Positions 1-64,000 of a stretch of DNA of 64,000 nucleotides are shown piece after piece. The translations under genes and the position numbers were made by a program. The stretch covers positions 124,001 to 188,000 of the forward strand of contig NIVC01002013.1 of NCBI GenBank assembly GCA_002269645.1, written 5' to 3'. Each line of letters opens with the position of its first letter. Positions within the stretch are counted from its first letter, which is position 1. Below the pieces are notes generated by a model. It saw only the letters and a list, made by a program, of their open reading frames with translations. It made no database searches and had not been told where the DNA came from. This stretch comes from Macrostomum lignano. Taxonomy: Eukaryota.

Positions 1-378
1 TTGTACGCCGGTCCTTCGCGAACCTTTGCGGCCTGCTGCCCTGCAGCCTGCGGCCGTAGCGGCGTTGGCGGCTTGCATGGCTGGGGCACCGGGCCGCTGC
101 AGACGGCAGCTCCGCGCTCAGGCACTGGCGGCTGCTGCTGCTGCTGCTGGCAAAACTGCGGCTGCTGCGGCTGCTGGCACTGATGCTGCTGTTGAGGCTG
201 CTGCTGAGGCTGCCACTGCTGCTGCGGTGCCTGCCTGACATCGCTGGCTCTTGGCCACCGGCTGTTGTTGCCAGTGCTACCACCGTTACCATAGCAACCG
301 AGTCCGCCTCCATACCGAGCAGTCGATCGCGGCGTCTGCTTGAGACTCCTTTGCGGTTGAGTCGGGTGGGTTAGGCGA
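1..378 (-). CDS. Gln/Pro-rich coding exon of an unknown gene, running off the window edge
   Basis: Minus frame is open to position 1 (RLTHPTQPQRSLKQ...QQQWQPQQQPQQQHQCQQP...EGPAY). AG acceptors at 382-379 follow a T-rich tract. Not in the ORF track because it has no start or stop here. Confidence 0.5.
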
Positions 379-789
379 CTCTTTAAAAATTTTAGGACTA
401 AAAAAGCTTACATCTTTGCAAATTGGAGGTCGCTATTTGGAGTATGATTTTCCAAAAGTATTAGTGTCTCCGGGATCCCTGCTTCAGAGATGCTGCAAAT
501 TTGTTCTTCAATTTGCACAAACTCTAAGATAAGTTCGTTCGCACTTGCGATGGTCTAAGATAAGACTCAATTCTCACTGTGGCTTACTGTATTTTGTTGG
601 TCATGACTCATACTATGACTCATAGTTGTTCAGGCATAACCGTACTAGTTAGTTCTTATTCTCCAGCCCATACTACTTCAACAATCAATGATTCGTTGGT
701 TAAACTCGAAACTATCCAAAATTTCACTTCCAATCCTCCCTTCACCTCGCCTCTCGCAGGCACTCCACAGGTGCGCACAGCGAACTCAC

Positions 790-1172
790 TGCGAGTTGTT
801 TGACTGGCCGTCCCAGCGCTCAGTGCCGGCGTCGCCGCTCCGACTGGTGCCGCGACTTCGGCCAGGCGTCGCCGTCCGCGAAGACTCCGAGCTGGCGTAC
901 TTCGTCTCGCAGCTTCTGCCGACTGCGCCGTCGCCGAATCCGCCTTGGGCGCCGCTAGTGTCGCAGGCGAGCTCGCGCAGCCGGGCCGCATTGGCGCGGC
1001 TGAACAGCAGCTGGACGGCCCGGCGGATGAGGCGGTAGTGAAGGTCGGCAACGGCCTCGTCGAACAGCTGGCTGCACAGCCGCAGGCCGCCCTTCCACTT
1101 CAGCGCGTTGGCAAGGCCGGGGCGCCGGGCGATCTCCATCTGCAAGAACTGCTCGAACAGCTTCAGCGACAT
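790..1172 (-). CDS. Probable upstream exon of the same unknown gene
   Basis: Protein-like frame MSLKLFEQFLQMEIARRPGLANALKW..., with an in-register antisense shadow ORF (945-1367). Canonical GTGAGT donor at 789-784. The phase-2 end joins in frame to the exon at 378 if the second AG is used. Confidence 0.4.
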
Positions 1173-1638
1173 GCCGCTGCGGGGCCGGCGGCCGCCCTCG
1201 CCTGCCTCAGCGCTGGGAGCCTCTGGCCATCAGTCGGGGATTGCCGGCCGGATGTGGCGCATGCTGGGAAGCTGGGGAAGGAAGTCTCTATAGGGGATGC
1301 GGATGGGCGGTTCCTCAGTGCGGAGGGTGTCTCGTCTAGAGTCCTCAGTTTGGGCCACAGAATATAGACAGAATGGCCGATCAGCCCTCTCGCAGAAAAA
1401 TCTGCCGCAAAAAGTATTAGCATATTTAGCTACTTTTGTGATGAAGAAAGATAGTAGTCACTTATACTTACTCGTATGCGGCTCGGAAAGGTTCTGCCAT
1501 AGACGACTGAGACTGCGAGTAGCAGCAGCCGATGCCATAGAATATACAGTATATTCTGTGACAGCGGCTGCTGCTACTGACATTAATAAGGCAGTGATTG
1601 GCAGCAACGAAGGCATTAACAGAGACAACTGTAACATT

Positions 1639-2030
1639 ATGACAGCATCAAGAAGGCAATGCGCTGCTCATGGCTGCCAGAATTACGCAAACAAATGTCC
1701 TGCACAAACGAGATTTCATCGTTTCCCAGCAAACCGTGAAAGGTATGTTCATGTACATGCGTGACTTGCCTGCTATTGCCACACAGTCATTCACTGAAAC
1801 CTCACTACTGTAGGTGTGAAGATTGGGCTCGGCACATCTTCCGATCAGACCTCTTGGGCAAGAAAAACAAAGCGAGGTGGAAGAACGCTGTCGTGTGCAG
1901 CCACCATTTTCCCGACAGCATGTACGTGTGTCCTGACCAGAGACATGAGCCTGGGGTCAGACTGATGCCCACGGCATACCCGACGCTCCAGCTGTACAAA
2001 GAAAGAGCAGAACCTTACCGCTGCAGTTAA
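1639..2030 (+). pseudogene. THAP zinc-finger domain of the P transposase; exons 1639-1742 and 1814-2030
   Basis: The spliced product has the C2CH THAP signature CAAHGC...RFHRFP..RER/CEDW...VVCSHHF...RL.P.A.PTL. GT-AG intron at 1743-1813 (71 bp) is in the correct phase. Confidence 0.85.
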
Positions 2031-2325
2031 AAGAATGGGACTCACGCTTTCCGGCATCGTGTGTGACCAGGAGTCTACTCAGTGGCAGTGCTTGCGACAG
2101 TTAGGTGCGAATCCTGATCGCCCTTCCGTGTGCATCGAAGTAGACGGAGTTCAGTCACTGATTCCAGCTTTCATCGATGTTCCTCATTGCTTAAAGAACA
2201 TGCGAAATGCTCTGCATAAGCATTGCATTGAATTTGATTATAGCGGCACTCGAAAAACTGCAAACTGGGCAGATATTGTTGCTGTGGCTCAAGTAGAACT
2301 AGGAAAGCCTGGAATCAATTATTAA
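1996..2325 (+). pseudogene. P-element/THAP9-like transposase catalytic fragment, out of frame with the THAP exons and truncated
   Basis: GIVCDQ...LG...P...IDVPHCLKNMRNAL...ANWADI matches the DQ and D-PH-LK-RN motifs of P transposases. Confidence 0.8.
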
Positions 2326-3132
2326 TCAGCCTAGGCACTGCCAAACCTGTTAATTTTAAATTCTGAAGCAGTATCTAAGTTTATAGAATCATACGCAGAG
2401 TCTACATATATTATAAATATACATTTGCATATCGAGTTTTCATAACTACTGCTCCGCTTCACCACAAAAGTAGTTTGTTTGCATATTAATTTCCAAACAT
2501 TCTACGACAGCCGAACGGGCATTCTGTCTATATTCTGTGGTTTGGGCCACAGACGAATAGCGACTGGCATGCGGCCATGGTCAAAATTGTTGCGTTCTGG
2601 CGCTCAAACAGATGATTAATAATTGGTTGTGTACATTTGATGTATGCATCTACAGATAGTATAGACCTTTACAGAGGATAGTCTTAACCTATAAACAGAG
2701 TACAGAGGACAGTTTTTGCCTATTTGATGAACTCGAGTGCTCTTGCATTCGTGCAGCAAATAGCTTGAATTCCCAGCTCCACCTGGGTCAAGGCTGAGTG
2801 AGTTTTAGGAGATCGCATAGTCTCAACCCTCATGCTCTCCGAACCCTTGGCCTGCTTCCATCCGATTGCTGCTATTTGCCTTCCTTCCGATCTCGAGTAC
2901 CTCCGCATAGGCAGCCAAGTACTGCCCGAACAAGAGCTGGACTCATGCCAGCTGGTCTTTCCCTGGTAAACAGCTTGGTCGATAATTGCTGCAAAATGTC
3001 TACCACTTTATTAATCCTCAGCTTTAGCTGCCTCTTCTGGGTTGTTGATTGAAGAGCAACCGGTTGCTGCACCTCCACTCGGTCACAGATTCTGGCTTCG
3101 TAGAAGTGCATCCATCCTACTATTTTCGTTGC

Positions 3133-4092
<960 letters not shown>

Positions 4093-4800
4093 CAACCTTC
4101 AAAACATACCGAGACAAACACATTTTCTGGCTATTGCGAAAAGTTAAAAAGCAAAAAGTTATGCATCAAATTTAATTGCAGATTCCAGCATGAGCCAGCA
4201 GGGCTTCCCCGGTTAACAGAAGCAAAGGCTCAGTTAAAATGTTTACAAGGTGCTACTGGCCTGGGCTGGGGCTAATCAGCGGATTTCTCTTTTATCGCTT
4301 CAAAGTCTTCCGTCTGTCTGTCTGAAATTTTAATCAAATCAGTTTTTGTACTTTTAATTTTGCTTGTGTCGTTGAAAATATCCTGGAATTAGTCTGGATA
4401 TGCTAAACCACTAAACGGGCTTCTACTAATTAACAGGTAACCAAAAAACGTCGAAAAATATTTTTTTATTACTTTTTTTCTATTTTTGCTTTTGCTTTAT
4501 TAACAATAGGAGTACCAAGCCATTTTTTTTCGCCCGTCGAAATACCAAGCGGAAATTTCCTAATTTGGACATCCTGTTACAACCATGTCAAACTTCAATA
4601 ACGAGCAAACCTCAACTGCTGGACATCCTCAGCTAGTCCATAGTCCCCTGGTGCCACCTGTTGAAGGTCCAGAAGCTCCGCCTGGGTGAAGGCCAGTGAC
4701 CAACCAAGTCAGAACTGATGCAGACACATGCGGTCGACTTGCTGATGATATTTGGAGGCTTTTTTTATTAGAGGCAGGGGGGTTGTGTGCACCCTGGCGC

Positions 4801-5120
4801 ACTTTAAGCGACATAGGCACACAACCAGCGAGAGGCATTACTGCCCATTCCGCCGACTCCCCTGAGCAGGCATACAAGCGCGCGGATACGTACGCAGGCA
4901 CACACTCACACAGGAGTGTACAGCGGCCCTAACTTTATTTTATCTTTAGGCATGTACACTTCACTGCGCCTTGGGGGTTGGCTCTCAAGGCCGTTAATTG
5001 CACGAGCAGAGCCAAGCCGAGATTCCAATTCAGCCCCAAATTAATGTGGCTGCACTTGTAATCGAGCCTGGGTCGCTGGCACACCAGAGCAGCTGCGCTA
5101 CCGCTGGGCTACGGCCCCCC
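4801..5120 (-). mobile_element. tRNA-derived SINE, family 1, copy A
   Basis: Near-identical copy at 22319-22656. The minus-strand head has an A box (CGTAGCCCAGCGG) and a B-like box (GGCTCGATTAC). Confidence 0.8.
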
Positions 5121-6009
5121 TATTTGGAGGCTTGGAAAGGTTGCATTGAGACGCATTGAATACACTGGCGCTTATGGGAAAAATCCGACCTTCTGACAGA
5201 ATCCTCGAATATCTCGACCGTCCGGAGAGCCGGCGACTTGATTCTTGTTTTAGAAGGTGCATAACAAAAAGTCACCCCATGCACCCAGCAAGAAAACATT
5301 GTCAGATTATCTTAGCAAAAGTGATTAAAACATAAAAATCAGAACGCTTTTTAACAATATTAATAATAATAATAAAACAAACTAAAATCCAGTCTGGAAC
5401 ACTCAAAAAGATATTCCACAGTTATCGAATAATTTCAAAACGCAAAATCAGTTTAATAAAACAACAGGACGAAGTATTAGTATATTTGATTCCAGTCAAT
5501 CACAGTTGCAGACTAAAATAAACTCATATGCCAAGTTTTGTCTGTTCTGAATGAGTTACATAGAAGTTTGATTAGGTGTAAATATTAAAATGAGTGCGTG
5601 CCTATTATTTAAAAAATAGGCGGAGTGCACCAACCACGATTCGGCTTCCACTTTGCTTCAATTTGAGTGTCGTGTTTTTCTTGAAAAGTCACTGGCTTGC
5701 GTTAGCCAGAAAACAGAGTGATGATGTGTTCCAAAATCGAATCGAAGAAATGTTCTCTGCACTTTTCCCTGCAGAGCAGCAGTCCCCTAACGACGGCTAA
5801 ATCAATTTGTCGGTCTCAGGAGGCTGGGACAAAGGAGATGGAGTCTGGCAAACTAATAAACTTCGTTCTTTAGCCTCCCAGTCGCTGATTCTGTCTCTCT
5901 ACTTCAAATGAAATTCTCAATGGTATTGCTTTTAATGAAATTCTGAGATCAAATGTTGAAGATAGCTCGTAGAAGTACTTTTATAAGTGCAGATCGGCAG
6001 GACTGCAGC

Positions 6010-7392
6010 TTAGAAATAATCGTTACGATTTCCAGCTCTTCGTGCCACTGACCTCAGCGGACGCATCTCCGTGCTGTCTCCGCGGCCGCCGCCACCACCG
6101 CCAATCCCGCCAGTCCGCACCTCCTGTCGCTTCCTGTTGAGGCCTCCGCGACAGGCGCACCGCTTCACCTCGCGCTTGAAAGCTTCCGAGAAGACAAAGA
6201 AAATAAAAAAATTCGCTAAAGTGTCCAGCGTCACCAGAGCGTTGAGTCCGGAGAAGATGAGGCGCGCCTTGCCCGGACTGGAGCAGCGAAAGTGCGGGAA
6301 GAAGTGCATTAGAATGAAGTAGATGAATGTGGGCAGCTCCAGCACTGTGAAAGTGACGGCCAGAGCCAGCAGAATTCGGGTTGCCTTGCGTTTGCGACAG
6401 AGACCGCGACTGCGCGCGGGCTTGTGCGGCTGTCGCTGCTGCAGCTGCCGCTCGCGGTCGTGATGAATCACTGGGACAGCCAGGTTGTTGTGCGAGGATC
6501 CGATCGAATTGGAGCAATCAGCTGCTTCTACAGCTGGTTGCGCTCCTGTCGCGCGTGTTGACGGAGAGACCGTCGCCGAGGCGGCGTCGGAGGGCTCGCG
6601 GGCAGCCAGTAGGTGAGCGGCCAGGGCCACTGATAGCACTAGCACTGTGGGAACTGGCACTCCGGTCTGCATCACAAAGAAGAATATGATGAAGCTCTCA
6701 CACGATGAAGCTGCCTGCGCGGACGAATTCGAAACTGCAAACGGCGGTTGAGACGTGCTGGAAATCCCTGTCGCTGAATTGGCCTTCTCAGCGGCGGCGG
6801 CAGCTGCAGCAGCGGCGACTGCGTGCGCAGTGCAAGTTTTCTCCTCGAGGTGGCGAACGATGCTGAAGGCGGCGGAGCCGGTGAGAATGGCAAAGAACGC
6901 AACCAGCTGCCGCCGGCGGGTCAGCATCTCGGGCACGCGCAGCGGGAACAGGATCACCACAAAGCGGACAATTGTTAGAAAAGTGACCCACCAGTTTCTG
7001 AGCAGCAGGCTTGTGTTACTTATCACGAACTGAGCTTCCATGAAGTACTGCAGTATGCGGCCCCTGTCGCTGCCAGCTCCGCCCTCGCCCTGTCCAGCGG
7101 TGTCATTTCCAGCATGCGCAATCAGTTGCTCGATGTTGACAACGTGCAGCACAGTTAGCGACATGGCCGTGAACAGGCCCGTGACGATCAGCAGCACCAT
7201 GCCGCGGGCTCCGGCAGTTGCGTCCCGTCTGCGCAAGAAAATCCACAGGGTGAACACCAGGGACACCAGGGCCGCAACAGAGACGCACAGACTCAGCCCG
7301 TAGAAAGGCAACAGCAAAGCTCTGTACTGCGCCTCCTCCTCTGAATCCTCTTCGTCCGCAACCGGACTCAATGGGGGAGCTGGAGTACTCAT
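6010..7392 (-). CDS. Intronless class A (rhodopsin-like) orphan GPCR, peptide-receptor-like, 460 aa
   Basis: Seven hydrophobic segments. TM3 ends TIVRFVVILFP, TM6 reads ATRILLALAVTFTVLELP, and TM7/helix 8 reads NFFIFFVFSEAFKREV. Confidence 0.88.
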   Translation of the reverse strand: MSTPAPPLSPVADEEDSEEEAQYRALLLPFYGLSLCVSVAALVSLVFTLWIFLRRRDATAGARGMVLLIVTGLFTAMSLTVLHVVNIEQLIAHAGNDTAGQGEGGAGSDRGRILQYFMEAQFVISNTSLLLRNWWVTFLTIVRFVVILFPLRVPEMLTRRRQLVAFFAILTGSAAFSIVRHLEEKTCTAHAVAAAAAAAAAEKANSATGISSTSQPPFAVSNSSAQAASSCESFIIFFFVMQTGVPVPTVLVLSVALAAHLLAAREPSDAASATVSPSTRATGAQPAVEAADCSNSIGSSHNNLAVPVIHHDRERQLQQRQPHKPARSRGLCRKRKATRILLALAVTFTVLELPTFIYFILMHFFPHFRCSSPGKARLIFSGLNALVTLDTLANFFIFFVFSEAFKREVKRCACRGGLNRKRQEVRTGGIGGGGGGRGDSTEMRPLRSVARRAGNRNDYF

Positions 7393-8539
7393 TGCGGTCT
7401 TTTTGACGACGTTGTCGAGATTCTGTTAGACGAATGGAATGAATGGAATCTGGTCCTGTTGCTATGGTGTTGGCTGGCAAGAGCTAACTCTACCGACTAA
7501 GTCTGCAGTCGCTAATATTTTCCTTTTCTCTCTCTCTCTCTCTCTCCTCTGACTCTTCCGTTCCAATTGCTTCCCGATATCGCGCCAAGTGACCCGCGGC
7601 TATTGGCTGTCAGGAGTGTGCGAGAGTTTGGGATGCGGGAAGGGCAGGGCGAGTGAGAGATACGCCACGGGCTACACGGTCATGGAATAGAAGGCTGCAA
7701 GGAGAGCGAGGCGGGACAGGAGCGAGGATGCAATATCATTCACTCTGGTCGTGTCCTCCACTTCACTGCTTTGCGGCACAGGGGGTCCGTTTCAATCTCC
7801 GGAATCCTGGGCGCGTCACTCCTAGCTTCTCTGAGATTTTTTTCAAGCTGCTCTCACTCGCTGCTCTGGGGAGTCCCAGGCTCTTTCCGTTCCGCTTCAG
7901 TCGCCCCGGCTCTTACGATCCGCGATCGCTTTCTCCCCTTCAGTTCTCTCTCACTCTCCAGCCGCGCTGCGATGCTAACAATATGTGCTATCGCCGGGAA
8001 TAGCATCGGGCGTTTTCGATATTCATCTACCAGTTTAATTGCCTCCAGCCTCTATGCTCAATTCTAGCTGGCTAATCCTCTCACTCTATCACTCTCACTC
8101 TCTCTCTCTCTCTATCCTATTTCGCACTCCGTTCCCAGGGGATTTCGCAGAGTAAATCGAAAACTCCAGCATCTACTATCGTCATCACAAGCGCTTGATT
8201 GTTGGTGTACATAGCTGGCCGCTCATCTGTGTTTTCGTAGCAACTGCTCGTATAATAACAAAACAGCCTCCCGCTATTTCGGTGTGGCACCTTGCTCATA
8301 TTTGCGACAGCCAATCAATGCCTGCTCAGTGTTGTTCGCATAGACTCTCCCTGCATCGGAACAGAGATGAAAGGGTTTATAATTAAAAATATAGAGCATA
8401 ATTCATTTTCATCAGGCATTGGATAATGGGTAGTTTTTTGGCATGTGACACATTAGAGATTGAGTATTCCCTCCTCGGTTCATTGGAGGGTTGCAATACT
8501 ACTTAACGCAGTCTGCTACCCTTCATCCTAGTCCGTTGG

Positions 8540-9545
8540 AAGCCTGCTGACCTCTCTTTTGGTCTGTTGGAGGCCTGCTACCCTCTTTTTTGGTCTGTTG
8601 GAGGCCTGCTACCCTCTCTTTTGGTCTGTTGGAGGCCTGCTACCCTCTCTTTTGGTCTGTTGGAGGCCTGCTACCCTCTTTTTTGGTCTGTTGGAGGCCT
8701 GCAACCCTCTTTTTTGGTCTGTTGGAGGCCTGCTACCCTCTTTTTTGGTCTGTTGGAGGCCTGCAACCCTCTTTTTTGGTCTGTTGGAGGCCTGCAACCC
8801 TCTTTTTTGGTCTGTTGGAGGCCTGCTACCCTCTTTTTTGGTCTGTTGGAGGCCTGCTACCCTCTTTTTTGGTCTGTTGGAGGCCTGCTACCCTCTTTTT
8901 TGGTCTGTTGGAGGCCTGCAACCCTCTTTTTTGTCTGTTGGAGGCCTGCAACCCTCTTTTTTGGTCTGTTGGAGGCCTGCTACCCTCTTTTTTGGTCTGT
9001 TGGAGGCCTGCTACCCTCTTTTTTGGTCTGTTGGAGGCCTGCTACCCTCTTTTTTGGTCTGTTGGAGGCCTGCAACCCTCTTTTTTGTCTGTTGGAGGGC
9101 TGCTACCCTCTTTTTTGGTCTGTTGGAGGCCTGCTACCCTCTCTTTTGGTCTGTTGGAGGCCTGCTACCCTCTCTTTTGGTCTGTTGGAGGCCTGCTACC
9201 CTTCTCCATGGTCCAATGGAGGGCGGCTACCCTTCTCCATGGTCCAATGGAGGGCTGCTACCCTTCTCCATGGTCCAATGGAGTTCTGCTACCCTTCTCC
9301 ATGGTCCAATGGAGGGCGGCTACCCTTCTCCATGGTCCAATGGAGGGCTGCTACCCTTCTCCATGGTCCAATGGAGGGCTGCTACCCTTCTCCATGGTCC
9401 AATGGAGGGCGGCTACCCTTCTCCATGGTCCAATGGAGGGCTGCTACCCTTCTCCATGGTCCAATGGAGTTCTGCTACCCTTCTCCATGGTCCAATGGAG
9501 GGCTGCTACCCTTCTCCATGGTCCAATGGAGGGCTGCTACCTTCA
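8540..9545. repeat. 31-bp minisatellite with two homologous unit types
   Basis: Unit CTCTTTTTTGGTCTGTTGGAGGCCTGCTACC switches near 9200 to CTTCTCCATGGTCCAATGGAGGGCTGCTACC. Confidence 0.95.
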
Positions 9546-10469
9546 CCCCTGCTATCTCTCCCCAAAGTTCTTTTTTATGTAAATATTCCAGTTCCTGTCC
9601 AGATTTTTAACGCAGCTCCATCAGCCTTCTGCGTTTTGAGGAATCGCTAAAAGCGTCAAAGCGTCAATTCAAATGCAACAGCAACTGTATTCTCAAGTGT
9701 ACCGGCAACTAAAACATTCTCCTTTGACACTCCAGTTGATCGCAAGGCGCCAGTATTTTCTAGGAAGTTTCTAATTTGCAAATGCATCTCAAAACAAATT
9801 GGATCTCAACTCTCGGAATTAGATCAGCTCCCAACGCACTGGGAGTAGCTGATCCACTTCTCAGAGTGTCCAACAATCCCTGACCCTAACGCACGCGGAT
9901 AGCAGAGAGAGAGAAGTTTTTCTTCTCTGATTATCTTTGTTCTGTAAGTCCATACTTCTGCCTCCCCGCCCTCTCAAAGTCTTCCAGCCCACAGGAAAAG
10001 GTTGTTTCCTCTCCCCCAGCCGTGAAATTTGCATGAGGCAGATGCTCAGAAGCGTCGACCAAATGCAGGATTGTAAATCATCACTCAAGAGACAGCCGCT
10101 AATCTAGGACTTGACGATTTCGCTGGAACAGCTGCGACCCAGAGGGTTGGCGAAACAGTATCTCTGTCATATTTATTCATTTATTCATTCAGCAGAAAGA
10201 AAATGGACTAATTCTACAGATATTTCAGATATCTTATCCCATGGGATCCAGTAAAGTTTGCAGAAAAAATGGTTTAAGCAAACCAACAAAGTTCTAAAGC
10301 AGAAGATGCGAATTCAACCATGGGGCCAGAGCATGAGCCACCCGAATCATGCTGGCCTTAAGCTGAAGGTGAACTTCTTCATTTAGCAGTTTCGAAATTT
10401 GATTGATTTTGTCTATGGTTAAACTTCATGGTTTAATATAATATAATTGATAATAATTGATTACAACTA

Positions 10470-10720
10470 CCCTAATAGGCAGGTGTGCAGCCGAAATCTG
10501 AAGGCTGCGTACGGCTGTTCAATCCAAGGACTGGGGGGTCGCCACACACACCCTCAATTACCCCAGCTAATGCTGGCACCCATTTTACAGCTGGGTGAAC
10601 TGAAGCAATGCAGAGTCAAGTGTCTTGCTCAAGGACACAAATTGTTCCGAGTGGGTCGAAAATCGAACCCCGACCTTCCAGTGGTGAGTCCGACGCTCTA
10701 ACCACTAGGCTACAACCGCC
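10470..10720 (-). mobile_element. tRNA-derived SINE with a CORE-like central domain, family 2
   Basis: Minus strand has A box TGTAGCCTAGTGG and B box GGTTCGATTTT, then GTGTCCTTGAGCAAGACACTT...CAGCTGTAAAATGGGT resembling the CORE-SINE domain. Confidence 0.8.
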
Positions 10721-11499
10721 TTAAAATGGTCTATGTTCTATGACCAAATCCATGAATCAAATATGGATGAGATTCTCGATTCTGATGAGGCGCCTGCATC
10801 ATTAAATTTCAGTGCTCGCAGAAACTGGGCCGCAAAAATATTGCTTATGTCAAATTGAGCAGTGATTTGGTCTTGCCCATAGACATAGACATATACGGAA
10901 ACGGAAACCAATTTGAGCATTTGGCCATAGACATCGGTACAAAGAATGCCAGCAGCAGCCTCTCTCATAGAAGTTGGCTTCTGTTTAATGATGTCGTGAG
11001 TTGACAGTCGGTACTATCAAATGAATTTCACATCCGTGATGATTGACTTGGATTGCACAGCTGTAGTGAACATGCTATAATTCAACGACTTCAGCAGGGT
11101 CTTCAGTAAGGACTTAAGTAAAAACTCAAAAACTTCAAAAAGGATTTAAGAAGCTTAAAAATCCGACCATTAACTCTTGAAACTTGATTTTTCTTTTCAA
11201 TGATTTTACATGCAAAAAAATCATAAATTTTTGCTTCATTGAAATTAATTTAGATACTCAACAAAGCAGCCGCACTCAGGTAAAAATACCTAATTATACT
11301 TTCTTTGTTGCCTTTGAACTCGCTGCACTGCTTTTGAGCACCATTATTGAGTCCAACTGGCAAGAGATTATAAAGTAAAAAAACTGTTCGAATCTTATGC
11401 CCGGGATTGCCAAAAATCGGTTACTGAACAGGAAATATATTGGACTGAATATCAGTATAACAGTACATAAATATATCTATCTTATATATCCATCTATAG

Positions 11500-12308
<809 letters not shown>

Positions 12309-12704
12309 GATCTACGTATTTCTCTTACTGTCTGTTTGAGTCGGCAGTAATACAAAAAGAACAAAGGGCTGCTACATTTTTTAATTGCTGCAGTGAAAAG
12401 CAAAAACGTCTGGGTGAATGGAAAGCGGATTCCGCGGCAGTCGCTTGTTTGACATCCGGAATCAGGCACAAAAGCAAGAGGCCCAAGCGAGTTCAGTAGG
12501 TAATGATGAAGGTCAGGAAAGCAGAGGCAGAATTTTTGGCTGCCTTTTTTAACAAATGTTTTGATCAGTGGAAATGAAAAATGCTTCAACTTTTGGCAGG
12601 TAATAGGGGTACAGCACTTACCAGCTTTGGAAAAACAGCATAGTTTTCCGGATTGCAGAACTAAGAGTGGGAATGTCTGTCCTACTGTGTACTCTCCTAC
12701 ACAC

Positions 12705-13860
12705 AGAATCATGCAGTGATAATCACACATAGAACACACAGAATCATGCAGTGATAATCACACATAGAACACACATAATCATGCAGTGATAATCACACAT
12801 AGAACACACATAATCATGCAATGATAATCACACATAGAACATACAGAATCATGCAGTGATAATCACACACAGAACATACATAATCATGCAGTGATAATCA
12901 CACATAGAACATACATAATCATGCAGTGATAATCACACACAGAACATACATAATCATGCAGTGATAATCACACATAGAACATACATAATCATGCAGTGAT
13001 AATCACACATAGAACACACATAATCATGCAGTGATAATCACACATAGAACACACATAATCATGCAATGATAATCACACATAGAACATACAGAATCATGCA
13101 GTGATAATCACACACAGAACATACATAATCATGCAGTGATAATCACACATAGAACATACATAATCATGCAGTGATAATCACACACAGAACATACATAATC
13201 ATGCAGTGATAATCACACATAGAACATACATATTCATGCAGTGATAATCACACATAGAACACACAGAATCATGCAGTGATAATCACACATAGAACACACA
13301 GAATCATGCAGTGATAATCACACATGCAACACACAGAATCACGCAGTGATAATCACACATAGAACATACAGAATCATGCAGTGATAATCACACATAGAAC
13401 ATACATAATCATGCAGTGATAATCACACATAGAACACACAGAATCATGCAGTGATAATCACACATGGAACACACAGAATCATGCAGTGATAATCACACAT
13501 AGAACACACAGAATCATGCAGTGATAATCACACATAGAACATACATAATCATGCAGTGATAATCACACATAGAACATACATAATCATGCAGTGATAATCA
13601 CACATAGAACACACATAATCATGCAGTGATAATCACACATGGAACACACAGAATCATGCAGTGATAATCACACATAGAACATACATAATCATGCAGTGAT
13701 AATCACACATAAAACACACATAATCATGCAGTGATAATCACACATAGAACACACAGAATCATGCAATGATAATCACACATAGAACATACATAATCATGCA
13801 GTGATAATCACACATAGAACACACAGAATCATGCAATCATAATCACACATAGAACATACT
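12705..13860. repeat. 35-bp minisatellite
   Basis: Unit AGAACACACAGAATCATGCAGTGATAATCACACAT. A variant recurs at 245-bp (7-unit) spacing. Confidence 0.95.
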
Positions 13861-14752
13861 CGTACATAATCATGCAGAGATAAGAGAATCATGCATTTTT
13901 CATCACATAGGCAAATCCCGGTAAATATTCGTGCTCAACACTCAAATTAATTTGCAGTGCACGGAATTGAACCACCAGAGGTTGTGGCCTGAGATTCAGT
14001 CGTTTTTGCCGTTCATGTTCATTATTACACAAACATGTAATAATTAGTCAATAATATTTCTTGCAATCAATTTTTTCTTTACAATCTCCAAGAGAAGCCA
14101 TTAGCAAGAAAAAAATGAACTTTCATTTACAATTCGGAGCTGCCCAGCGACTAAGCAAAATGAAATAAAAGTAAAAAAGTTCAGTTAAGAGCAATTAGCA
14201 GCTCACTGGCTATTCAGAGTCGGGTAGACTCTTGCCTAATGAAAACATCCTAATCATACAGAATCTCTGGCCCCAAGGCTTCCCCCTGCTCAAACTAGTT
14301 TGATTTATTCAGAGTGAGAGAGAAAGCACTATTCCCGGGACACGCTTGGTAGTAAATTAAGTTCGCAGTTCTGGGGGGAGGTTCTGGGGGGAGAACCGGA
14401 TGACCTGGAGGGGCTGCTGCTCTGTGAGAGGCATTCCTGACAGTTGCTTAATCCTTCTCTTCTTGCTGACAGAAACTCGGAGGGATGAACTGAAAAAATT
14501 CGATTTCGCATCGAGGTCAGAAATTCAAGGTCTTCTTTTCATAAAAAAATCGAAAAATGAAGATTATAGAAATACCCGGATAAGCTGTGCCATCCTGAGC
14601 GAAGTCGCTGAGTCCGGTGTGTTTTTACTTTTGGTGAGTTTATATTTTTCAATTTCGATATTGAAGCTTTGCTAGCTAGCTGGATTCAAAAATTGTCGAG
14701 GCACGAATCTATTGGACTTGAGTAGGAGGGTTTGGACAGCTGGAGTTCACCT

Positions 14753-15913
14753 AGGAGGGGTTGGGGCAGGGAGGGAGGCGGCTGCGGTTTAATTAGGAGG
14801 GGTTGGGGCAGGGAGGGAGGCGGCTGCGGTTTAATGAGGAGGGGTTGGGGCAGGGAGGGAGGCGGCTGTGGTTTAATGAGGAGGGGTTGGGGCAGGGAGG
14901 GAGGCGGCTGTGGTTTAATGAGGAGGGGTTGGGGCAGGGAGGGAGGCAGCTGCGGTTTAATTAGGAGGGGTTGGGGCAGGGAGGGAGGCGGCTGCGGTTT
15001 AATTAGGAGGGGTTGGGGCAGGGAGGGAGGCGGCTGTGGTTTAATGAGGAGGGGTTGGGGCAGGGAGGGAGGCAGCTGCGGTTTAATTAGGAGGGGTTGG
15101 GGCAGGGAGGGAGGCGGCTGCGGTTTAATTAGGAGGGGTTGGGGCAGGGAGGGAGGCGGCTGTGGTTTAATGAGGAGGGGTTGGGGCAGGGAGGGAGGCG
15201 GCTGCGGTTTAATTGGGAGGGCTTGGACAGGGAGACAGAGGCAGCTGCGGTTTAATTAGGAGGGGTTGGGGCAGGGAGGGAGGCGGCTGCGGTTTAATTG
15301 GGAGGGGTTGGGGCAGGGAGGGAGGCGGCTGCGGTTTAATGAGGAGGGGTTGGGGCAGGGAGGGAGGCGGCTGTGGTTTAATGAGGAGGGGTTGGGGCAG
15401 GGAGGGAGGCGGCTGCGGTTTAATTGGGAGGGCTTGGGGCAGGGAGGGAGGCGGCTGCGGTTTAATTGGGAGGGGTTGGGGCAGGGAGGGAGGCGGCTGC
15501 GGTTTAATTGGGAGGGGTTGGGGCAGGGAGGGAGGCGGCTGCGGTTTAATTAGGAGGGGTTGGGGCAGGGAGGGAGGCAGCTGCGGTTTAATTGGGAGGG
15601 GTTGGGGCAGGGAGGGAGGCGGCTGCGGTTTAATTAGGAGGGGTTGGGGCAGGGAGGGAGGCGGCTGCGGTTTAATTAGGAGGGGTTGGGGCAGGGAGGG
15701 AGGCGGCTGCGGTTTAATTGGGAGGGCTTGGACAGGGAGACAGAGGCAGCTGCGGTTTAATGAGGAGGGGTTGGGGCAGGGAGGGAGGCGGCTGCGGTTT
15801 AATTAGGAGGGGTTGGGGCAGGGAGACAGAGGCAGCTGCGGTTTAATTAGGAGGGGTTGGGGCAGGGAGGGAGGCAGCTGCGGTTTAATTAGGAGGGGTT
15901 GGGGCAGGGAGGG
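14753..15913 (+). repeat. 42-bp G-rich minisatellite with a G-quadruplex motif in each unit
   Basis: Unit AGGAGGGGTTGGGGCAGGGAGGGAGGCGGCTGCGGTTTAATT contains GGGG-TT-GGGG-CA-GGG-A-GGG. Confidence 0.95.
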
Positions 15914-16025
15914 TGAAAGGCAGGTGGGGTTTTGGAGAGGATAGTGAGACATCTTGAGGAGTACATAAGGGATCGAGGGAAGAATGTATCAATGAGTAAT
16001 TGCTCTTTATTGCTATGAGCCAGTG

Positions 16026-17036
16026 CTAGAACTCGGTGTCCACCGTCTCAGGTCCTACTGTGGCGGCTGAAGCTGTTTTTAGCAGGCGCCCGCCGCAGGT
16101 GAGCACGCGGCGCATTCGAATTCGCAGTCTGCGCACGCCAGCTAAGTAGACTGGCGCGTTGGCGCACGAGTTGACGGTCACCAGGAAGCTGCTAGCGACC
16201 TGCAGCGGCGAGTTGAGCTCGTATTGAATGCCGGGCGCCAGCGAGCCGATGAGGTAGTAGAACGAATCCAGTGCGAATGTCGTCCCGAATAGCAATGTCG
16301 CCACCACGGCAGTTCTGGTGAGTTCCATGGCCGACCGACCGCTAGGCGTGGCCCTGACCGCGGCCACCACTCGAGCTTGCATAGTTGTCATGGCAACCAT
16401 CGGGCCAAGGTAGACGCCGATAAACCAGAGCAGCGAGTGGCCCATGAGCAGGCTGTCCATGGTGGCGGACCGGATGGCCGGCTCGCCGGGCCTGCAGGCG
16501 CCGATGTCGAAGTCGTAGCGGACGTAGAAAGCGGTGGGCAGGGCGAAGACCACGGCGGCCAGGTAGATGGCGACCATCTGGCCGGCCAGGCCGCAGCGGG
16601 CCGCCGCCCTGGATCGGTAGCTGATGGGCCTGACCACCGCGGAGAATCTCTCCCAGTTGATAAGCAGCAGGTTGCCAACTCCCACAGCCACAATGGCCCA
16701 ATAGACGGTCTGCGTGTGCCACAGGTAGCACAGGGCCGGGCCGCCCTGGTCAAGCAGGTCGGGCAGCCAGCCGGGCGAGTACAGCAGGCAGAGGAGGCAC
16801 ACGATCGAGTCGACGCCGAACTGGTGCGCTAGCAGACGGCCAGCCACCCGATTTGAAGCTCCGCCGAAGCGACCGCCGCCCGGCAGCAGTGTGGCGGCCA
16901 GGCAGAGCCAGTTCAAAGCCAGACCAACGGCTATGAGCAGAGCTCGACAGGCCAACAGAAAGGTTTCTACTGGACTGGAAGCAACAGCTTGCTGGCTGTT
17001 GACCGTTTCGTTCGTCGCATTGTCTCGAAGCTCCAT
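16026..17036 (-). CDS. Intronless class A orphan GPCR, 336 aa
   Basis: N-terminal N-glycosylation sequons and 7 TM segments. ERFSAVVRP (DRY equivalent), YLGP in TM5, NSCANAPVY (NPxxY equivalent). Confidence 0.9.
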   Translation of the reverse strand: MELRDNATNETVNSQQAVASSPVETFLLACRALLIAVGLALNWLCLAATLLPGGGRFGGASNRVAGRLLAHQFGVDSIVCLLCLLYSPGWLPDLLDQGGPALCYLWHTQTVYWAIVAVGVGNLLLINWERFSAVVRPISYRSRAAARCGLAGQMVAIYLAAVVFALPTAFYVRYDFDIGACRPGEPAIRSATMDSLLMGHSLLWFIGVYLGPMVAMTTMQARVVAAVRATPSGRSAMELTRTAVVATLLFGTTFALDSFYYLIGSLAPGIQYELNSPLQVASSFLVTVNSCANAPVYLAGVRRLRIRMRRVLTCGGRLLKTASAATVGPETVDTEF

Positions 17037-17414
17037 CGTTCATCAGAGTCTGCTTTCTCTCACGCACAATTTTCTTTCAAACCGCTCACTTTTTTACTAT
17101 CAAATTCAGGGCAGAGTTAGTCGGGTCGTGCGCTGTTTCTCAATCAGTTGCCATGGTTAACAAACTGGAGGCAAACAGATTTTTTGAATGCATTTTATTT
17201 GTTCCTTTCTGGTCCTCGGTACAGACAGGCCCAGCAGGGAAGGATATGAGCTGTATGTCTTCCAAGCTCAACCCAGCCTCCTGGTAAGTCTTCTTCAGCC
17301 AGGTCATGTAGCTGGCACGTTCGTTTGTTGAGTTAGCAAATGCAAAATTTATGCAGAAAGTCATCATATCAGTGTAAGACTTGTCTATTTTTAATCTAGC
17401 TAGTGTAATACTCA

Positions 17415-18090
17415 GACGGCATCAACCTGTCTCCTCAGACAGCGTCAACCTGTCTCCTCAGACAGCATCAACCTGTCTCCTCAGACAGCGTCAACCTGTC
17501 TCCTCAGACAGCATCAACCTGTCTCCTCAGACAGCATCAACCTGTCTCCTCAGACAGAATCAACCTGTCTCCTCAGACAGCATCAACCTGTCTCCTCAGA
17601 CAGCATCAACCTGTCTCCTCAGACAGAATCAACCTGTCTCCTCAGACAGCATCAACCTGTCTCCTCAGACAGCATCAACCTGTCTCCTCAGACAGCGTCA
17701 ACCTGTCTCCTCAGACAGCGTCAACCTGTCTCCTCAGACAGCGTCAACCTGTCTCCTCAGACAGCATCAACCTGTCTCCTCAGACAGCGTCAACCTGTCT
17801 CCTCAGACAGCATCAACCTGTCTCCTCAGACAGCGTCAACCTGTCTCCTCAGACAGCGTCAACCTGTCTCCTCAGACAGCGTCAACCTGTCTCCTCAGAC
17901 AGCGTCAACCTGTCTCCTCAGACAGCGTCAACCTGTCTCCTCAGACAGCATCAACCTGTCTCCTCAGACAGCGTCAACCTGTCTCCTCAGACAGCATCAA
18001 CCTGTCTCCTCAGACAGCGTCAACCTGTCTCCTCAGACAGCATCAACCTGTCTCCTCAGACAGCGTCAACCTGTCTCCTCAGACAGCATC
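17415..18090. repeat. 23-bp minisatellite with an internal hairpin
   Basis: Unit GCATCAACCTGTCTCCTCAGACA. CTGTCT-CCTC-AGACAG is self-complementary. Confidence 0.95.
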
Positions 18091-18589
18091 ATGCCGCTAT
18101 AAGAGCTATACTCTGTGAGCGTGCGTCCGTGTGGCAGCCTACCAGCCAACAGAAGCATATGGATTCAGCTGGCCTAAGTTCATAGCTATCAGTGTACAGC
18201 ACAACTCGCACTGCTTTGCTTATATGTACACCTTTCTATAGTTAGATAGAGCAATGTCAAGCGTACGCTCGAAGAACAGAAACAGCCTTGCACTGCACAA
18301 TTTGAACTCCGTTCGCACTTTCAAAGGCTGCACTGCACAAGCAAATCTTATTCAGGTGCGAGGCCAGATAAATAAGATAACCTGCACAGGCAGACACACC
18401 TAACAAGTGCAACTAAAAAAATATTGTCAGAATTTTCTACGCAAAGAAATAAAATGCATTGCTTGCATTCAACAACACTAAAGTCGGCCTTCTCCAGACT
18501 GAAGCTTCTACCTGGAAGGTGGTGCCATCGTTTATTCAGTAGAAGGTGAATTAATTTATTATGTAGATTGACTTCTGATTGAAGCCACA

Positions 18590-18960
18590 TTCCAGACCCC
18601 ATCCCAGACCCCATCCCAGACCCCATCCCAGACCCCATCCCAGACCCCATCCCAGACCCCATCCCAGACCCCATCCCAGACCCCATCCCAGACCCCATCC
18701 CAGACCCCATCCCAGACCCCATCCCAGACCCCATCCCAGACCCCATCCCAGACCCCATCCCAGACCCCATCCCAGACCCCATCCCAGACCCCATCCCAGA
18801 CCCCATCCTAGACCCCATCCCAGACTCCATCCCAGACCCCATCCCAGACCCCATCCCAGACTCCATCCCTGACCCCATCCCAGACCCCATCCCAGACCCC
18901 ATCACTGACCCCATCCCAGACTCCATCCCTGACCCCATCCCTGACCCAATTCCAAACCTC
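18590..18960. repeat. 12-bp minisatellite (CCCAGACCCCAT)n, G-rich on the minus strand
   Basis: Direct tandem repeat. Confidence 0.95.
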
Positions 18961-19539
18961 AATACTGATCCCATTCCAGATTTAATCCCAATTCCACATT
19001 CCAGAATCCTTCTTCATCAATGATTTTCCAAAATCCTCGGCCACACTAAAGATTCCAACCCCCCTGGTCTGTTCCCTACCGCGGCTATTCCATCAATTCT
19101 TAGCTCTGCCAATCCTTGGTTTCCTATTTCCTATTCCCTGGCATCAGGTTAGGGTGCGCTATTCACGCATCAGGTCATTAGTACATGGCAGACCCCAGCA
19201 CCATAGGTGAGATTAGCAAAGCAAAAATCAACTGGCCAGCGCCCCCCCCCTCCCACCCAGGCCACCTGATTTCTGTGGGCTGCAGATAGACTGAACGATT
19301 TATGAAAAATAAATATGGCAGCAGCCATTCCAGCTAGACCGAGACGGGACACGGCTGCAGAAGCCTTCGCGATGAAAGGTCTACTTGCCTATCAGCCATT
19401 CTCTGATAAGTTAATAGCTGAATAAATTCATAAACCATAATCAAGCATCTTTACTGTGCCGATCTCCCCAACCCAATCCGCATCCCACCTGCATCCCACC
19501 CGCATGCCACCCGCATCTCACCTGCATCGCACCCGCATC

Positions 19540-20005
19540 CTACCTCTCCCTACTTCTCTCTACCTCTCTACCTCTATCTCTCCCTATCCCTCCTACTTAT
19601 CCTTACCTTTCCTTGCCTCTCCCTATCTCTCCCTACCTCTCTCTAACTCTCTCCACCTCTCCCTATCCCTCCCTAACTCTACCTGTCTCTACCTCTCCCT
19701 ATCCCTCCCTAACTCTACCTGTCTCTACCTCTCCCTATCCCTCCCTAACTCTACCTGTCTCTACCTCTCCCTATCCCTCCCTAACTCTACCTGTCTCTAC
19801 CTCTCCCTATCCCTCCCTAACTCTACCTGTCTCTACCTCTCCCTATCCCTCCCTACCTCTCTCTACCTCTCCCTACTTCTCTCTACCTCTTTCTACCCCT
19901 CTCTACCTCTCTCTACCTCTCCCTAACTCTCTCTACTTCTCTCTCCCTCTCTACATCTCCATAGCTCTCTCTAACTCTCCTTACCTCTCCCTACCTCTCC
20001 CTACC
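19540..20005. repeat. Pyrimidine-rich degenerate repeat with a 36-bp core unit
   Basis: CTCTCCCTATCCCTCCCTAACTCTACCTGTCTCTAC repeated about 5 times within a CT-rich tract. Confidence 0.85.
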
Positions 20006-20085
20006 TTCGAATAAAAGTCTTCAATAGAAAGCAGCCTTGCAGCACTTTAATTGCTAGTGCTCGGAAACAACCAATGAATTTCCAG

Positions 20086-20362
20086 TCTATCATCGGCATC
20101 GTCAAAGTCTTCAGCCTGGCACCGACCAGATGCCTCCGCCGCGGCGGCCGTCTCTGTGGACGAAGCTCGACGCACCCTGTCGGTAACATGGCCGTCTTCT
20201 GCTCAAGGTTCGACTGCGAGTCACTGGGAAGCTGCCAGCCTGTTCCCATTGGCCTGGCTCAGGGACTCCTGCCAGTGCCCCACCTGCTTCAACCCCGCCA
20301 CCAAGTCGCGTACACTGCACTTTAAAGACTTCAATCCCAGGGTGCCGGTGAGGTCGGCTTCG
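20086..20362 (+). CDS. BBOX1: Gamma-butyrobetaine dioxygenase, first recognisable exon (5' boundary uncertain)
   Basis: LFPLAWLRDSCQCPTCFNPATKSR matches the BBOX N-terminal Zn-binding WLRDxCxCxxC motif. Donor TCG|GTGAGT at 20363. Confidence 0.8.
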
Positions 20363-20629
20363 GTGAGTCACTCTGAGTCAGGGACCACTTCAGTAGAACG
20401 GCGGGAAACCTGGTTTCTAAGAAAAGAATATTTAGAGGCTGGGTTTGCTAAAAAAACTTTTTTTGGTGATTGGAAATTTAATATAGTTTTAATTTAAAGC
20501 AGATTTTTACCATTCCATTGATTTTTACACAGCTTTGTTTATAAATACGGGTAAAAATATATAGCAGCTATCTCTGTCGACCAAATGTCCAAAGATTTGC
20601 TTTTCTGCATAGCGCTTAATGGGGTTTTG

Positions 20630-21322
20630 CCATGCGAAATGTCCTATCCCTCAGGGGGGAAATGTCCTATCCCTCAGGGGGAATTGTCCTATCCCTCAGG
20701 GGGGAGATGTCCTATCCCTCAGGGGGGAAATGTCCTATCCCTCAGGTGGGGAATGTCCTATCCCTCAGGGGGGAAATGTCCTATCCCTCAGGGGGGAAAT
20801 GTCCTATCCCTCAGGGGCGAAATGTCCTATCCTTTGGGGGGGGGATGTCCTATCCCTCAGGGGGGAAATGTCCTATCCCTCAGGGGGGAAATGTCCTATC
20901 CCTCAGGGGGGAGATGTCCTATCCCTCAGGGGGGAAATGTCCTATCCCTCAGGTGGGGAATGTCCTATCCCTCAGGGGGGAAATGTCCTATCCCTCAGGG
21001 GGGAAATGTCCTATCCCTCAGGGGCGAAATGTCCTATCCTTTGGGGGGGGGAATGTCCTATCCCTCAGCTCAGGGGGGGAATGTCCTATCCCTCAGCTCA
21101 GGGGGGGAATGTCCTATCCCTCAGCTCAGGGAGGGGGGTGAATGTCCTATCCCTCAGGGGGGAATGTCCTATCCCTCAGGGGGGAAATGTCTTATCCCTC
21201 AGGGGGAAAAGTCCTATCCATCACGGGGGAAAAGTCCTATTCCTCAGGGGAAAATGTCCTATCCCTCAGGGGGGAAATGTCCTATCCCTCAGGGGCGAAA
21301 TGTCTTATACCTCAGGGGGGTA
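20630..21322. repeat. About 22-bp intronic minisatellite (AAATGTCCTATCCCTCAGGGGGG)
   Basis: Direct tandem repeat with variable G-run length. Confidence 0.93.
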
Positions 21323-21522
21323 TGAATTAAATAAAAATAAATAAATAAAGCTTTGTCTACACAACTAAAGAAAATATAACTGAGTAAAATGCTTTCTATG
21401 CTAAATTTAAAGATTGGTAATCTTCACTGCCCCAGATCAAATGCAATCATTGATTGTGATAAAAATATTATTCTCATCGTCACAGTGTATTTTTTTCAGA
21501 AAATTGGTCTGCAATTTTTTAT

Positions 21523-21903
21523 ACTGTTATACTACAGTGGTCCTTGATCAGCTGTTATACTACAGTGGTCATTGATCAGCTGTTATACTACAGTGGTCCT
21601 TGATCAGCTGTTATACTACAGTGGTCCTTGATCAGCTGTTTTACTACAGTGGTCCTTGATCAGCTGTTATACTACAGTGGTCCTTGATCCTGTTATACTA
21701 CAGTGGTCCTTGATCAGCTGTTATACTACAGTGGTCCTTGATCAGCTGTTATACTACAGTGGTCCTTGATCAGCTGTTATACTACAGTGGTCCTTGATCC
21801 TGTTATACTACAGTGGTCCTTGATCCTGTTATACTACAGTGGTCCTTGATCCTGTTATACTACAGTGGTCCTTGATCAGCTGTTATACTACAGTGGTCCT
21901 TGA
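21523..21903. repeat. 28-bp intronic minisatellite (CTGTTATACTACAGTGGTCCTTGATCAG)
   Basis: Direct tandem repeat. Confidence 0.93.
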
Positions 21904-22027
21904 ATGAAGCCTTAAAAGTAAAATCAGTTAATTCGTCTGTTCCTCGTATCTCCACGCACTATGCACACTACTAAGAACTGATTGGAAAGTAGTATTAAAA
22001 GAGTGTTACAATGTCAATCCCGCGCAG

Positions 22028-22213
22028 GTAAGCCCGGACTCGAGCACCCTGACGGTGGAGTGGCAGGACGGCCACCGGAGCAGCTACTCCCGGCAGTGGC
22101 TGCAGGTGCGCAGCTTCACCGAATCGGCCAGGCGGCGACGCGGCGAGGCGCTCGCCTTCACGGCGCGGAAGAAACAGTGGAGCCAGGAGCTGACTGAGTT
22201 TGACTACTCTGAG
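22028..22213 (+). CDS. BBOX1: BBOX1 exon
   Basis: VSPDSSTLTVEWQDGHRSSYSRQWLQVRSF... contains the W-DGH-S Zn ligand region. Phase 0 at both ends. Confidence 0.9.
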
Positions 22214-22318
22214 GTTAGAATCGGGGTTAACAAGTTCAACTTTACTGAATTCTATTTATAAATTATGACAAGTTGATCTTTCAAAGATTGTCCCTCTTTT
22301 TCATTAGAGACATAGGGA

Positions 22319-22656
22319 ACTTTAAGCGACATTGTCACACAACCGGCGAGAGGCATTACTGCCCATTCCGCCGACTCCCCTGAGCAGGCACACAAGCGCG
22401 CGGATACGTACGCAGTCATACGCATAGGCAAACACTCACAAAGGAGTGTACAGCGGCCCTAACTTCATTTATCGTTAGGCATGTACACTTCACTGCGCCT
22501 TGGGGGTTGGCCCTCAAGGGCGTGATTGCTCGAGCAGAGCCAAGCCGAAATTCCAAATTCAGCCCCAAATAAATGTGACTGCACTTGGAATCGAGCCTGG
22601 GCCGCTGGCACATCACAGCGCCGCGCCAGACCACTGGGCTACGCCCCCCCCCCCCC
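22319..22656 (-). mobile_element. tRNA-derived SINE, family 1, copy B (in a BBOX1 intron)
   Basis: Homologous to 4801-5120. A box GGCGTAGCCCAGTGG, B box GGCTCGATTCC. Confidence 0.82.
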
Positions 22657-22791
22657 TAAGATTTTTTGTCAAATCAGTGCTCCTCCAAGTCTAGAAGTCC
22701 TTGAATCTAGAAAGAAACATCCTCCGAGTATCGAAGTCCTTGAATCTAGAGGGACATCCGATTTAAACTTGCACAATCTTCCTCGATGCAG

Positions 22792-23046
22792 CTGATGTCC
22801 AAGGACAGTGTTCTGCTGGAACTGCTGCACCACCTGGACTGCTTCGGCTGCTTGCTGGTGCGCCAATCGCCAACCGAGCTGGGTACCCTGCCGAAATTCG
22901 GTCAGCGATTAGCGGGCTTCCTAGCGCCTAGCAACTACGGTCACAGCTTCGAGGTGAAGTCCAAATCGGATCCGAGCAATGCCGCCTACACAAGCGGCTA
23001 CCTGGGCCTGCACATCGACCAGAGCTTCTACAGCAGACGGCCTGGG
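22792..23046 (+). CDS. BBOX1: BBOX1 exon with the HxD iron-binding motif; ends at a GC donor
   Basis: LMSKDSVLLELL...SNYGHSFEVKSKSDPSNAAYTSGYLGLHIDQSFYSRRPG, followed by GCAAGT. Confidence 0.9.
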
Positions 23047-23127
23047 GCAAGTATAGAACCGAGCTGCCTACGCGCTCCCAAGTTGCTCAAATCCCTAAAT
23101 AATTGCATCCGTTGTAGGGTTTGATGC

Positions 23128-23765
23128 AGGGACTAAACTGCATCAATTCTAGTGTTCGATCCAGGGACTGAACTGTATCAACGACAACTCTTGTGTTTGA
23201 TCCAGGGACTAAACTGTATCAACTCTGGTGTTTGATCCAGGGACTAAGCTGTATCAACTCTGGTGTTTGATCCAGGGACTAAGCTGTATCAACTCTGGTG
23301 TTTGATCCAGGGACTAAGCTGTATCAACTCTGGTGTTTGATCCAGGGACTAAGCTGTATCAACTCTGGTGTTTGATCCAGGGACTAAACTGTATCAACTC
23401 TGGTGTTTGATCCAGGGACTAAACTGTATCAACTCTGGTGTTTGATCCAGGGACTAAACTGTATCAATTCTGATGTTTAATCCATTGACTAAACTGCATC
23501 GATTCTGATGTTTGATCCAGGGACTAAACTGTATCAATTCTGATGTTTTATCCATTGACTAAACTGCATCAATTCTGAAGCTTGATTCATTGACTAAACT
23601 GCATCGATTCTGATGTTTGATCCATTGACTAACCTGCATCAATTCTGATGTTTTATCCATTGACTAAACTGCATCAATTCTGATGTTTTATCCATTGACT
23701 AAACTGCATCAATTCTGATGTTTTATCCATTGACTAAACTGCATCAATTCTGATGTTTGATTCAG
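23128..23765. repeat. 35-bp intronic minisatellite, drifting along the array
   Basis: ATCCAGGGACTAAACTGTATCAACTCTGGTGTTTG grades into ATCCATTGACTAAACTGCATCAATTCTGATGTTTT. Confidence 0.93.
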
Positions 23766-23791
23766 GAACTGCCTCTCCAATCCATCCTCAG

Positions 23792-24003
23792 GTGCAAATT
23801 CTTCACTGCATCTCGCAGCCAACCGATGGCTCAATCCAGGGCGGCGAAAGCCTCATTGCTGACGGCTTCCAGGCCGCTGCCATCATGCGGCGCAGCCATC
23901 CGGACCATTTCCAGGCTCTGACGACTCTGCCAATTGATTTCAACGACTACGGCAGCGACTTCGTTGGAGATTTTCACTTCATCAATCGGGAAACTGTGCT
24001 GCG
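23792..24003 (+). CDS. BBOX1: BBOX1 exon
   Basis: VQILHCISQPTDGSIQGGESLIADGFQAA..., phase-2 GTTAGA donor. Confidence 0.9.
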
Positions 24004-24578
24004 GTTAGAGAACTTTCAAATTAACCTAACGCTTTTCTCTCGGTTTGAAGTGGTAGCATCATTTTACTTTAGCTTTCTATTTTGTGTCACTAGCCAAATG
24101 TTCATTTGAATGCGGCAGAATCTCAAATCAATAAATAAGTCAACGAGTTACGAAAACCAAGGACTACTCAAGTAGAAGGATGGGAAACTGCGTTTCTTAG
24201 GAAACGTTTATAAGGCTGGTTTTCGCCGAAAAATACACTACGGAGATAGGAAGTTGTCATATTTTCAACACAAAAATTGCTATTGTACGTAGAATAAAAA
24301 AATTAACATAGAATCATAAGTTTCTGGACAAAAAGCTTTATAAATATCAATAGAGCTATAAGAAAGGCACAACATATCAAAAGAAGAGCATTAGGTCTGC
24401 CTTCTATAAAAAGCAATAACAATTTTTGTGCTGAAAAAATGAAACTTCCTATCTCTGTAGTGTATGCTTTGGCGAAAACAATCCGTATAAACATTTTCTA
24501 TGAGGAATCATTGACGAGAACATTTTAATATGGGCTTCTTTAAACAAAGTGTAGAAAAACTTCGCCCTTCCCCTCCAG

Positions 24579-24748
24579 ACTAAACAGCATCGGCGAGGTA
24601 GACAGAGTGACATTCAGCGGTCACTCCAGGGACTACAACCAGAACCATCTGGAGCCCGAGAAAGTGCAGTTGCTCTACGAGGCGTTGAAGATTTTCTATG
24701 AAACTCTCAGCAAACCGCCTTGTATAATTAAGCACAAGATGCAAACAG
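24579..24748 (+). CDS. BBOX1: BBOX1 exon
   Basis: (R)LNSIGEVDRVTFSGHSRD...LYEALKIF...HKMQT(G), phase 2 in and phase 1 out, GTGAGT donor. Confidence 0.88.
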
Positions 24749-24947
24749 GTGAGTACGGTTGGGGTTGTGACGCAATTATTCAATGCCTGGTAGACTTAAT
24801 ACTTTAACTTTCTAACAAATAGCGAAGAATTAACTAACACTTGAAGCAAAATTTAGCATTAGGCGGACAGTGAAAGATTAAATGGTCGTAAAAAGTCGGA
24901 AGAGAGTTAAACAGGCTATAGTTAAAAGTAATAAAACTGGACCTCTT

Positions 24948-25543
24948 CGTGCGCCACGCGCACGGAGAGTCCTAAATTATCGATGTACAACTATTATACA
25001 AAACGCTCACGCGCACGGAGAGTCCTAAATTATCGATGTACAACTATTATACAAAACGCTCACGCGCGCGGAAAGGTCTAAATTATCGATCGTGCAACTA
25101 TTATACAAACCGCTTACGCGTGCGGAGAGGTCTAAATTATCGATCGTGCAACTATTATACAAAACGCTTACGCGTGCGGAGAGGTCTAAATTATCGATCG
25201 TGCAACTATTATACAAAACGCTTACGCGTGCGGAGAGGTCTAAATTATCGATCGTGCAACTATTATACAAAATGCTTCGCGTGCGGAGAGGTCTAAATTA
25301 TCGATCGTGCAACTATTATACAAAACGCTCACGCGTGCGGAGAGTCCTAAATTATCGATGTACAACTATTATACAAAACGCTCACGCGTGCGGAGAGTCC
25401 TAAATTATCGATGTACAACTATTATACAAAACGCTCACGCGTGCGGAGAGTCCTAAATTATCGATGTACAACTATTATACAAAACGCTTACGCGTGCGGA
25501 GAGGTATAAATTATCGGTGTACAACTATTATACAAAACGCTCT
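24948..25543. repeat. About 53-bp intronic minisatellite
   Basis: GCGTGCGGAGAGGTCTAAATTATCGATCGTGCAACTATTATACAAAACGCTTAC-like units. Confidence 0.93.
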
Positions 25544-25689
25544 AAATAGATCGTAAACACAATAGGACAAAAATAAAGCGGCCCAATTGAGGGCCACAAT
25601 ACGGAAAAAACGTTGAGGAAATAGGAAAAGATACGAATTTTGTCAGTTTATACACGTATGCATAAACCTGACTACGCGACTCCGCGCAG

Positions 25690-25862
25690 GCCACATGCAA
25701 CTGTTGGACAATCGCCGAGTACTTCACGGTCGTCTGGCGTTCAACGTGATAGGAACTGCTGAACGATTCCTGCACGGCGGCTACGTGGAATGGGACGAGG
25801 TTTACAGCCGGATGCGAAGGCTCGAAGAGGCGGCCAGAGGCGACGCCAGAGAGGCGCAATAG
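25690..25862 (+). CDS. BBOX1: BBOX1 last exon (missed by the ORF track)
   Basis: (G)HMQLLDNRRVLHGRLAFNVIGTAERFLHGGYVEWDEVYSRMRRL...Q* carries the distal Fe-binding His (LHGR) and the conserved Arg. Confidence 0.92.
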
Positions 25863-27066
25863 GCCTTAATTTTTTTTTTTCAAATAGTTTCATTCCTTAA
25901 CAGTGCTAAAAAGCATGTCGGTTAAAAGTTACTTAAATGCGGCTCTTTTAAAAAGAAATTTCTGTGTGGCTTCTAACGCCTACTCTGAGTTGAGGCCATG
26001 TGAACTCCTAAGAAGACAAGTACGAGTAGATAGAGGAAGATAGAGGCTTCGATCAATACAACAGCCTGTCTATTAAAAAGTCTATTTTTTCTATTTTTCA
26101 TACCTGGCAGTTCTCTTTTTCACTCCCACTATTTGCTGAGCTATAGAGGCTGTATAAAAGAGTTGTGTGCGAAAAGACCTTAGGAATAAATGCCTTATAC
26201 TGCTATATATATATACGCTACTCCAAGTCCGCTCCGTGTTTTTGCCTAACACCCCACAACTTAGTTACATTTACAGCATTCTCTCACCCTCTCAGAGGTG
26301 TGTTTACCCACACCTCTCCTCCACTGCTTGCGCGACTCCGTGATGCAGATGATTGACTGACACGATCGGGAGCTGGGAGACTGGCAGACCCTTGTCTGTC
26401 TCATCCAGCAGTGCATCTTGAAATATGGAATTTTCTCAGTAACCAAATCAAAAACTTCAGAACCAGATTCACTGATTCATATAAGAAAGCGCTAGAAAAA
26501 AGTTAATTTTGCACTTCAGACTCTAAGCAATAGCAAATCGTTGTGGCTTGTTTTCAAATAAAATGACCCGTGATTTTCGCCCGTGTTCATTCATTATTAT
26601 CGACCATTTTTGTGTACCTCCGTTAGTCAATTGGCCATAGAGAGAACCTATAGCGCAAACTATGGGCCAGAGGAGGGCAGAGAGGAGAGAATAAAGGAGA
26701 AGGAGAGAGGAGAGGAAAGGAAAAGAGAGGAGAAAAGAGAGGACAGGAAAGATTAGAGATTGAAGAGAGTTGACAACATATTTAGAGACACAAACCTTGA
26801 GCGGGCCTGATTTGGCCTACCCCTGAATAAGCTAATTAATAAGCTTTCCTAAACCAAAGTCTTATCCAAGAGGCCTCAATTAACCGGGAGTATCGCAGCA
26901 ACTTCTGCACGTTCAGTTTCAATGTTGCGATTGCGTAGAAAATTTTTATTTGGAAACATATAAACATCAGAGTCGAATGGTGCAGGTAAATTTCTCGAGT
27001 TTTAACAAGTACTGGGACAACAGGAAGACGATCGTGTAGAGGTGGCCTCGCTGAGGAGCTCTGGCA

Positions 27067-27867
27067 CTACATCAGCACTCTGTCTTCTGTGCCGCCAGCT
27101 GATGAAGAAGCGACGCCATTCTTTGGCAGCATCGCCGAGGTGACTTCCGCTCCGGTGCCGAAGTCTTCAAAATCGTCAATAATATCGCCATCGTCCTCTG
27201 GAACGGCGAGTGTCGCAAAGACTAAGTCCGGGGGCGTCTGAGGTGGAGTCAGGGGCGGCGGTGGTGCCAATGGCATTGGAGGCGGAGGCAGCGGAGGTTG
27301 CGTTGGCGGCGGCGCATTCAGCAAAGACGAGTCCTCCACTGCTGCACCGGAAGCAATGGATGCGGCTGCTGCTGCTGCTGCTGCAACGGAGGCGTTGCGT
27401 CGAGCTCGCGACCTCGCCCGAAGATGGCAGACCGTCATGCCGAGCGCCATCAGCGCCATCAGGACTGCCAGAATCGCGGCTGTCCTCAGCCCGTCCCAGG
27501 GGTCATAGTCTAGCCGTTCAATTCGTGACTTGACCCCGTCGTTGCGATAATATTTGTACAGCTCGTCGAACGAGATCAATCGGCGATCTTTGAAAGCCTG
27601 CTGGAGGCGACTCGGCGAGACAGACCGACCAAGGCTGCCTTCTTCGGTACGATTGTTGGCGGAGGCATTGGCGACCACTGCGGGAACCATCGGGAGCATT
27701 GACTGTGCAGATCTGCTTTCTATCATCCCCCGAGAGCAGCTGCGGTCAGTGGCGGTCGGGCTCTGTATGCCTAAATGAACTCTCATTTTTACCCCCCCCC
27801 CTCCAGCAGGGATAGCCAATCGGGAATCGAGGGGAGCAGAGAGGCCTACAGCTGGGCGCGGCTCCAT
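27067..27867 (-). CDS. Unknown single-pass membrane protein with Ala-, Pro- and acidic-rich tail, 266 aa
   Basis: GC-rich ORF. One hydrophobic segment (TAAILAVLMALMALGMTVCHL) is followed by basic residues RARSRARR. Confidence 0.65.
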   Translation of the reverse strand: MEPRPAVGLSAPLDSRLAIPAGGGGVKMRVHLGIQSPTATDRSCSRGMIESRSAQSMLPMVPAVVANASANNRTEEGSLGRSVSPSRLQQAFKDRRLISFDELYKYYRNDGVKSRIERLDYDPWDGLRTAAILAVLMALMALGMTVCHLRARSRARRNASVAAAAAAAASIASGAAVEDSSLLNAPPPTQPPLPPPPMPLAPPPPLTPPQTPPDLVFATLAVPEDDGDIIDDFEDFGTGAEVTSAMLPKNGVASSSAGGTEDRVLM

Positions 27868-28476
27868 GGACCTTATTTATCTAGGTCTTTGCGCTGCTTT
27901 TGCTAGAGTCAAGTTTCCTAATTTTCCTCGAGAAGGACAGTACACATGGCTCTCAACAAAGCAGGGAAGAGGGAAAACTGACCCTGTTGCCATAGCGTTG
28001 GGATCTGGGATGCTGCAGCGAGATTGGGATGCATTTTCATTCGAAGAATAGCTATAGGTACAACCTGTATCTTCCCTCGGATAGTCTATTGGAGAGCAGA
28101 TCTTTGAGTGGGGGGGGACAAAATGTCACGTGAGAGCTCACCTCACGCGAATCGCTTGGGGGCAAATCCCCTATGCCAGGGCTCGAGCACTTGAGTTGGG
28201 GATTCCTGTTTTGTAGGATAGAAATTTGCTCGCCCCCTCTCGATTCTACTGATGAGGCCAACGATTGCGTTGGAAAGGGCCACCCAGGGACTTGAGGCGG
28301 GGCTCATATGCTCATATTAAGTACATGAGCATTGGCGAACTAAGACATTTTTGATTTTCTGCGTGAAACAAACTTGAAGTGCTTCTCGGATATTCATCAA
28401 CTACAGAGCTGGCTTGCAGCCTTAAAGCCAGAAAAGGCATTGCCTTGCTAGAATAACTATCTAGAAACATCCCATA

Positions 28477-29650
28477 GTGACAGAGTGACATGGTGACAGA
28501 GTGACATGGTGACAAAGTGACATGGTGACAGAGTGACATGGTGACAGAGTGACATGGTGACAGAGTGACATGGTGACAGAGTGACATGGTGACAGAGTGA
28601 CATGGTGACAGAGTGACATGGTGACAGAGTGACATGGTGACAGAGTGACATGGTGACAGAGTGACATGGTGACAGAGTGACATGGTGACAGAGTGACATG
28701 GTGACAGAGTGACATGGTGACAGAGTGACATGGTGACAGAGTGACATGGTGACAGAGTGACATGGTGACAGAGTGACATGGTGACAGAGTGACATGGTGA
28801 CAGAGTGACATGGTGACAGAGTGACATGGTGACAGAGTGACATGGTGACAGAGTGACATGGTGACAGAGTGACATGGTGACAGAGTGACATGGTGACAGA
28901 GTGACATGGTGACAGAGTGACATGGTGACAGAGTGACATGGTGACAGAGTGACATGGTGACAGAGTGACATGGTGACAGAGTGACATGGTGACAGAGTGA
29001 CATGGTGACAGAGTGACATGGTGACAGAGTGACATGGTGACAGAGTGACATGGTGACAGAGTGACATGGTGACAGAGTGACATGGTGACAGAGTGACATG
29101 GTGACAGAGTGACATGGTGACAGAGTGACATGGTGACAGAGTGACATGGTGACAGAGTGACATGGTGACAGAGTGACATGGTGACAGAGTGACATGGTGA
29201 CATGGTGACAGAGTGACATGGTGACAGAGTGACATGGTGACAGAGTGACATGGTGACAGAGTGACATGGTGACAGAGTGACATGGTGACAGAGTGACATG
29301 GTGACAGAGTGACATGGTGACAGAGTGACATGGTGACAGAGTGACATGGTGACAGAGTGACATGGTGACAGAGTGACATGGTGACAGAGTGACATGGTGA
29401 CAGAGTGATATGGTGACAGAGTGACATGGTGACAGAGTGACATGGTGACAGGGTGACATGGTGACAGAGTGACATGGTGACAGAGTGACATGGTGACAGA
29501 GTGACATGGTGACAGAGTGACATGGTAACAGAGTGATATTGTGACAGAGTGATATGGTGACAGAGTAACAACGGACAGAGTGACGGTGGACAGAGTGACA
29601 TGGTGACAGAGTGACAATGGACAGAGTGACGGTGGGCAGAGTGACATGGA
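28477..29650. repeat. 16-bp minisatellite (GTGACAGAGTGACATG)n, a dimer of two 8-mers
   Basis: Near-perfect tandem repeat of about 1.2 kb. Confidence 0.97.
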
Positions 29651-32435
29651 GACATGCGCATTCTAATGTAAGACGCCTGTGAAATTTGAAATTTTTAGGG
29701 AATAAAGGGAATAATGAGAAAGAATATTTTAACCAAACTATTAAGTCCACTCGTGCATGCCCTCAATGCAGGTGACGCTACTTAAATACGAAAATACGCA
29801 AAATACTAATAAATATTAATCTGAACGTGTGTCTAGATCTCCAGACCTTAAGGGAATATGCACTACCTGGAATAGTGCATTATTCAATTATTCTTTTTGG
29901 CTTGTATATTATAGATAATACGAGTATATAGTATAGCTACTCGTATTTATGGTTCGTATATTCATAAGTCCGCGGGCCCAGCCCAGTTGCTAGGGTTCAC
30001 CCAAGCGGAGCAGGGCTAGAAGGATTCCCTCCACCATGCAGCCTCAGGCGCATGCCTGACTGACTGCATGACGTGGCGTGAGGCCCGCCAATATAAAAGT
30101 GGGGCATTGAAAATCGCCACAATGCCAAATATTTTTTTAGAATAAGCCGCTGAGAAGCATCTTTGTGAGTCTGGGTCACGTTATCTACATCTTTGATGCG
30201 GAAATCTGTTGGAACTTTTAAAGAAAGTAAAGCTATTGTGTCGCGAGCTATTGTTGATAAAGGTAGTATTATCGCATCGTTCACTGTGCTCACTCAGTGT
30301 GATTCACTACATAGAGAGTGACTCATTCAGCGTGATTCACTATATGTAAGACTCTGTGTGAGACTCAGTTAGTGTGATTTTTCGTGTGTGATCCATCAGA
30401 GTGACTCATCGTGTGTGTGGTTCACTCGGTGTGTGTTTATTAGGATGCAATCTACTCACTCACTCATTCACTCATAGTGTGACTCTCACTCAGCAAGATT
30501 GCAGCCCGGACAGCATCCCACGGCTCATCCAGTTCCTTCGGGTGACAAGACGAGCCATTGTCTTCCCCACGGAAGATCACGCTGCAGGACGGACCGGCGG
30601 ACCACCCTGACCGGCCCCCATGCCTCTGCCTGTCTGCTGGCCTTCAGGGGCCGGCGGAATGGGCGACCCTCGCCTCCCCGCTGTGTCTACCGACCACCCT
30701 GCAGCTGAGTCAAGTAAGTCAGCAAGATTGACTGTGCGTGGCTCACTTAAGAAGCGCAACTTATTCTTTGTCAAATTGAGTTGCCCCTGGCCCTGTTTCA
30801 CTCAATGTGACTCACAGAGAATGGTTAGTGAATTGATAAACGTCACGTGATTGCCATACTTCAGACCAGAAGTTCATTATAATGCCTCCAGAAATTCAGG
30901 AAGCTCCCTGTGTTCCTTTCTCTTATTTTCTTCTGGCAGGCACAGCAGACATGAGGGAAAACTGCCTGCAGGCTATGTGGACAAGAAATGAAAATTTGTT
31001 GGCAATCAGAGATTGGCCCCCGAGGGGAAATGGCTCTCTGCTATCGCTAATGAGGCTGCAGCAGACTTTAGCATCTCAATTTTTCAAGCTAGTATGAATT
31101 CATCATTCAATATTCTGTATTATTTCTACAATAGTTTGATAACAAATACAGTTTACCAAATCTTTGTAGAATTCTCCGGTAGGCTAATCTCTATAAACTT
31201 ACAGAAGCCGATCAAACAAGGTTTGTCAATCTTCAGCCTTTACTCTACGGAAATTCAAACTCAAAGGCAAACCGCCTCACACTCGAAAGCTCACTACAAA
31301 CGATTTTAGGCCCATAATTGAGTGTAAAAGAATTAAACTAATAGACAATTATAGATAACTGACCTCAGTTCACGCAGTCTCTCCCTTCACAAAGCACTCA
31401 GATCGATGAATATATTATGAAAGCCAAAAAAGAAAGCTCATTGACCTAAAAAGAAAAACGAGGGAAGCGAAACAGGCTATGATTCTAGAGATATGTATTT
31501 TGAGCAGAAGTGCAACTTCGATCGTTCTGCGATGAAGATCTTTATCGGTACCAACTGTTACACATACTTGCAGTCTTCGGATGAGAATATACGATCGATA
31601 TTGACGTATTTTGTTTATCATCAGGCTATTAAAGCATTACCACCTGTGTACAGGTACATCTCTAGCCATGTAAAATGGCTTGAGCTATAAGTGCTGCATG
31701 GAGCCAAATGCACTTATATCCAACATCTATGCATGCATTGCAAAGATCGAAACAGCCAAGCTTTTATAGACACACGTCACACAATATTGCGTGTAGTTGC
31801 AGAACCTCACTCAAAACTGCAGTACAGCAAGTTATTCTACATCCTTTTAGTTCCCTTTACCCAGACTCTCGGCCCATTAGCAGCAGCTGTGGCGCTGAAC
31901 TCATCTTTTAACCGGACTCACGCGATTACGATCAATAAAAGGTAAACAGAAATTATGCTTCCTGCACGCGATGGTTATATTAAGTGATGGGTACAGATGC
32001 ATATATATGACGTACACTAATATCATCCACTTTAATTTAACTCCGCGTGTATATATTTCTTAATTAATTTTCCCAACTCGCTCATTCTAAACACAATTAA
32101 TTGACATGTACTTAAAAAAACTACTTACAGAACTCATGTATTGTAATTATTATTAATTTGTAAATCATGCTTCTGGCCTATATATACTCGTAAGGTCAAA
32201 GCTGCACATGTTTGTAAAGTTATATTATACTTCGATAACTTATAGGTGTAAGCATATAGCACGACTCCCGCCTCTCTACAAGAATGTTACGAGTACAAAC
32301 CAAAGGATCACTGCACTAGGGCATACATAATTACATTAATAGATCATCCATTACGTACTTGCCCTCATCCAGTGTAAAAGTGCGCTGTTGCTGTCACTTC
32401 AGGAGAGGACAATCACACATACATGTAAGTATAAG

Positions 32436-32795
32436 CAGGCGCGTCGCCACCGGGGGGACAGGGGGGACATGTTCCCCCCTGTAAAAACTATGGGGGACAT
32501 GCCAATGCTTTGTCCCCCCACCCCATCTTGTGACTCGTTGTGCTAATCAATAATTTTTCTTCAGGGCGCCAAAATATAGCGCTTTCGGCGCCAAAATGAG
32601 TGCCTGCGTCGCTAAAATGAGTGCCTGCGTCGCTATAAAAGGAATGCCTGCGGTGCCAAAGTGAGTGATTGCGGCGCCAAAATGAGCGCTGACAAACACG
32701 ATTCTCAAAATAATGGAAATGTAAAAAATTTAGTCATGTACATGTTGAATTCTTGGCTTTGTCCCCCCACCATAAAATCCATGGCGACGCCCCTG
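32436..32795. mobile_element. hAT-like MITE, 360 bp
   Basis: TIR CAGG(C/G)GCGTCGCCA (14 bp, 1 mismatch). 8-bp TSD AGTATAAG at 32428-32435 and 32796-32803. Confidence 0.88.
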
Positions 32796-33465
32796 AGTAT
32801 AAGTCTTCAGGCCCCAGGCTTCAGGCACGTACTGATCCCGCGGAAAGGCCGGGATAGGGCGATAGCTACTTGAATAGGACGAAACGACGGCGCTTCGTCG
32901 ACAGCTTGCTGGGTGATGCCCAGCAGCGCCCAAACTCTTGTTAAGCACTTAAACAGTAAGCCTTAAAAAAATAGTACTTTCAGCTCTTATAACCCTTTTA
33001 GATGTTTTAAGGTCTTATTCAGAGTGTTTAACGATTGTTTAACAATGTCTATTTTGGCGCAAATTTGAATATAACGAAGGAGGCCAAGAAATTTTTCCAA
33101 ATACATGCCCTATTATATATTGGCTAAACAGGCTAATTGCCTGAGCCAAATTCTTACTACTACTGAAACCTCAAGCCAGCACAATCATCATGGCTCTAGC
33201 CTCTTTGTGGCAAGGCAAATTAAGAGAAGGCCTAGACAAGAGTAAGGCAAAGCCCACATGAAAATATGTCTATTAGGCCTACTAATATTAATACTACTAC
33301 TAGGCCTAACTATTACTATTACTTATATCCTTATTTATTGGGCAAATATTTATTTTCTGGACCTAATTAATAATGGCAGGTAATATTAATAAATTCAGGC
33401 AAACGCATAGCATATCGTATATATTATTTATTAGGCTAGGCCTAATTGTATTGTAGGGTAGGGCC

Positions 33466-34953
33466 CTGGGTTTTTTTGCCAGAGACAAGGTGCGAAATCG
33501 CACCTTGTGCCAAATTTTAAGGTGCGATTTTAAGGCTCAGAGTGCAATTTCTCTTGAGTCTTATTTCAGACAACTGGGAATGTATATTTTAATATCTTAG
33601 ATAAGGCTATAGTATAGCCATAGGCTATATGGCATTCCTTCGGTTTACGATCATTTTTCCACCCACATTTCGGTTCACGATCCCCATGTAATTTTTCATA
33701 TAAATGATCATAGCTTGCTTGAAATAAACAAAAATTGTTAAACTGAGCTTATTCGTTACATTAGAAAGAACTGAACAGAATAGCCGACAAATGGTTTCTT
33801 CAATGGCATTGTGATGACGAGGATCCTATATATCCACTTCGGTTCACGATCATTTACATGTATTTCTTCAATTTAAATGATCGTGAACTGAAGCTAAGGG
33901 GGGTGTCGAAGACATATGTAGTCATATATTTATTTGTTGGCTTGTTGGCAATTGAAATGTCATCTTGAGTTAACGTGCGCTCCCAAGTAACTTGATGCTT
34001 TATTATTCTCTGCACGCTGCCACCCCCCTCAGCTTCAGTTTATGATCATTTACATGTATTTCTTCAATTTAAATGATCGTGAACCGAAGCTAAGGGGGGG
34101 GGTGTCGAAGACATATGTAGTCATATATTTATCAAGGACTACTTAAGAACACAGGACGTTACACTTGCAAATATTGGCAGAATTCTAAAAGGCCGCTTTG
34201 AATGCATGTGTCTATGGTTTTAGTGGCCTTTTTGCTTAGTTATTATTATTATTGCTTTATTATTCTCTGCACGCTGCCACCCCCCCTCAGCTTCGGTTTA
34301 CAATCATTTACATGTATTTTTGCCATTTAAATGATCGTAAACCGAAGTGGATATATAGGATCGTCTTCATGGAACAGTTCTGAGACGTGAAATGGTACAC
34401 TAAAACCCCCTACCTTCGGTTCACGATCATTTACATGTATTTCTGCCATTTAAATGATCGTAAACCGAAGTGGATATATAGGATCCTCTGCATGGAACAG
34501 TTCTGAAATGAGTTCTATAATGAGCAACTCTTTCAATTTGATGAATGTATGCGAATGAACAGATCTCTTTGCATCGTTTCATTCTGGTTGGCATTCAATT
34601 GTTTGACAACAGAAAAATAAGAAGGCTTGGAGTGATTTCAGTGCTGGTTTAAAAAATGATTAAAAACACGAATTTCTTACTCTTGCATATCTTTCTTATG
34701 GGGATCGTCACCAATTTCAGGGATCGTAAACCGAAGGAATGCCGGCTATATCGCCTATATGACTTAATAGGATTTAAAGAGTTATTTTGTTTCATATTTT
34801 AAGGCAGTGCATGAAAAATAGCTTAAGCATGGTTAAGCCTTTAAAGAAAAATGGTTATAAGACTGCACCTAAACCGCAACTACTTTTTTAATTTCAGGGT
34901 GCAATTTTAAAATTCAGGGTGCATATGCACACTCTGCGCACAAAAAAACCCTG
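33466..34953. mobile_element. hAT-like non-autonomous element, host of a nested insertion
   Basis: Termini C(T/A)GGGTTTTTTTG. 8-bp TSD GTAGGGCC at 33458-33465 and 34954-34961. GGTGC-rich subterminal repeats. Confidence 0.82.
33631..34743. mobile_element. Nested Merlin-like (GG-terminal) non-autonomous element
   Basis: Perfect 22-bp TIR GGCATTCCTTCGGTTTACGATC. 8-bp TSD GGCTATAT at 33623-33630 and 34744-34751. Several internal copies of TTCGGTTCACGATCATTTACATG. The superfamily call is an inference. Confidence 0.85.
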
Positions 34954-36464
34954 GTAGGGCCTATTGCATACATAAAGATAAAATTGTATTGCACCCTTTG
35001 CCTTTGACTTTGGCTTGGTCTAGAACATTTGTAATGGCCTAGGCCAATGCCTAGGCTAAATAAATATTGCTAGGCCTCCCTATGCTAAAAAATTATCATT
35101 ATCATCAGACATCCAAATATAGTTTCATAGACATAATCTAGTTTTATTTTTTGATACACATAGTATATTTTGCAGCTATCTTTTTAATGTTTTAGGCTTA
35201 GTGCTTAGGCCCAGGGGGTTGACAGCTATTTTATCTGCTATAAAAGTACAATTGTTGCCAGTTTGTCTAAACTACTTTTGTTTGCTAAAATACAATAAGT
35301 AATAATGATATAATATAGTCATTTTTTGCTATAAAATATTAAGTGACATTGTTATTGATATAAGGCCTAGTATTAATATGTTTATAATAATATAAGGCCA
35401 ACTGTTCCTCTGGAGGAGAAAGGAGAAGAACTTCCATCACCAGAATTCCATTCTCTGAAATTAATCAGCTGAATCCCATGACCCAAATCCCATCATCCAA
35501 CTTTTCTTCAAATTCATCAAAATCCTCTCCATGAAACTAAACACCATCAAAATCCTTTATGCAAAATAGAAATCCTCTCCATGAAACTGAAGAATATCAA
35601 AATCCTCTCCACAAAACTAGACTCAATCAAAATTTTCTCTGTCAAAAAGAATCAACTCTCAGGATTCATTTGTTAGGTTTAGGGTTAGGATTAAGGTTGG
35701 AGCTGCATAGAGCTGCATGTTAAAAGGGCCCAATAAAAATTGAGCTAATTGAATCAATAGATTGAGCAATTTAATTCTTAGTCAGTCAGTATCAGTCTCA
35801 GTTAAAGTTTACAAAAAGATTGTGCAATCTAAATCAACCCTCTATTACATAACACCAACCCCCTTCCAATACGCAGTGGCAGATAGAAATTGAAACCCTG
35901 CCTAACTACTAGGAGGTTGGTTGAATGCCATTGAACCCCAAAATGAGTATAATCTGCAATAACATTAAAAGTATGGAAATTTTTTGTTGGATACTGTGCT
36001 TTTGGTTTTCATATTTTAAGTAAACAACTTATATCCTCAAACTCAGTGTTGCAAGATCTTTTCACCAATATAAGTCTCTTTTCTCAAATTATATAAATAA
36101 AAGAGTAGTTAGTGTTTGAAATTTCCCTATTTTTATCATTTTAATATTGAGTGTATATGCTCTGCTTACTAAAGAGGCTCAAAAGTTGATGCATTGAATT
36201 TCAATGTCCAACAACTACACAGGGCTGCCTATTGAAAGGAAAAGTAAATAAATAGTAGCCATATCATTGCGCAATTATCTATACAGTCAGCTAGTGAGCC
36301 AGGGTTCAATTCATCAAAATAGCCTATTTGTTGCATACAAAAATTCTGCATTGATATATATAAGTCCTGCATTTGAGTTGCTAGCCATCTAGGAAGAGAT
36401 ATGCATTAAACCTGGTTGATTGATTGATGATCAGTCTAAGAATTTTAAAAGTAGCATCTAATCT

Positions 36465-36852
36465 GACCTATATAACTTTTACCGACATATTTTTAGACAC
36501 CTTGTCCAACACTTTTTTATGACACTTAAAATGTTGCAAAAAGTGTTAGAAAAAGGTGTCGTAACAATTAACTTTGCCAACATATCTTCTGACACTTTTT
36601 ACAACACTTGAAATGTCATACATGTCTAAAAATGTGTCCGTAAAGGTTTATTAATTGTTATGAAATTTTTGCTGACCCATCTTTTAGCATTTTCTATGAC
36701 ATTTTAAATGTCATAAAAATGTCAAAAGATGTTTTGGCAAAAGTTAATTATTCTAACACTTTTTCTAATATTTTGCAACATTTTATCTTTGAGTGTTATA
36801 AAAAAAGTATCAAAAGATGTGTTTGAATATGTTGGCAAAAGTAATATAGGCC
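36465..36852. mobile_element. Palindromic AT-rich MITE-like element
   Basis: GACCTATATAACTTTTACCGACATAT versus reverse complement GGCCTATATTACTTTTGCCAACATAT, with further internal inverted symmetry. No clear TSD. Confidence 0.6.
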
Positions 36853-37467
36853 ATTATCTGTAGTCTAGCTATTTATTAAGCTATTATAGCAAAAGATAGC
36901 AATTGATAGGATTTTATGGACTAATATAGCAACTTGTTTCTATAATCAATGCTAGAATTGTGATATAGCCCATATGGCCTTGGCCTATATATAGAACTTG
37001 GTAATGCAAAAGTGCTTCTATAAAAATTCATTGAAACCAATTTTTTCTATAAATAAATATGACTTATAGTAAATAGCAATGATTAATATTGTTAGCAATC
37101 AATTCCTTAGCTCATAAAGCTGAGTTCTACCACTTTTGGTTGATACTAATAAACTGATACTAGACATTGGCATTGGCAATTGTAAACTGAAGGTAGCTAG
37201 CTACATTGCCTTAGTTGGTAATAGTAGAAAATAGTAAATTCAGGATAGTCTACCAAACAATGTTAGACAAAGCTAAACTTAGTCTTAGATAAGCCTTCTT
37301 AACTAGAGGCAAGAAAGGTAAGCCTGGAAGTAATTTCCTTTTTATTTTAGGAGGGATAATTTTTAATTCTAAATACCATACTAGTATGGATAATAAGATA
37401 AATGTGCCATATGCCTATAGTCCTAGTAATCTATATATGAATTTTTGTTAACTAGAATATATATATA

Positions 37468-38469
37468 TTGGGTCAAACAGAAAGTTCTCACATTTTGTAG
37501 AGCCTTCCCCATGAAACAAAGTTTTTTAAAACAGGGAGGCACATCAATCCAAGATATAATTGTCATTATTATCAATCACTTTTTGTCAGCAAGTGATCAT
37601 CAAAGCCATGTGTGGCCACACATTGTCATCGGGGAATTGGATGGGGCCATGGTTAGGATGCTTATATTTGATATTGCAGCCAGTCTGTCCAGTTGTTGAT
37701 AGTAGACAGTTGCATTAACACTCTGACCTGGGTTGAGCAGTCCCTAGTACAGCACACCTTGGCTGTCCCATCAGATGCACAGCAGGACCTTGCGGGGGTA
37801 GAGATCAGTCTTTGGCTGGGGCTAGGTGGTGCTGCTTTTGTCAACCCACAATTGGTGGCGGCGCTTGTTGAACAATAGACACCACTTCTCATCACTCGTA
37901 ACAATCGACTTCAGCTAGGCTGTTGTGCATCGGTAGGACAGCAAAGTTGTTAAGGCACTGGATTGGCACTGGTAGTCAAAGGGAGTCAGATCGTGGGTAC
38001 CCATTGGTTAATCTTGTATACCTTGCTAAGTGCATGTAGATGATTGACGACTGCTTGGTGTGATACTCCCAGTTCTTCTGCTAAGTTATAGGCAGTTAGG
38101 TGAGGATCATCCTATAGTAGCTGGAGGATGCAGTCGTCTTCAATGGTTGTGAGTCAACTGGATTGGGGCTGATTTTCAAGGCCCCCATTTCCAGATTGGA
38201 ATCATTTAAACCAATATCGGGCCATGAATTCGGACACAGTCCCATGGCCGAATGTGTCACATAAGCGGCGACTCAATTCAGCAGCGTTGAGACCCACTGT
38301 AAAGTCGTAAAGAAGACAGTCGGATTTGGGGCTTGGATAGAGACATGTAGCATAGTATTGTAGCACTGTAGCTGAAACTTGAGTTTGGGTTGCTCTGCGT
38401 CAGTCAATGGACTTTTTATATCCCTGCACAAAAAACCTGGAAGCTTCCAGAAATTTCTGTTTAACCCAA
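37468..38469 (-). mobile_element. Decayed, internally deleted mariner element; transposase pseudogene about 37590-38346
   Basis: TIRs TTGGGT(C/T)AAACAGAAA flanked by TA. Minus-strand remnants WVP-HDLT (frameshifted), IVTSDEKW, KVLLCI*WDSQGV and DNVWPH, with many stops. Confidence 0.9.
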
Positions 38470-38879
38470 TAGAACTTTGCTTTTTAAAGTATATAAGAAA
38501 TGATTTGTCTTAGCTCCCTAGAAAAAAATATAGTCATTCAATAATTCCAATCTTATTGGAATAAGTAACATTTGGTAGACATCATCTAGTATGCCTAGGA
38601 AAGTTGGTCTAGCTATGTATATGCACATGCATGGATGTATATCTATGATATAGAAATATCTGTGCATAGTGCTAGGGCAAAAGTGAATGTCACAAGCCTT
38701 GAGTGGGCTGAACGCTGAATTGCTGTTGTGAAGTTTCAAAAGACCCGAGGGCGGGATAGAGTGGCTTTGCAGGCTTAAGTTTTTCGACCCGAAAATTTGC
38801 AATACAAAAAGGGACGTAACTCGACTAACAATTGATGCTTATAATAAACTAATCTAATAGCTCAAAATCATCATTGAGC

Positions 38880-39350
38880 ATGTTGGCAATTTCCAGTCGT
38901 CAAGGCCAACTAATTGGCCGATTTTTGTCTAGAAATGCGACAACTGCTCGCCACCTAGCTAGCGTGCCTAGTGCCAGTTTCAATGGCACCAATGGAAGCA
39001 GTCAGAGTCGAGGTCCTCAATGGGCTTCGAAAGTGGCACTTGTTAGCGGTGGATTCTTAGCTGGCTGCTGTCTGACAGTCTGGCAGTTGAGACGTCAGCG
39101 CAGCTTCAGCGAGGCTGCAGGCAGTGGCGTGGCTTTGGCTGCCAGCGCTAACAGGCCGACCCCGCCAACTAGCGTCAACCACATCGCCGATCTGGTGGAG
39201 CTGGTGTCTCCCACGGCAGTTAACATCCGGGTAGAGGGCAGCACGGCGCTGCACTCAATGCTTGGCATGCCCAGCTCGCAGGGCTCCGGGTTTATTATAC
39301 GCGAGGATGGCCTTATTTTAACTAATGCTCACGTGGCTGGAAGGTTTAAG
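38880..39350 (+). CDS. HTRA2: HtrA2/Omi mitochondrial serine protease, exon 1
   Basis: Arg/Ser/Ala-rich presequence, a TM segment, then QGSGFIIREDGLILTNAHV (catalytic His). GTGAGA donor. Confidence 0.92.
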
Positions 39351-39435
39351 GTGAGAACGGAGTAACCTGCTGTTGCTTGTTGGTTGGTTACCTGTGAATC
39401 TGTTATTCAAAGTCTAGGTGAAATCTCTGTGTATG

Positions 39436-40560
39436 GGACACTATTGGCGCCATCTCTGACACTATTGACGCCATATTTGACACTATTGGCGCCATCTCTG
39501 ACACTATCGACGCCATATTTGATACTATTGGCGCCATCTCTGACACTATTGGCGCCATCTCTGACACTATTAACGCCATATCTGACACTATTGGTGCCAT
39601 CTCTGACACATTATTGGCGCCATCTCTGACATTATTGGCGCCATCTCTGACACTATTGACGCCATCTTTGACACAATATTGGCGCTATCTCTGACACACT
39701 ATTGGCGCCATCTTCGACACACTACCAGCGCCAACTTTGACACACTACTGGCACCATCTCTGAGATAATTGGCACCAACTCTAACACACTATTGGCGCCA
39801 TCTCTGGCACACTATTGGCGCCATCTCTGACACGCTATCGACGCCATCTCTAATACACTGTCGGCGCCGCTATCTTTGACACACTATTGACGCCATCTCT
39901 GACAAACTATCGGCGCCATCTTTAACATAATCAGAGCAGTCTCTGAGACATAATCCGCGCCATCTCTGATACACTTTTGGTGCCATCTTCGACACACTAC
40001 TGGCGCCTTCTTTGACACACTACCGGCGCCAACTCTGAGGTAATCGGCGCTATCTCTAACACACTATTGGTGCCATCTCTGGCACACTATTGGCGCCATC
40101 TCTGACACTATTGGCGCCATCTCTGATACTATTGGCGCCATCTCTGACACTATTGGTGCCATCTCTGACACTATTGGCGCCATATCTGACACTATTGGTG
40201 CCATCTCTGACACATTATTGTTAGCATATCTGACACTATTAACGCCATCTTTGACACACTATTGGCGCCATCTTCGACACACTACTGGTGCCTTCTTTGA
40301 CACACTACTGGCGCCATCTCTGAGATAATCGGCGCCATCTCTAACACACTATTGGCGCCATCTCTGGCACACTATTGGCGCCATATCTGACACGCTTTCG
40401 GCGCCATCTCTAATACACTATCGGCGCCGCTATCTTTGACACACTATTGGCGCCATCTCTGACAAACTGTCGGCGCCATCTTTAAGATAATCGGAGCAAT
40501 CTCTGACACGCGATTGGCGTCATCTCTGAGACAATCAGCGCCACTTTTATCTAATATATC
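39436..40560. repeat. About 21-bp degenerate intronic minisatellite (ACACTATTGGCGCCATCTCTG)
   Basis: Tandem units with larger duplicated blocks. Confidence 0.9.
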
Positions 40561-40659
40561 GGTGATAATATCGGCGCTATTTTCTATCTTTCCAGATCTA
40601 GTACAGAAAGTCTAGTAGTGTTACTATAAAAAAGTACTTTATTACCATTATCAACGCAG

Positions 40660-40983
40660 GGCAGCCTGGTTGTCACCCTAACAGACGGTCGCGAGCTGCC
40701 CGCAGAGCTGATAGCCATAGACGCTGAGAGCGACATGGCTCTAGTGAAGGTGTCGGCTCGCGACCTTCCCGTGCTACCGTTGGGCCAGTCGAAGCGCTGC
40801 CGAGCTGGCGAATGGGTCATCGCGATTGGCTCTCCGCTGACCCTCAGCAACACGGTCACGGTTGGTATTCTCAGCAATACAGCCAGAAATTTGGGCACCG
40901 GTAGCAATATTGAGTATCTGCAAACTGATGCCGCCATCACGTTTGGCAATTCTGGCGGGCCATTGGTGGATATGCATGGCCAG
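40660..40983 (+). CDS. HTRA2: HTRA2 exon 2
   Basis: DAESDMALVK (Asp), GEWVIAIGSP, YLQTDAAITFGNSGGPL (Ser). Phase 0 at both ends. Confidence 0.95.
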
Positions 40984-41016
40984 GTGAGCCCGGTATTTTT
41001 ATTATTGCCTGTTTAA

Positions 41017-41910
41017 CACCTGTTAGACAGAAGCTATACCTGTTAGACATAAGCTATACTTGTTAGACAGAAGCTATACCTGTTAGACATAAGCTATACT
41101 TGTTAGACAGAAGCTATACCTGTTAGACATAAGCTATACTTGTTAGACAGAAGCTATACCTGTTAGACAGAAGCTATACTTGTTAGACATAAGCTATACC
41201 TGTTAGATAGAAGCTATACCTGTTAGACAGAAGCTATACTTGTTAGACAGAAGCTATACTTGTTAGACAGAAGCTATACATGTTAGATAGAAGCTATACC
41301 TGTTAGACAGAAGCTATACTTGTTAGACAGAAGCTATACATGTTAGACAGAAGCTATACTTGTTAGACAGAAGCTATACATGTTAGACAGGAGCTATACA
41401 TGTTAGACAGAAGCTATACTTGTTAGACAGAAGCCTCACCTGTTAGACAGAAGCTATACTTGTTAGACAGAAGCCTCACCTGTTAGACAGAAGCTATACT
41501 TGTTAGACAGAAGCCTCACCTGTTAGACAGAAGCCTCACCTGTTAGACAGAAGCCTTTTCTGCTAGGCAGAAGCCTCACCTGTTAGACGGAAGCTTTACC
41601 TGTTAGACAGGAGCCTCACCTGTTAGACGGTAACTTTACCTGTTAGACAGGAACCTCCCCTGTTAGACAGAAGCCTCACCTGTTAGGCAGAAGCCTCACC
41701 TGTTAGACAGAAGCCTTATCTGCTAGGCAGAAGCCTCACCTGTTAGACAGAAGCCTCACCTGTTAGACGGAAGCCTCACCTGTTAGACGGAAGCTTTACC
41801 TGTTAGACAGGAACCTCACCTGTTAGACAAACCCTCAACTGTTAGACAAAACCCTCAACTGTTAGACGGAAGCTTTATCTATAAGACAGAAGCCTCACCT
41901 GTTAGACACA
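41017..41910. repeat. 20-bp intronic minisatellite (ACCTGTTAGACAGAAGCTAT drifting to ...AAGCCTC)
   Basis: Direct tandem repeat. Confidence 0.93.
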
Positions 41911-41933
41911 ATTTCCGCGCACTTTTACTGCAG

Positions 41934-42371
41934 GCGATCGGCATCAACACGCTGAAAGCGGACGCTGGCATCAGCTTCGCCATTCCCATCGACGAGGCGA
42001 AGAATTTCGTAGACCAGGCCCTGTCCACCTCTCGCCAAGTGATCAGCCGGCCAAAGGCCTACCTGGGCCTCACGCTGCTGTCGCTCAACCCCACCATCGC
42101 CAGGCGGGTCTTCGGTCGCGATGGCATTGACAAAGGCGTCCTGGTGCACTCGGTTCACCCGGACTCGCCAGCTCAGCGGGCCGGCCTGGCCAGTTATGAC
42201 GTCATTCTGACTGCGGACGGCGAGCCGGTTCGTCGGGTGTCCGATCTGCACCGCGCTGTTGCCAAGGCAACGCAAAGAGGCGGTGGTAAATCTGTGACTG
42301 TTCGATTGCTGGTGCTGCGGTCTGGGCGCGAGCTTCAGCTGGATGTGCAGCCAGAACTGCAGGGCGGATGA
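41934..42371 (+). CDS. HTRA2: HTRA2 exon 3 with PDZ domain
   Basis: AIGINTLKADAGISFAIP...YLGLTLLSL...GVLVHSVHPDSPAQRAGL..DVI. Confidence 0.95.
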   Translation, partial: AIGINTLKADAGISFAIPIDEAKNFVDQALSTSRQVISRPKAYLGLTLLSLNPTIARRVFGRDGIDKGVLVHSVHPDSPAQRAGLASYDVILTADGEPVRRVSDLHRAVAKATQRGGGKSVTVRLLVLRSGRELQLDVQPELQGG

Positions 42372-42856
42372 GTGGCTGGTGACTATGGCCAGGTTTAAAG
42401 CCATTGAGGAAATATTGAGTATCAGCTTCTGCCTGTCTTTACTGTGTCTTTGTGCCTGTGTGTCTGCCTGTGTGTCTGCCTGTCTGTCTGCTCTGTCTGT
42501 CTGCTCTGTCTGTTAGTTTTCCTGCTGCAAATCTTTCAGAAGCTAAAGGATGCGAAAGAAGAGCTAGACAGGCTTATCCTGCGATTTAGTGTGTTAATAT
42601 GGCTAGTAGACCTGCCGTCTTTGATGCTTAGTTGAATAAAATGCAAGTATTGACTCCCAGCATCGCCTATTATTAGTTAATAAATAATTGTAATTAATTT
42701 TTTGCGCTCATAGTTTAATGTGTAGATATAATAAAAAGTTACTTGCTTAGAGACCGTGAGAGACACTGCATATTTCTAATGTCTTCGTTTGAAATTTCAA
42801 TTTCATTAAATAGTTCATACTTTTAGTAGTCAATGCAAATCAGGGACTTATTAGCA

Positions 42857-44148
42857 AATCCCAGATCCTCATAATTCAGCTATTCAAATCCCAGATCCTC
42901 ATAATTCAGCCATTCAAATCCCAGATTCTCATAATTCAGCCATTCAAATCCCAGATCCTCATAATTCAGCTATTCAAATCCCAGATCCCCATAATTCAGC
43001 TATTCAAATCCCAGATCCTCATAATTCAGCCATTCAAATCCCAGATCCTCATAATTCAGCTATTGAAATCCCAGACCCTCATAATTTAGCTATTCAAATC
43101 CCAGATATTCATAATTCAGCTATTCAAATCCCAGATCCTCATAATTCAGCTATTGAAATCCCAGACCCTCATAATTTAGCTATTCAAATCCCAGATATTC
43201 ATAATTTAGCTATTCAAATCCCAGATCCTCATAATTCAGCTATTTAAATCCCAGATATTCATAATTTAGCTATTCAAATCCCAGATTCTCATAATTCAGC
43301 TATTTAAATCCCAGATCCTCATAATTTAGCTATTCAAATCCCAGATCCCCATAATTCAGCTATTCAAATCCCAGATCCCCATAATTCAACTATTCAAATC
43401 CCAGATCCCCATAATTCAGCTATTTAAATCCCAGATTCTCATAATTCAGCTATTCAAATCCCAGATCCCCATAATTCAGCTATTTAAATCCCAGATTCTC
43501 ATAATTCAGCTATTCAAATCCCAGATCCTCATAATTCAACTATTCAAATCCCAGATCCCCATAATTCAACTATTCAAATCCCAGATCCCCATAATTCAGC
43601 TATTCAAATCCCAGATCCCCATAATTCAGCTATTCGAATCCCAGATCCCCATAATTCAGCTATTCAAATCCCAGATCGCCATAATTCAGCTATTCAAATC
43701 CCAGATCGCCATAATTCAGCTATTCAAATCCCAGATCCCCATAATTCAGCTATTCAAATCCCAGATCCTCATAATTCAGCTATTGAAATCCCAGATCCTC
43801 ATAATTTAGCTATTCAAATCCCAGATCCTCATAATTTAGCTATTCAAATCCCAGATTCTCATAATTCAGCTATTCAAATCCCAGATCCTCATAATTCAGC
43901 TATTCAAATCCCAGATCCTCATAATTTAGCTATTCAAATCCCAGATCCTCATAATTTAGCTATTCAAATCCCAGATTCTCATAATTCAGCTATTCAAATC
44001 CCAGATCCTCATAATTCAGCTATTCAAATCCCAGATCCCCATAATTCAGCTATTTACGCTCGTAAGTCCCAGATCCTCATAACTCAGCTATTCAAATCCC
44101 AGATCCCACAATTCAGCCATTCAAATCCCAGATCCTCATAATTCAGCT
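42857..44148. repeat. 30-bp minisatellite between HTRA2 and MESD
   Basis: Unit TCAGCTATTCAAATCCCAGATCCTCATAAT, ending about 25 nt before the MESD acceptor. Confidence 0.96.
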
Positions 44149-44171
44149 GAACTCCCAATTCCCCTTTCCAG

Positions 44172-44732
44172 GCGACTGCAGCTGTCCGGTCTCTGCTGCT
44201 CCTGTGCCTGCTGCTCCCAGCCAGCAGCTCGGCCGAGCAGAAGAAGCCGCTGTCCGAGTACTCTGACGCAGACTTGGAGCGACTCTACAAGCAGTGGGAA
44301 GAAAGCGATCCGGACTCGGAGCCCGAGAGCACGAGCTGGAAGAGTCCACAGTTGGATCTGACCAAGGTGCCGGATTTGACAGATCCCACACTAATCCTGC
44401 AGCACTCCAGCCGTGGCCAGCCGGTGCCTCTGATTGTCCGCATCGCTGGAGCCGAGGGTCGCGACTCCGTATGGCTGGAGAATCTGTCGCGCAACTGGCA
44501 GCTGGAGATGTTCAACGCTCACATGGAGACAACTAGGCGAGTTGTAGAAGACGGCACGGTGCAACTGATCGCTCTTGATGGCTCTCAGGTGGTGAAAGTG
44601 CGCGAATATTTGCTAGCCCAGCCTAACTGTTATTCTGTCACTATCGAGGGTCACACTGTACTCGGTAGGGGCGCTCCAGCTGCTGAAGTGGCCGCTGCCG
44701 CCGCTGCTAAAGCCAAAAATACTGAACTATGA
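44172..44732 (+). CDS. MESD: MESD/boca LDL-receptor-family ER chaperone; starts at a splice acceptor with no ATG
   Basis: Signal-like LLLLCLLLP, EYSDADLERLYKQWEE, W..EMFNA, DGS....V.EYL..Q..C..VTIEG and C-terminal NTEL. In-frame TGA at 44148. AATAAA at 44801. Confidence 0.9.
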   Translation, partial: ATAAVRSLLLLCLLLPASSSAEQKKPLSEYSDADLERLYKQWEESDPDSEPESTSWKSPQLDLTKVPDLTDPTLILQHSSRGQPVPLIVRIAGAEGRDSVWLENLSRNWQLEMFNAHMETTRRVVEDGTVQLIALDGSQVVKVREYLLAQPNCYSVTIEGHTVLGRGAPAAEVAAAAAAKAKNTEL

Positions 44733-44949
44733 ACAGTAGTATAGTAGTGTTAACTTTGTATTTTTTTAAAAATGATTTCAACTTATTTTGTTATGTACAC
44801 AATAAATTGTCTGCTTCAATCAATGTTTTAAATTACATGTAAATTCATTGTGCGATAACATTTTTTTGTGTGATTTCCTTGTTCAAACTTTATAATATAG
44901 TAAATGTTTTTTTCAACAATATAAAGTACATTCAGGTCTGTCCCCTCCT

Positions 44950-45135
44950 AAATGTACATTTACACCTCTACCCCCTTCAGGGCGTACATTCACAGCTCTA
45001 CCCCCCAGAATGTACATTTACACCTCTACCCCCAGAGTGTACATTTACAGCTCTACCCTCCAGAGTGTACATTTACAGCTCTACCCTCTCCCAGAGTGTA
45101 CATTCACAGCTCTACCCTCCAGTGTATCCAGTGTA
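44950..45135. repeat. About 27-bp short tandem array (GTGTACATTTACAGCTCTACCCTCC)
   Basis: About 6 degenerate units. Confidence 0.8.
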
Positions 45136-45724
45136 CATGCAATTTGTGGACGCTCCTTAATTGGTTAACATAGGTCAATTACTTTAGTCTAGTCATTCTG
45201 AGTTTCCTTACATGACACCCTAATATGCTAAAATTCTTTAGTAGTTCTAACCAAAGAATTCTGTGGTTCTAAATAAGCAATTAAATTCTTCCTGTGATGT
45301 TGAATCATAAAGGTTGTATCGTGACTTATTTATTATCTTAACTGTTGATTTTGTCTTTATGTTAATTAGTTTGACCGTTTATTTAATGTTCCATTGATTT
45401 ACTTTTAGTCCTACTTTTAGTAGCAATATATGCTGTTATTTTAAAATTATGCGAGCAAGAGATTTTCGTCAGTTCAAGAAAAGCACTCTGGTTGTATTTC
45501 TGCATAATATTGTTTTAAAATGTACGGTATATTTCCTTAGATCAATCATGCCGGATTTACATTAACAGACCAATTGATTCTACGAGTACCACTAAAAATC
45601 AAAAGCATTTATTTTGGTCTTCATTTATTTGTTGGAAAAAAGGAAGCCGCTTCTATTGAATCATCTTTTTTGGCTCCTTCAGGTTCTGTAAAGCTCAGGG
45701 TTTGCGATAGAGAGAGACAGTAGT

Positions 45725-46008
45725 TTAACTTGGCCTTGGCTTTACTTTATTGTACAGCACTATCTTCTTGTCTGCATAGCGGCTGCGGGAGGGTCGCTGC
45801 TGTTGCTGTTGCTGCTGCTGGAGCCGCTTGATTTCTGCCAACTGTTTGGGCGACAGTTTGGCCTCCCGTTCGGCGACACGCTGTGCCACCGATTCCGTCA
45901 GCTCTTTGAGCTCCGGAAAGTCGTCGAGATTGTCGATTAGCGGGATCAGCAGTGGCTCGATGCTTGGGTGCTTGCTGGCTGGAATTGGGCGATGCAGGTG
46001 AATTGAGA
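45725..46008 (-). CDS. CXorf65: CXorf65/C22orf15-family protein, last exon
   Basis: (V)SIHLHRP...IEPLLIPLIDNLDDFPELKEL resembles the family's LL-NL-D-YPEL segment. Phase-1 acceptor matches the exon at 49842. Confidence 0.7.
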
Positions 46009-46011
46009 CTG

Positions 46012-46781
46012 CATTCTTGATGGGCCGAGTGATAGACGGGAATGTACACTCGATTGGGATAGAGAGGCTGTATGTACATTCTTGATAGGCGGAGTGGTGA
46101 TAGTGAGACTGTACACTCGATTGGGATAGAGAGGCTGTATGTACATTCTTGATAGGTGGAGTGGTGATAGTGAGACTGTACACTCGATTGGGATAGAGAG
46201 GCTGTATGTACATTCTTGATAGGTGGAGTGGTGATAGTGAGACTGTACACTCGATTGGGATAGAGAGGCTGTATGTACATTCTTGATAGGTGGAGTGGTG
46301 ATAGTGAGACTGTACACTCGATTGGGATAGAGAGGCTGTATGTACATTCTTGATAGGTGGAGTGGTGATAGTGAGACTGTACACTCGATTGGGATAGAGA
46401 GGCTGTATGTACATTCTTGATAGGCGGAGTGGTGATAGTGAGACTGTACACTCGATTGGGATAGAGAGGCTGTATGTACATTCTTGATAGGTGGAGTGGT
46501 GATAGTGAGACTGTACACTCGATTGGGATAGAGAGGCTGTATGTACATTCTTGATAGGTGGAGTGGTGATAGTGAGACTGTACACTCGATTGGGATAGAG
46601 AGGCTGTATGTACATTCTTGATAGGTGGAGTGGTGATAGTGAGACTGTACACTCGATTGGGATAGAGAGGCTGTATGTACATTCTTGATAGGCGGAGTGG
46701 TGATAGTGAGACTGTACACTCGATTGGGATAGAGAGGCTGTATGTACATTCTTGATAGGCGGAGTGGTAGAGGGGATTGTA
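46012..46781. repeat. 67-bp intronic minisatellite, left part (interrupted by the Crypton)
   Basis: Unit TGTACACTCGATTGGGATAGAGAGGCTGTATGTACATTCTTGATAGGTGGAGTGGTGATAGTGAGAC. Confidence 0.96.
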
Positions 46782-46934
46782 ATATTCCTGCACGAAAACG
46801 AGACGCACGAGTTTGCGTGTAGGAAAATCATTGTCTTTTGACCATAGACAAAGTCATTACTGCACGGTTTTCGAGAAACGTTAAGAAGAGATGAAAATTG
46901 AGTGGAGAGTTTATAGAAAAGTGTATAAAGCTTA

Positions 46935-48008
46935 TTGACTATGGCGTCTGTAATCGACTCGGCTCTGAATCCTCCATTAATTGATTTTCGCTATGCTACG
47001 GTGTCTGGATTAATTGGCGACGAAATGTTTATTGAAAGTGTGTCCAGCAACTTTGAGAGGACGGGCGACGATTTGACTCCACTGATAGCGGATTGCACGT
47101 TCAGCGAGGAATTAGAGAAACTTTTCAGCTCGGATCCGGAAACCTTGTGTAACCTTGACGAATTGGAAAGTCTGGCCGCTCAACTGGAACGCGACAACGA
47201 ATGTCATTCGACTGTCTCTAAGGATAAAGCTGTGATCAACCGCTTGACGGCCTGGTTGGCGGAGAATAATTTAAAAGTGGATTACGCGACTGCTTCGGTG
47301 GAAGAAATTGCCAAATGGGTCCGCTACTTCTATGCGACTCTGCGTAAGTCAGACGGCAGCTTCTATTCGCCGAATACAATCGTAGGAATTCGAGCCGCAC
47401 TGTTCAGGTACTTTATGAAATTACCTGACCTCAATATCATCGCTCACGAGGCTTTTCATAGCGCGAATTTGATGGTGAAGAATGTTTGCAATGCGTATTT
47501 GAAGTCCGGTGGTCGAGTGCAGCATTACGAAGCCATTGAGTCGGACGACCTTTTCAAGCTTGCTTCTTACTTCGACAGAAGCACTCCAACACGTTTGCAA
47601 GAAGAGGTATATTTCAATGTGTTATTTTATTTCGGCAATCGCGGCAGAGAATGGCTACGAGGTCTCACTGTTCGTTCATTCCGAGAGAAGGCCCCATCAA
47701 ACGGAGCTATGGCGATCGAGTTGCAAGGCAGCACCTCAAAGCTTTATTTGTCGAAAATTACTGCCGTGCCGGGTTGGAATCAGGAGGACTTCTTTCTGCG
47801 TCCGAAACCACGAGTGAATGCGGATGGCATCTGGTACACCAAAGTACCAGTTGGAATCAACACTTTGGGGCCGTTGCTCAAGAAGATCTCTTCGAATGCT
47901 AACCTGTCCAAGCTGTACACTCCGCATTGTGTGCGACCTACAGTTGTTACGGAGCTGCATGAAGCTGGCTTTTCTGTCGAAAAAATTGCGAAGGTGACAG
48001 GTCACAAG
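46935..48008 (+). CDS. Crypton tyrosine recombinase (DUF3504/KCTD1-ZMYM-related), exon 1; start uncertain
   Basis: LRKSDG..YS..T....RAAL.RY, FGNRGRE (Arg), WYTKVPVGINTL, YTPHCVRPT (H-x-x-R), VTGHK (His). Confidence 0.9.
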
Positions 48009-48084
48009 GTGAGCAATTCTTTATTCTTAGTAAGTTTATTGACACATGGACAAGGAATTTATTAAACACCACCTCTATTCACAG

Positions 48085-48435
48085 AATAGCGCGTCGGTAG
48101 AACGATACATCCGGAGAGGCAAGAAGAGGGACTCGATCATGGCAGGGATGAGTGATCAGCTGACAGTCGCTCTAGCTGGAACTATGCCGGCACCAAGTTC
48201 TACATTGAGCGAAGCTCCTGCAAGGGCTGTTACAACTACCGACCCGTGCGCCCTGAGCGACGCTCCTACAAGGGCTGTTGCGACTACCGACCCGTGCGGA
48301 TCAGCGTCAATGTCAACTGTCAAGAAGTCACTGGTTGTTGAAGAATCGACCACCACACTTTTAGCAGCCCCCACTAAGCGGATGAAGATTTTGGCAAACG
48401 GCAAAACGAATGTTGTGCAGTTTATTTTCGAGTAA
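48085..48435 (+). CDS. Crypton recombinase exon 2 with the catalytic Tyr
   Basis: 76-bp GT-AG intron (48009-48084), phase 0, giving TGHK|NSASVERYI. Confidence 0.85.
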   Translation, partial: NSASVERYIRRGKKRDSIMAGMSDQLTVALAGTMPAPSSTLSEAPARAVTTTDPCALSDAPTRAVATTDPCGSASMSTVKKSLVVEESTTTLLAAPTKRMKILANGKTNVVQFIFE

Positions 48436-48695
48436 ATGCCGAGAGGGGTGTGAGTAGGTCTATAGACTCATTAACTGTTTCCCTAGTTCCACTTATTATC
48501 CTTTTTGTTCTTCCATATTGTTATTGATTACATATTCAGTTGCTTCTAAAAAAAAATTGTTAAATCGTGCAGGAATGAAGTCATTCCTGCACGATAAGCT
48601 AACGTATGTCAAGTGATTTCTACCATAGACACAGACATTCCTGCACGATAATAAATCGAAAAAAATCATTCCTGCACGCTGTGGTCAAACGACAA

Positions 48696-49010
48696 TGTAC
48701 ACTCGATTGGGATAGAAAGGCTGTATGTACATTCTTGATAGGCGGAGTGATAGAGGGGATTGTACACTCGATTGGGATAGAAAGGCTGTATGTACATTCT
48801 TGATAGGCGGAGTGATAGAGGGGATTGTACACTCGATTGGGATAGAAAGGCTGTATGTACATTCTTGATAGGCGGAGTGATAGAGGGGATTGTACACTCG
48901 ATTGGGATAGAAAGGCTGTATGTACATTCTTGATAGGCGGAGTGGTGATTGTGAGACTGTATACTCGATTGGGATAGAGAGGCTGTATGTACATTCTCGA
49001 TAGGTGGAGT
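48696..49010. repeat. 65/67-bp minisatellite, right part
   Basis: Same unit family as 46012-46781. Confidence 0.93.
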
Positions 49011-49654
49011 GGTAGATATCTCTAGGCGGAGTGGTAAATATCTCTAGGCGAGATATGTACACTGTAGTACATGTAGGAGGATAATTAAAAACTTTAAGGA
49101 ACAAAATACAGTGTACATTGTTTCTATCGATGCAGGCAGTGGTGAGCACTATAGGGTTCTGATGCTCTCGGTTCTAGGAAATATTGATTTTTTATTCTTA
49201 TCAATTCGAATGAGATCATTCTTTGATTAAGCGTTTAAGACTTCCGGGAGTGAACTAAAATTAATCAATCTATGAAAGCTTTTGAACTCCCACCCTTCCT
49301 ACCTTAGGTACATTAGTTTAAATGAAATTAAAAGATACAAAATACTATAGTTATCCAATAAACCTAATTGGAATTGAAAAAAACATTAGAAGCGCTTTTC
49401 ACTGTAAAGACTTTTATAATACAAATGATATTCCTGTTGTTGAGTAGTTAATCAGATATATTAAGGAATTTTCCATTTTACTGTACGACCTCCTCTTGTA
49501 AGCAATTTAATCAAATCAGAAGTTAATCCGGCTTTACGTTGAAGAACAATTTGGAAATTAAAATAACTGCGTCTTGCAATAAAGCGTGATAGCAGTTCAA
49601 AATGTATTCGAGTGCACTGCAGACAGTCATTTTAACACATTTCTCATTCACAGA

Positions 49655-49815
49655 TTTAGACCTTATCTACAGATTTCACATCTACAGATTTCTTATCTGC
49701 AGATTTCTCATTCACACATTTCTCATCTACAGATTTCTCATCTACAGATTTCTCATTCACACATTTCTCATCTACAGATTTCTCATTCACACATTTCTCA
49801 TCTACAGATTTCTCT
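49655..49815. repeat. 15-bp tandem repeat (TTCTCATCTACAGAT / TTCTCATTCACACAT)
   Basis: Direct tandem repeat next to a donor site. Confidence 0.85.
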
Positions 49816-49841
49816 CCCAGAGATTTGCAATCCCTGCTCAC

Positions 49842-49961
49842 CTTGCAATTTGCACAGAACGACAACATCCCGACTGCCAATCTGATCCGATAGCGATTCG
49901 TGATCCTGCAGCTCGGGCAGCTTGAGCAGTTGGCCACCCACTGTGCTGAGCTCGATGACAG
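49842..49961 (-). CDS. CXorf65: CXorf65-family exon 3
   Basis: (T)VIELSTVGGQLLKLPEL...VVVLCKLQ, AG/GTGAGC, phase 1 at both ends. Confidence 0.75.
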
Positions 49962-50574
49962 CTGGAATAGGAAAGTTTTTATACATTTTTAGTATGTAGC
50001 CAGGCTCTTAAAATTGTGGAAATCCTAGATATTTTTATTGTGAAATGCCTGACAGGAAGCTTAGCAAGTTTCAGTGGGAGATTTTTTCCAATCTGACAAA
50101 TAGTTCGCAGCAGGAGGCAAAAAAACACGATTACAGCATTTTTCCCATGAACTTATCTCAACAGAATTTTTTCACGCTTGTAGCTGCTACAATCACATGT
50201 AAGCAATACAGACAACTCATCATCTGTTCGCTGCGTACGAGTACTCGTATACGCAGTAGTGTTATATTTCCACCGAGTTCCTCCGGGAGAACTGTAGCAT
50301 CCAGCTAGCTAGCTGGTTATGACACCAACACTGCCAACCAACATGCTTGACCTGTCACTACACGTATTGGAAATTTCACCCTACGTCAGTTGCTTACCCG
50401 GCTAAAAATAAATAGAATTGAGGCTTTTTAACGAAACAGATGAGTGAACAGCAAAACCTCAGCAAAATGTTTTTACAGGGCACAAAAGATCTGCTTTGAC
50501 TCTTTGGACTTTTAATGTATTGAAAACTAAAAGGGTTACGCAGGATTCTGTTGAGGCACGCAGGGGTCGGAAAA

Positions 50575-51600
50575 AAGATTGTGGGGAGAGCCAATCAAAG
50601 CCACGTACTTTGCACGCAGAGGACGGAAAACAGGAGGTTAGCGAGAGCCAATCAAAAGCCACACATTTCACACGCAGAGGGACGGAAAACAGGTTGCGGG
50701 GAGAGCCAACCAAAAGCCACGTACTTCGCACGCAGGGGATGGAAAACACGGGGTTGGTGAGTGAGAGCCAACCAAAAGCCACGTTACTTCGCACGCAGGG
50801 GATGGAAAACACGGGGTTGGTGAGTGAGAGCCAACCAAAAGCCACGCACTTTGCACGCAGGGGACGGAAAACAGGAGGTTAGCGAGAGCCAATCAAAAGC
50901 CACACATTTCACACGCAGAGGGACGGAAAACAGGTTGCGGGGAGAGCCAACCAAAAGCCACGTACTTCGCACGCAGGGGATGGAAAACACGGGGTTGGTG
51001 AGTGAGAGCCAACCAAAAGCTACGCACTTCGCACGCAGGGGATGGAAAACACGGGGTTGGTGAGTGAGAGCCAACCAAAAGCCACGCACTTCGCCCGCAG
51101 GGGATGGAAAACACGGGGTTGGTGAGTGAGAGCCAACCAAAAGCCACACACTTCGCACGCAGAGGGACGGAAAACACGGGGTTGATGAGTGAGAGCCAAC
51201 CAAAAGCCACGTACTTCGCACGCAGGGGACGTAAAACAGGGGGTTGGTGAGTGAGAGCCAACCAAAAGCCACGCACTTCGCACGCAGGGGACGGAAAACA
51301 GGGTGTTAGCGAGAGCCAACCAAAAAGCCACGTTACTTCGCACGCAGGGGATGGAAAACAGGGGGTTGGTAAGTGAGAGCCAACCAAAAGCCGCGTACTT
51401 CGCACGCAGGGGACGGAAAACAGGGGGTTGGTGAGTGAGAGCCAACCAAAAGCCACGTACTTCGCACGCAGGGGACGGAAAACAGGGGGTTGGTAAGTGA
51501 GAGCCAACCAAAAGCCACGTACTTCGCACGCAGGGGATGGAAAACACGGGGTTGGTGAGTGAGAGCCAACCAAAAGCCACACACTTCGCACTTAGGGGGT
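50575..51600. repeat. About 62-bp intronic minisatellite
   Basis: GAGAGCCAACCAAAAGCCACGTACTTCGCACGCAGGGGATGGAAAACACGGGGTTGGTGAGT-like units. Confidence 0.93.
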
Positions 51601-51762
51601 GGGGCGGAAAACAGGGGGACAGAAGGATTGACCCGATCTCAAATCTTAAGAGTACGTTCGTATAACCATTCCAGTCTACATGTAGATAGCTCTATCTAGT
51701 TTATGCAACGTAAGAAACATCTCATAGATTTTAAAACCAATAAAAATCTGTTGAGAGCTCAC

Positions 51763-51849
51763 TATTTTGATCGAGTTTGCAGCTACGCCTGATTGCGCTG
51801 ATCAGATGCTCTTTCTGGCACGTGATGTTGAACAGGGCTGTCTTATTGT
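51763..51849 (-). CDS. CXorf65: CXorf65-family exon 2 (too short for the ORF track)
   Basis: (D)NKTALFNITCQKEHLISAIRRSCKLDQN matches the family pattern HGDN..L.N..C....L...IR. TTTCAG acceptor, GTGAGC donor, phase 1 at both ends. Confidence 0.75.
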
Positions 51850-52799
51850 CTGAAATAAGTAATTTTAATTGGTAAAGTGAAATATTTTTTGAATCCGAAA
51901 AAATTCAATCAGGTATCATTTTCCCTTAGGGTTAGGTCTGCACATGTATAATACAGCAAACTGAAAATCTATATGCATTGTATTATCCGTCTAGCCTAAA
52001 TCTATGCTTAAAATATTCAATTGTCTCCGAAGCATTGGGCAGTTCTCGTATTACAAACCTAAGAGGCTTTGCAGCCTAATGCATCAGCTGCAGTGGGGGA
52101 GCATAGGGAGAGAGAGAGAGAGTAGAAGAAGAGCATTCAGAACCCAAAGTCGTACCTGAAGTCAGAATGGCAACAGGTGAATGGCACTCAGAAACAAGAG
52201 ATGACAAGACGATAAAGAGAGAGAGAGAGCCTCTCGTCCCGACATTGATGAAGCTATGCGATGCTGGACAGTCTCAGATTAGTAAACAGTGCAATCATTT
52301 ACAACTCCACTCTGTCCCTCTCCATCCTCATTGCTATGGTATTAGTTGATGACCCACATAAAAATAGGCCTGGCAACCAGTCCCAGTGATTGATGAAGCT
52401 GCTACAGAGTTTCCGGTTGATGCTGAGAAGTCCAGAGAGCATCGCTGCGCAATCAGTTCGAGATTGCCGGGGTCTTCTCTGTGGGTGAGGCTGCCGCCCT
52501 ATTCAACTAACCATATGACAAAATACTCTCGAAGGGATTCATCAATATGAACTGTTAATACGCTTTGAGTATGATTAACTGGTACCCTCGATACACTGCA
52601 ACAGTAGCCAATCTGCAGTGTTCCGCGGTAATTAGTCTGTCTGGACTAGATGAACAAGGACAAAATGTGATTGTATTATAATATTGTGACACTTGTTCTA
52701 ACAGTCATTAGTTGCTGATATGGTGCTGGTTCATTTAGTTTCTTGATATTCAACATATTTCCTAGTTTCCTTTCGAATCAGGTGACTTTATTCACTAAA

Positions 52800-53150
52800 G
52801 AACTCACTCACTCATTCACTACTAATTCGCTCATTCAAACACTCATAAATCGCTCATCAACTCACTTTTCATCTTAAGGTGTCACTCATGAACTCACTCA
52901 TGAAGTCAATCATGAAGTCACTCATGAAGTCACTCATAAACTCACTCATGAACTCACTCATGAACTCACTCATAAACTCACTCATGAACTCACTCATGAA
53001 CTCACTCATGAACTCACTCATGAACTCACTCATGAACTCACTCATGAACTCACTCATGAACTCACTCATGAACTCACTCATGAACTCACTCATGAACTCA
53101 CTCATGAACTCACTCATGAACTCACTCATAAACTCACTCATTAACTCATC
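52800..53150. repeat. 12-bp tandem repeat (AACTCACTCATG)n, read as CATGAGTGAGTT on the gene strand
   Basis: Direct tandem repeat starting about 20 nt from the exon 1 donor. Confidence 0.93.
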
Positions 53151-53171
53151 AACCCTTCCCAGCCCACTCAC

Positions 53172-53268
53172 CGCCGTGCAGCACACAGAAGTACAGCGGT
53201 GGACAGGCCGCAGAACCGGTCGCAGAGCTCCGACCCGAGCCGGCGTCAGCGGCGGTGTCTGGCGTCAT
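53172..53268 (-). CDS. CXorf65: CXorf65-family exon 1
   Basis: MTPDTAADAGSGRSSATGSAACPPLYFCVLHG then G|GTGAGT. YFCVLHG corresponds to the family start MFI..KHG. Confidence 0.72.
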
Positions 53269-53834
53269 GCCTGCCTTGTCTCGTTCTGGCTGGCTGAGAA
53301 ACCTGTGGTTTCGCTTCTAAATTAAAAGATGATTATTGCATATATATTTTACACTTCGCTAGCTCAGACCGCTCTAATAGTAACATTATCATTTCTGCTA
53401 GGCATTGCAACCAACTATTTAGAGAAAAAGCAAGAGATGAAAGACAGGAGAGAGAAGTGAGAGATAGAGAGACAAAAAATACATTACTTGGCCTATTCCC
53501 AGCTACAAGTGGGGTCATAATAGCTTAGAGAAACTGCGGTATACCAGTCCTGCATCACTTTGAATAGCTCGTATACTCTAGTTGGCGTACGTAGAAATTT
53601 AAACGAACTCAAAGTTAGTCTGTTACTGGCTGCTCGCTCTGTGCTCTTCTCTTTCTCCTGAGCAACAGCTCTTCTTAGAACTGCTTTGAAATTCTGTGAG
53701 CTGCTGGTAAACAGCTGTGAAAAATTTGTAAGCAATACTTGATGTCTCTGATGGCCGCTTGCTAAAGGCCATTCATCATTATGTCATAATTATGTATTTA
53801 GCTTGATCTTTTACCAAATCTAGCTCTTAAATGT

Positions 53835-55158
53835 GCGTGATCTGTCATTCTATCCATGCGTGATCTGTCACTCAATCCATGCTTGATCTGTCACTCAATC
53901 CATGCGTGATCTGTCACTCAATCCATGCTTGATCTGTCACTCAACCCATGCTTGATCTGTCACTCAATCCATGCTTAATCTGTCACTCAATCCATGCTTG
54001 ATCTGTCACTCAATCCATGCGTGATCTGTCAGTCAATCCATGCGTGATCTGTCACTCAATCCATGCTTGATCTGTCACTCAATCCATGCGTGATCTGTCA
54101 TTCTATCCATGCGTGATCTGTCACTCAATCTATGCATGATCTGTCACTCAATCCATGCATGATCCGTCACTCAATCCATGCGTGATCTGTCACTCAATCC
54201 ATGCGTGATCTGTCATTCTATCCATGCGTGATCTGTCACTCAATCTATGCATGATCTGTCAGTCAATCCATGCATGATCCGTCACTCAATCCATGCGTGA
54301 TCTGTCACTCAATCCATGCGTGATCTGTCATTCTATCCATGCGTGATCTGTCACTCAATCTATGCATGATCTGTCACTCAATCCATGCATGATCCGTCAC
54401 TCAATCCATGCGTGATCTGTCACTCAATCCATGCGTGATCTGTCATTCTATCCATGCGTGATCTGTCACTCAATCTATGCATGATCTGTCAGTCAATCCA
54501 TGCATGATCCGTCACTCAATCCATGCGTGATCTGTCACTCAATCCATGCGTGATCTGTCATTCTATCCATGCGTGATCTGTCACTCAATCTATGCATGAT
54601 CTGTCAGTCAATCCATGCATGATCCGTCACTCAATCCATGCGTGATCTGTCACTCAATCCATGCGTGATCTGTCACTCAATCCATGCTTGATCTGTCACT
54701 CAATCCATGCGTGATCTGTCACTCAATCCATGCGTGATCTGTCACTCAATCCATGCTTGATCTGTCACTCAATCCATGCGTTATCTGTCACTCAATCCAT
54801 GCTTGATCTGTCACTCAATCCATGCTTGATCTGTCACTCAATCCATGCTTGATCTGTCACTCAATCCATGCTTGATCTGTCACTCAATCCATGCGTGATC
54901 TGTCACTCAATCCATGCTTGATCTGTCACTCAACCCATGCTTGATCTGTCACTCAATCCATGCTTAATCTGTCACTCAATCCATGCTTGATCTGTCACTC
55001 AATCCATGCTTAATCTGTCACTCAATCCATGCTTGATCTGTCACTCAATCCATGTTTGATCTGTCACTCAATCCATGTTTGATCTGTCACTCAATCCATG
55101 CTTGATCTGTCACTCAATCCATGTGTGATCTGTCACTCAATCCATGCGTGATCTGTCA
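53835..55158. repeat. 23-bp minisatellite with a 115-bp higher-order repeat
   Basis: Unit GATCTGTCACTCAATCCATGCGT. Variant TTCTATCC recurs at 54101, 54216, 54331, 54446 and 54561. Confidence 0.96.
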
Positions 55159-55717
55159 AAATGGCGGCAATTTCGCCTGCATTTAAATCGATAAACTGAT
55201 GGAGAATTATTGAAGAGACTGAAGGCAGAAGAAACCGTCAATTATGTGCTTAAAAAGTGTAGATTTTCCCTTGCCAATGCGTTTTTTAGGCAAAACATCT
55301 TTCTTGCGGTCCTTGCTTTCTACATTGGCAGCAGAAAGTGCACAAAAAACACCCCCAGTTTGTTGCCAGCCATCGGATGCCAGCCTTCATAAGCGCTCTG
55401 ACAGATTAAGTTTGTTAGCTGCAGTGAAGTCATATTAAGGAGGAGAGCTCTGAAGTTTAATCATATCCTGCATTATGATATGGTGTACTGTGGCTCACCA
55501 CTAATTCTTGGCTAGGCATTGAAGGCTGAAATAAATATGGAGTGAATAACTTCTTTGTCGATTGCAGAGCTGCGACAGAAATATGGAATGCCCGTGCATA
55601 ATTGATGGGGCTTACTGCTTCAGATGAAGCTCTGAAGCGATTGCGGCTTGAATGAAGATGGCTGTGCAATGCGGACTCAGTGTGAATAGACTGATTATGC
55701 TGGATACTGGATTAATA

Positions 55718-56349
<632 letters not shown>

Positions 56350-56443
56350 ATGGACATGAAAGGAACAGTCCTTAAAATTCTGACTTGACTCGGTCCGTGA
56401 GTGGCCAGGCTGCCCAGAGCCCAAGCCCAGGCTCCTCCAGCCT

Positions 56444-56490
56444 CCTATAAAGTTGCCTCATCATTGGTTTGTACGAGCTTCACTGTTCCA
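56444..56490 (+). promoter_or_regulatory. Candidate TATA box and initiator of the prepropeptide gene
   Basis: CTATAAAG near 56445 and TTCACTG about 30 nt downstream. Candidate 5'UTR donors near 56519 and 56592. Confidence 0.3.
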
Positions 56491-56755
56491 GACTGTGGAA
56501 GCTCAAGTTGGCTCTGCAGGTGTGACTTGTTAACACAAACATATTAACAGCTGTAATATTTACATATTAACTCCTTTATTAACTGAGAACAGGTGAGAAT
56601 TGAATTGTTTGTCTCTAAAATGAGTTGGGCTTTGACTTTGAGCCGAGTGTGCGCGAGAGTATACTATGTAAATGTATTATTTTTTATTTTGTGTTATACG
56701 CTCGTACGTCTCATCAATCTGCCTCATCAGTTCTAAGATTGCTACTATTTCAGAG

Positions 56756-56825
56756 ATGCGACTTACCGGTCTGCTGGCTCTGCTGTCGGTGCTGGGGACT
56801 GCACTGTCTGCGGCACAACAACTCG
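56756..56825 (+). CDS. Secreted Cys-rich prepropeptide, signal peptide exon
   Basis: MRLTGLLALLSVLGTALSAAQQL then G|GTGAGC, phase 1. Confidence 0.8.
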
Positions 56826-56845
56826 GTGAGCTTCTGTGGGAATTC

Positions 56846-57335
56846 CTGTCTTTGTATCCACCTATCTTTGTATCTGCCTGTCTTTGTATCTACCTGTCTT
56901 TGTATCTACCTGTCTTTGTATCTACCTGTTTTTGTATCTACCTGTCTTTGTATTTAACTGTCTTTGTATCTATCTGTCTTTGTATCTACCTGTATTTGTA
57001 TCTACCTGTCTTTGTATTTACCTGTCTTTGTATCTATCTGTCTTTGTATCTACCTGTCTTTGTATCTACCTGTATTTGTATCTACCTGTCTTTGTATTTT
57101 CCTGTCTTTGTATCTATCTGTCTTTGTATCTACCTGTCTTTGTATCTACCTGTCTACCTGTCTAATGCAGATCTAATGCTGATCTGATGCAGATCTAATG
57201 CTGATCTAATGCTGATCTAATGCTGATCTAATGCTGATCTAATGCTGATCTAATGCTGATCTAATGCTGATCTAATGCTGATCTAATGCTGATCTAATGC
57301 TGATCTAATGCTGATCTAATGCTGATCTAATGCTA
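56846..57335. repeat. Two adjacent intronic arrays: 16-bp (TGTATCTACCTGTCTT) then 11-bp (CTAATGCTGAT)
   Basis: Direct tandem repeats, switching near 57163. Confidence 0.92.
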
Positions 57336-57378
57336 TTCATCTAGCATCCTGTACTTGTGAATTCGTAAAATCCCTCAG

Positions 57379-57656
57379 ATGAACAACAGTTGCGGCAGCA
57401 GAAGCCGATGCCGGATGCTGAACTCCTCACTGACCTCATTGAGAAGCGAGGCGTCGAGCTGGCGGGCGACATGTACTGCTGCGTGAACGGCATCCCCGGC
57501 TGCTGCCGCCGGCGCCGCCGCCGCTCAGCGCCGGGTGCCGACGAGGCCCAGGAGAAGCTGCGTGCCGCCTGCAGCTGCTGCCGCAGGCGGTCGGCCTTGT
57601 CGAGTCCCTCGCCCTGCTGCCTGGCCTGTCGCCAGTTGGCGCACCAGCTGGGCTGA
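57379..57656 (+). CDS. Secreted Cys-rich prepropeptide, exon 2
   Basis: CCCTCAG acceptor, phase 1. (D)EQQLRQQKPMPDAELLTDLIEKR-GVELAGDMYCCVNGIPGCC-RRRRRR-SAPGADEAQEKLRAACSCCRRRSALSSPSPCCLACRQLAHQLG*. AATAAA near 57724. Confidence 0.82.
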
Positions 57657-57980
57657 AGTTGAACAACAAAGACTTGAAAACAAAACAAAAGCAGAACAAA
57701 CAGATCGAACAAAATTCCCCTTGTAATAAACGTTTATGAGCTTTGACTCAAGCGGCTGCGACTTGCTTGCAAATGCAGCCTTTTTTCTGAATTTTGTTTG
57801 CTTCTGTTCGGCTGCAGTTGCCCAGCTCAGGGCTGCGAAATGCTTTAGGTCGATGCCGCCTTGCCGCGGGATGGAGTACTTATTGATTGGTCTCGGAACC
57901 TCCTACTCGTAATTAGACAATGAGGCTGATGAGGGCTCTCTATTATGAGCGATCGAAGATGTCCCTCTGGCAGCTCGTGC

Positions 57981-58275
<295 letters not shown>

Positions 58276-58804
58276 TGACAACAGTGGAAAATGCAGCTTC
58301 GCCAATGCTATTTTGGTCGAATGCAGCTGCTGATCCGCCCACTCGGTCAAGGGCCAGCCCAAATTTACAATTGGCAGTGCGACGCACTCTTCAACTCTTC
58401 TTGAGTCTCGCGCGCACTTCATTAATTAACTTTGCTGCTCAACTTCCGAATAATTTCAGCCAGTTTCGCCCCCCCCCCCAGTTAGGAACTAGATTCCTTT
58501 CTCCATCCTTTTCTCCACTTGGAGCTGTCTACACATTGATTCATTGTCAGCGCGAGCTGGTTAGCAGAGGAAGTGAAAATCCGGCTTCCCAGCCGCCGAA
58601 AACATGTTTTCTTTATTTCTAGCCATGACAGTTTCTAGCCTCCAAAGGTAAATAGTCTTTGAGTTAATTCAATTTTGTGGGAATTCGTAGAAATAGCTGG
58701 TTAATTTGATCCATTGTTTCAAGTTCTGCGTGACAAAGCCGTGCTGACAATTTCCTAAGAGTTTTATTATTTACTATGCCCTAGCCAATTAGCTATGAGG
58801 GAGA

Positions 58805-58935
58805 TAAGTGTCAGATGAGGGTGTCAGGTGAGACAGTAGGGATGTCAGTTAAGACGGTGAAGATGTCAGGTGAGACGTTGAGGATGTCAGATGAGACAGT
58901 GAGGATGTCAGATGAGACAGTGAGGATGTCAAATG
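58805..58935. repeat. 21-bp short array (GATGTCAGGTGAGACAGTGAG)
   Basis: About 6 degenerate units. Confidence 0.75.
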
Positions 58936-59469
58936 AGAATATTTGAATTGAACGTTTCAAACAGTATTAATTTAAAATAGATTTTTATGCTTCATACGGT
59001 ACTTGTTGCGTGAGAAAACAGATTTGGATAGAATATCTAGAAATTTCTTCCTTTAATCTTCACTTCCCCAGTCCATTAGTCCAGTTTACCCCAAACCGAA
59101 TGGGATATTAACTGACGTTCCCAGCCGCCTTTGAGCAGCAAGTCAAGTAAAAGGCGGTTGAATTATTCACAATAAAATCAATGCGCCCGACCGCCACAGG
59201 ATCGTATCTGAACGAAATTGAAGATCTTAACGTAAAATATGAAGTAATATTTATTTTTTTATGAAATCTACTCAACATACTACTGATCAAAAACTTGAGT
59301 AGTAATAACAGCTTTGAATATGGATGAAGGAATAAGAGTCTCGTGATAGATTCCCCTACTAGATTGTACACCAAGACAAGCAATGAAAAACGGGAGCCTT
59401 TTGGCAGGAGCAAATTGGCAAAAGCACTTTGGCATGAGTATTTGGACAGGTGCAAATCATTTCGATTTA

Positions 59470-59760
59470 ATAATAGTATCGTTTGATTAATAGCATCGTT
59501 TTAATAATAGTGTCGTTTCAATAATAGCGTCGTTTTAAAAGCAGTGTCGTTTTAATGGTAGCATCATTTTAATGATAGTGTCGTTTTAATAATAGTGTCA
59601 TTTTAATATTAGTGTCGTTTCAATGATAGTGTCGTTTTAATAATAGTGTCATTTTAATATTAGTGTCGTTTCAATGATAGTGTCGTTTTACTAGTAGTGT
59701 CGTTTTAATAGTAGCATATTGTTTTAATAATGGTATCGTTTTTATAGAAGCATCGTTTTT
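59470..59760. repeat. Degenerate AT-rich tandem repeat (AATAGTGTCGTTTTA)
   Basis: Repeated units of about 15-17 bp. Confidence 0.8.
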
Positions 59761-60985
59761 AGTAGCATATAGTGCATAATAGTTTAGTAGTAATTTTAAG
59801 ACTATTTACAAATAGAAAGCAAGATATTTGACATAGTGTTAACGAAAACCATCTACTATAATAGCATAGTTGCGGAACAATGATTGAAGCATTGCACGAT
59901 ACGATAACAATTTGTCTATGGCCATTAAGATAAAACCTGACTTTACAAAATACAGGACGGCTCATGGCTGAATTATTTGCACAGGCAAGCACAATTAACA
60001 ATACAAAGCATATGAAAGCTCTTAAACAAAATTTTAAATACAATAAGAACACTTATCTCAAGCTAAAAGAATGGCCGACTCAAACGATGTCGCCTGTCCA
60101 GCATGTCGTTTGATGCTCTCCAGCGAGAACATAGTTAGACATATTGCCAGCCAAAATGTCAACTTTATCAACGAATTTGACTGGAGCAACGGAACCATTA
60201 CGTCCGGCTGTTGATGCAACAAATCTGCTCAAGGCGAAAGCAATATGGCATTCGTTGAGAGTACAATAGCAACCCGAGACGTCGCGTAACCGTAAAACAA
60301 GTGTCGAGGCACATCGTTTGGACGTGTGCTCGAAAACCGGCAATCGATGGCACCGGCACCAGACACAACAGTGACGCCGCCGAACTAGATGAGCCCATGC
60401 CAGCCGGACCGTCAACCAGCGGCGTTACAACGGACCATGCGGCAACTCGCGATGAGAATGGAGACATCAGCGTCGACACCAACGTGACAGATGCAGCGAC
60501 ATGCAGCGAGATCGAGCAGCTACAACTGAGTCCGCTGATCCCGCACGACAGTCAGAACTAAACATACAAATGTCGAATAGTTCGCGTACGCAGGACTCAG
60601 ATCGGTCAAAAAATCTACCAAACGCAAAACAGCGGACAACGTGGTCGTCTCAATTGCAGCATTAGATGGAGACACAATCAGTGCACCCGTCCGATTGAGC
60701 GCTAAGCAGACTGTTCAACAGGCCAAGGCGACACGGCCACATGGCGACATGACGATGGCGACAAGGAGTCAATGCGACACGACGATGACGGCGGCTGCGT
60801 TGACAGACGCCGATTAGAATGCGGAAGAGTTTTCACGTCGACTGTATGGTAAGAGAGAATATATTTTACATCAATCTGTGCAACTATACAGTAGTAATAT
60901 ACACTCAGCAACATTGAAAAGTGTCCACGTCTGCACAAAAGGCTACACTAGCTGAACGATTAGGATTGAAAGGTTTTTAACTATG

Positions 60986-61486
60986 TTTGGGCTATAGACA
61001 ATCAAAATAAGGCAACAAAGAATGAACAGCGAAACAAATCCATGGCCATTTCCATGCTGTGTACGTGTCTAAAGCACAGTCAGTAACACGTATAGATAGC
61101 AACCACGAGCATCCAACAGACCGCTCACTCGTCGAGACATTCCCGAACAAGGCGCCGCAGAAAGTCTTGTGGAAGCTGTTGCCACGCGACTGAAAGCGCA
61201 TTGCGCAGCTGAACCATGTTCTGGGGGGATAGAGATTGATACACCGAATCATGCGCTTCAGGAAATCCCACACGTGCTCAATCGAGTTCATATCCGGTGA
61301 TCTGGACGGCCAACGCAGAGTGCGCCAATCAGTCATTTAGCGGACTACGCTCGTATCGTTGTCATCTGCATCCAGATGCCTCCAGTAAACCCCTGTACAC
61401 TCGTTACTGTAACGCTTTTCCCTGTGACACCAGATATCGGTCTTTACACTTTCCTGCCCTTTTTGCTCATTTGTCTATGGCCCAAA
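60986..61486. mobile_element. Inverted-repeat-bounded element of unknown class, without TSD
   Basis: TTTGGGCTATAGACAA versus TTGTCTATGGCCCAAA (16 bp, 1 mismatch). Confidence 0.5.
61100..61336 (-). pseudogene. Tc1-like transposase C-terminal fragment
   Basis: WPSRSPDMNSIEHVWDFLKR matches the Tc1 WP..SPDLNPIE.VW motif, then frameshifts. Confidence 0.85.
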
Positions 61487-61964
61487 ACCAATTGGCGAAA
61501 CCATCGATCGTGCTGCCCATGGACCCTTGGCGCAAGGGTGGACACTTTTAAATGTTGCTGAGTTTATATAGTCAGCCAGATTCGAGGAGTTTATTCAACA
61601 GACGAATTCTGCTGGCTAATAAAGTGGACGCTGTCGATATGGTGCGCGCACTTCGTAATCATGTTGACCTAGTTGTCCGCAATCTGTCAGCTAGCAAAAT
61701 GGCATTTCACACTGACACCAGCGGTGCTGCCGTCGACGATCTCGAATAAGGGAGTAGACATGTCCGCTAGATTGTCGCCAATGCCATTGATGGCTTTGAA
61801 CGCATTATATTGCAATAGGATTTAAACAAACAGGGCCATAACTCATGCTGAAACTCGATCTCGTTTACGCTTGTAGCTGAACTTTTGTTGAAGTGACCTG
61901 CTTAAAACTTTCTTTAAAACTTTGAATTCTTTTAGTTAATGATCATGGGATGCCAGATGAGACA

Positions 61965-62130
61965 CACGGTGTACATGCTCGTTGTATACACTCAATGTAC
62001 ACACTCAATGTACATATTCAATGTACACACTCAATGTACACACTTAATGTACATTCAATGTACACAGTAATCACACTCAATTTACACAATCAATGTACAT
62101 ACTCAATGTACACACCCAGTGTACACAATC
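61965..62130. repeat. Degenerate 13-bp TGTACA-rich array (TACACACTCAATG)
   Basis: Direct tandem repeat. Confidence 0.8.
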
Positions 62131-62559
62131 GACTCTCTCTAAACTGGTTTCCCAAAGATTTGCTTGTTGCTCAACGGTCAATGGGGTTTTGCCATAGACA
62201 AAGTCAAGGTACAGGTAAAAAATCCGTTAAGAATAGTTAACCTACAGAAAGTGCATTTCTCGCCTCTTTCCCAGTCTCATCCTTTTCCCGAGGAACAGCA
62301 ACTTCTATGGTAATTTATCGGTTGTAGGAGTCCTGCTACAGTTGCATTTAACAAATGTAAACTAAACAAAACCAACAACAACATGAAGTTTAACATAGTA
62401 AGAAATACGCCGTACACTGTGGAAGCGTCTTTTAAGCACTCACTCAAAAACGATTTCAACAGTGTTGGTGTTACCGTTGATGTTAGGCCTCATTTTCTTT
62501 GCAGGATTAGCTCTCACTACGTGCTTTGTTCCATAGCTTCAACAGAGAGTTCAGGCTCG

Positions 62560-62860
62560 GTTTTAATAGACTGAATTGATGACTGACCACCAGAAGAGCA
62601 TGCGATACTTTAACATGGTCTTGTGCGTGAAACTGAATATAGCGCTCAATAGCTGTCGAAGAGTGTCCTGTCACACATGAGCAATGTCCTCTCTAGCGAA
62701 GCCAGCACGGTGTAGAGTACTTGCGCAAGTCTTGTATAGAGACTGATTACCTTTCAGTCACTCCAGTTAGGGGAGCCGTTAATTCACGAACAACACCGTC
62801 CAAGCTGTGACGGCCGACGGGTGACAACTAGTAGCAGGATTCGTTGTTGCGGATTCTTTA
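62560..62860 (-). pseudogene. Second, decayed Crypton tyrosine recombinase C-terminus
   Basis: Reading through stops: SPVGRHSLDGVVRELTAP*LE*LKGNQSLYKTCASTLHRAGFAREDIAHVTGHSSTAIERYIQ, collinear with PVG..TL/H..R/TGH/ERY of the 46.9-kb recombinase. Confidence 0.75.
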
Positions 62861-63172
62861 CTTTCAAAATATCTTAACACTCTAGATCTAAGTCGTCTTG
62901 CATTGTAAAATGTTACTGTTATGTATGTAGGAGACAAAAAAAATGGATGAACTGCTGTTATAGTTAGCCTAGGCTTGTTGAAACGGGGAGAAACGCACGG
63001 CATCCCGCCCGCTGCAATAATCTATGGCCAACTTCAATAAGTAAAAAACTCGTATGCATATAAGTATCTAGTTAATGTTTCTACAACTTGTATATTTTAA
63101 AAGTAAAGCTTAGTGCTGCTTAATAATTCTTAGTATCAGTTACTATTTTTTCAATTCGCAAAATAAGGAGTT

Positions 63173-63626
63173 TTGGCCATAGACAATTTTGGATTTCATT
63201 ATTTCTTTGTCTTGTGTGCTGGTGTGCTAATGTGGGGGCTCCGCTACGCGCCTCAGCGTTATAGCTCATTTCTGCCCTCTGCAGCCCATCAATATTGGTA
63301 TCAATATGAGACCGGGAGTGAACGTAATTTATTTGCTTTTTGGCAGTCACCATACAAACAGCTAAGGAGAAATTAGGCAATAAACCAGAAGCAGAATAGC
63401 ATATCGAAATGTTTAGTCCATCACTGAAGTCAGCCTGGCGGACTGCGGCAGGAATCGATGGTGCCATCACAGTGAAATCCAAGGGGTCAGATGCAACCCA
63501 AGGGGTGAAGAAGGAGAGCTGGCTGAGGGTCAGAGGGTTAGAGCGATATCTGAAGGCTTTCACACTCAGTCTCATATTGAGCGTCTTATTCTCATTTTGA
63601 TATTCCATTTTTTAGTCTATGGCCAA
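63173..63626. mobile_element. Inverted-repeat-bounded element of unknown class, without TSD
   Basis: TTGGCCATAGAC versus GTCTATGGCCAA (perfect 12 bp). Confidence 0.45.
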
Positions 63627-64000
63627 GCCATTCCTGCAGCCAAGACTGGGCATGATCTGGCCGTGGCTAGCCTGGCCTTGCTTGCGATCCTATGCAGTCT
63701 TATTTTGAATGTCTAAAGTCTTATCTAGAGCGTCAAAAGCGATATATTAGGTTCACAACATTTTAGCCAGTCAGTCACATAGTTTGTGCCACAGACTAAC
63801 TGTACTGGATATTGATGCGTCTTCGGCTTTCTGTAGGCTTCGCCTCGGCCTGAGAAATGCATCCTCGGACTTCCTTTTCCATAGCCACACTAGGAAAAGG
63901 ATGAGAATGTATACATGGCAACAACCGAGATTTCTTTGAACTTGGAGCTCGCTTGCATTTACAAGAAAAAAGTCTAGATAAACTTGCAATGCGGCAGGTG

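Follow-up and report, generated by a model that had tools for sequence, protein, structure and literature searches.

A MESD/Boca gene of the flatworm Macrostomum lignano probably takes its start codon from the spliced leader

In flatworms, the 3'-terminal AUG of the spliced leader (SL) can act as the initiator methionine codon. This was described in Schistosoma mansoni by Cheng, Cohen, Ndegwa, and Davis (J Biol Chem 2006, as cited in PMC9851317 and PMC7653826). PMC9851317 summarizes that study as finding an in-frame SL AUG in 28% of trans-spliced mRNAs, and more than 40 cDNAs that require it. The terminal AUG is now commonly cited as being conserved among flatworms (PMC12582326; PMC7653826; PMC5832876), and Wiberg et al. 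treat the ATG of the Macrostomum SL as a start codon and so left the SL on their reads (PMC10468722). The free-living species M. lignano has one SL of 35 nucleotides, CGGTCTCTTACTGCGAAGACTCAATTTATTGCATG, with the 3' end ...TTGCATG (PMC8629364), which is carried by 30 to 39% of its genes (PMC8629364; PMC5730564). The motif [T/C]TNCAG (YTNCAG) is enriched at its trans-splice acceptors, and its donor consensus is GT[G/A]AG (PMC8629364). A preliminary description of the locus studied here, which had proposed that a MESD gene borrows its start codon from the SL, depended on the organism having an AUG-terminal leader, and the published M. lignano SL is such a leader.

Two further systems resemble this locus. 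Open reading frames (ORFs) to which the leader donates the start codon, and which genome-only gene finders miss or truncate, have been described as slORFs (slORFfinder, PMC9851317); they are defined by SL-containing RNA-seq reads together with ribosome footprints in nematodes, ascidians, and euglenozoa, and they often begin with a non-AUG codon. In M. lignano itself, operons have been reported (Wudarski et al. 2017; Ustyantsev & Berezikov 2021). In its annotation, the suffixes ".g1" and ".g2" mark genes cut from one transcriptional unit by SL and poly(A) signals (PMC5730564, Suppl. Fig. 5a). Published operon calling in this species relies on intergenic distances from which repeats have been deducted, with a threshold of 1 kb; the mode is near 100 bp.

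We analyzed a 64-kb stretch of M. lignano DNA (the window) containing the M. lignano orthologue of MESD/Boca, a gene without a genomic initiator whose AUG is, in our judgment, likely supplied by the SL. As in the schistosome mRNAs, an AUG-terminal SL would join the phase-0 acceptor of an ORF that has no start of its own, and the SL AUG would become codon 1. The present case differs in that the species is a free-living macrostomorph rather than a schistosome, the gene is MESD, and the AUG would complete an endoplasmic reticulum (ER) signal peptide; moreover, we infer trans-splicing and initiation from the genome. Compared with slORFs, M. lignano MESD would use a canonical AUG, and its ORF is a conserved housekeeping one.

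The MESD/Boca ORF is a single exon at 44172-44732 on the forward strand, with 186 codons followed by TGA (44730-44732). Read in phase 0 from 44172, it begins ATAAVRSLLLLCLLLPASSSAEQKKPLSEYSDADLERLYKQWEE, encodes ATAAVRSLLLLCLLLPASSSA followed by EQKK, and ends in AKAKNTEL. Two in-frame stops on the same strand, TAA at 44139-44141 and TGA at 44148-44150, lie 10 and 7 codons 5' of the acceptor and close the frame. The first in-frame ATG 3' of these stops encodes residue 113 (44508), which falls within the Mesd domain (residues 24-170). Each sequence feature claimed in the preliminary description, namely the stop at 44148, the acceptor at 44171, the phase-0 frame, and the absence of a methionine before the conserved domain, was thus confirmed. 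The phase of the acceptor is weak evidence by itself, since one acceptor in three would be in phase 0 by chance; the weight of the case comes instead from a conserved ER protein that is under purifying selection without any usable start.

The identity of the encoded protein is well supported. Pfam assigns residues 24-170 to the Mesd domain (PF10185) with an E value of 5.5e-26 and a score of 91.8 bits (curated threshold, 24.4), covering profile positions 1-147 of 155, and mouse MESD (PDB 2KGL) matches the protein with an E value of 8.3e-19. A HMMER scan of 1.84 billion representative sequences yielded 98 MESD clusters, and the closest homologues outside Macrostomum share 31-38% identity with the window's protein. 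Like other members of the family (PF10185; mouse 2KGL and 2KMI; Drosophila Boca 3OFF), it has the Mesd domain with the conserved DADLERLYKQWEE helix and a C-terminal xxEL motif for ER retrieval; with a methionine supplied from outside the exon, a predicted N-terminal signal peptide would precede that helix. Most full-length MESD homologues end in xxEL, several of them in KTEL. The window copy differs in being encoded by a single exon without a genomic ATG and in ending with NTEL (44718-44729, forward strand), an ER-retrieval-type tetrapeptide that is KTEL in both of its paralogues.

Hydropathy, a scan of the -3/-1 positions, and the N-terminal length relative to homologues place the coding part of the predicted signal peptide at 44172-44234 on the forward strand. 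Once a methionine is added, the N terminus consists of an n-region, (M)ATAAVR, with one arginine; an h-region, SLLLLCLLLP, which forms a 10-residue core rich in leucine and cysteine with a hydropathy of up to 3.1 in a 9-residue window; and a c-region, ASSSA. Cleavage is predicted before EQKK at an SSA|E site, with serine and alanine at -3 and -1. The three regions and the cleavage site are canonical by these scans, in agreement with the earlier proposal that an added AUG completes a signal peptide, and they are complete only with a methionine supplied from outside the genomic exon. Homologues point to the same N-terminal length. When exactly one residue is added, the conserved tryptophan of the QWE motif becomes residue 43 of M. 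lignano MESD; it also occupies position 43 in the closest homologue (P0009) and in five other full-length homologues, and its median position is 48 among the 75 homologues that start with methionine. By this sequence comparison, the methionine appears to be all that is missing from the MESD N terminus. The closest homologue has its own ATG, located two codons 3' of a phase-0 acceptor.

The proposed trans-splice site comprises a polypyrimidine tract and acceptor, TTCCCCTTTCCAG (44159-44171, forward strand), followed by GCG. The tract, ACTCCCAATTCCCCTTTCCAG, ends at 44171, 3' of the in-frame stops. The acceptor fits the YTNCAG motif and has the best pyrimidine tract, with 86% pyrimidines in the 14 nucleotides 5' of the motif (44152-44165). 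From the stop of the upstream gene to MESD, there are three YTNCAG motifs, ending at 42539, which is in the upstream 3' UTR; at 44171, in phase 0; and at 44181, in phase 1. The one at 44171 is the first that follows the poly(A) signals of the upstream gene. Joining the 35-nt SL at 44172 would give ...TTGC ATG GCG ACT..., that is, M-ATAAVRS..., and the predicted junction reads TTATTGCATG followed by GCGACTGCAGCTGTCCGG. The last of the three motifs, CTGCAG (44176-44181, forward strand), lies 10 nucleotides 3' of the first acceptor. Joining there, at 44182, would place the SL directly before CTGTCCGGTCTCTGC and its AUG out of frame, producing an ORF of 60 codons (the SL methionine plus 59 codons, then a stop). 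This competing acceptor, which matches the motif and yields an out-of-frame SL-AUG ORF, counts against initiation of MESD on the SL AUG. A search for an SL RNA gene within the 64-kb window found none.

Upstream of MESD and on the same strand lies a gene for an HtrA-like serine protease with Trypsin and PDZ Pfam matches, BOX15_Mlig008974g1 (38880-42371, forward strand). Its three exons (38880-39350, 40660-40983, and 41934-42371) all end in phase 0, begin with a genomic ATG at 38880, and reconstruct a protein of 410 amino acids. The same reconstruction at a paralogous locus gives a protein of 408 amino acids that is exactly PAA60837.1 ("Mlig011032g1"), whose cluster also contains Mlig032997g1 and Mlig008974g1; a homology search with the C-terminal exon of the HtrA gene returned no match. 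We considered whether the HtrA gene also needs an SL AUG and rejected the idea: it has the genomic ATG at 38880, and the AG found just upstream of it in the window has no counterpart in the paralogue.

In both paralogous loci, the annotation treats the HtrA gene as g1 and MESD as g2 of one transcriptional unit. The first AATAAA in the HtrA 3' UTR is at 42635-42640 (forward strand), and further AATAAA or ATTAAA signals are at 42679, 42730, and 42805. Beyond them, at 42855-44148, is a 30-bp tandem repeat with the unit CAAATCCCAGATCCTCATAATTCAGCTATT, present in about 43 copies over 1294 bp, which forms most of the outron or intercistronic spacer and contains neither ATG nor YTNCAG. The HtrA poly(A) signals (42635-42805) and the acceptor at 44171 lie about 1.5 kb apart, or about 50-240 bp when the 1294-bp repeat is subtracted. 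The adjacent HtrA-MESD pair therefore falls below the repeat-adjusted distance of 1 kb used to call operons (Ustyantsev & Berezikov 2021). It shares the same-strand g1/g2 arrangement, the adjusted spacing, and the YTNCAG acceptor with described M. lignano operons and differs in its raw spacing of about 1.5 kb through a 43-copy tandem repeat. The spacer is larger still, by about 4.5 kb, in one of the paralogues (locus L002), owing to an apparently intact Ty3/gypsy LTR retrotransposon inside the repeat, with an ORF of 1095 amino acids encoding PR-RT-RNaseH-IN. Its 3' LTR ends 80 bp before the acceptor, and the HtrA/MESD pair is still annotated as g1/g2 there.

Among 5.8 billion protein clusters, the only close relatives of the window's MESD protein are two M. 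lignano sequences at 99% identity, PAA60838.1 ("BOX15_Mlig011032g2, partial") and PAA56096.1 ("BOX15_Mlig032997g2, partial"). We examined the GenBank annotation of the window's own locus in a 23.5-kb region of NIVC01002013.1 (Mlig_3_7, GCA_002269645.1) that corresponds to window positions 28883-52371 with 100% identity. No CDS is called for the window's MESD copy in that record, and neither its NTEL protein forms nor, by exact look-up, any methionine-extended MESD protein is present in the protein collection. The window's copy, lacking a called CDS, may be less expressed than the others or not expressed. A full-text literature search for the gene identifiers found no paper, and the paper supplements searched mention neither Mlig011032, Mlig032997, and Mlig008974 nor MESD.

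The annotated MESD CDSs of the two paralogous loci, L001 and L002, start at Leu9 and Leu8 of the genomic frame, 24 and 21 nucleotides 3' of the acceptor. With two paralogues that are 5' partial and a window copy without a CDS, the earlier expectation that gene predictors would truncate MESD was borne out. Since these CDSs start at +25 and +22 rather than at the acceptor, their annotated 5' ends are not visibly exact SL cuts. Truncation of the transcript models at their 5' ends mainly accounts for the "partial" label, which is not specific to MESD, since the HtrA CDS carries it too even though it is preceded by a genomic ATG at a distance of one or two codons. Immediately 5' of the partial CDS of L001, the genome reads CGGTCTCT, identical to SL nucleotides 1-8; this 8-mer occurs four times in the window, against about one expected. 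We set aside the idea that trimming of SL-like sequence caused the partial 5' ends. The CDS of the other copy starts 3 nucleotides earlier. Ordinary 5' truncation of assembled transcripts is simpler, and the HtrA models are truncated alike.

The ORF is intact in all three MESD copies, which differ at nine codons, seven synonymously and two non-synonymously. Assuming that about 72% of random substitutions would be non-synonymous, our own binomial estimate gives a p value of about 0.003; this excess of synonymous differences argues for purifying selection and for a frame that is translated and constrained. Since no differences occur among the three copies between -80 and +159, their comparison provides no independent test of the acceptor.

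Several alternatives would do without an SL AUG. An upstream exon spliced in cis might provide the ATG, either as a small exon in the spacer or as an HtrA exon, which would create an HtrA-MESD fusion. The acceptor at 44171 would then be an ordinary strong 3' splice site, the phase-0 ends of HtrA exons 1 and 2 make an in-frame fusion formally possible, and the annotation of both genes in one transcriptional unit at the paralogous loci fits this model as well. Yet the 1.8 kb between the HtrA stop (42371) and the acceptor contain only eight ATGs, all outside the repeat, and the six phase-compatible ATG...|GT candidates among the spacer sequences have poor donors, each matching at most two of the six consensus positions. 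Two GTRAG donors do occur in the spacer, at 42756 and 44062; in our reading of the sequence, no stop-free in-frame path leads to them from any ATG. A micro-exon, ATGCAA|GTATTG (42641-42646, forward strand), had been singled out in the preliminary description as the candidate that could overturn its proposal. We rejected it, as it directly abuts the AATAAA in the HtrA 3' UTR and its donor, GTATTG, matches two of six consensus positions, and this leaves no plausible cis-spliced ATG exon in the 1.8 kb. In addition, the transcript-based annotation splits g1 from g2 and joins nothing between them, a fusion would place the signal peptide C-terminal to 157-265 protease residues that include an N-terminal targeting region of their own, and the N terminus of MESD already fits the length of its homologues with one added residue. 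Given these results, we regard an upstream cis-spliced exon as improbable. Initiation at a non-AUG codon within the MESD exon, with or without trans-splicing, seems more improbable still. The first 14 codons include five in-frame CTGs (44193-44211), and initiation of this kind is documented in SL-containing taxa (PMC9851317). The contexts of these codons are poor, however, with G, T, or C at -3 and C or T at +4; starting at them would remove the n-region arginine and part of the h-region; and with the SL attached, its AUG would precede the CUGs in frame.

Just as little credence, in our view, is due to the possibility that the copies without an ATG are untranslated relics (pseudogenes) or that the ATG was lost by misassembly beside the tandem repeat. 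The window's copy has no called CDS, MESD abuts a 1.3-kb repeat that is hard to assemble, and gene duplicates are numerous in M. lignano. Against this, the identical junction appears in three separately assembled loci, in one of which the LTR retrotransposon replaces everything beyond -80. Decay is also at odds with the intact ORFs of all three copies and with their seven synonymous versus two non-synonymous differences. Furthermore, no other M. lignano MESD cluster is found among the 5.8 billion clusters or the 1.84 billion representatives; because of this, the existing copies without an ATG must supply MESD function.

Donation of the start codon by the SL is thus the reading we favor, as did the preliminary description, whose interpretation our results support. 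The single MESD exon has no initiator codon in the genome, either through loss or because it never possessed one. Under this model, which we consider likely, MESD would be transcribed together with the upstream HtrA-like protease gene as one precursor, in which the two are separated by a spacer consisting mostly of the 1.3-kb tandem repeat. The 35-nt SL would be trans-spliced to the acceptor at 44171/44172, and the mature mRNA would read ...UUGC-AUG-GCG-ACU-..., with the terminal AUG of the leader in frame with MESD owing to the phase-0 acceptor. Ribosomes would initiate on the SL AUG and produce M-ATAAVRSLLLLCLLLPASSSA|EQKK..., in which a complete cleavable signal peptide precedes the Mesd domain and NTEL at the C terminus would serve for retrieval. 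Joining at 44172 and initiation at the SL AUG are what the genomic sequence leads us to infer.

A stronger version of this model can be formulated, which we consider speculative and unlikely. All homeologous MESD copies would have come to rely irreversibly on the SL for their start codon, so that ER import of this chaperone of LRP5/6-class receptors, and hence Wnt co-receptor maturation, would depend obligatorily on SL trans-splicing. Use of either the in-frame acceptor at 44171 or the out-of-frame acceptor at 44181 would then be a possible post-transcriptional on/off switch. In this version, the closest homologue, with its own ATG near a phase-0 acceptor, may represent the redundant intermediate that preceded loss of the genomic ATG.

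MESD would be one more example of the known initiation on the SL AUG in flatworms and does not change the known mechanism. Supply of the AUG by the SL would explain why a conserved, presumably essential gene has a 5'-partial or missing CDS in the M. lignano reference annotation. An ORF without an ATG at a phase-0 YTNCAG acceptor is a pattern that could be used to repair other flatworm gene models. The case is experimentally tractable because transgenesis is available in M. lignano, and MESD would be a clean instance of a protein targeting signal that is completed only by trans-splicing.

The transcript models of this GenBank annotation miss a few to ~25 nt at the 5' end. The CDSs of the HtrA-like protease upstream of MESD, the ER chaperone gene without a genomic ATG, are tagged "partial" and begin at Leu2 or Ala3; a genomic ATG lies immediately 5' of their starts (ATGTTGGCA; window 38880-38888, and 1010-1018 in the paralogous locus L001). 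The MESD CDS of L001 begins directly after CGGTCTCT. In the window this 8-mer (44187-44194) lies within the signal-peptide coding region and is identical to nucleotides 1-8 of the spliced leader (SL), a match that is probably due to chance because the 8-mer occurs four times in the window, against about one expected occurrence. The window's MESD is the copy without a called CDS, and it is also the copy that differs from both paralogues at the C-terminus (NTEL rather than KTEL; 44718-44729) and in the 3' UTR (AATAAA rather than AATGAA; 44801-44806). A 28-bp tandem repeat lies in or after this UTR (44943-45122), and a plus-strand DUF3504/tyrosine-recombinase (Crypton-like) ORF follows downstream (46935-48435). 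Elsewhere, on the minus strand at 6010-7392, 16026-17036, and 28312-29661, the window holds two rhodopsin-type GPCR ORFs and Pro-rich low-complexity repeat ORFs.

The spacer between the two genes carries a 30-bp tandem repeat (window 42855-44148; L001, about 4100-4950; paralogous locus L002, 1-399 and 4900-4979), within which neither an ATG nor the trans-splice acceptor motif YTNCAG occurs. Its copy number varies among the homeologous loci, with ~43 units in the window and clearly fewer in L001. In L002, an apparently intact Ty3/gypsy LTR retrotransposon (400-4899), with LTRs of ~140 bp and a 1,095-aa PR-RT-RNaseH-IN ORF, is inserted within the repeat and runs in the direction of the HtrA and MESD genes; 80 bp separate the end of its 3' LTR from the MESD acceptor.

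Tandem repeats also occupy most of both HtrA introns in the window, namely, ~49 copies of a 23-bp unit in intron 1 (39438-40543) and ~45 copies of a 20-bp unit in intron 2 (41018-41908). Both HtrA donors (39350/39351 and 40983/40984) and the MESD acceptor (44171/44172) are phase 0; therefore, if read-through cis-splicing took place, it would yield in-frame HtrA-MESD fusions, which are hypothetical.

Outside Macrostomum, MESD has its nearest homologue in P0009 (35% identity), whose gene, on a contig from Logan DRR639838 (L004), likewise consists of a single exon. There, the sequence ttttattttgcag/AACATC ATG (350-372) places a phase-0 YTNCAG acceptor (slash) two codons 5' of the gene's own ATG. 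An AUG-terminal SL joined at this acceptor would be in frame.

Follow-up and report, generated by a model that had tools for sequence, protein, structure and literature searches.

A transcribed two-exon gene of Macrostomum lignano predicted to encode a secreted precursor with a conserved CC-x6-CC peptide

The Mlig027086 locus and its predicted product

The window analysed here is a 64-kb stretch of DNA (64,000 nucleotides of contig NIVC01002013.1, assembly GCA_002269645.1) from the flatworm Macrostomum lignano. Within it lies Mlig027086, a gene whose coding structure, as read from the sequence, consists of two exons running from an ATG at 56756 to a TGA at 57654-57656 and specifying a product of 115 aa. 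The donor and acceptor at 56825/57379 are the sole good-consensus pair that gives an open frame and joins a signal-like exon to the Cys-rich ORF. Nearly all of the intron between them is minisatellite, made of 19 copies of a 16-mer (56845-57155) and 16 copies of an 11-mer (57161-57334). The features are as follows, with the TATA box, the 5'UTR intron and the polyadenylation signal called by inspection of the DNA, and the signal peptide and cleavage sites predicted by simple rules:

56446..56451, + strand: possible TATA box (TATAAA), about 310 nt 5' of the ATG, of putative function
56593..56753, + strand: possible 5'UTR intron, CAG/GTGAGA ... TATTTCAG/AG
56756..56825, + strand: coding exon 1, 70 bases, Met1 to the first base of Asp24; the GenBank models give an identical product
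56756-56815, + strand: predicted signal peptide, codons 1-20, likely cleavage SAA/QQL, by rule only
56826..57378, + strand: intron 1, 553 bases, phase 1, donor TCG/GTGAGC, acceptor CCCTCAG/AT before 57379
57379..57656, + strand: coding exon 2, last two bases of Asp24 through TGA
57444..57449, + strand: Lys46-Arg47, predicted upstream convertase site; KR also in the paralogue
57450..57506, + strand: 19-aa peptide GVELAGDMYCCVNGIPGCC, CC-x6-CC, candidate bioactive product, conserved with the paralogue
57507..57524, + strand: Arg67-Arg72 (RRRRRR), predicted downstream multibasic cleavage site; polybasic run in both paralogues
57525..57653, + strand: C-terminal module SAPGADEAQEKLRAACSCC-RRR-SALSSPSPCCLACRQLAHQL-G, 6 Cys, with RRR at 57582-57590 and the terminal Gly at 57651-57653
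57725..57730, + strand: AATAAA polyadenylation signal, 69 nt past the stop

Exon 2 is GC-rich, and its other frames and its antisense strand also contain long ORFs. Upstream of the coding region, an in-frame ATG at 56672 (ORF 56672..57187) is not used by the 115-aa GenBank model. TransDecoder favours the longest ORF, and that the ATG at 56672 goes unused even though TransDecoder called the ORFs of these models suggests that the mature Mlig027086 mRNA lacks 56672-56753. The AG at 56752-56753 could alternatively be a spliced-leader acceptor.

The 115-aa product reads, in order, MRLTGLLALLSVLGTALSAA, QQLDEQQLRQQKPMPDAELLTDLIE, KR, GVELAGDMYCCVNGIPGCC, RRRRRR, SAPGADEAQEKLRAACSCC, RRR, SALSSPSPCCLACRQLAHQL and a final Gly. 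Each part that the first-pass annotation of this DNA had described (signal peptide, acidic pro-region, KR, CC-x6-CC peptide, RRRRRR, second Cys module and terminal Gly, in a 115-aa precursor) lies where it had been placed. The N-terminus has a hydrophobic core, with a Kyte-Doolittle 9-residue maximum of 2.64 at residue 5, and the SAA/Q site agrees with the -3/-1 rule. The 25-residue pro-region is acidic, with a pI of 4.2 and a net charge of about -4, and contains no Cys. Over the whole product the Cys pattern is CC-x6-CC-x21-C-x-CC-x11-CC-x2-C. A bare CC-x4-8-CC is not rare, occurring three times in the six-frame translation of the 64-kb window. The conserved 19-mer is anionic and hydrophobic: its net charge at pH 7 is -2.3 in Mlig027086 and -1.2 in the paralogue described below, with a GRAVY of about +0.8. 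Calculated for the reduced form, the average mass of the 19-mer is about 1904.2 Da, which two disulfides would lower by about 4 Da, and the paralogue peptide comes to about 1873.2 Da.

The first-pass annotation had taken the gene to be unannotated, but three GenBank gene models already encode its product. The entries 'hypothetical protein BOX15_Mlig027086g1/g2' of M. lignano are 100% identical to it at full length and the Mlig027086g3 product differs by one residue (A20P); the records PAA60840.1, PAA61624.1 and PAA56099.1 are all named 'hypothetical protein'. The GenBank annotation of GCA_002269645.1 was built on a genome-guided RNA-seq transcriptome (StringTie/TACO plus de novo assembly) with ORFs from TransDecoder (PMC5730564), and because the models derive from an RNA-seq-guided assembly, the 56825/57379 junction has indirect transcript support. 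Mlig027086 is a real, transcribed gene, already in databases as a hypothetical protein. An older UniProt entry, A0A1I8JHI1 ('ELA protein'), instead joins exon 1 to the AG at 57442-57443, which puts exon 2 out of frame.

The gene is present in three near-identical copies, that of the window and two others, whose introns measure 553, 520 and 1491 nt in the window, second and third copies, respectively, and differ in minisatellite copy number. The second copy is identical to that of the window in exon 2 and the TATA box, and the third differs from it by one synonymous change in exon 2 and one signal-peptide change; both keep the AATAAA. Between the third copy and that of the window, 348 coding bases contain 2 differences and about 783 unique flanking bases contain 13, a contrast that is expected to be non-significant. 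The assembly has known redundancy (PMC5730564). The three near-identical copies fit such redundancy and are uninformative on selection, including selection on the second Cys module.

A peptide conserved between two paralogues

When 1.84e9 representative proteins were searched exhaustively with phmmer, one true relative was retrieved besides the query, M. lignano Mlig010892g2 (E 2e-8); a repetitive mucin-like protein in the same results was discounted as compositional and spurious. Three contigs carry the paralogue, under the names Mlig010892g1/g2 and Mlig031427g1. The family stands at two loci, each in three near-identical copies. Its product of 104-106 aa has the same architecture, with a signal peptide, an acidic pro-region, KR, GIELPGNIHCCVNGIAGCC, RRKRRIRRRR and SFDDQLEFDANQLP, and its N-terminus combines a hydrophobic core (Kyte-Doolittle 9-residue maximum 2.87) with a small-residue site fitting the -3/-1 rule. 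The gene is also built alike: the first coding exon encodes the signal peptide, a minisatellite-filled phase-1 intron interrupts an Asp codon, and a second exon follows. A TATA-like box (TATAAAA) lies about 130 nt 5' of the paralogue ATG.

All the sequence that the two paralogues have kept in common can be written KR-G[VI]EL[AP]G[DN][MI][YH]CCVNGI[PA]GCC-polybasic. Their 19-mers, GVELAGDMYCCVNGIPGCC and GIELPGNIHCCVNGIAGCC, are identical at 13 of 19 residues, while the signal, pro-region and tail can scarcely be aligned and the alignment is convincing from KR through the basic run alone. Over the 19 codons of the peptide, 8 synonymous differences fall on 12.8 sites and 6 non-synonymous ones on 44.2 sites. 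Because pS is 0.62 and pN 0.14 (ratio about 0.1-0.2, or about 0.11 after correction, for a single paralogue pair and 19 codons), the 19-mer is under purifying selection and its reading frame is real. The paralogue keeps the KR site even though one codon differs synonymously (CGA versus CGC), and the polybasic run after GCC is present in both, as RRRRRR and RRKRRIRRRR, in different codons. It is the 19-mer, together with the basic sites on either side of it, that selection preserves. Since the purifying selection acts in the 115-aa frame, we take that frame, of the two conflicting database models, to be the right one.

The second module, CxCC...CCxxC, is likewise present in the gene, as first noted, and occurs in all three near-identical Mlig027086 copies. 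It is absent from the paralogue, however, and is therefore specific to Mlig027086 and cannot be family-defining. No stop or splice separates the two modules, so the second is translated if the first is. The CC-RRR-S junction of its first half repeats the GCC-RRRRRR-S of the first module, with a local score of 41 against 23.1 +/- 4.8 in composition-preserving shuffles, 0.2% of which reach 41. The layout suggests that the precursor could yield three peptides of 19, 19 and 20 residues, and the last two, with three Cys each, might be linked to one another.

Outside M. lignano, the searches retrieved no described orthologue of Mlig027086 among proteins, Pfam families or PDB entries. With the precursor and the paralogue as queries, word-indexed searches of 5.8e9 proteins returned M. 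lignano entries only. An alignment of the core of the two paralogues gave no scored match against 5.8e9 proteins, where even the two query proteins were missing from the output. A Pfam scan of the precursor and its mature part (E <= 10) and a PDB sequence search with the peptide and its flanks (E <= 10) gave no match. The CCVNGI motif and the gene identifiers were absent from the searchable literature and from the searched supplements of M. lignano papers; CCVN, GCCRR and related strings were absent from the text supplements of the Schmidtea prohormone paper (PMC2953531), and a literature search found no paper on conotoxin-like flatworm peptides. We provisionally regard the family as restricted to the M. 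lignano lineage, on searches that covered annotated and representative proteins.

Proposed processing of the precursor and competing readings

Taking these observations together, we consider it quite possible, if short of probable, that Mlig027086 is a transcribed two-exon gene for a convertase-processed secretory prepropeptide that releases a CC-x6-CC signalling 19-mer. The signal peptide (residues 1-20) would direct the protein into the ER, and subtilisin-like proprotein convertases of the PC2/furin type would cleave after Lys46-Arg47 and within Arg67-Arg72, after which a carboxypeptidase would trim the trailing arginines. The product would be the 19-residue GVELAGDMYCCVNGIPGCC, with its four Cys paired in two disulfides, for which the C1-C3 and C2-C4 connectivity of other CC-CC peptides is probable, and would most likely act as an intercellular signal (neuropeptide- or hormone-like) at a cell-surface receptor. 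The last 43 residues of the precursor, which hold 6 Cys, may remain one small domain; alternatively, were the internal RRR cleaved, two peptides of about 19 and about 20 residues would result, possibly disulfide-linked, with the last amidated via its Gly. We infer secretion, cleavage, disulfide pairing, amidation and a signalling role from sequence features. A signalling role is favoured over a venom-type or antimicrobial one by where conservation falls (on the mature peptide, not on the signal sequence), by the small size of the family and by a peptide without net positive charge.

The same processing could also supply an exocrine product, and it is unlikely, though a serious candidate, that the 19-mer is a toxin used in defence or predation, a seminal-fluid or other reproductive peptide or another gland secretion, with other organisms or mating partners as its target and functionally convergent with framework-V conotoxins. 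Many secreted proteins of M. lignano are gland-specific, prostate seminal-fluid proteins among them, and this richness favours such an origin, as does the apparent restriction of the family to one lineage, which is seen in many secretory-gland products. The poly-Arg sites suit furin, and with it constitutive secretion from any gland cell, and so do not imply a neuronal or endocrine origin. Toxin and reproductive families, however, usually show the reverse of the pattern seen here, and they expand into many divergent copies; in M. lignano the mature peptide is kept although the paralogues are old, with synonymous sites close to saturation, and although signal and pro-region have diverged, and two loci only were found. 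The CC-x6-CC spacing itself fits framework V, whose peptides act on ion channels and GPCRs (PMC4278219). The searched supplements of a study of reproduction-related genes (PMC7336406) contain none of the gene identifiers, which weighs weakly against a reproductive secretion.

If the basic sites were left uncut, the product would be a small secreted Cys-rich protein whose arginines form a cationic linker or a patch binding matrix, nucleic acid or membrane and whose ten Cys belong to one fold. This we consider improbable. The number of Cys is even, both paralogues have the polybasic run, whose length exceeds what cleavage alone demands, and an AlphaFold model of the precursor, built on a four-sequence alignment, places a low-confidence helix-loop-helix over residues 77-114 (pLDDT about 57-71). 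Yet confidence in that model is poor overall (mean pLDDT 52.5, pTM 0.26) and below 50 in the 19-mer region, where there is no confident structure. The paralogue, which has no second module, retains the KR, the 19-mer with its four Cys and the basic run, so that the 19-mer must be able to fold on its own, and the KR just before the conserved Gly and the basic run just after the last Cys are placed as classic flanking cleavage sites. The small size of the Cys-rich secreted product and its arginine-rich stretches would also suit an antimicrobial peptide precursor, an option that the first-pass annotation had kept open and that now appears very unlikely: a cationic antimicrobial peptide should be net-positive and amphipathic, whereas the conserved 19-mer is anionic and hydrophobic in both paralogues, the arginines sit where processing enzymes would strip them, and Pfam returned no match to an antimicrobial family. 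Hardly credible, finally, is the disfavoured reading that no functional secreted peptide is made, the frame being a chance ORF in GC-rich DNA or the product an Arg/Cys-rich, protamine-like nuclear protein. The base composition of exon 2, the long ORFs of its alternative frames and antisense strand, and the other frame used by A0A1I8JHI1 speak for a chance ORF, but purifying selection acts in the 115-aa frame between the paralogues, and the intron phase and architecture are conserved. The CC/RRRRRR/CCRRR composition is superficially protamine-like; both paralogues, though, have a signal sequence and acidic regions and a non-basic conserved segment, which speak against a protamine-like protein, protamines not being known to have an N-terminal signal sequence or acidic regions.

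The reading of Mlig027086 as a processed signalling precursor can be carried further. G[VI]EL.G...CCVNGI.GCC would then found an undescribed two-disulfide flatworm signalling family that reached the framework-V scaffold independently, and Mlig027086 would in addition yield a two-chain product, SAPGADEAQEKLRAACSCC and SALSSPSPCCLACRQLAHQL-amide, cut at RRR and held by disulfides, with an insulin-like processing logic in an unrelated sequence. We hold this fuller version to be quite improbable, while a new family of disulfide-rich secreted peptides in M. lignano is plausible.

M. lignano is a flatworm model with working stable transgenesis, and its peptide signalling repertoire is poorly described. 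If the signalling interpretation is true, a conserved, lineage-restricted two-disulfide peptide would be a new ligand family for RNAi, reporters and GPCR deorphanisation, and would offer a clear case of convergence on the cone-snail CC-CC scaffold under selection like that on an endogenous signal, not a toxin. If the peptide is a gland secretion instead, it would be an ordinary orphan secreted peptide. For genome annotation, the paralogue comparison tells which of the conflicting models of the locus has the right frame. Mlig027086 merits a targeted experiment without being categorically new.

Comparison with known peptide families

Conotoxin framework V is defined by CC-x4..6-CC with I-III/II-IV pairing and is exemplified by the Conus T-superfamily peptides SrVA (IINWCCLIFYQCC) and LtVD (DCCPAKLLCCNP); the conotoxin gene superfamilies are defined by signal peptides (PMC4278219). 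The CC-x6-CC of Mlig027086 and of its paralogue falls inside this spacing (PMC4278219), and the resemblance of layout (signal, pro-region, KR and CC-CC) to which the first-pass annotation had drawn attention is real. Both the flatworm precursors and those of the T-superfamily have a signal peptide, a pro-region, a basic cleavage site and a short mature peptide, which in both is small and hydrophobic with two adjacent Cys pairs. The host, in contrast, is a free-living flatworm, not the venom duct of a cone snail (Conoidea), and the flatworm 19-mer differs from framework V conotoxins in the 9 residues that precede its first Cys pair and in the polybasic run that flanks its C-terminal end. In conotoxin-type venom peptides the mature region diverges while signal and pro-region are conserved; the flatworm genes show the reverse, a conserved mature peptide between a diverged signal and pro-region. 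Neither the phmmer search with the full precursor (1.84e9 proteins, E <= 0.001) nor the word-indexed search retrieved a conotoxin. By eye, an ungapped comparison of the T-superfamily signal with that of Mlig027086 would give about 4 of 20 identities. We read the framework V resemblance as convergence of a Cys pattern, not as membership; of the earlier suggestion that the gene is convergent with or related to conotoxins, the likeness in Cys spacing holds, while relatedness found no phmmer or Pfam match to stand on.

The first-pass annotation had also pointed to spiralian CCRFamide and CLCCY precursors, which, like the flatworm ones, are small, secreted and Cys-containing and, as with CCWamide, carry CC in their names. 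The sequences of the Platynereis CLCCY, CCWamide, CCRFamide, HFAamide and QSGamide precursors (PMC3890597, supplement) do not bear out the likeness. Platynereis CLCCY has the pattern C-x6-C-x6-CC-x4-C-x7-C-x6-C-x-C, knottin-like with 8 Cys, and CCWamide is likewise knottin-like; CCRFamide has C-x3-C-x11-C-x4-C followed by RFGKR, whereas the flatworm precursor is without RFG. Neither CC-x6-CC nor C-x-CC-x11-CC-x2-C matches the pattern of CLCCY, CCWamide or CCRFamide, and BLASTP against these three gave noise (E >= 0.8), the lowest E of the run being 0.15, to HFAamide, between signal peptides.

Insulin/relaxin was rejected as a further candidate: it calls for a B chain with C-x11-C and an A chain with CC-x3-C-x8-C, from which the Cys pattern differs, and Pfam gave no match. 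Resact is an amidated sea-urchin sperm chemoattractant with one disulfide, a Gly-rich tail and a multi-copy precursor. It and the flatworm peptide are both small, secreted and closed by disulfides, and the flatworm loop C-V-N-G-I-P-G-C would match a resact loop C-V-T-G-A-P-G-C at 6 of 8 positions. We treat this as a lead; over 8 residues the likeness may be chance.

The flatworm pair differs from the named neuropeptide prohormones in belonging to no named family, and two disulfides in a CC-x6-CC arrangement are, to our knowledge, unusual among neuropeptides. Neuropeptide prohormones usually combine a conserved mature peptide and a diverged signal and pro-region with a small family. As members of this class do, the flatworm precursors have an N-terminal signal peptide (predicted heuristically) and a conserved peptide with faster-evolving flanks. 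PC2-dependent prohormone processing occurs in flatworms, as described in Schmidtea (Collins et al. 2010, PMC2953531). In their overall layout the precursors resemble neuropeptide prohormones: they have a signal peptide, di- or multibasic sites flank one short peptide that alone is conserved, a terminal Gly may serve for amidation, and the length is only 104-115 aa.

Variable intron and flanking repeats of the peptide gene

The exons of Mlig027086, the peptide gene, show nearly no difference among its three copies, unlike its intron, whose size varies strongly: 553 nt in the window, 520 nt in L002 and 1491 nt in L004, the two further near-identical M. lignano copies. Very long microsatellites occupy both flanks of the gene.

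Window 56826-57378: Mlig027086 intron, composed of a 16-mer and an 11-mer minisatellite
L002 10071-10590: corresponding intron
L004 3071-4561: corresponding intron
Window 55718-56348: (ATAG)x158 microsatellite, upstream flank
Window 57982-58284: (GACA)x76 microsatellite, downstream flank

Micro- and minisatellites are dense throughout the whole window, and they give rise to numerous long spurious ORFs.

Competing reading frames at exon 2

An older model of the locus, carrying the database name 'ELA protein', uses a different acceptor, which shifts the Cys-rich exon into another frame and gives a Pro/Arg/Leu-rich product. Comparison with the diverged M. lignano paralogue (Mlig010892/Mlig031427) indicates that this model is wrong. 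An antisense ORF also overlaps coding exon 2, and the remaining sense frames there carry ORFs as well; we attribute these antisense and other-frame ORFs to the GC-rich, stop-poor composition of the exon.

57442-57444: alternative acceptor AG within exon 2, used by P0002 (UniProt A0A1I8JHI1)
57341-57712, reverse strand: antisense ORF, 123 aa

Other ORFs in the window and likeness to resact

Four further ORFs had Pfam matches.

6010-7392, reverse strand: intronless rhodopsin-family 7TM receptor ORF (7TM_GPCR_Srw, E 3e-7, and 7tm_1)
16026-17036, reverse strand: intronless rhodopsin-family 7TM receptor ORF (7tm_1, E 6e-13)
44274-44732, forward strand: ORF with a nearly full-length match to MESD, a chaperone of LDL-receptor-family proteins (PF10185, E 9e-22)
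46935-48065, forward strand: 376-aa ORF (weak, sub-threshold matches to phage-integrase and DUF3504)

The two receptors could be peptide-type GPCRs, with no connection to Mlig027086 implied. Together, the two weak matches of the 376-aa ORF suggest that it belongs to a tyrosine-recombinase element of the Crypton type or to a domesticated descendant of one.

A likeness so short that chance may explain it relates the Mlig027086 loop CVNGIPGC (57477-57506) to the similar CVTGAPGC of resact, a sea-urchin sperm attractant.
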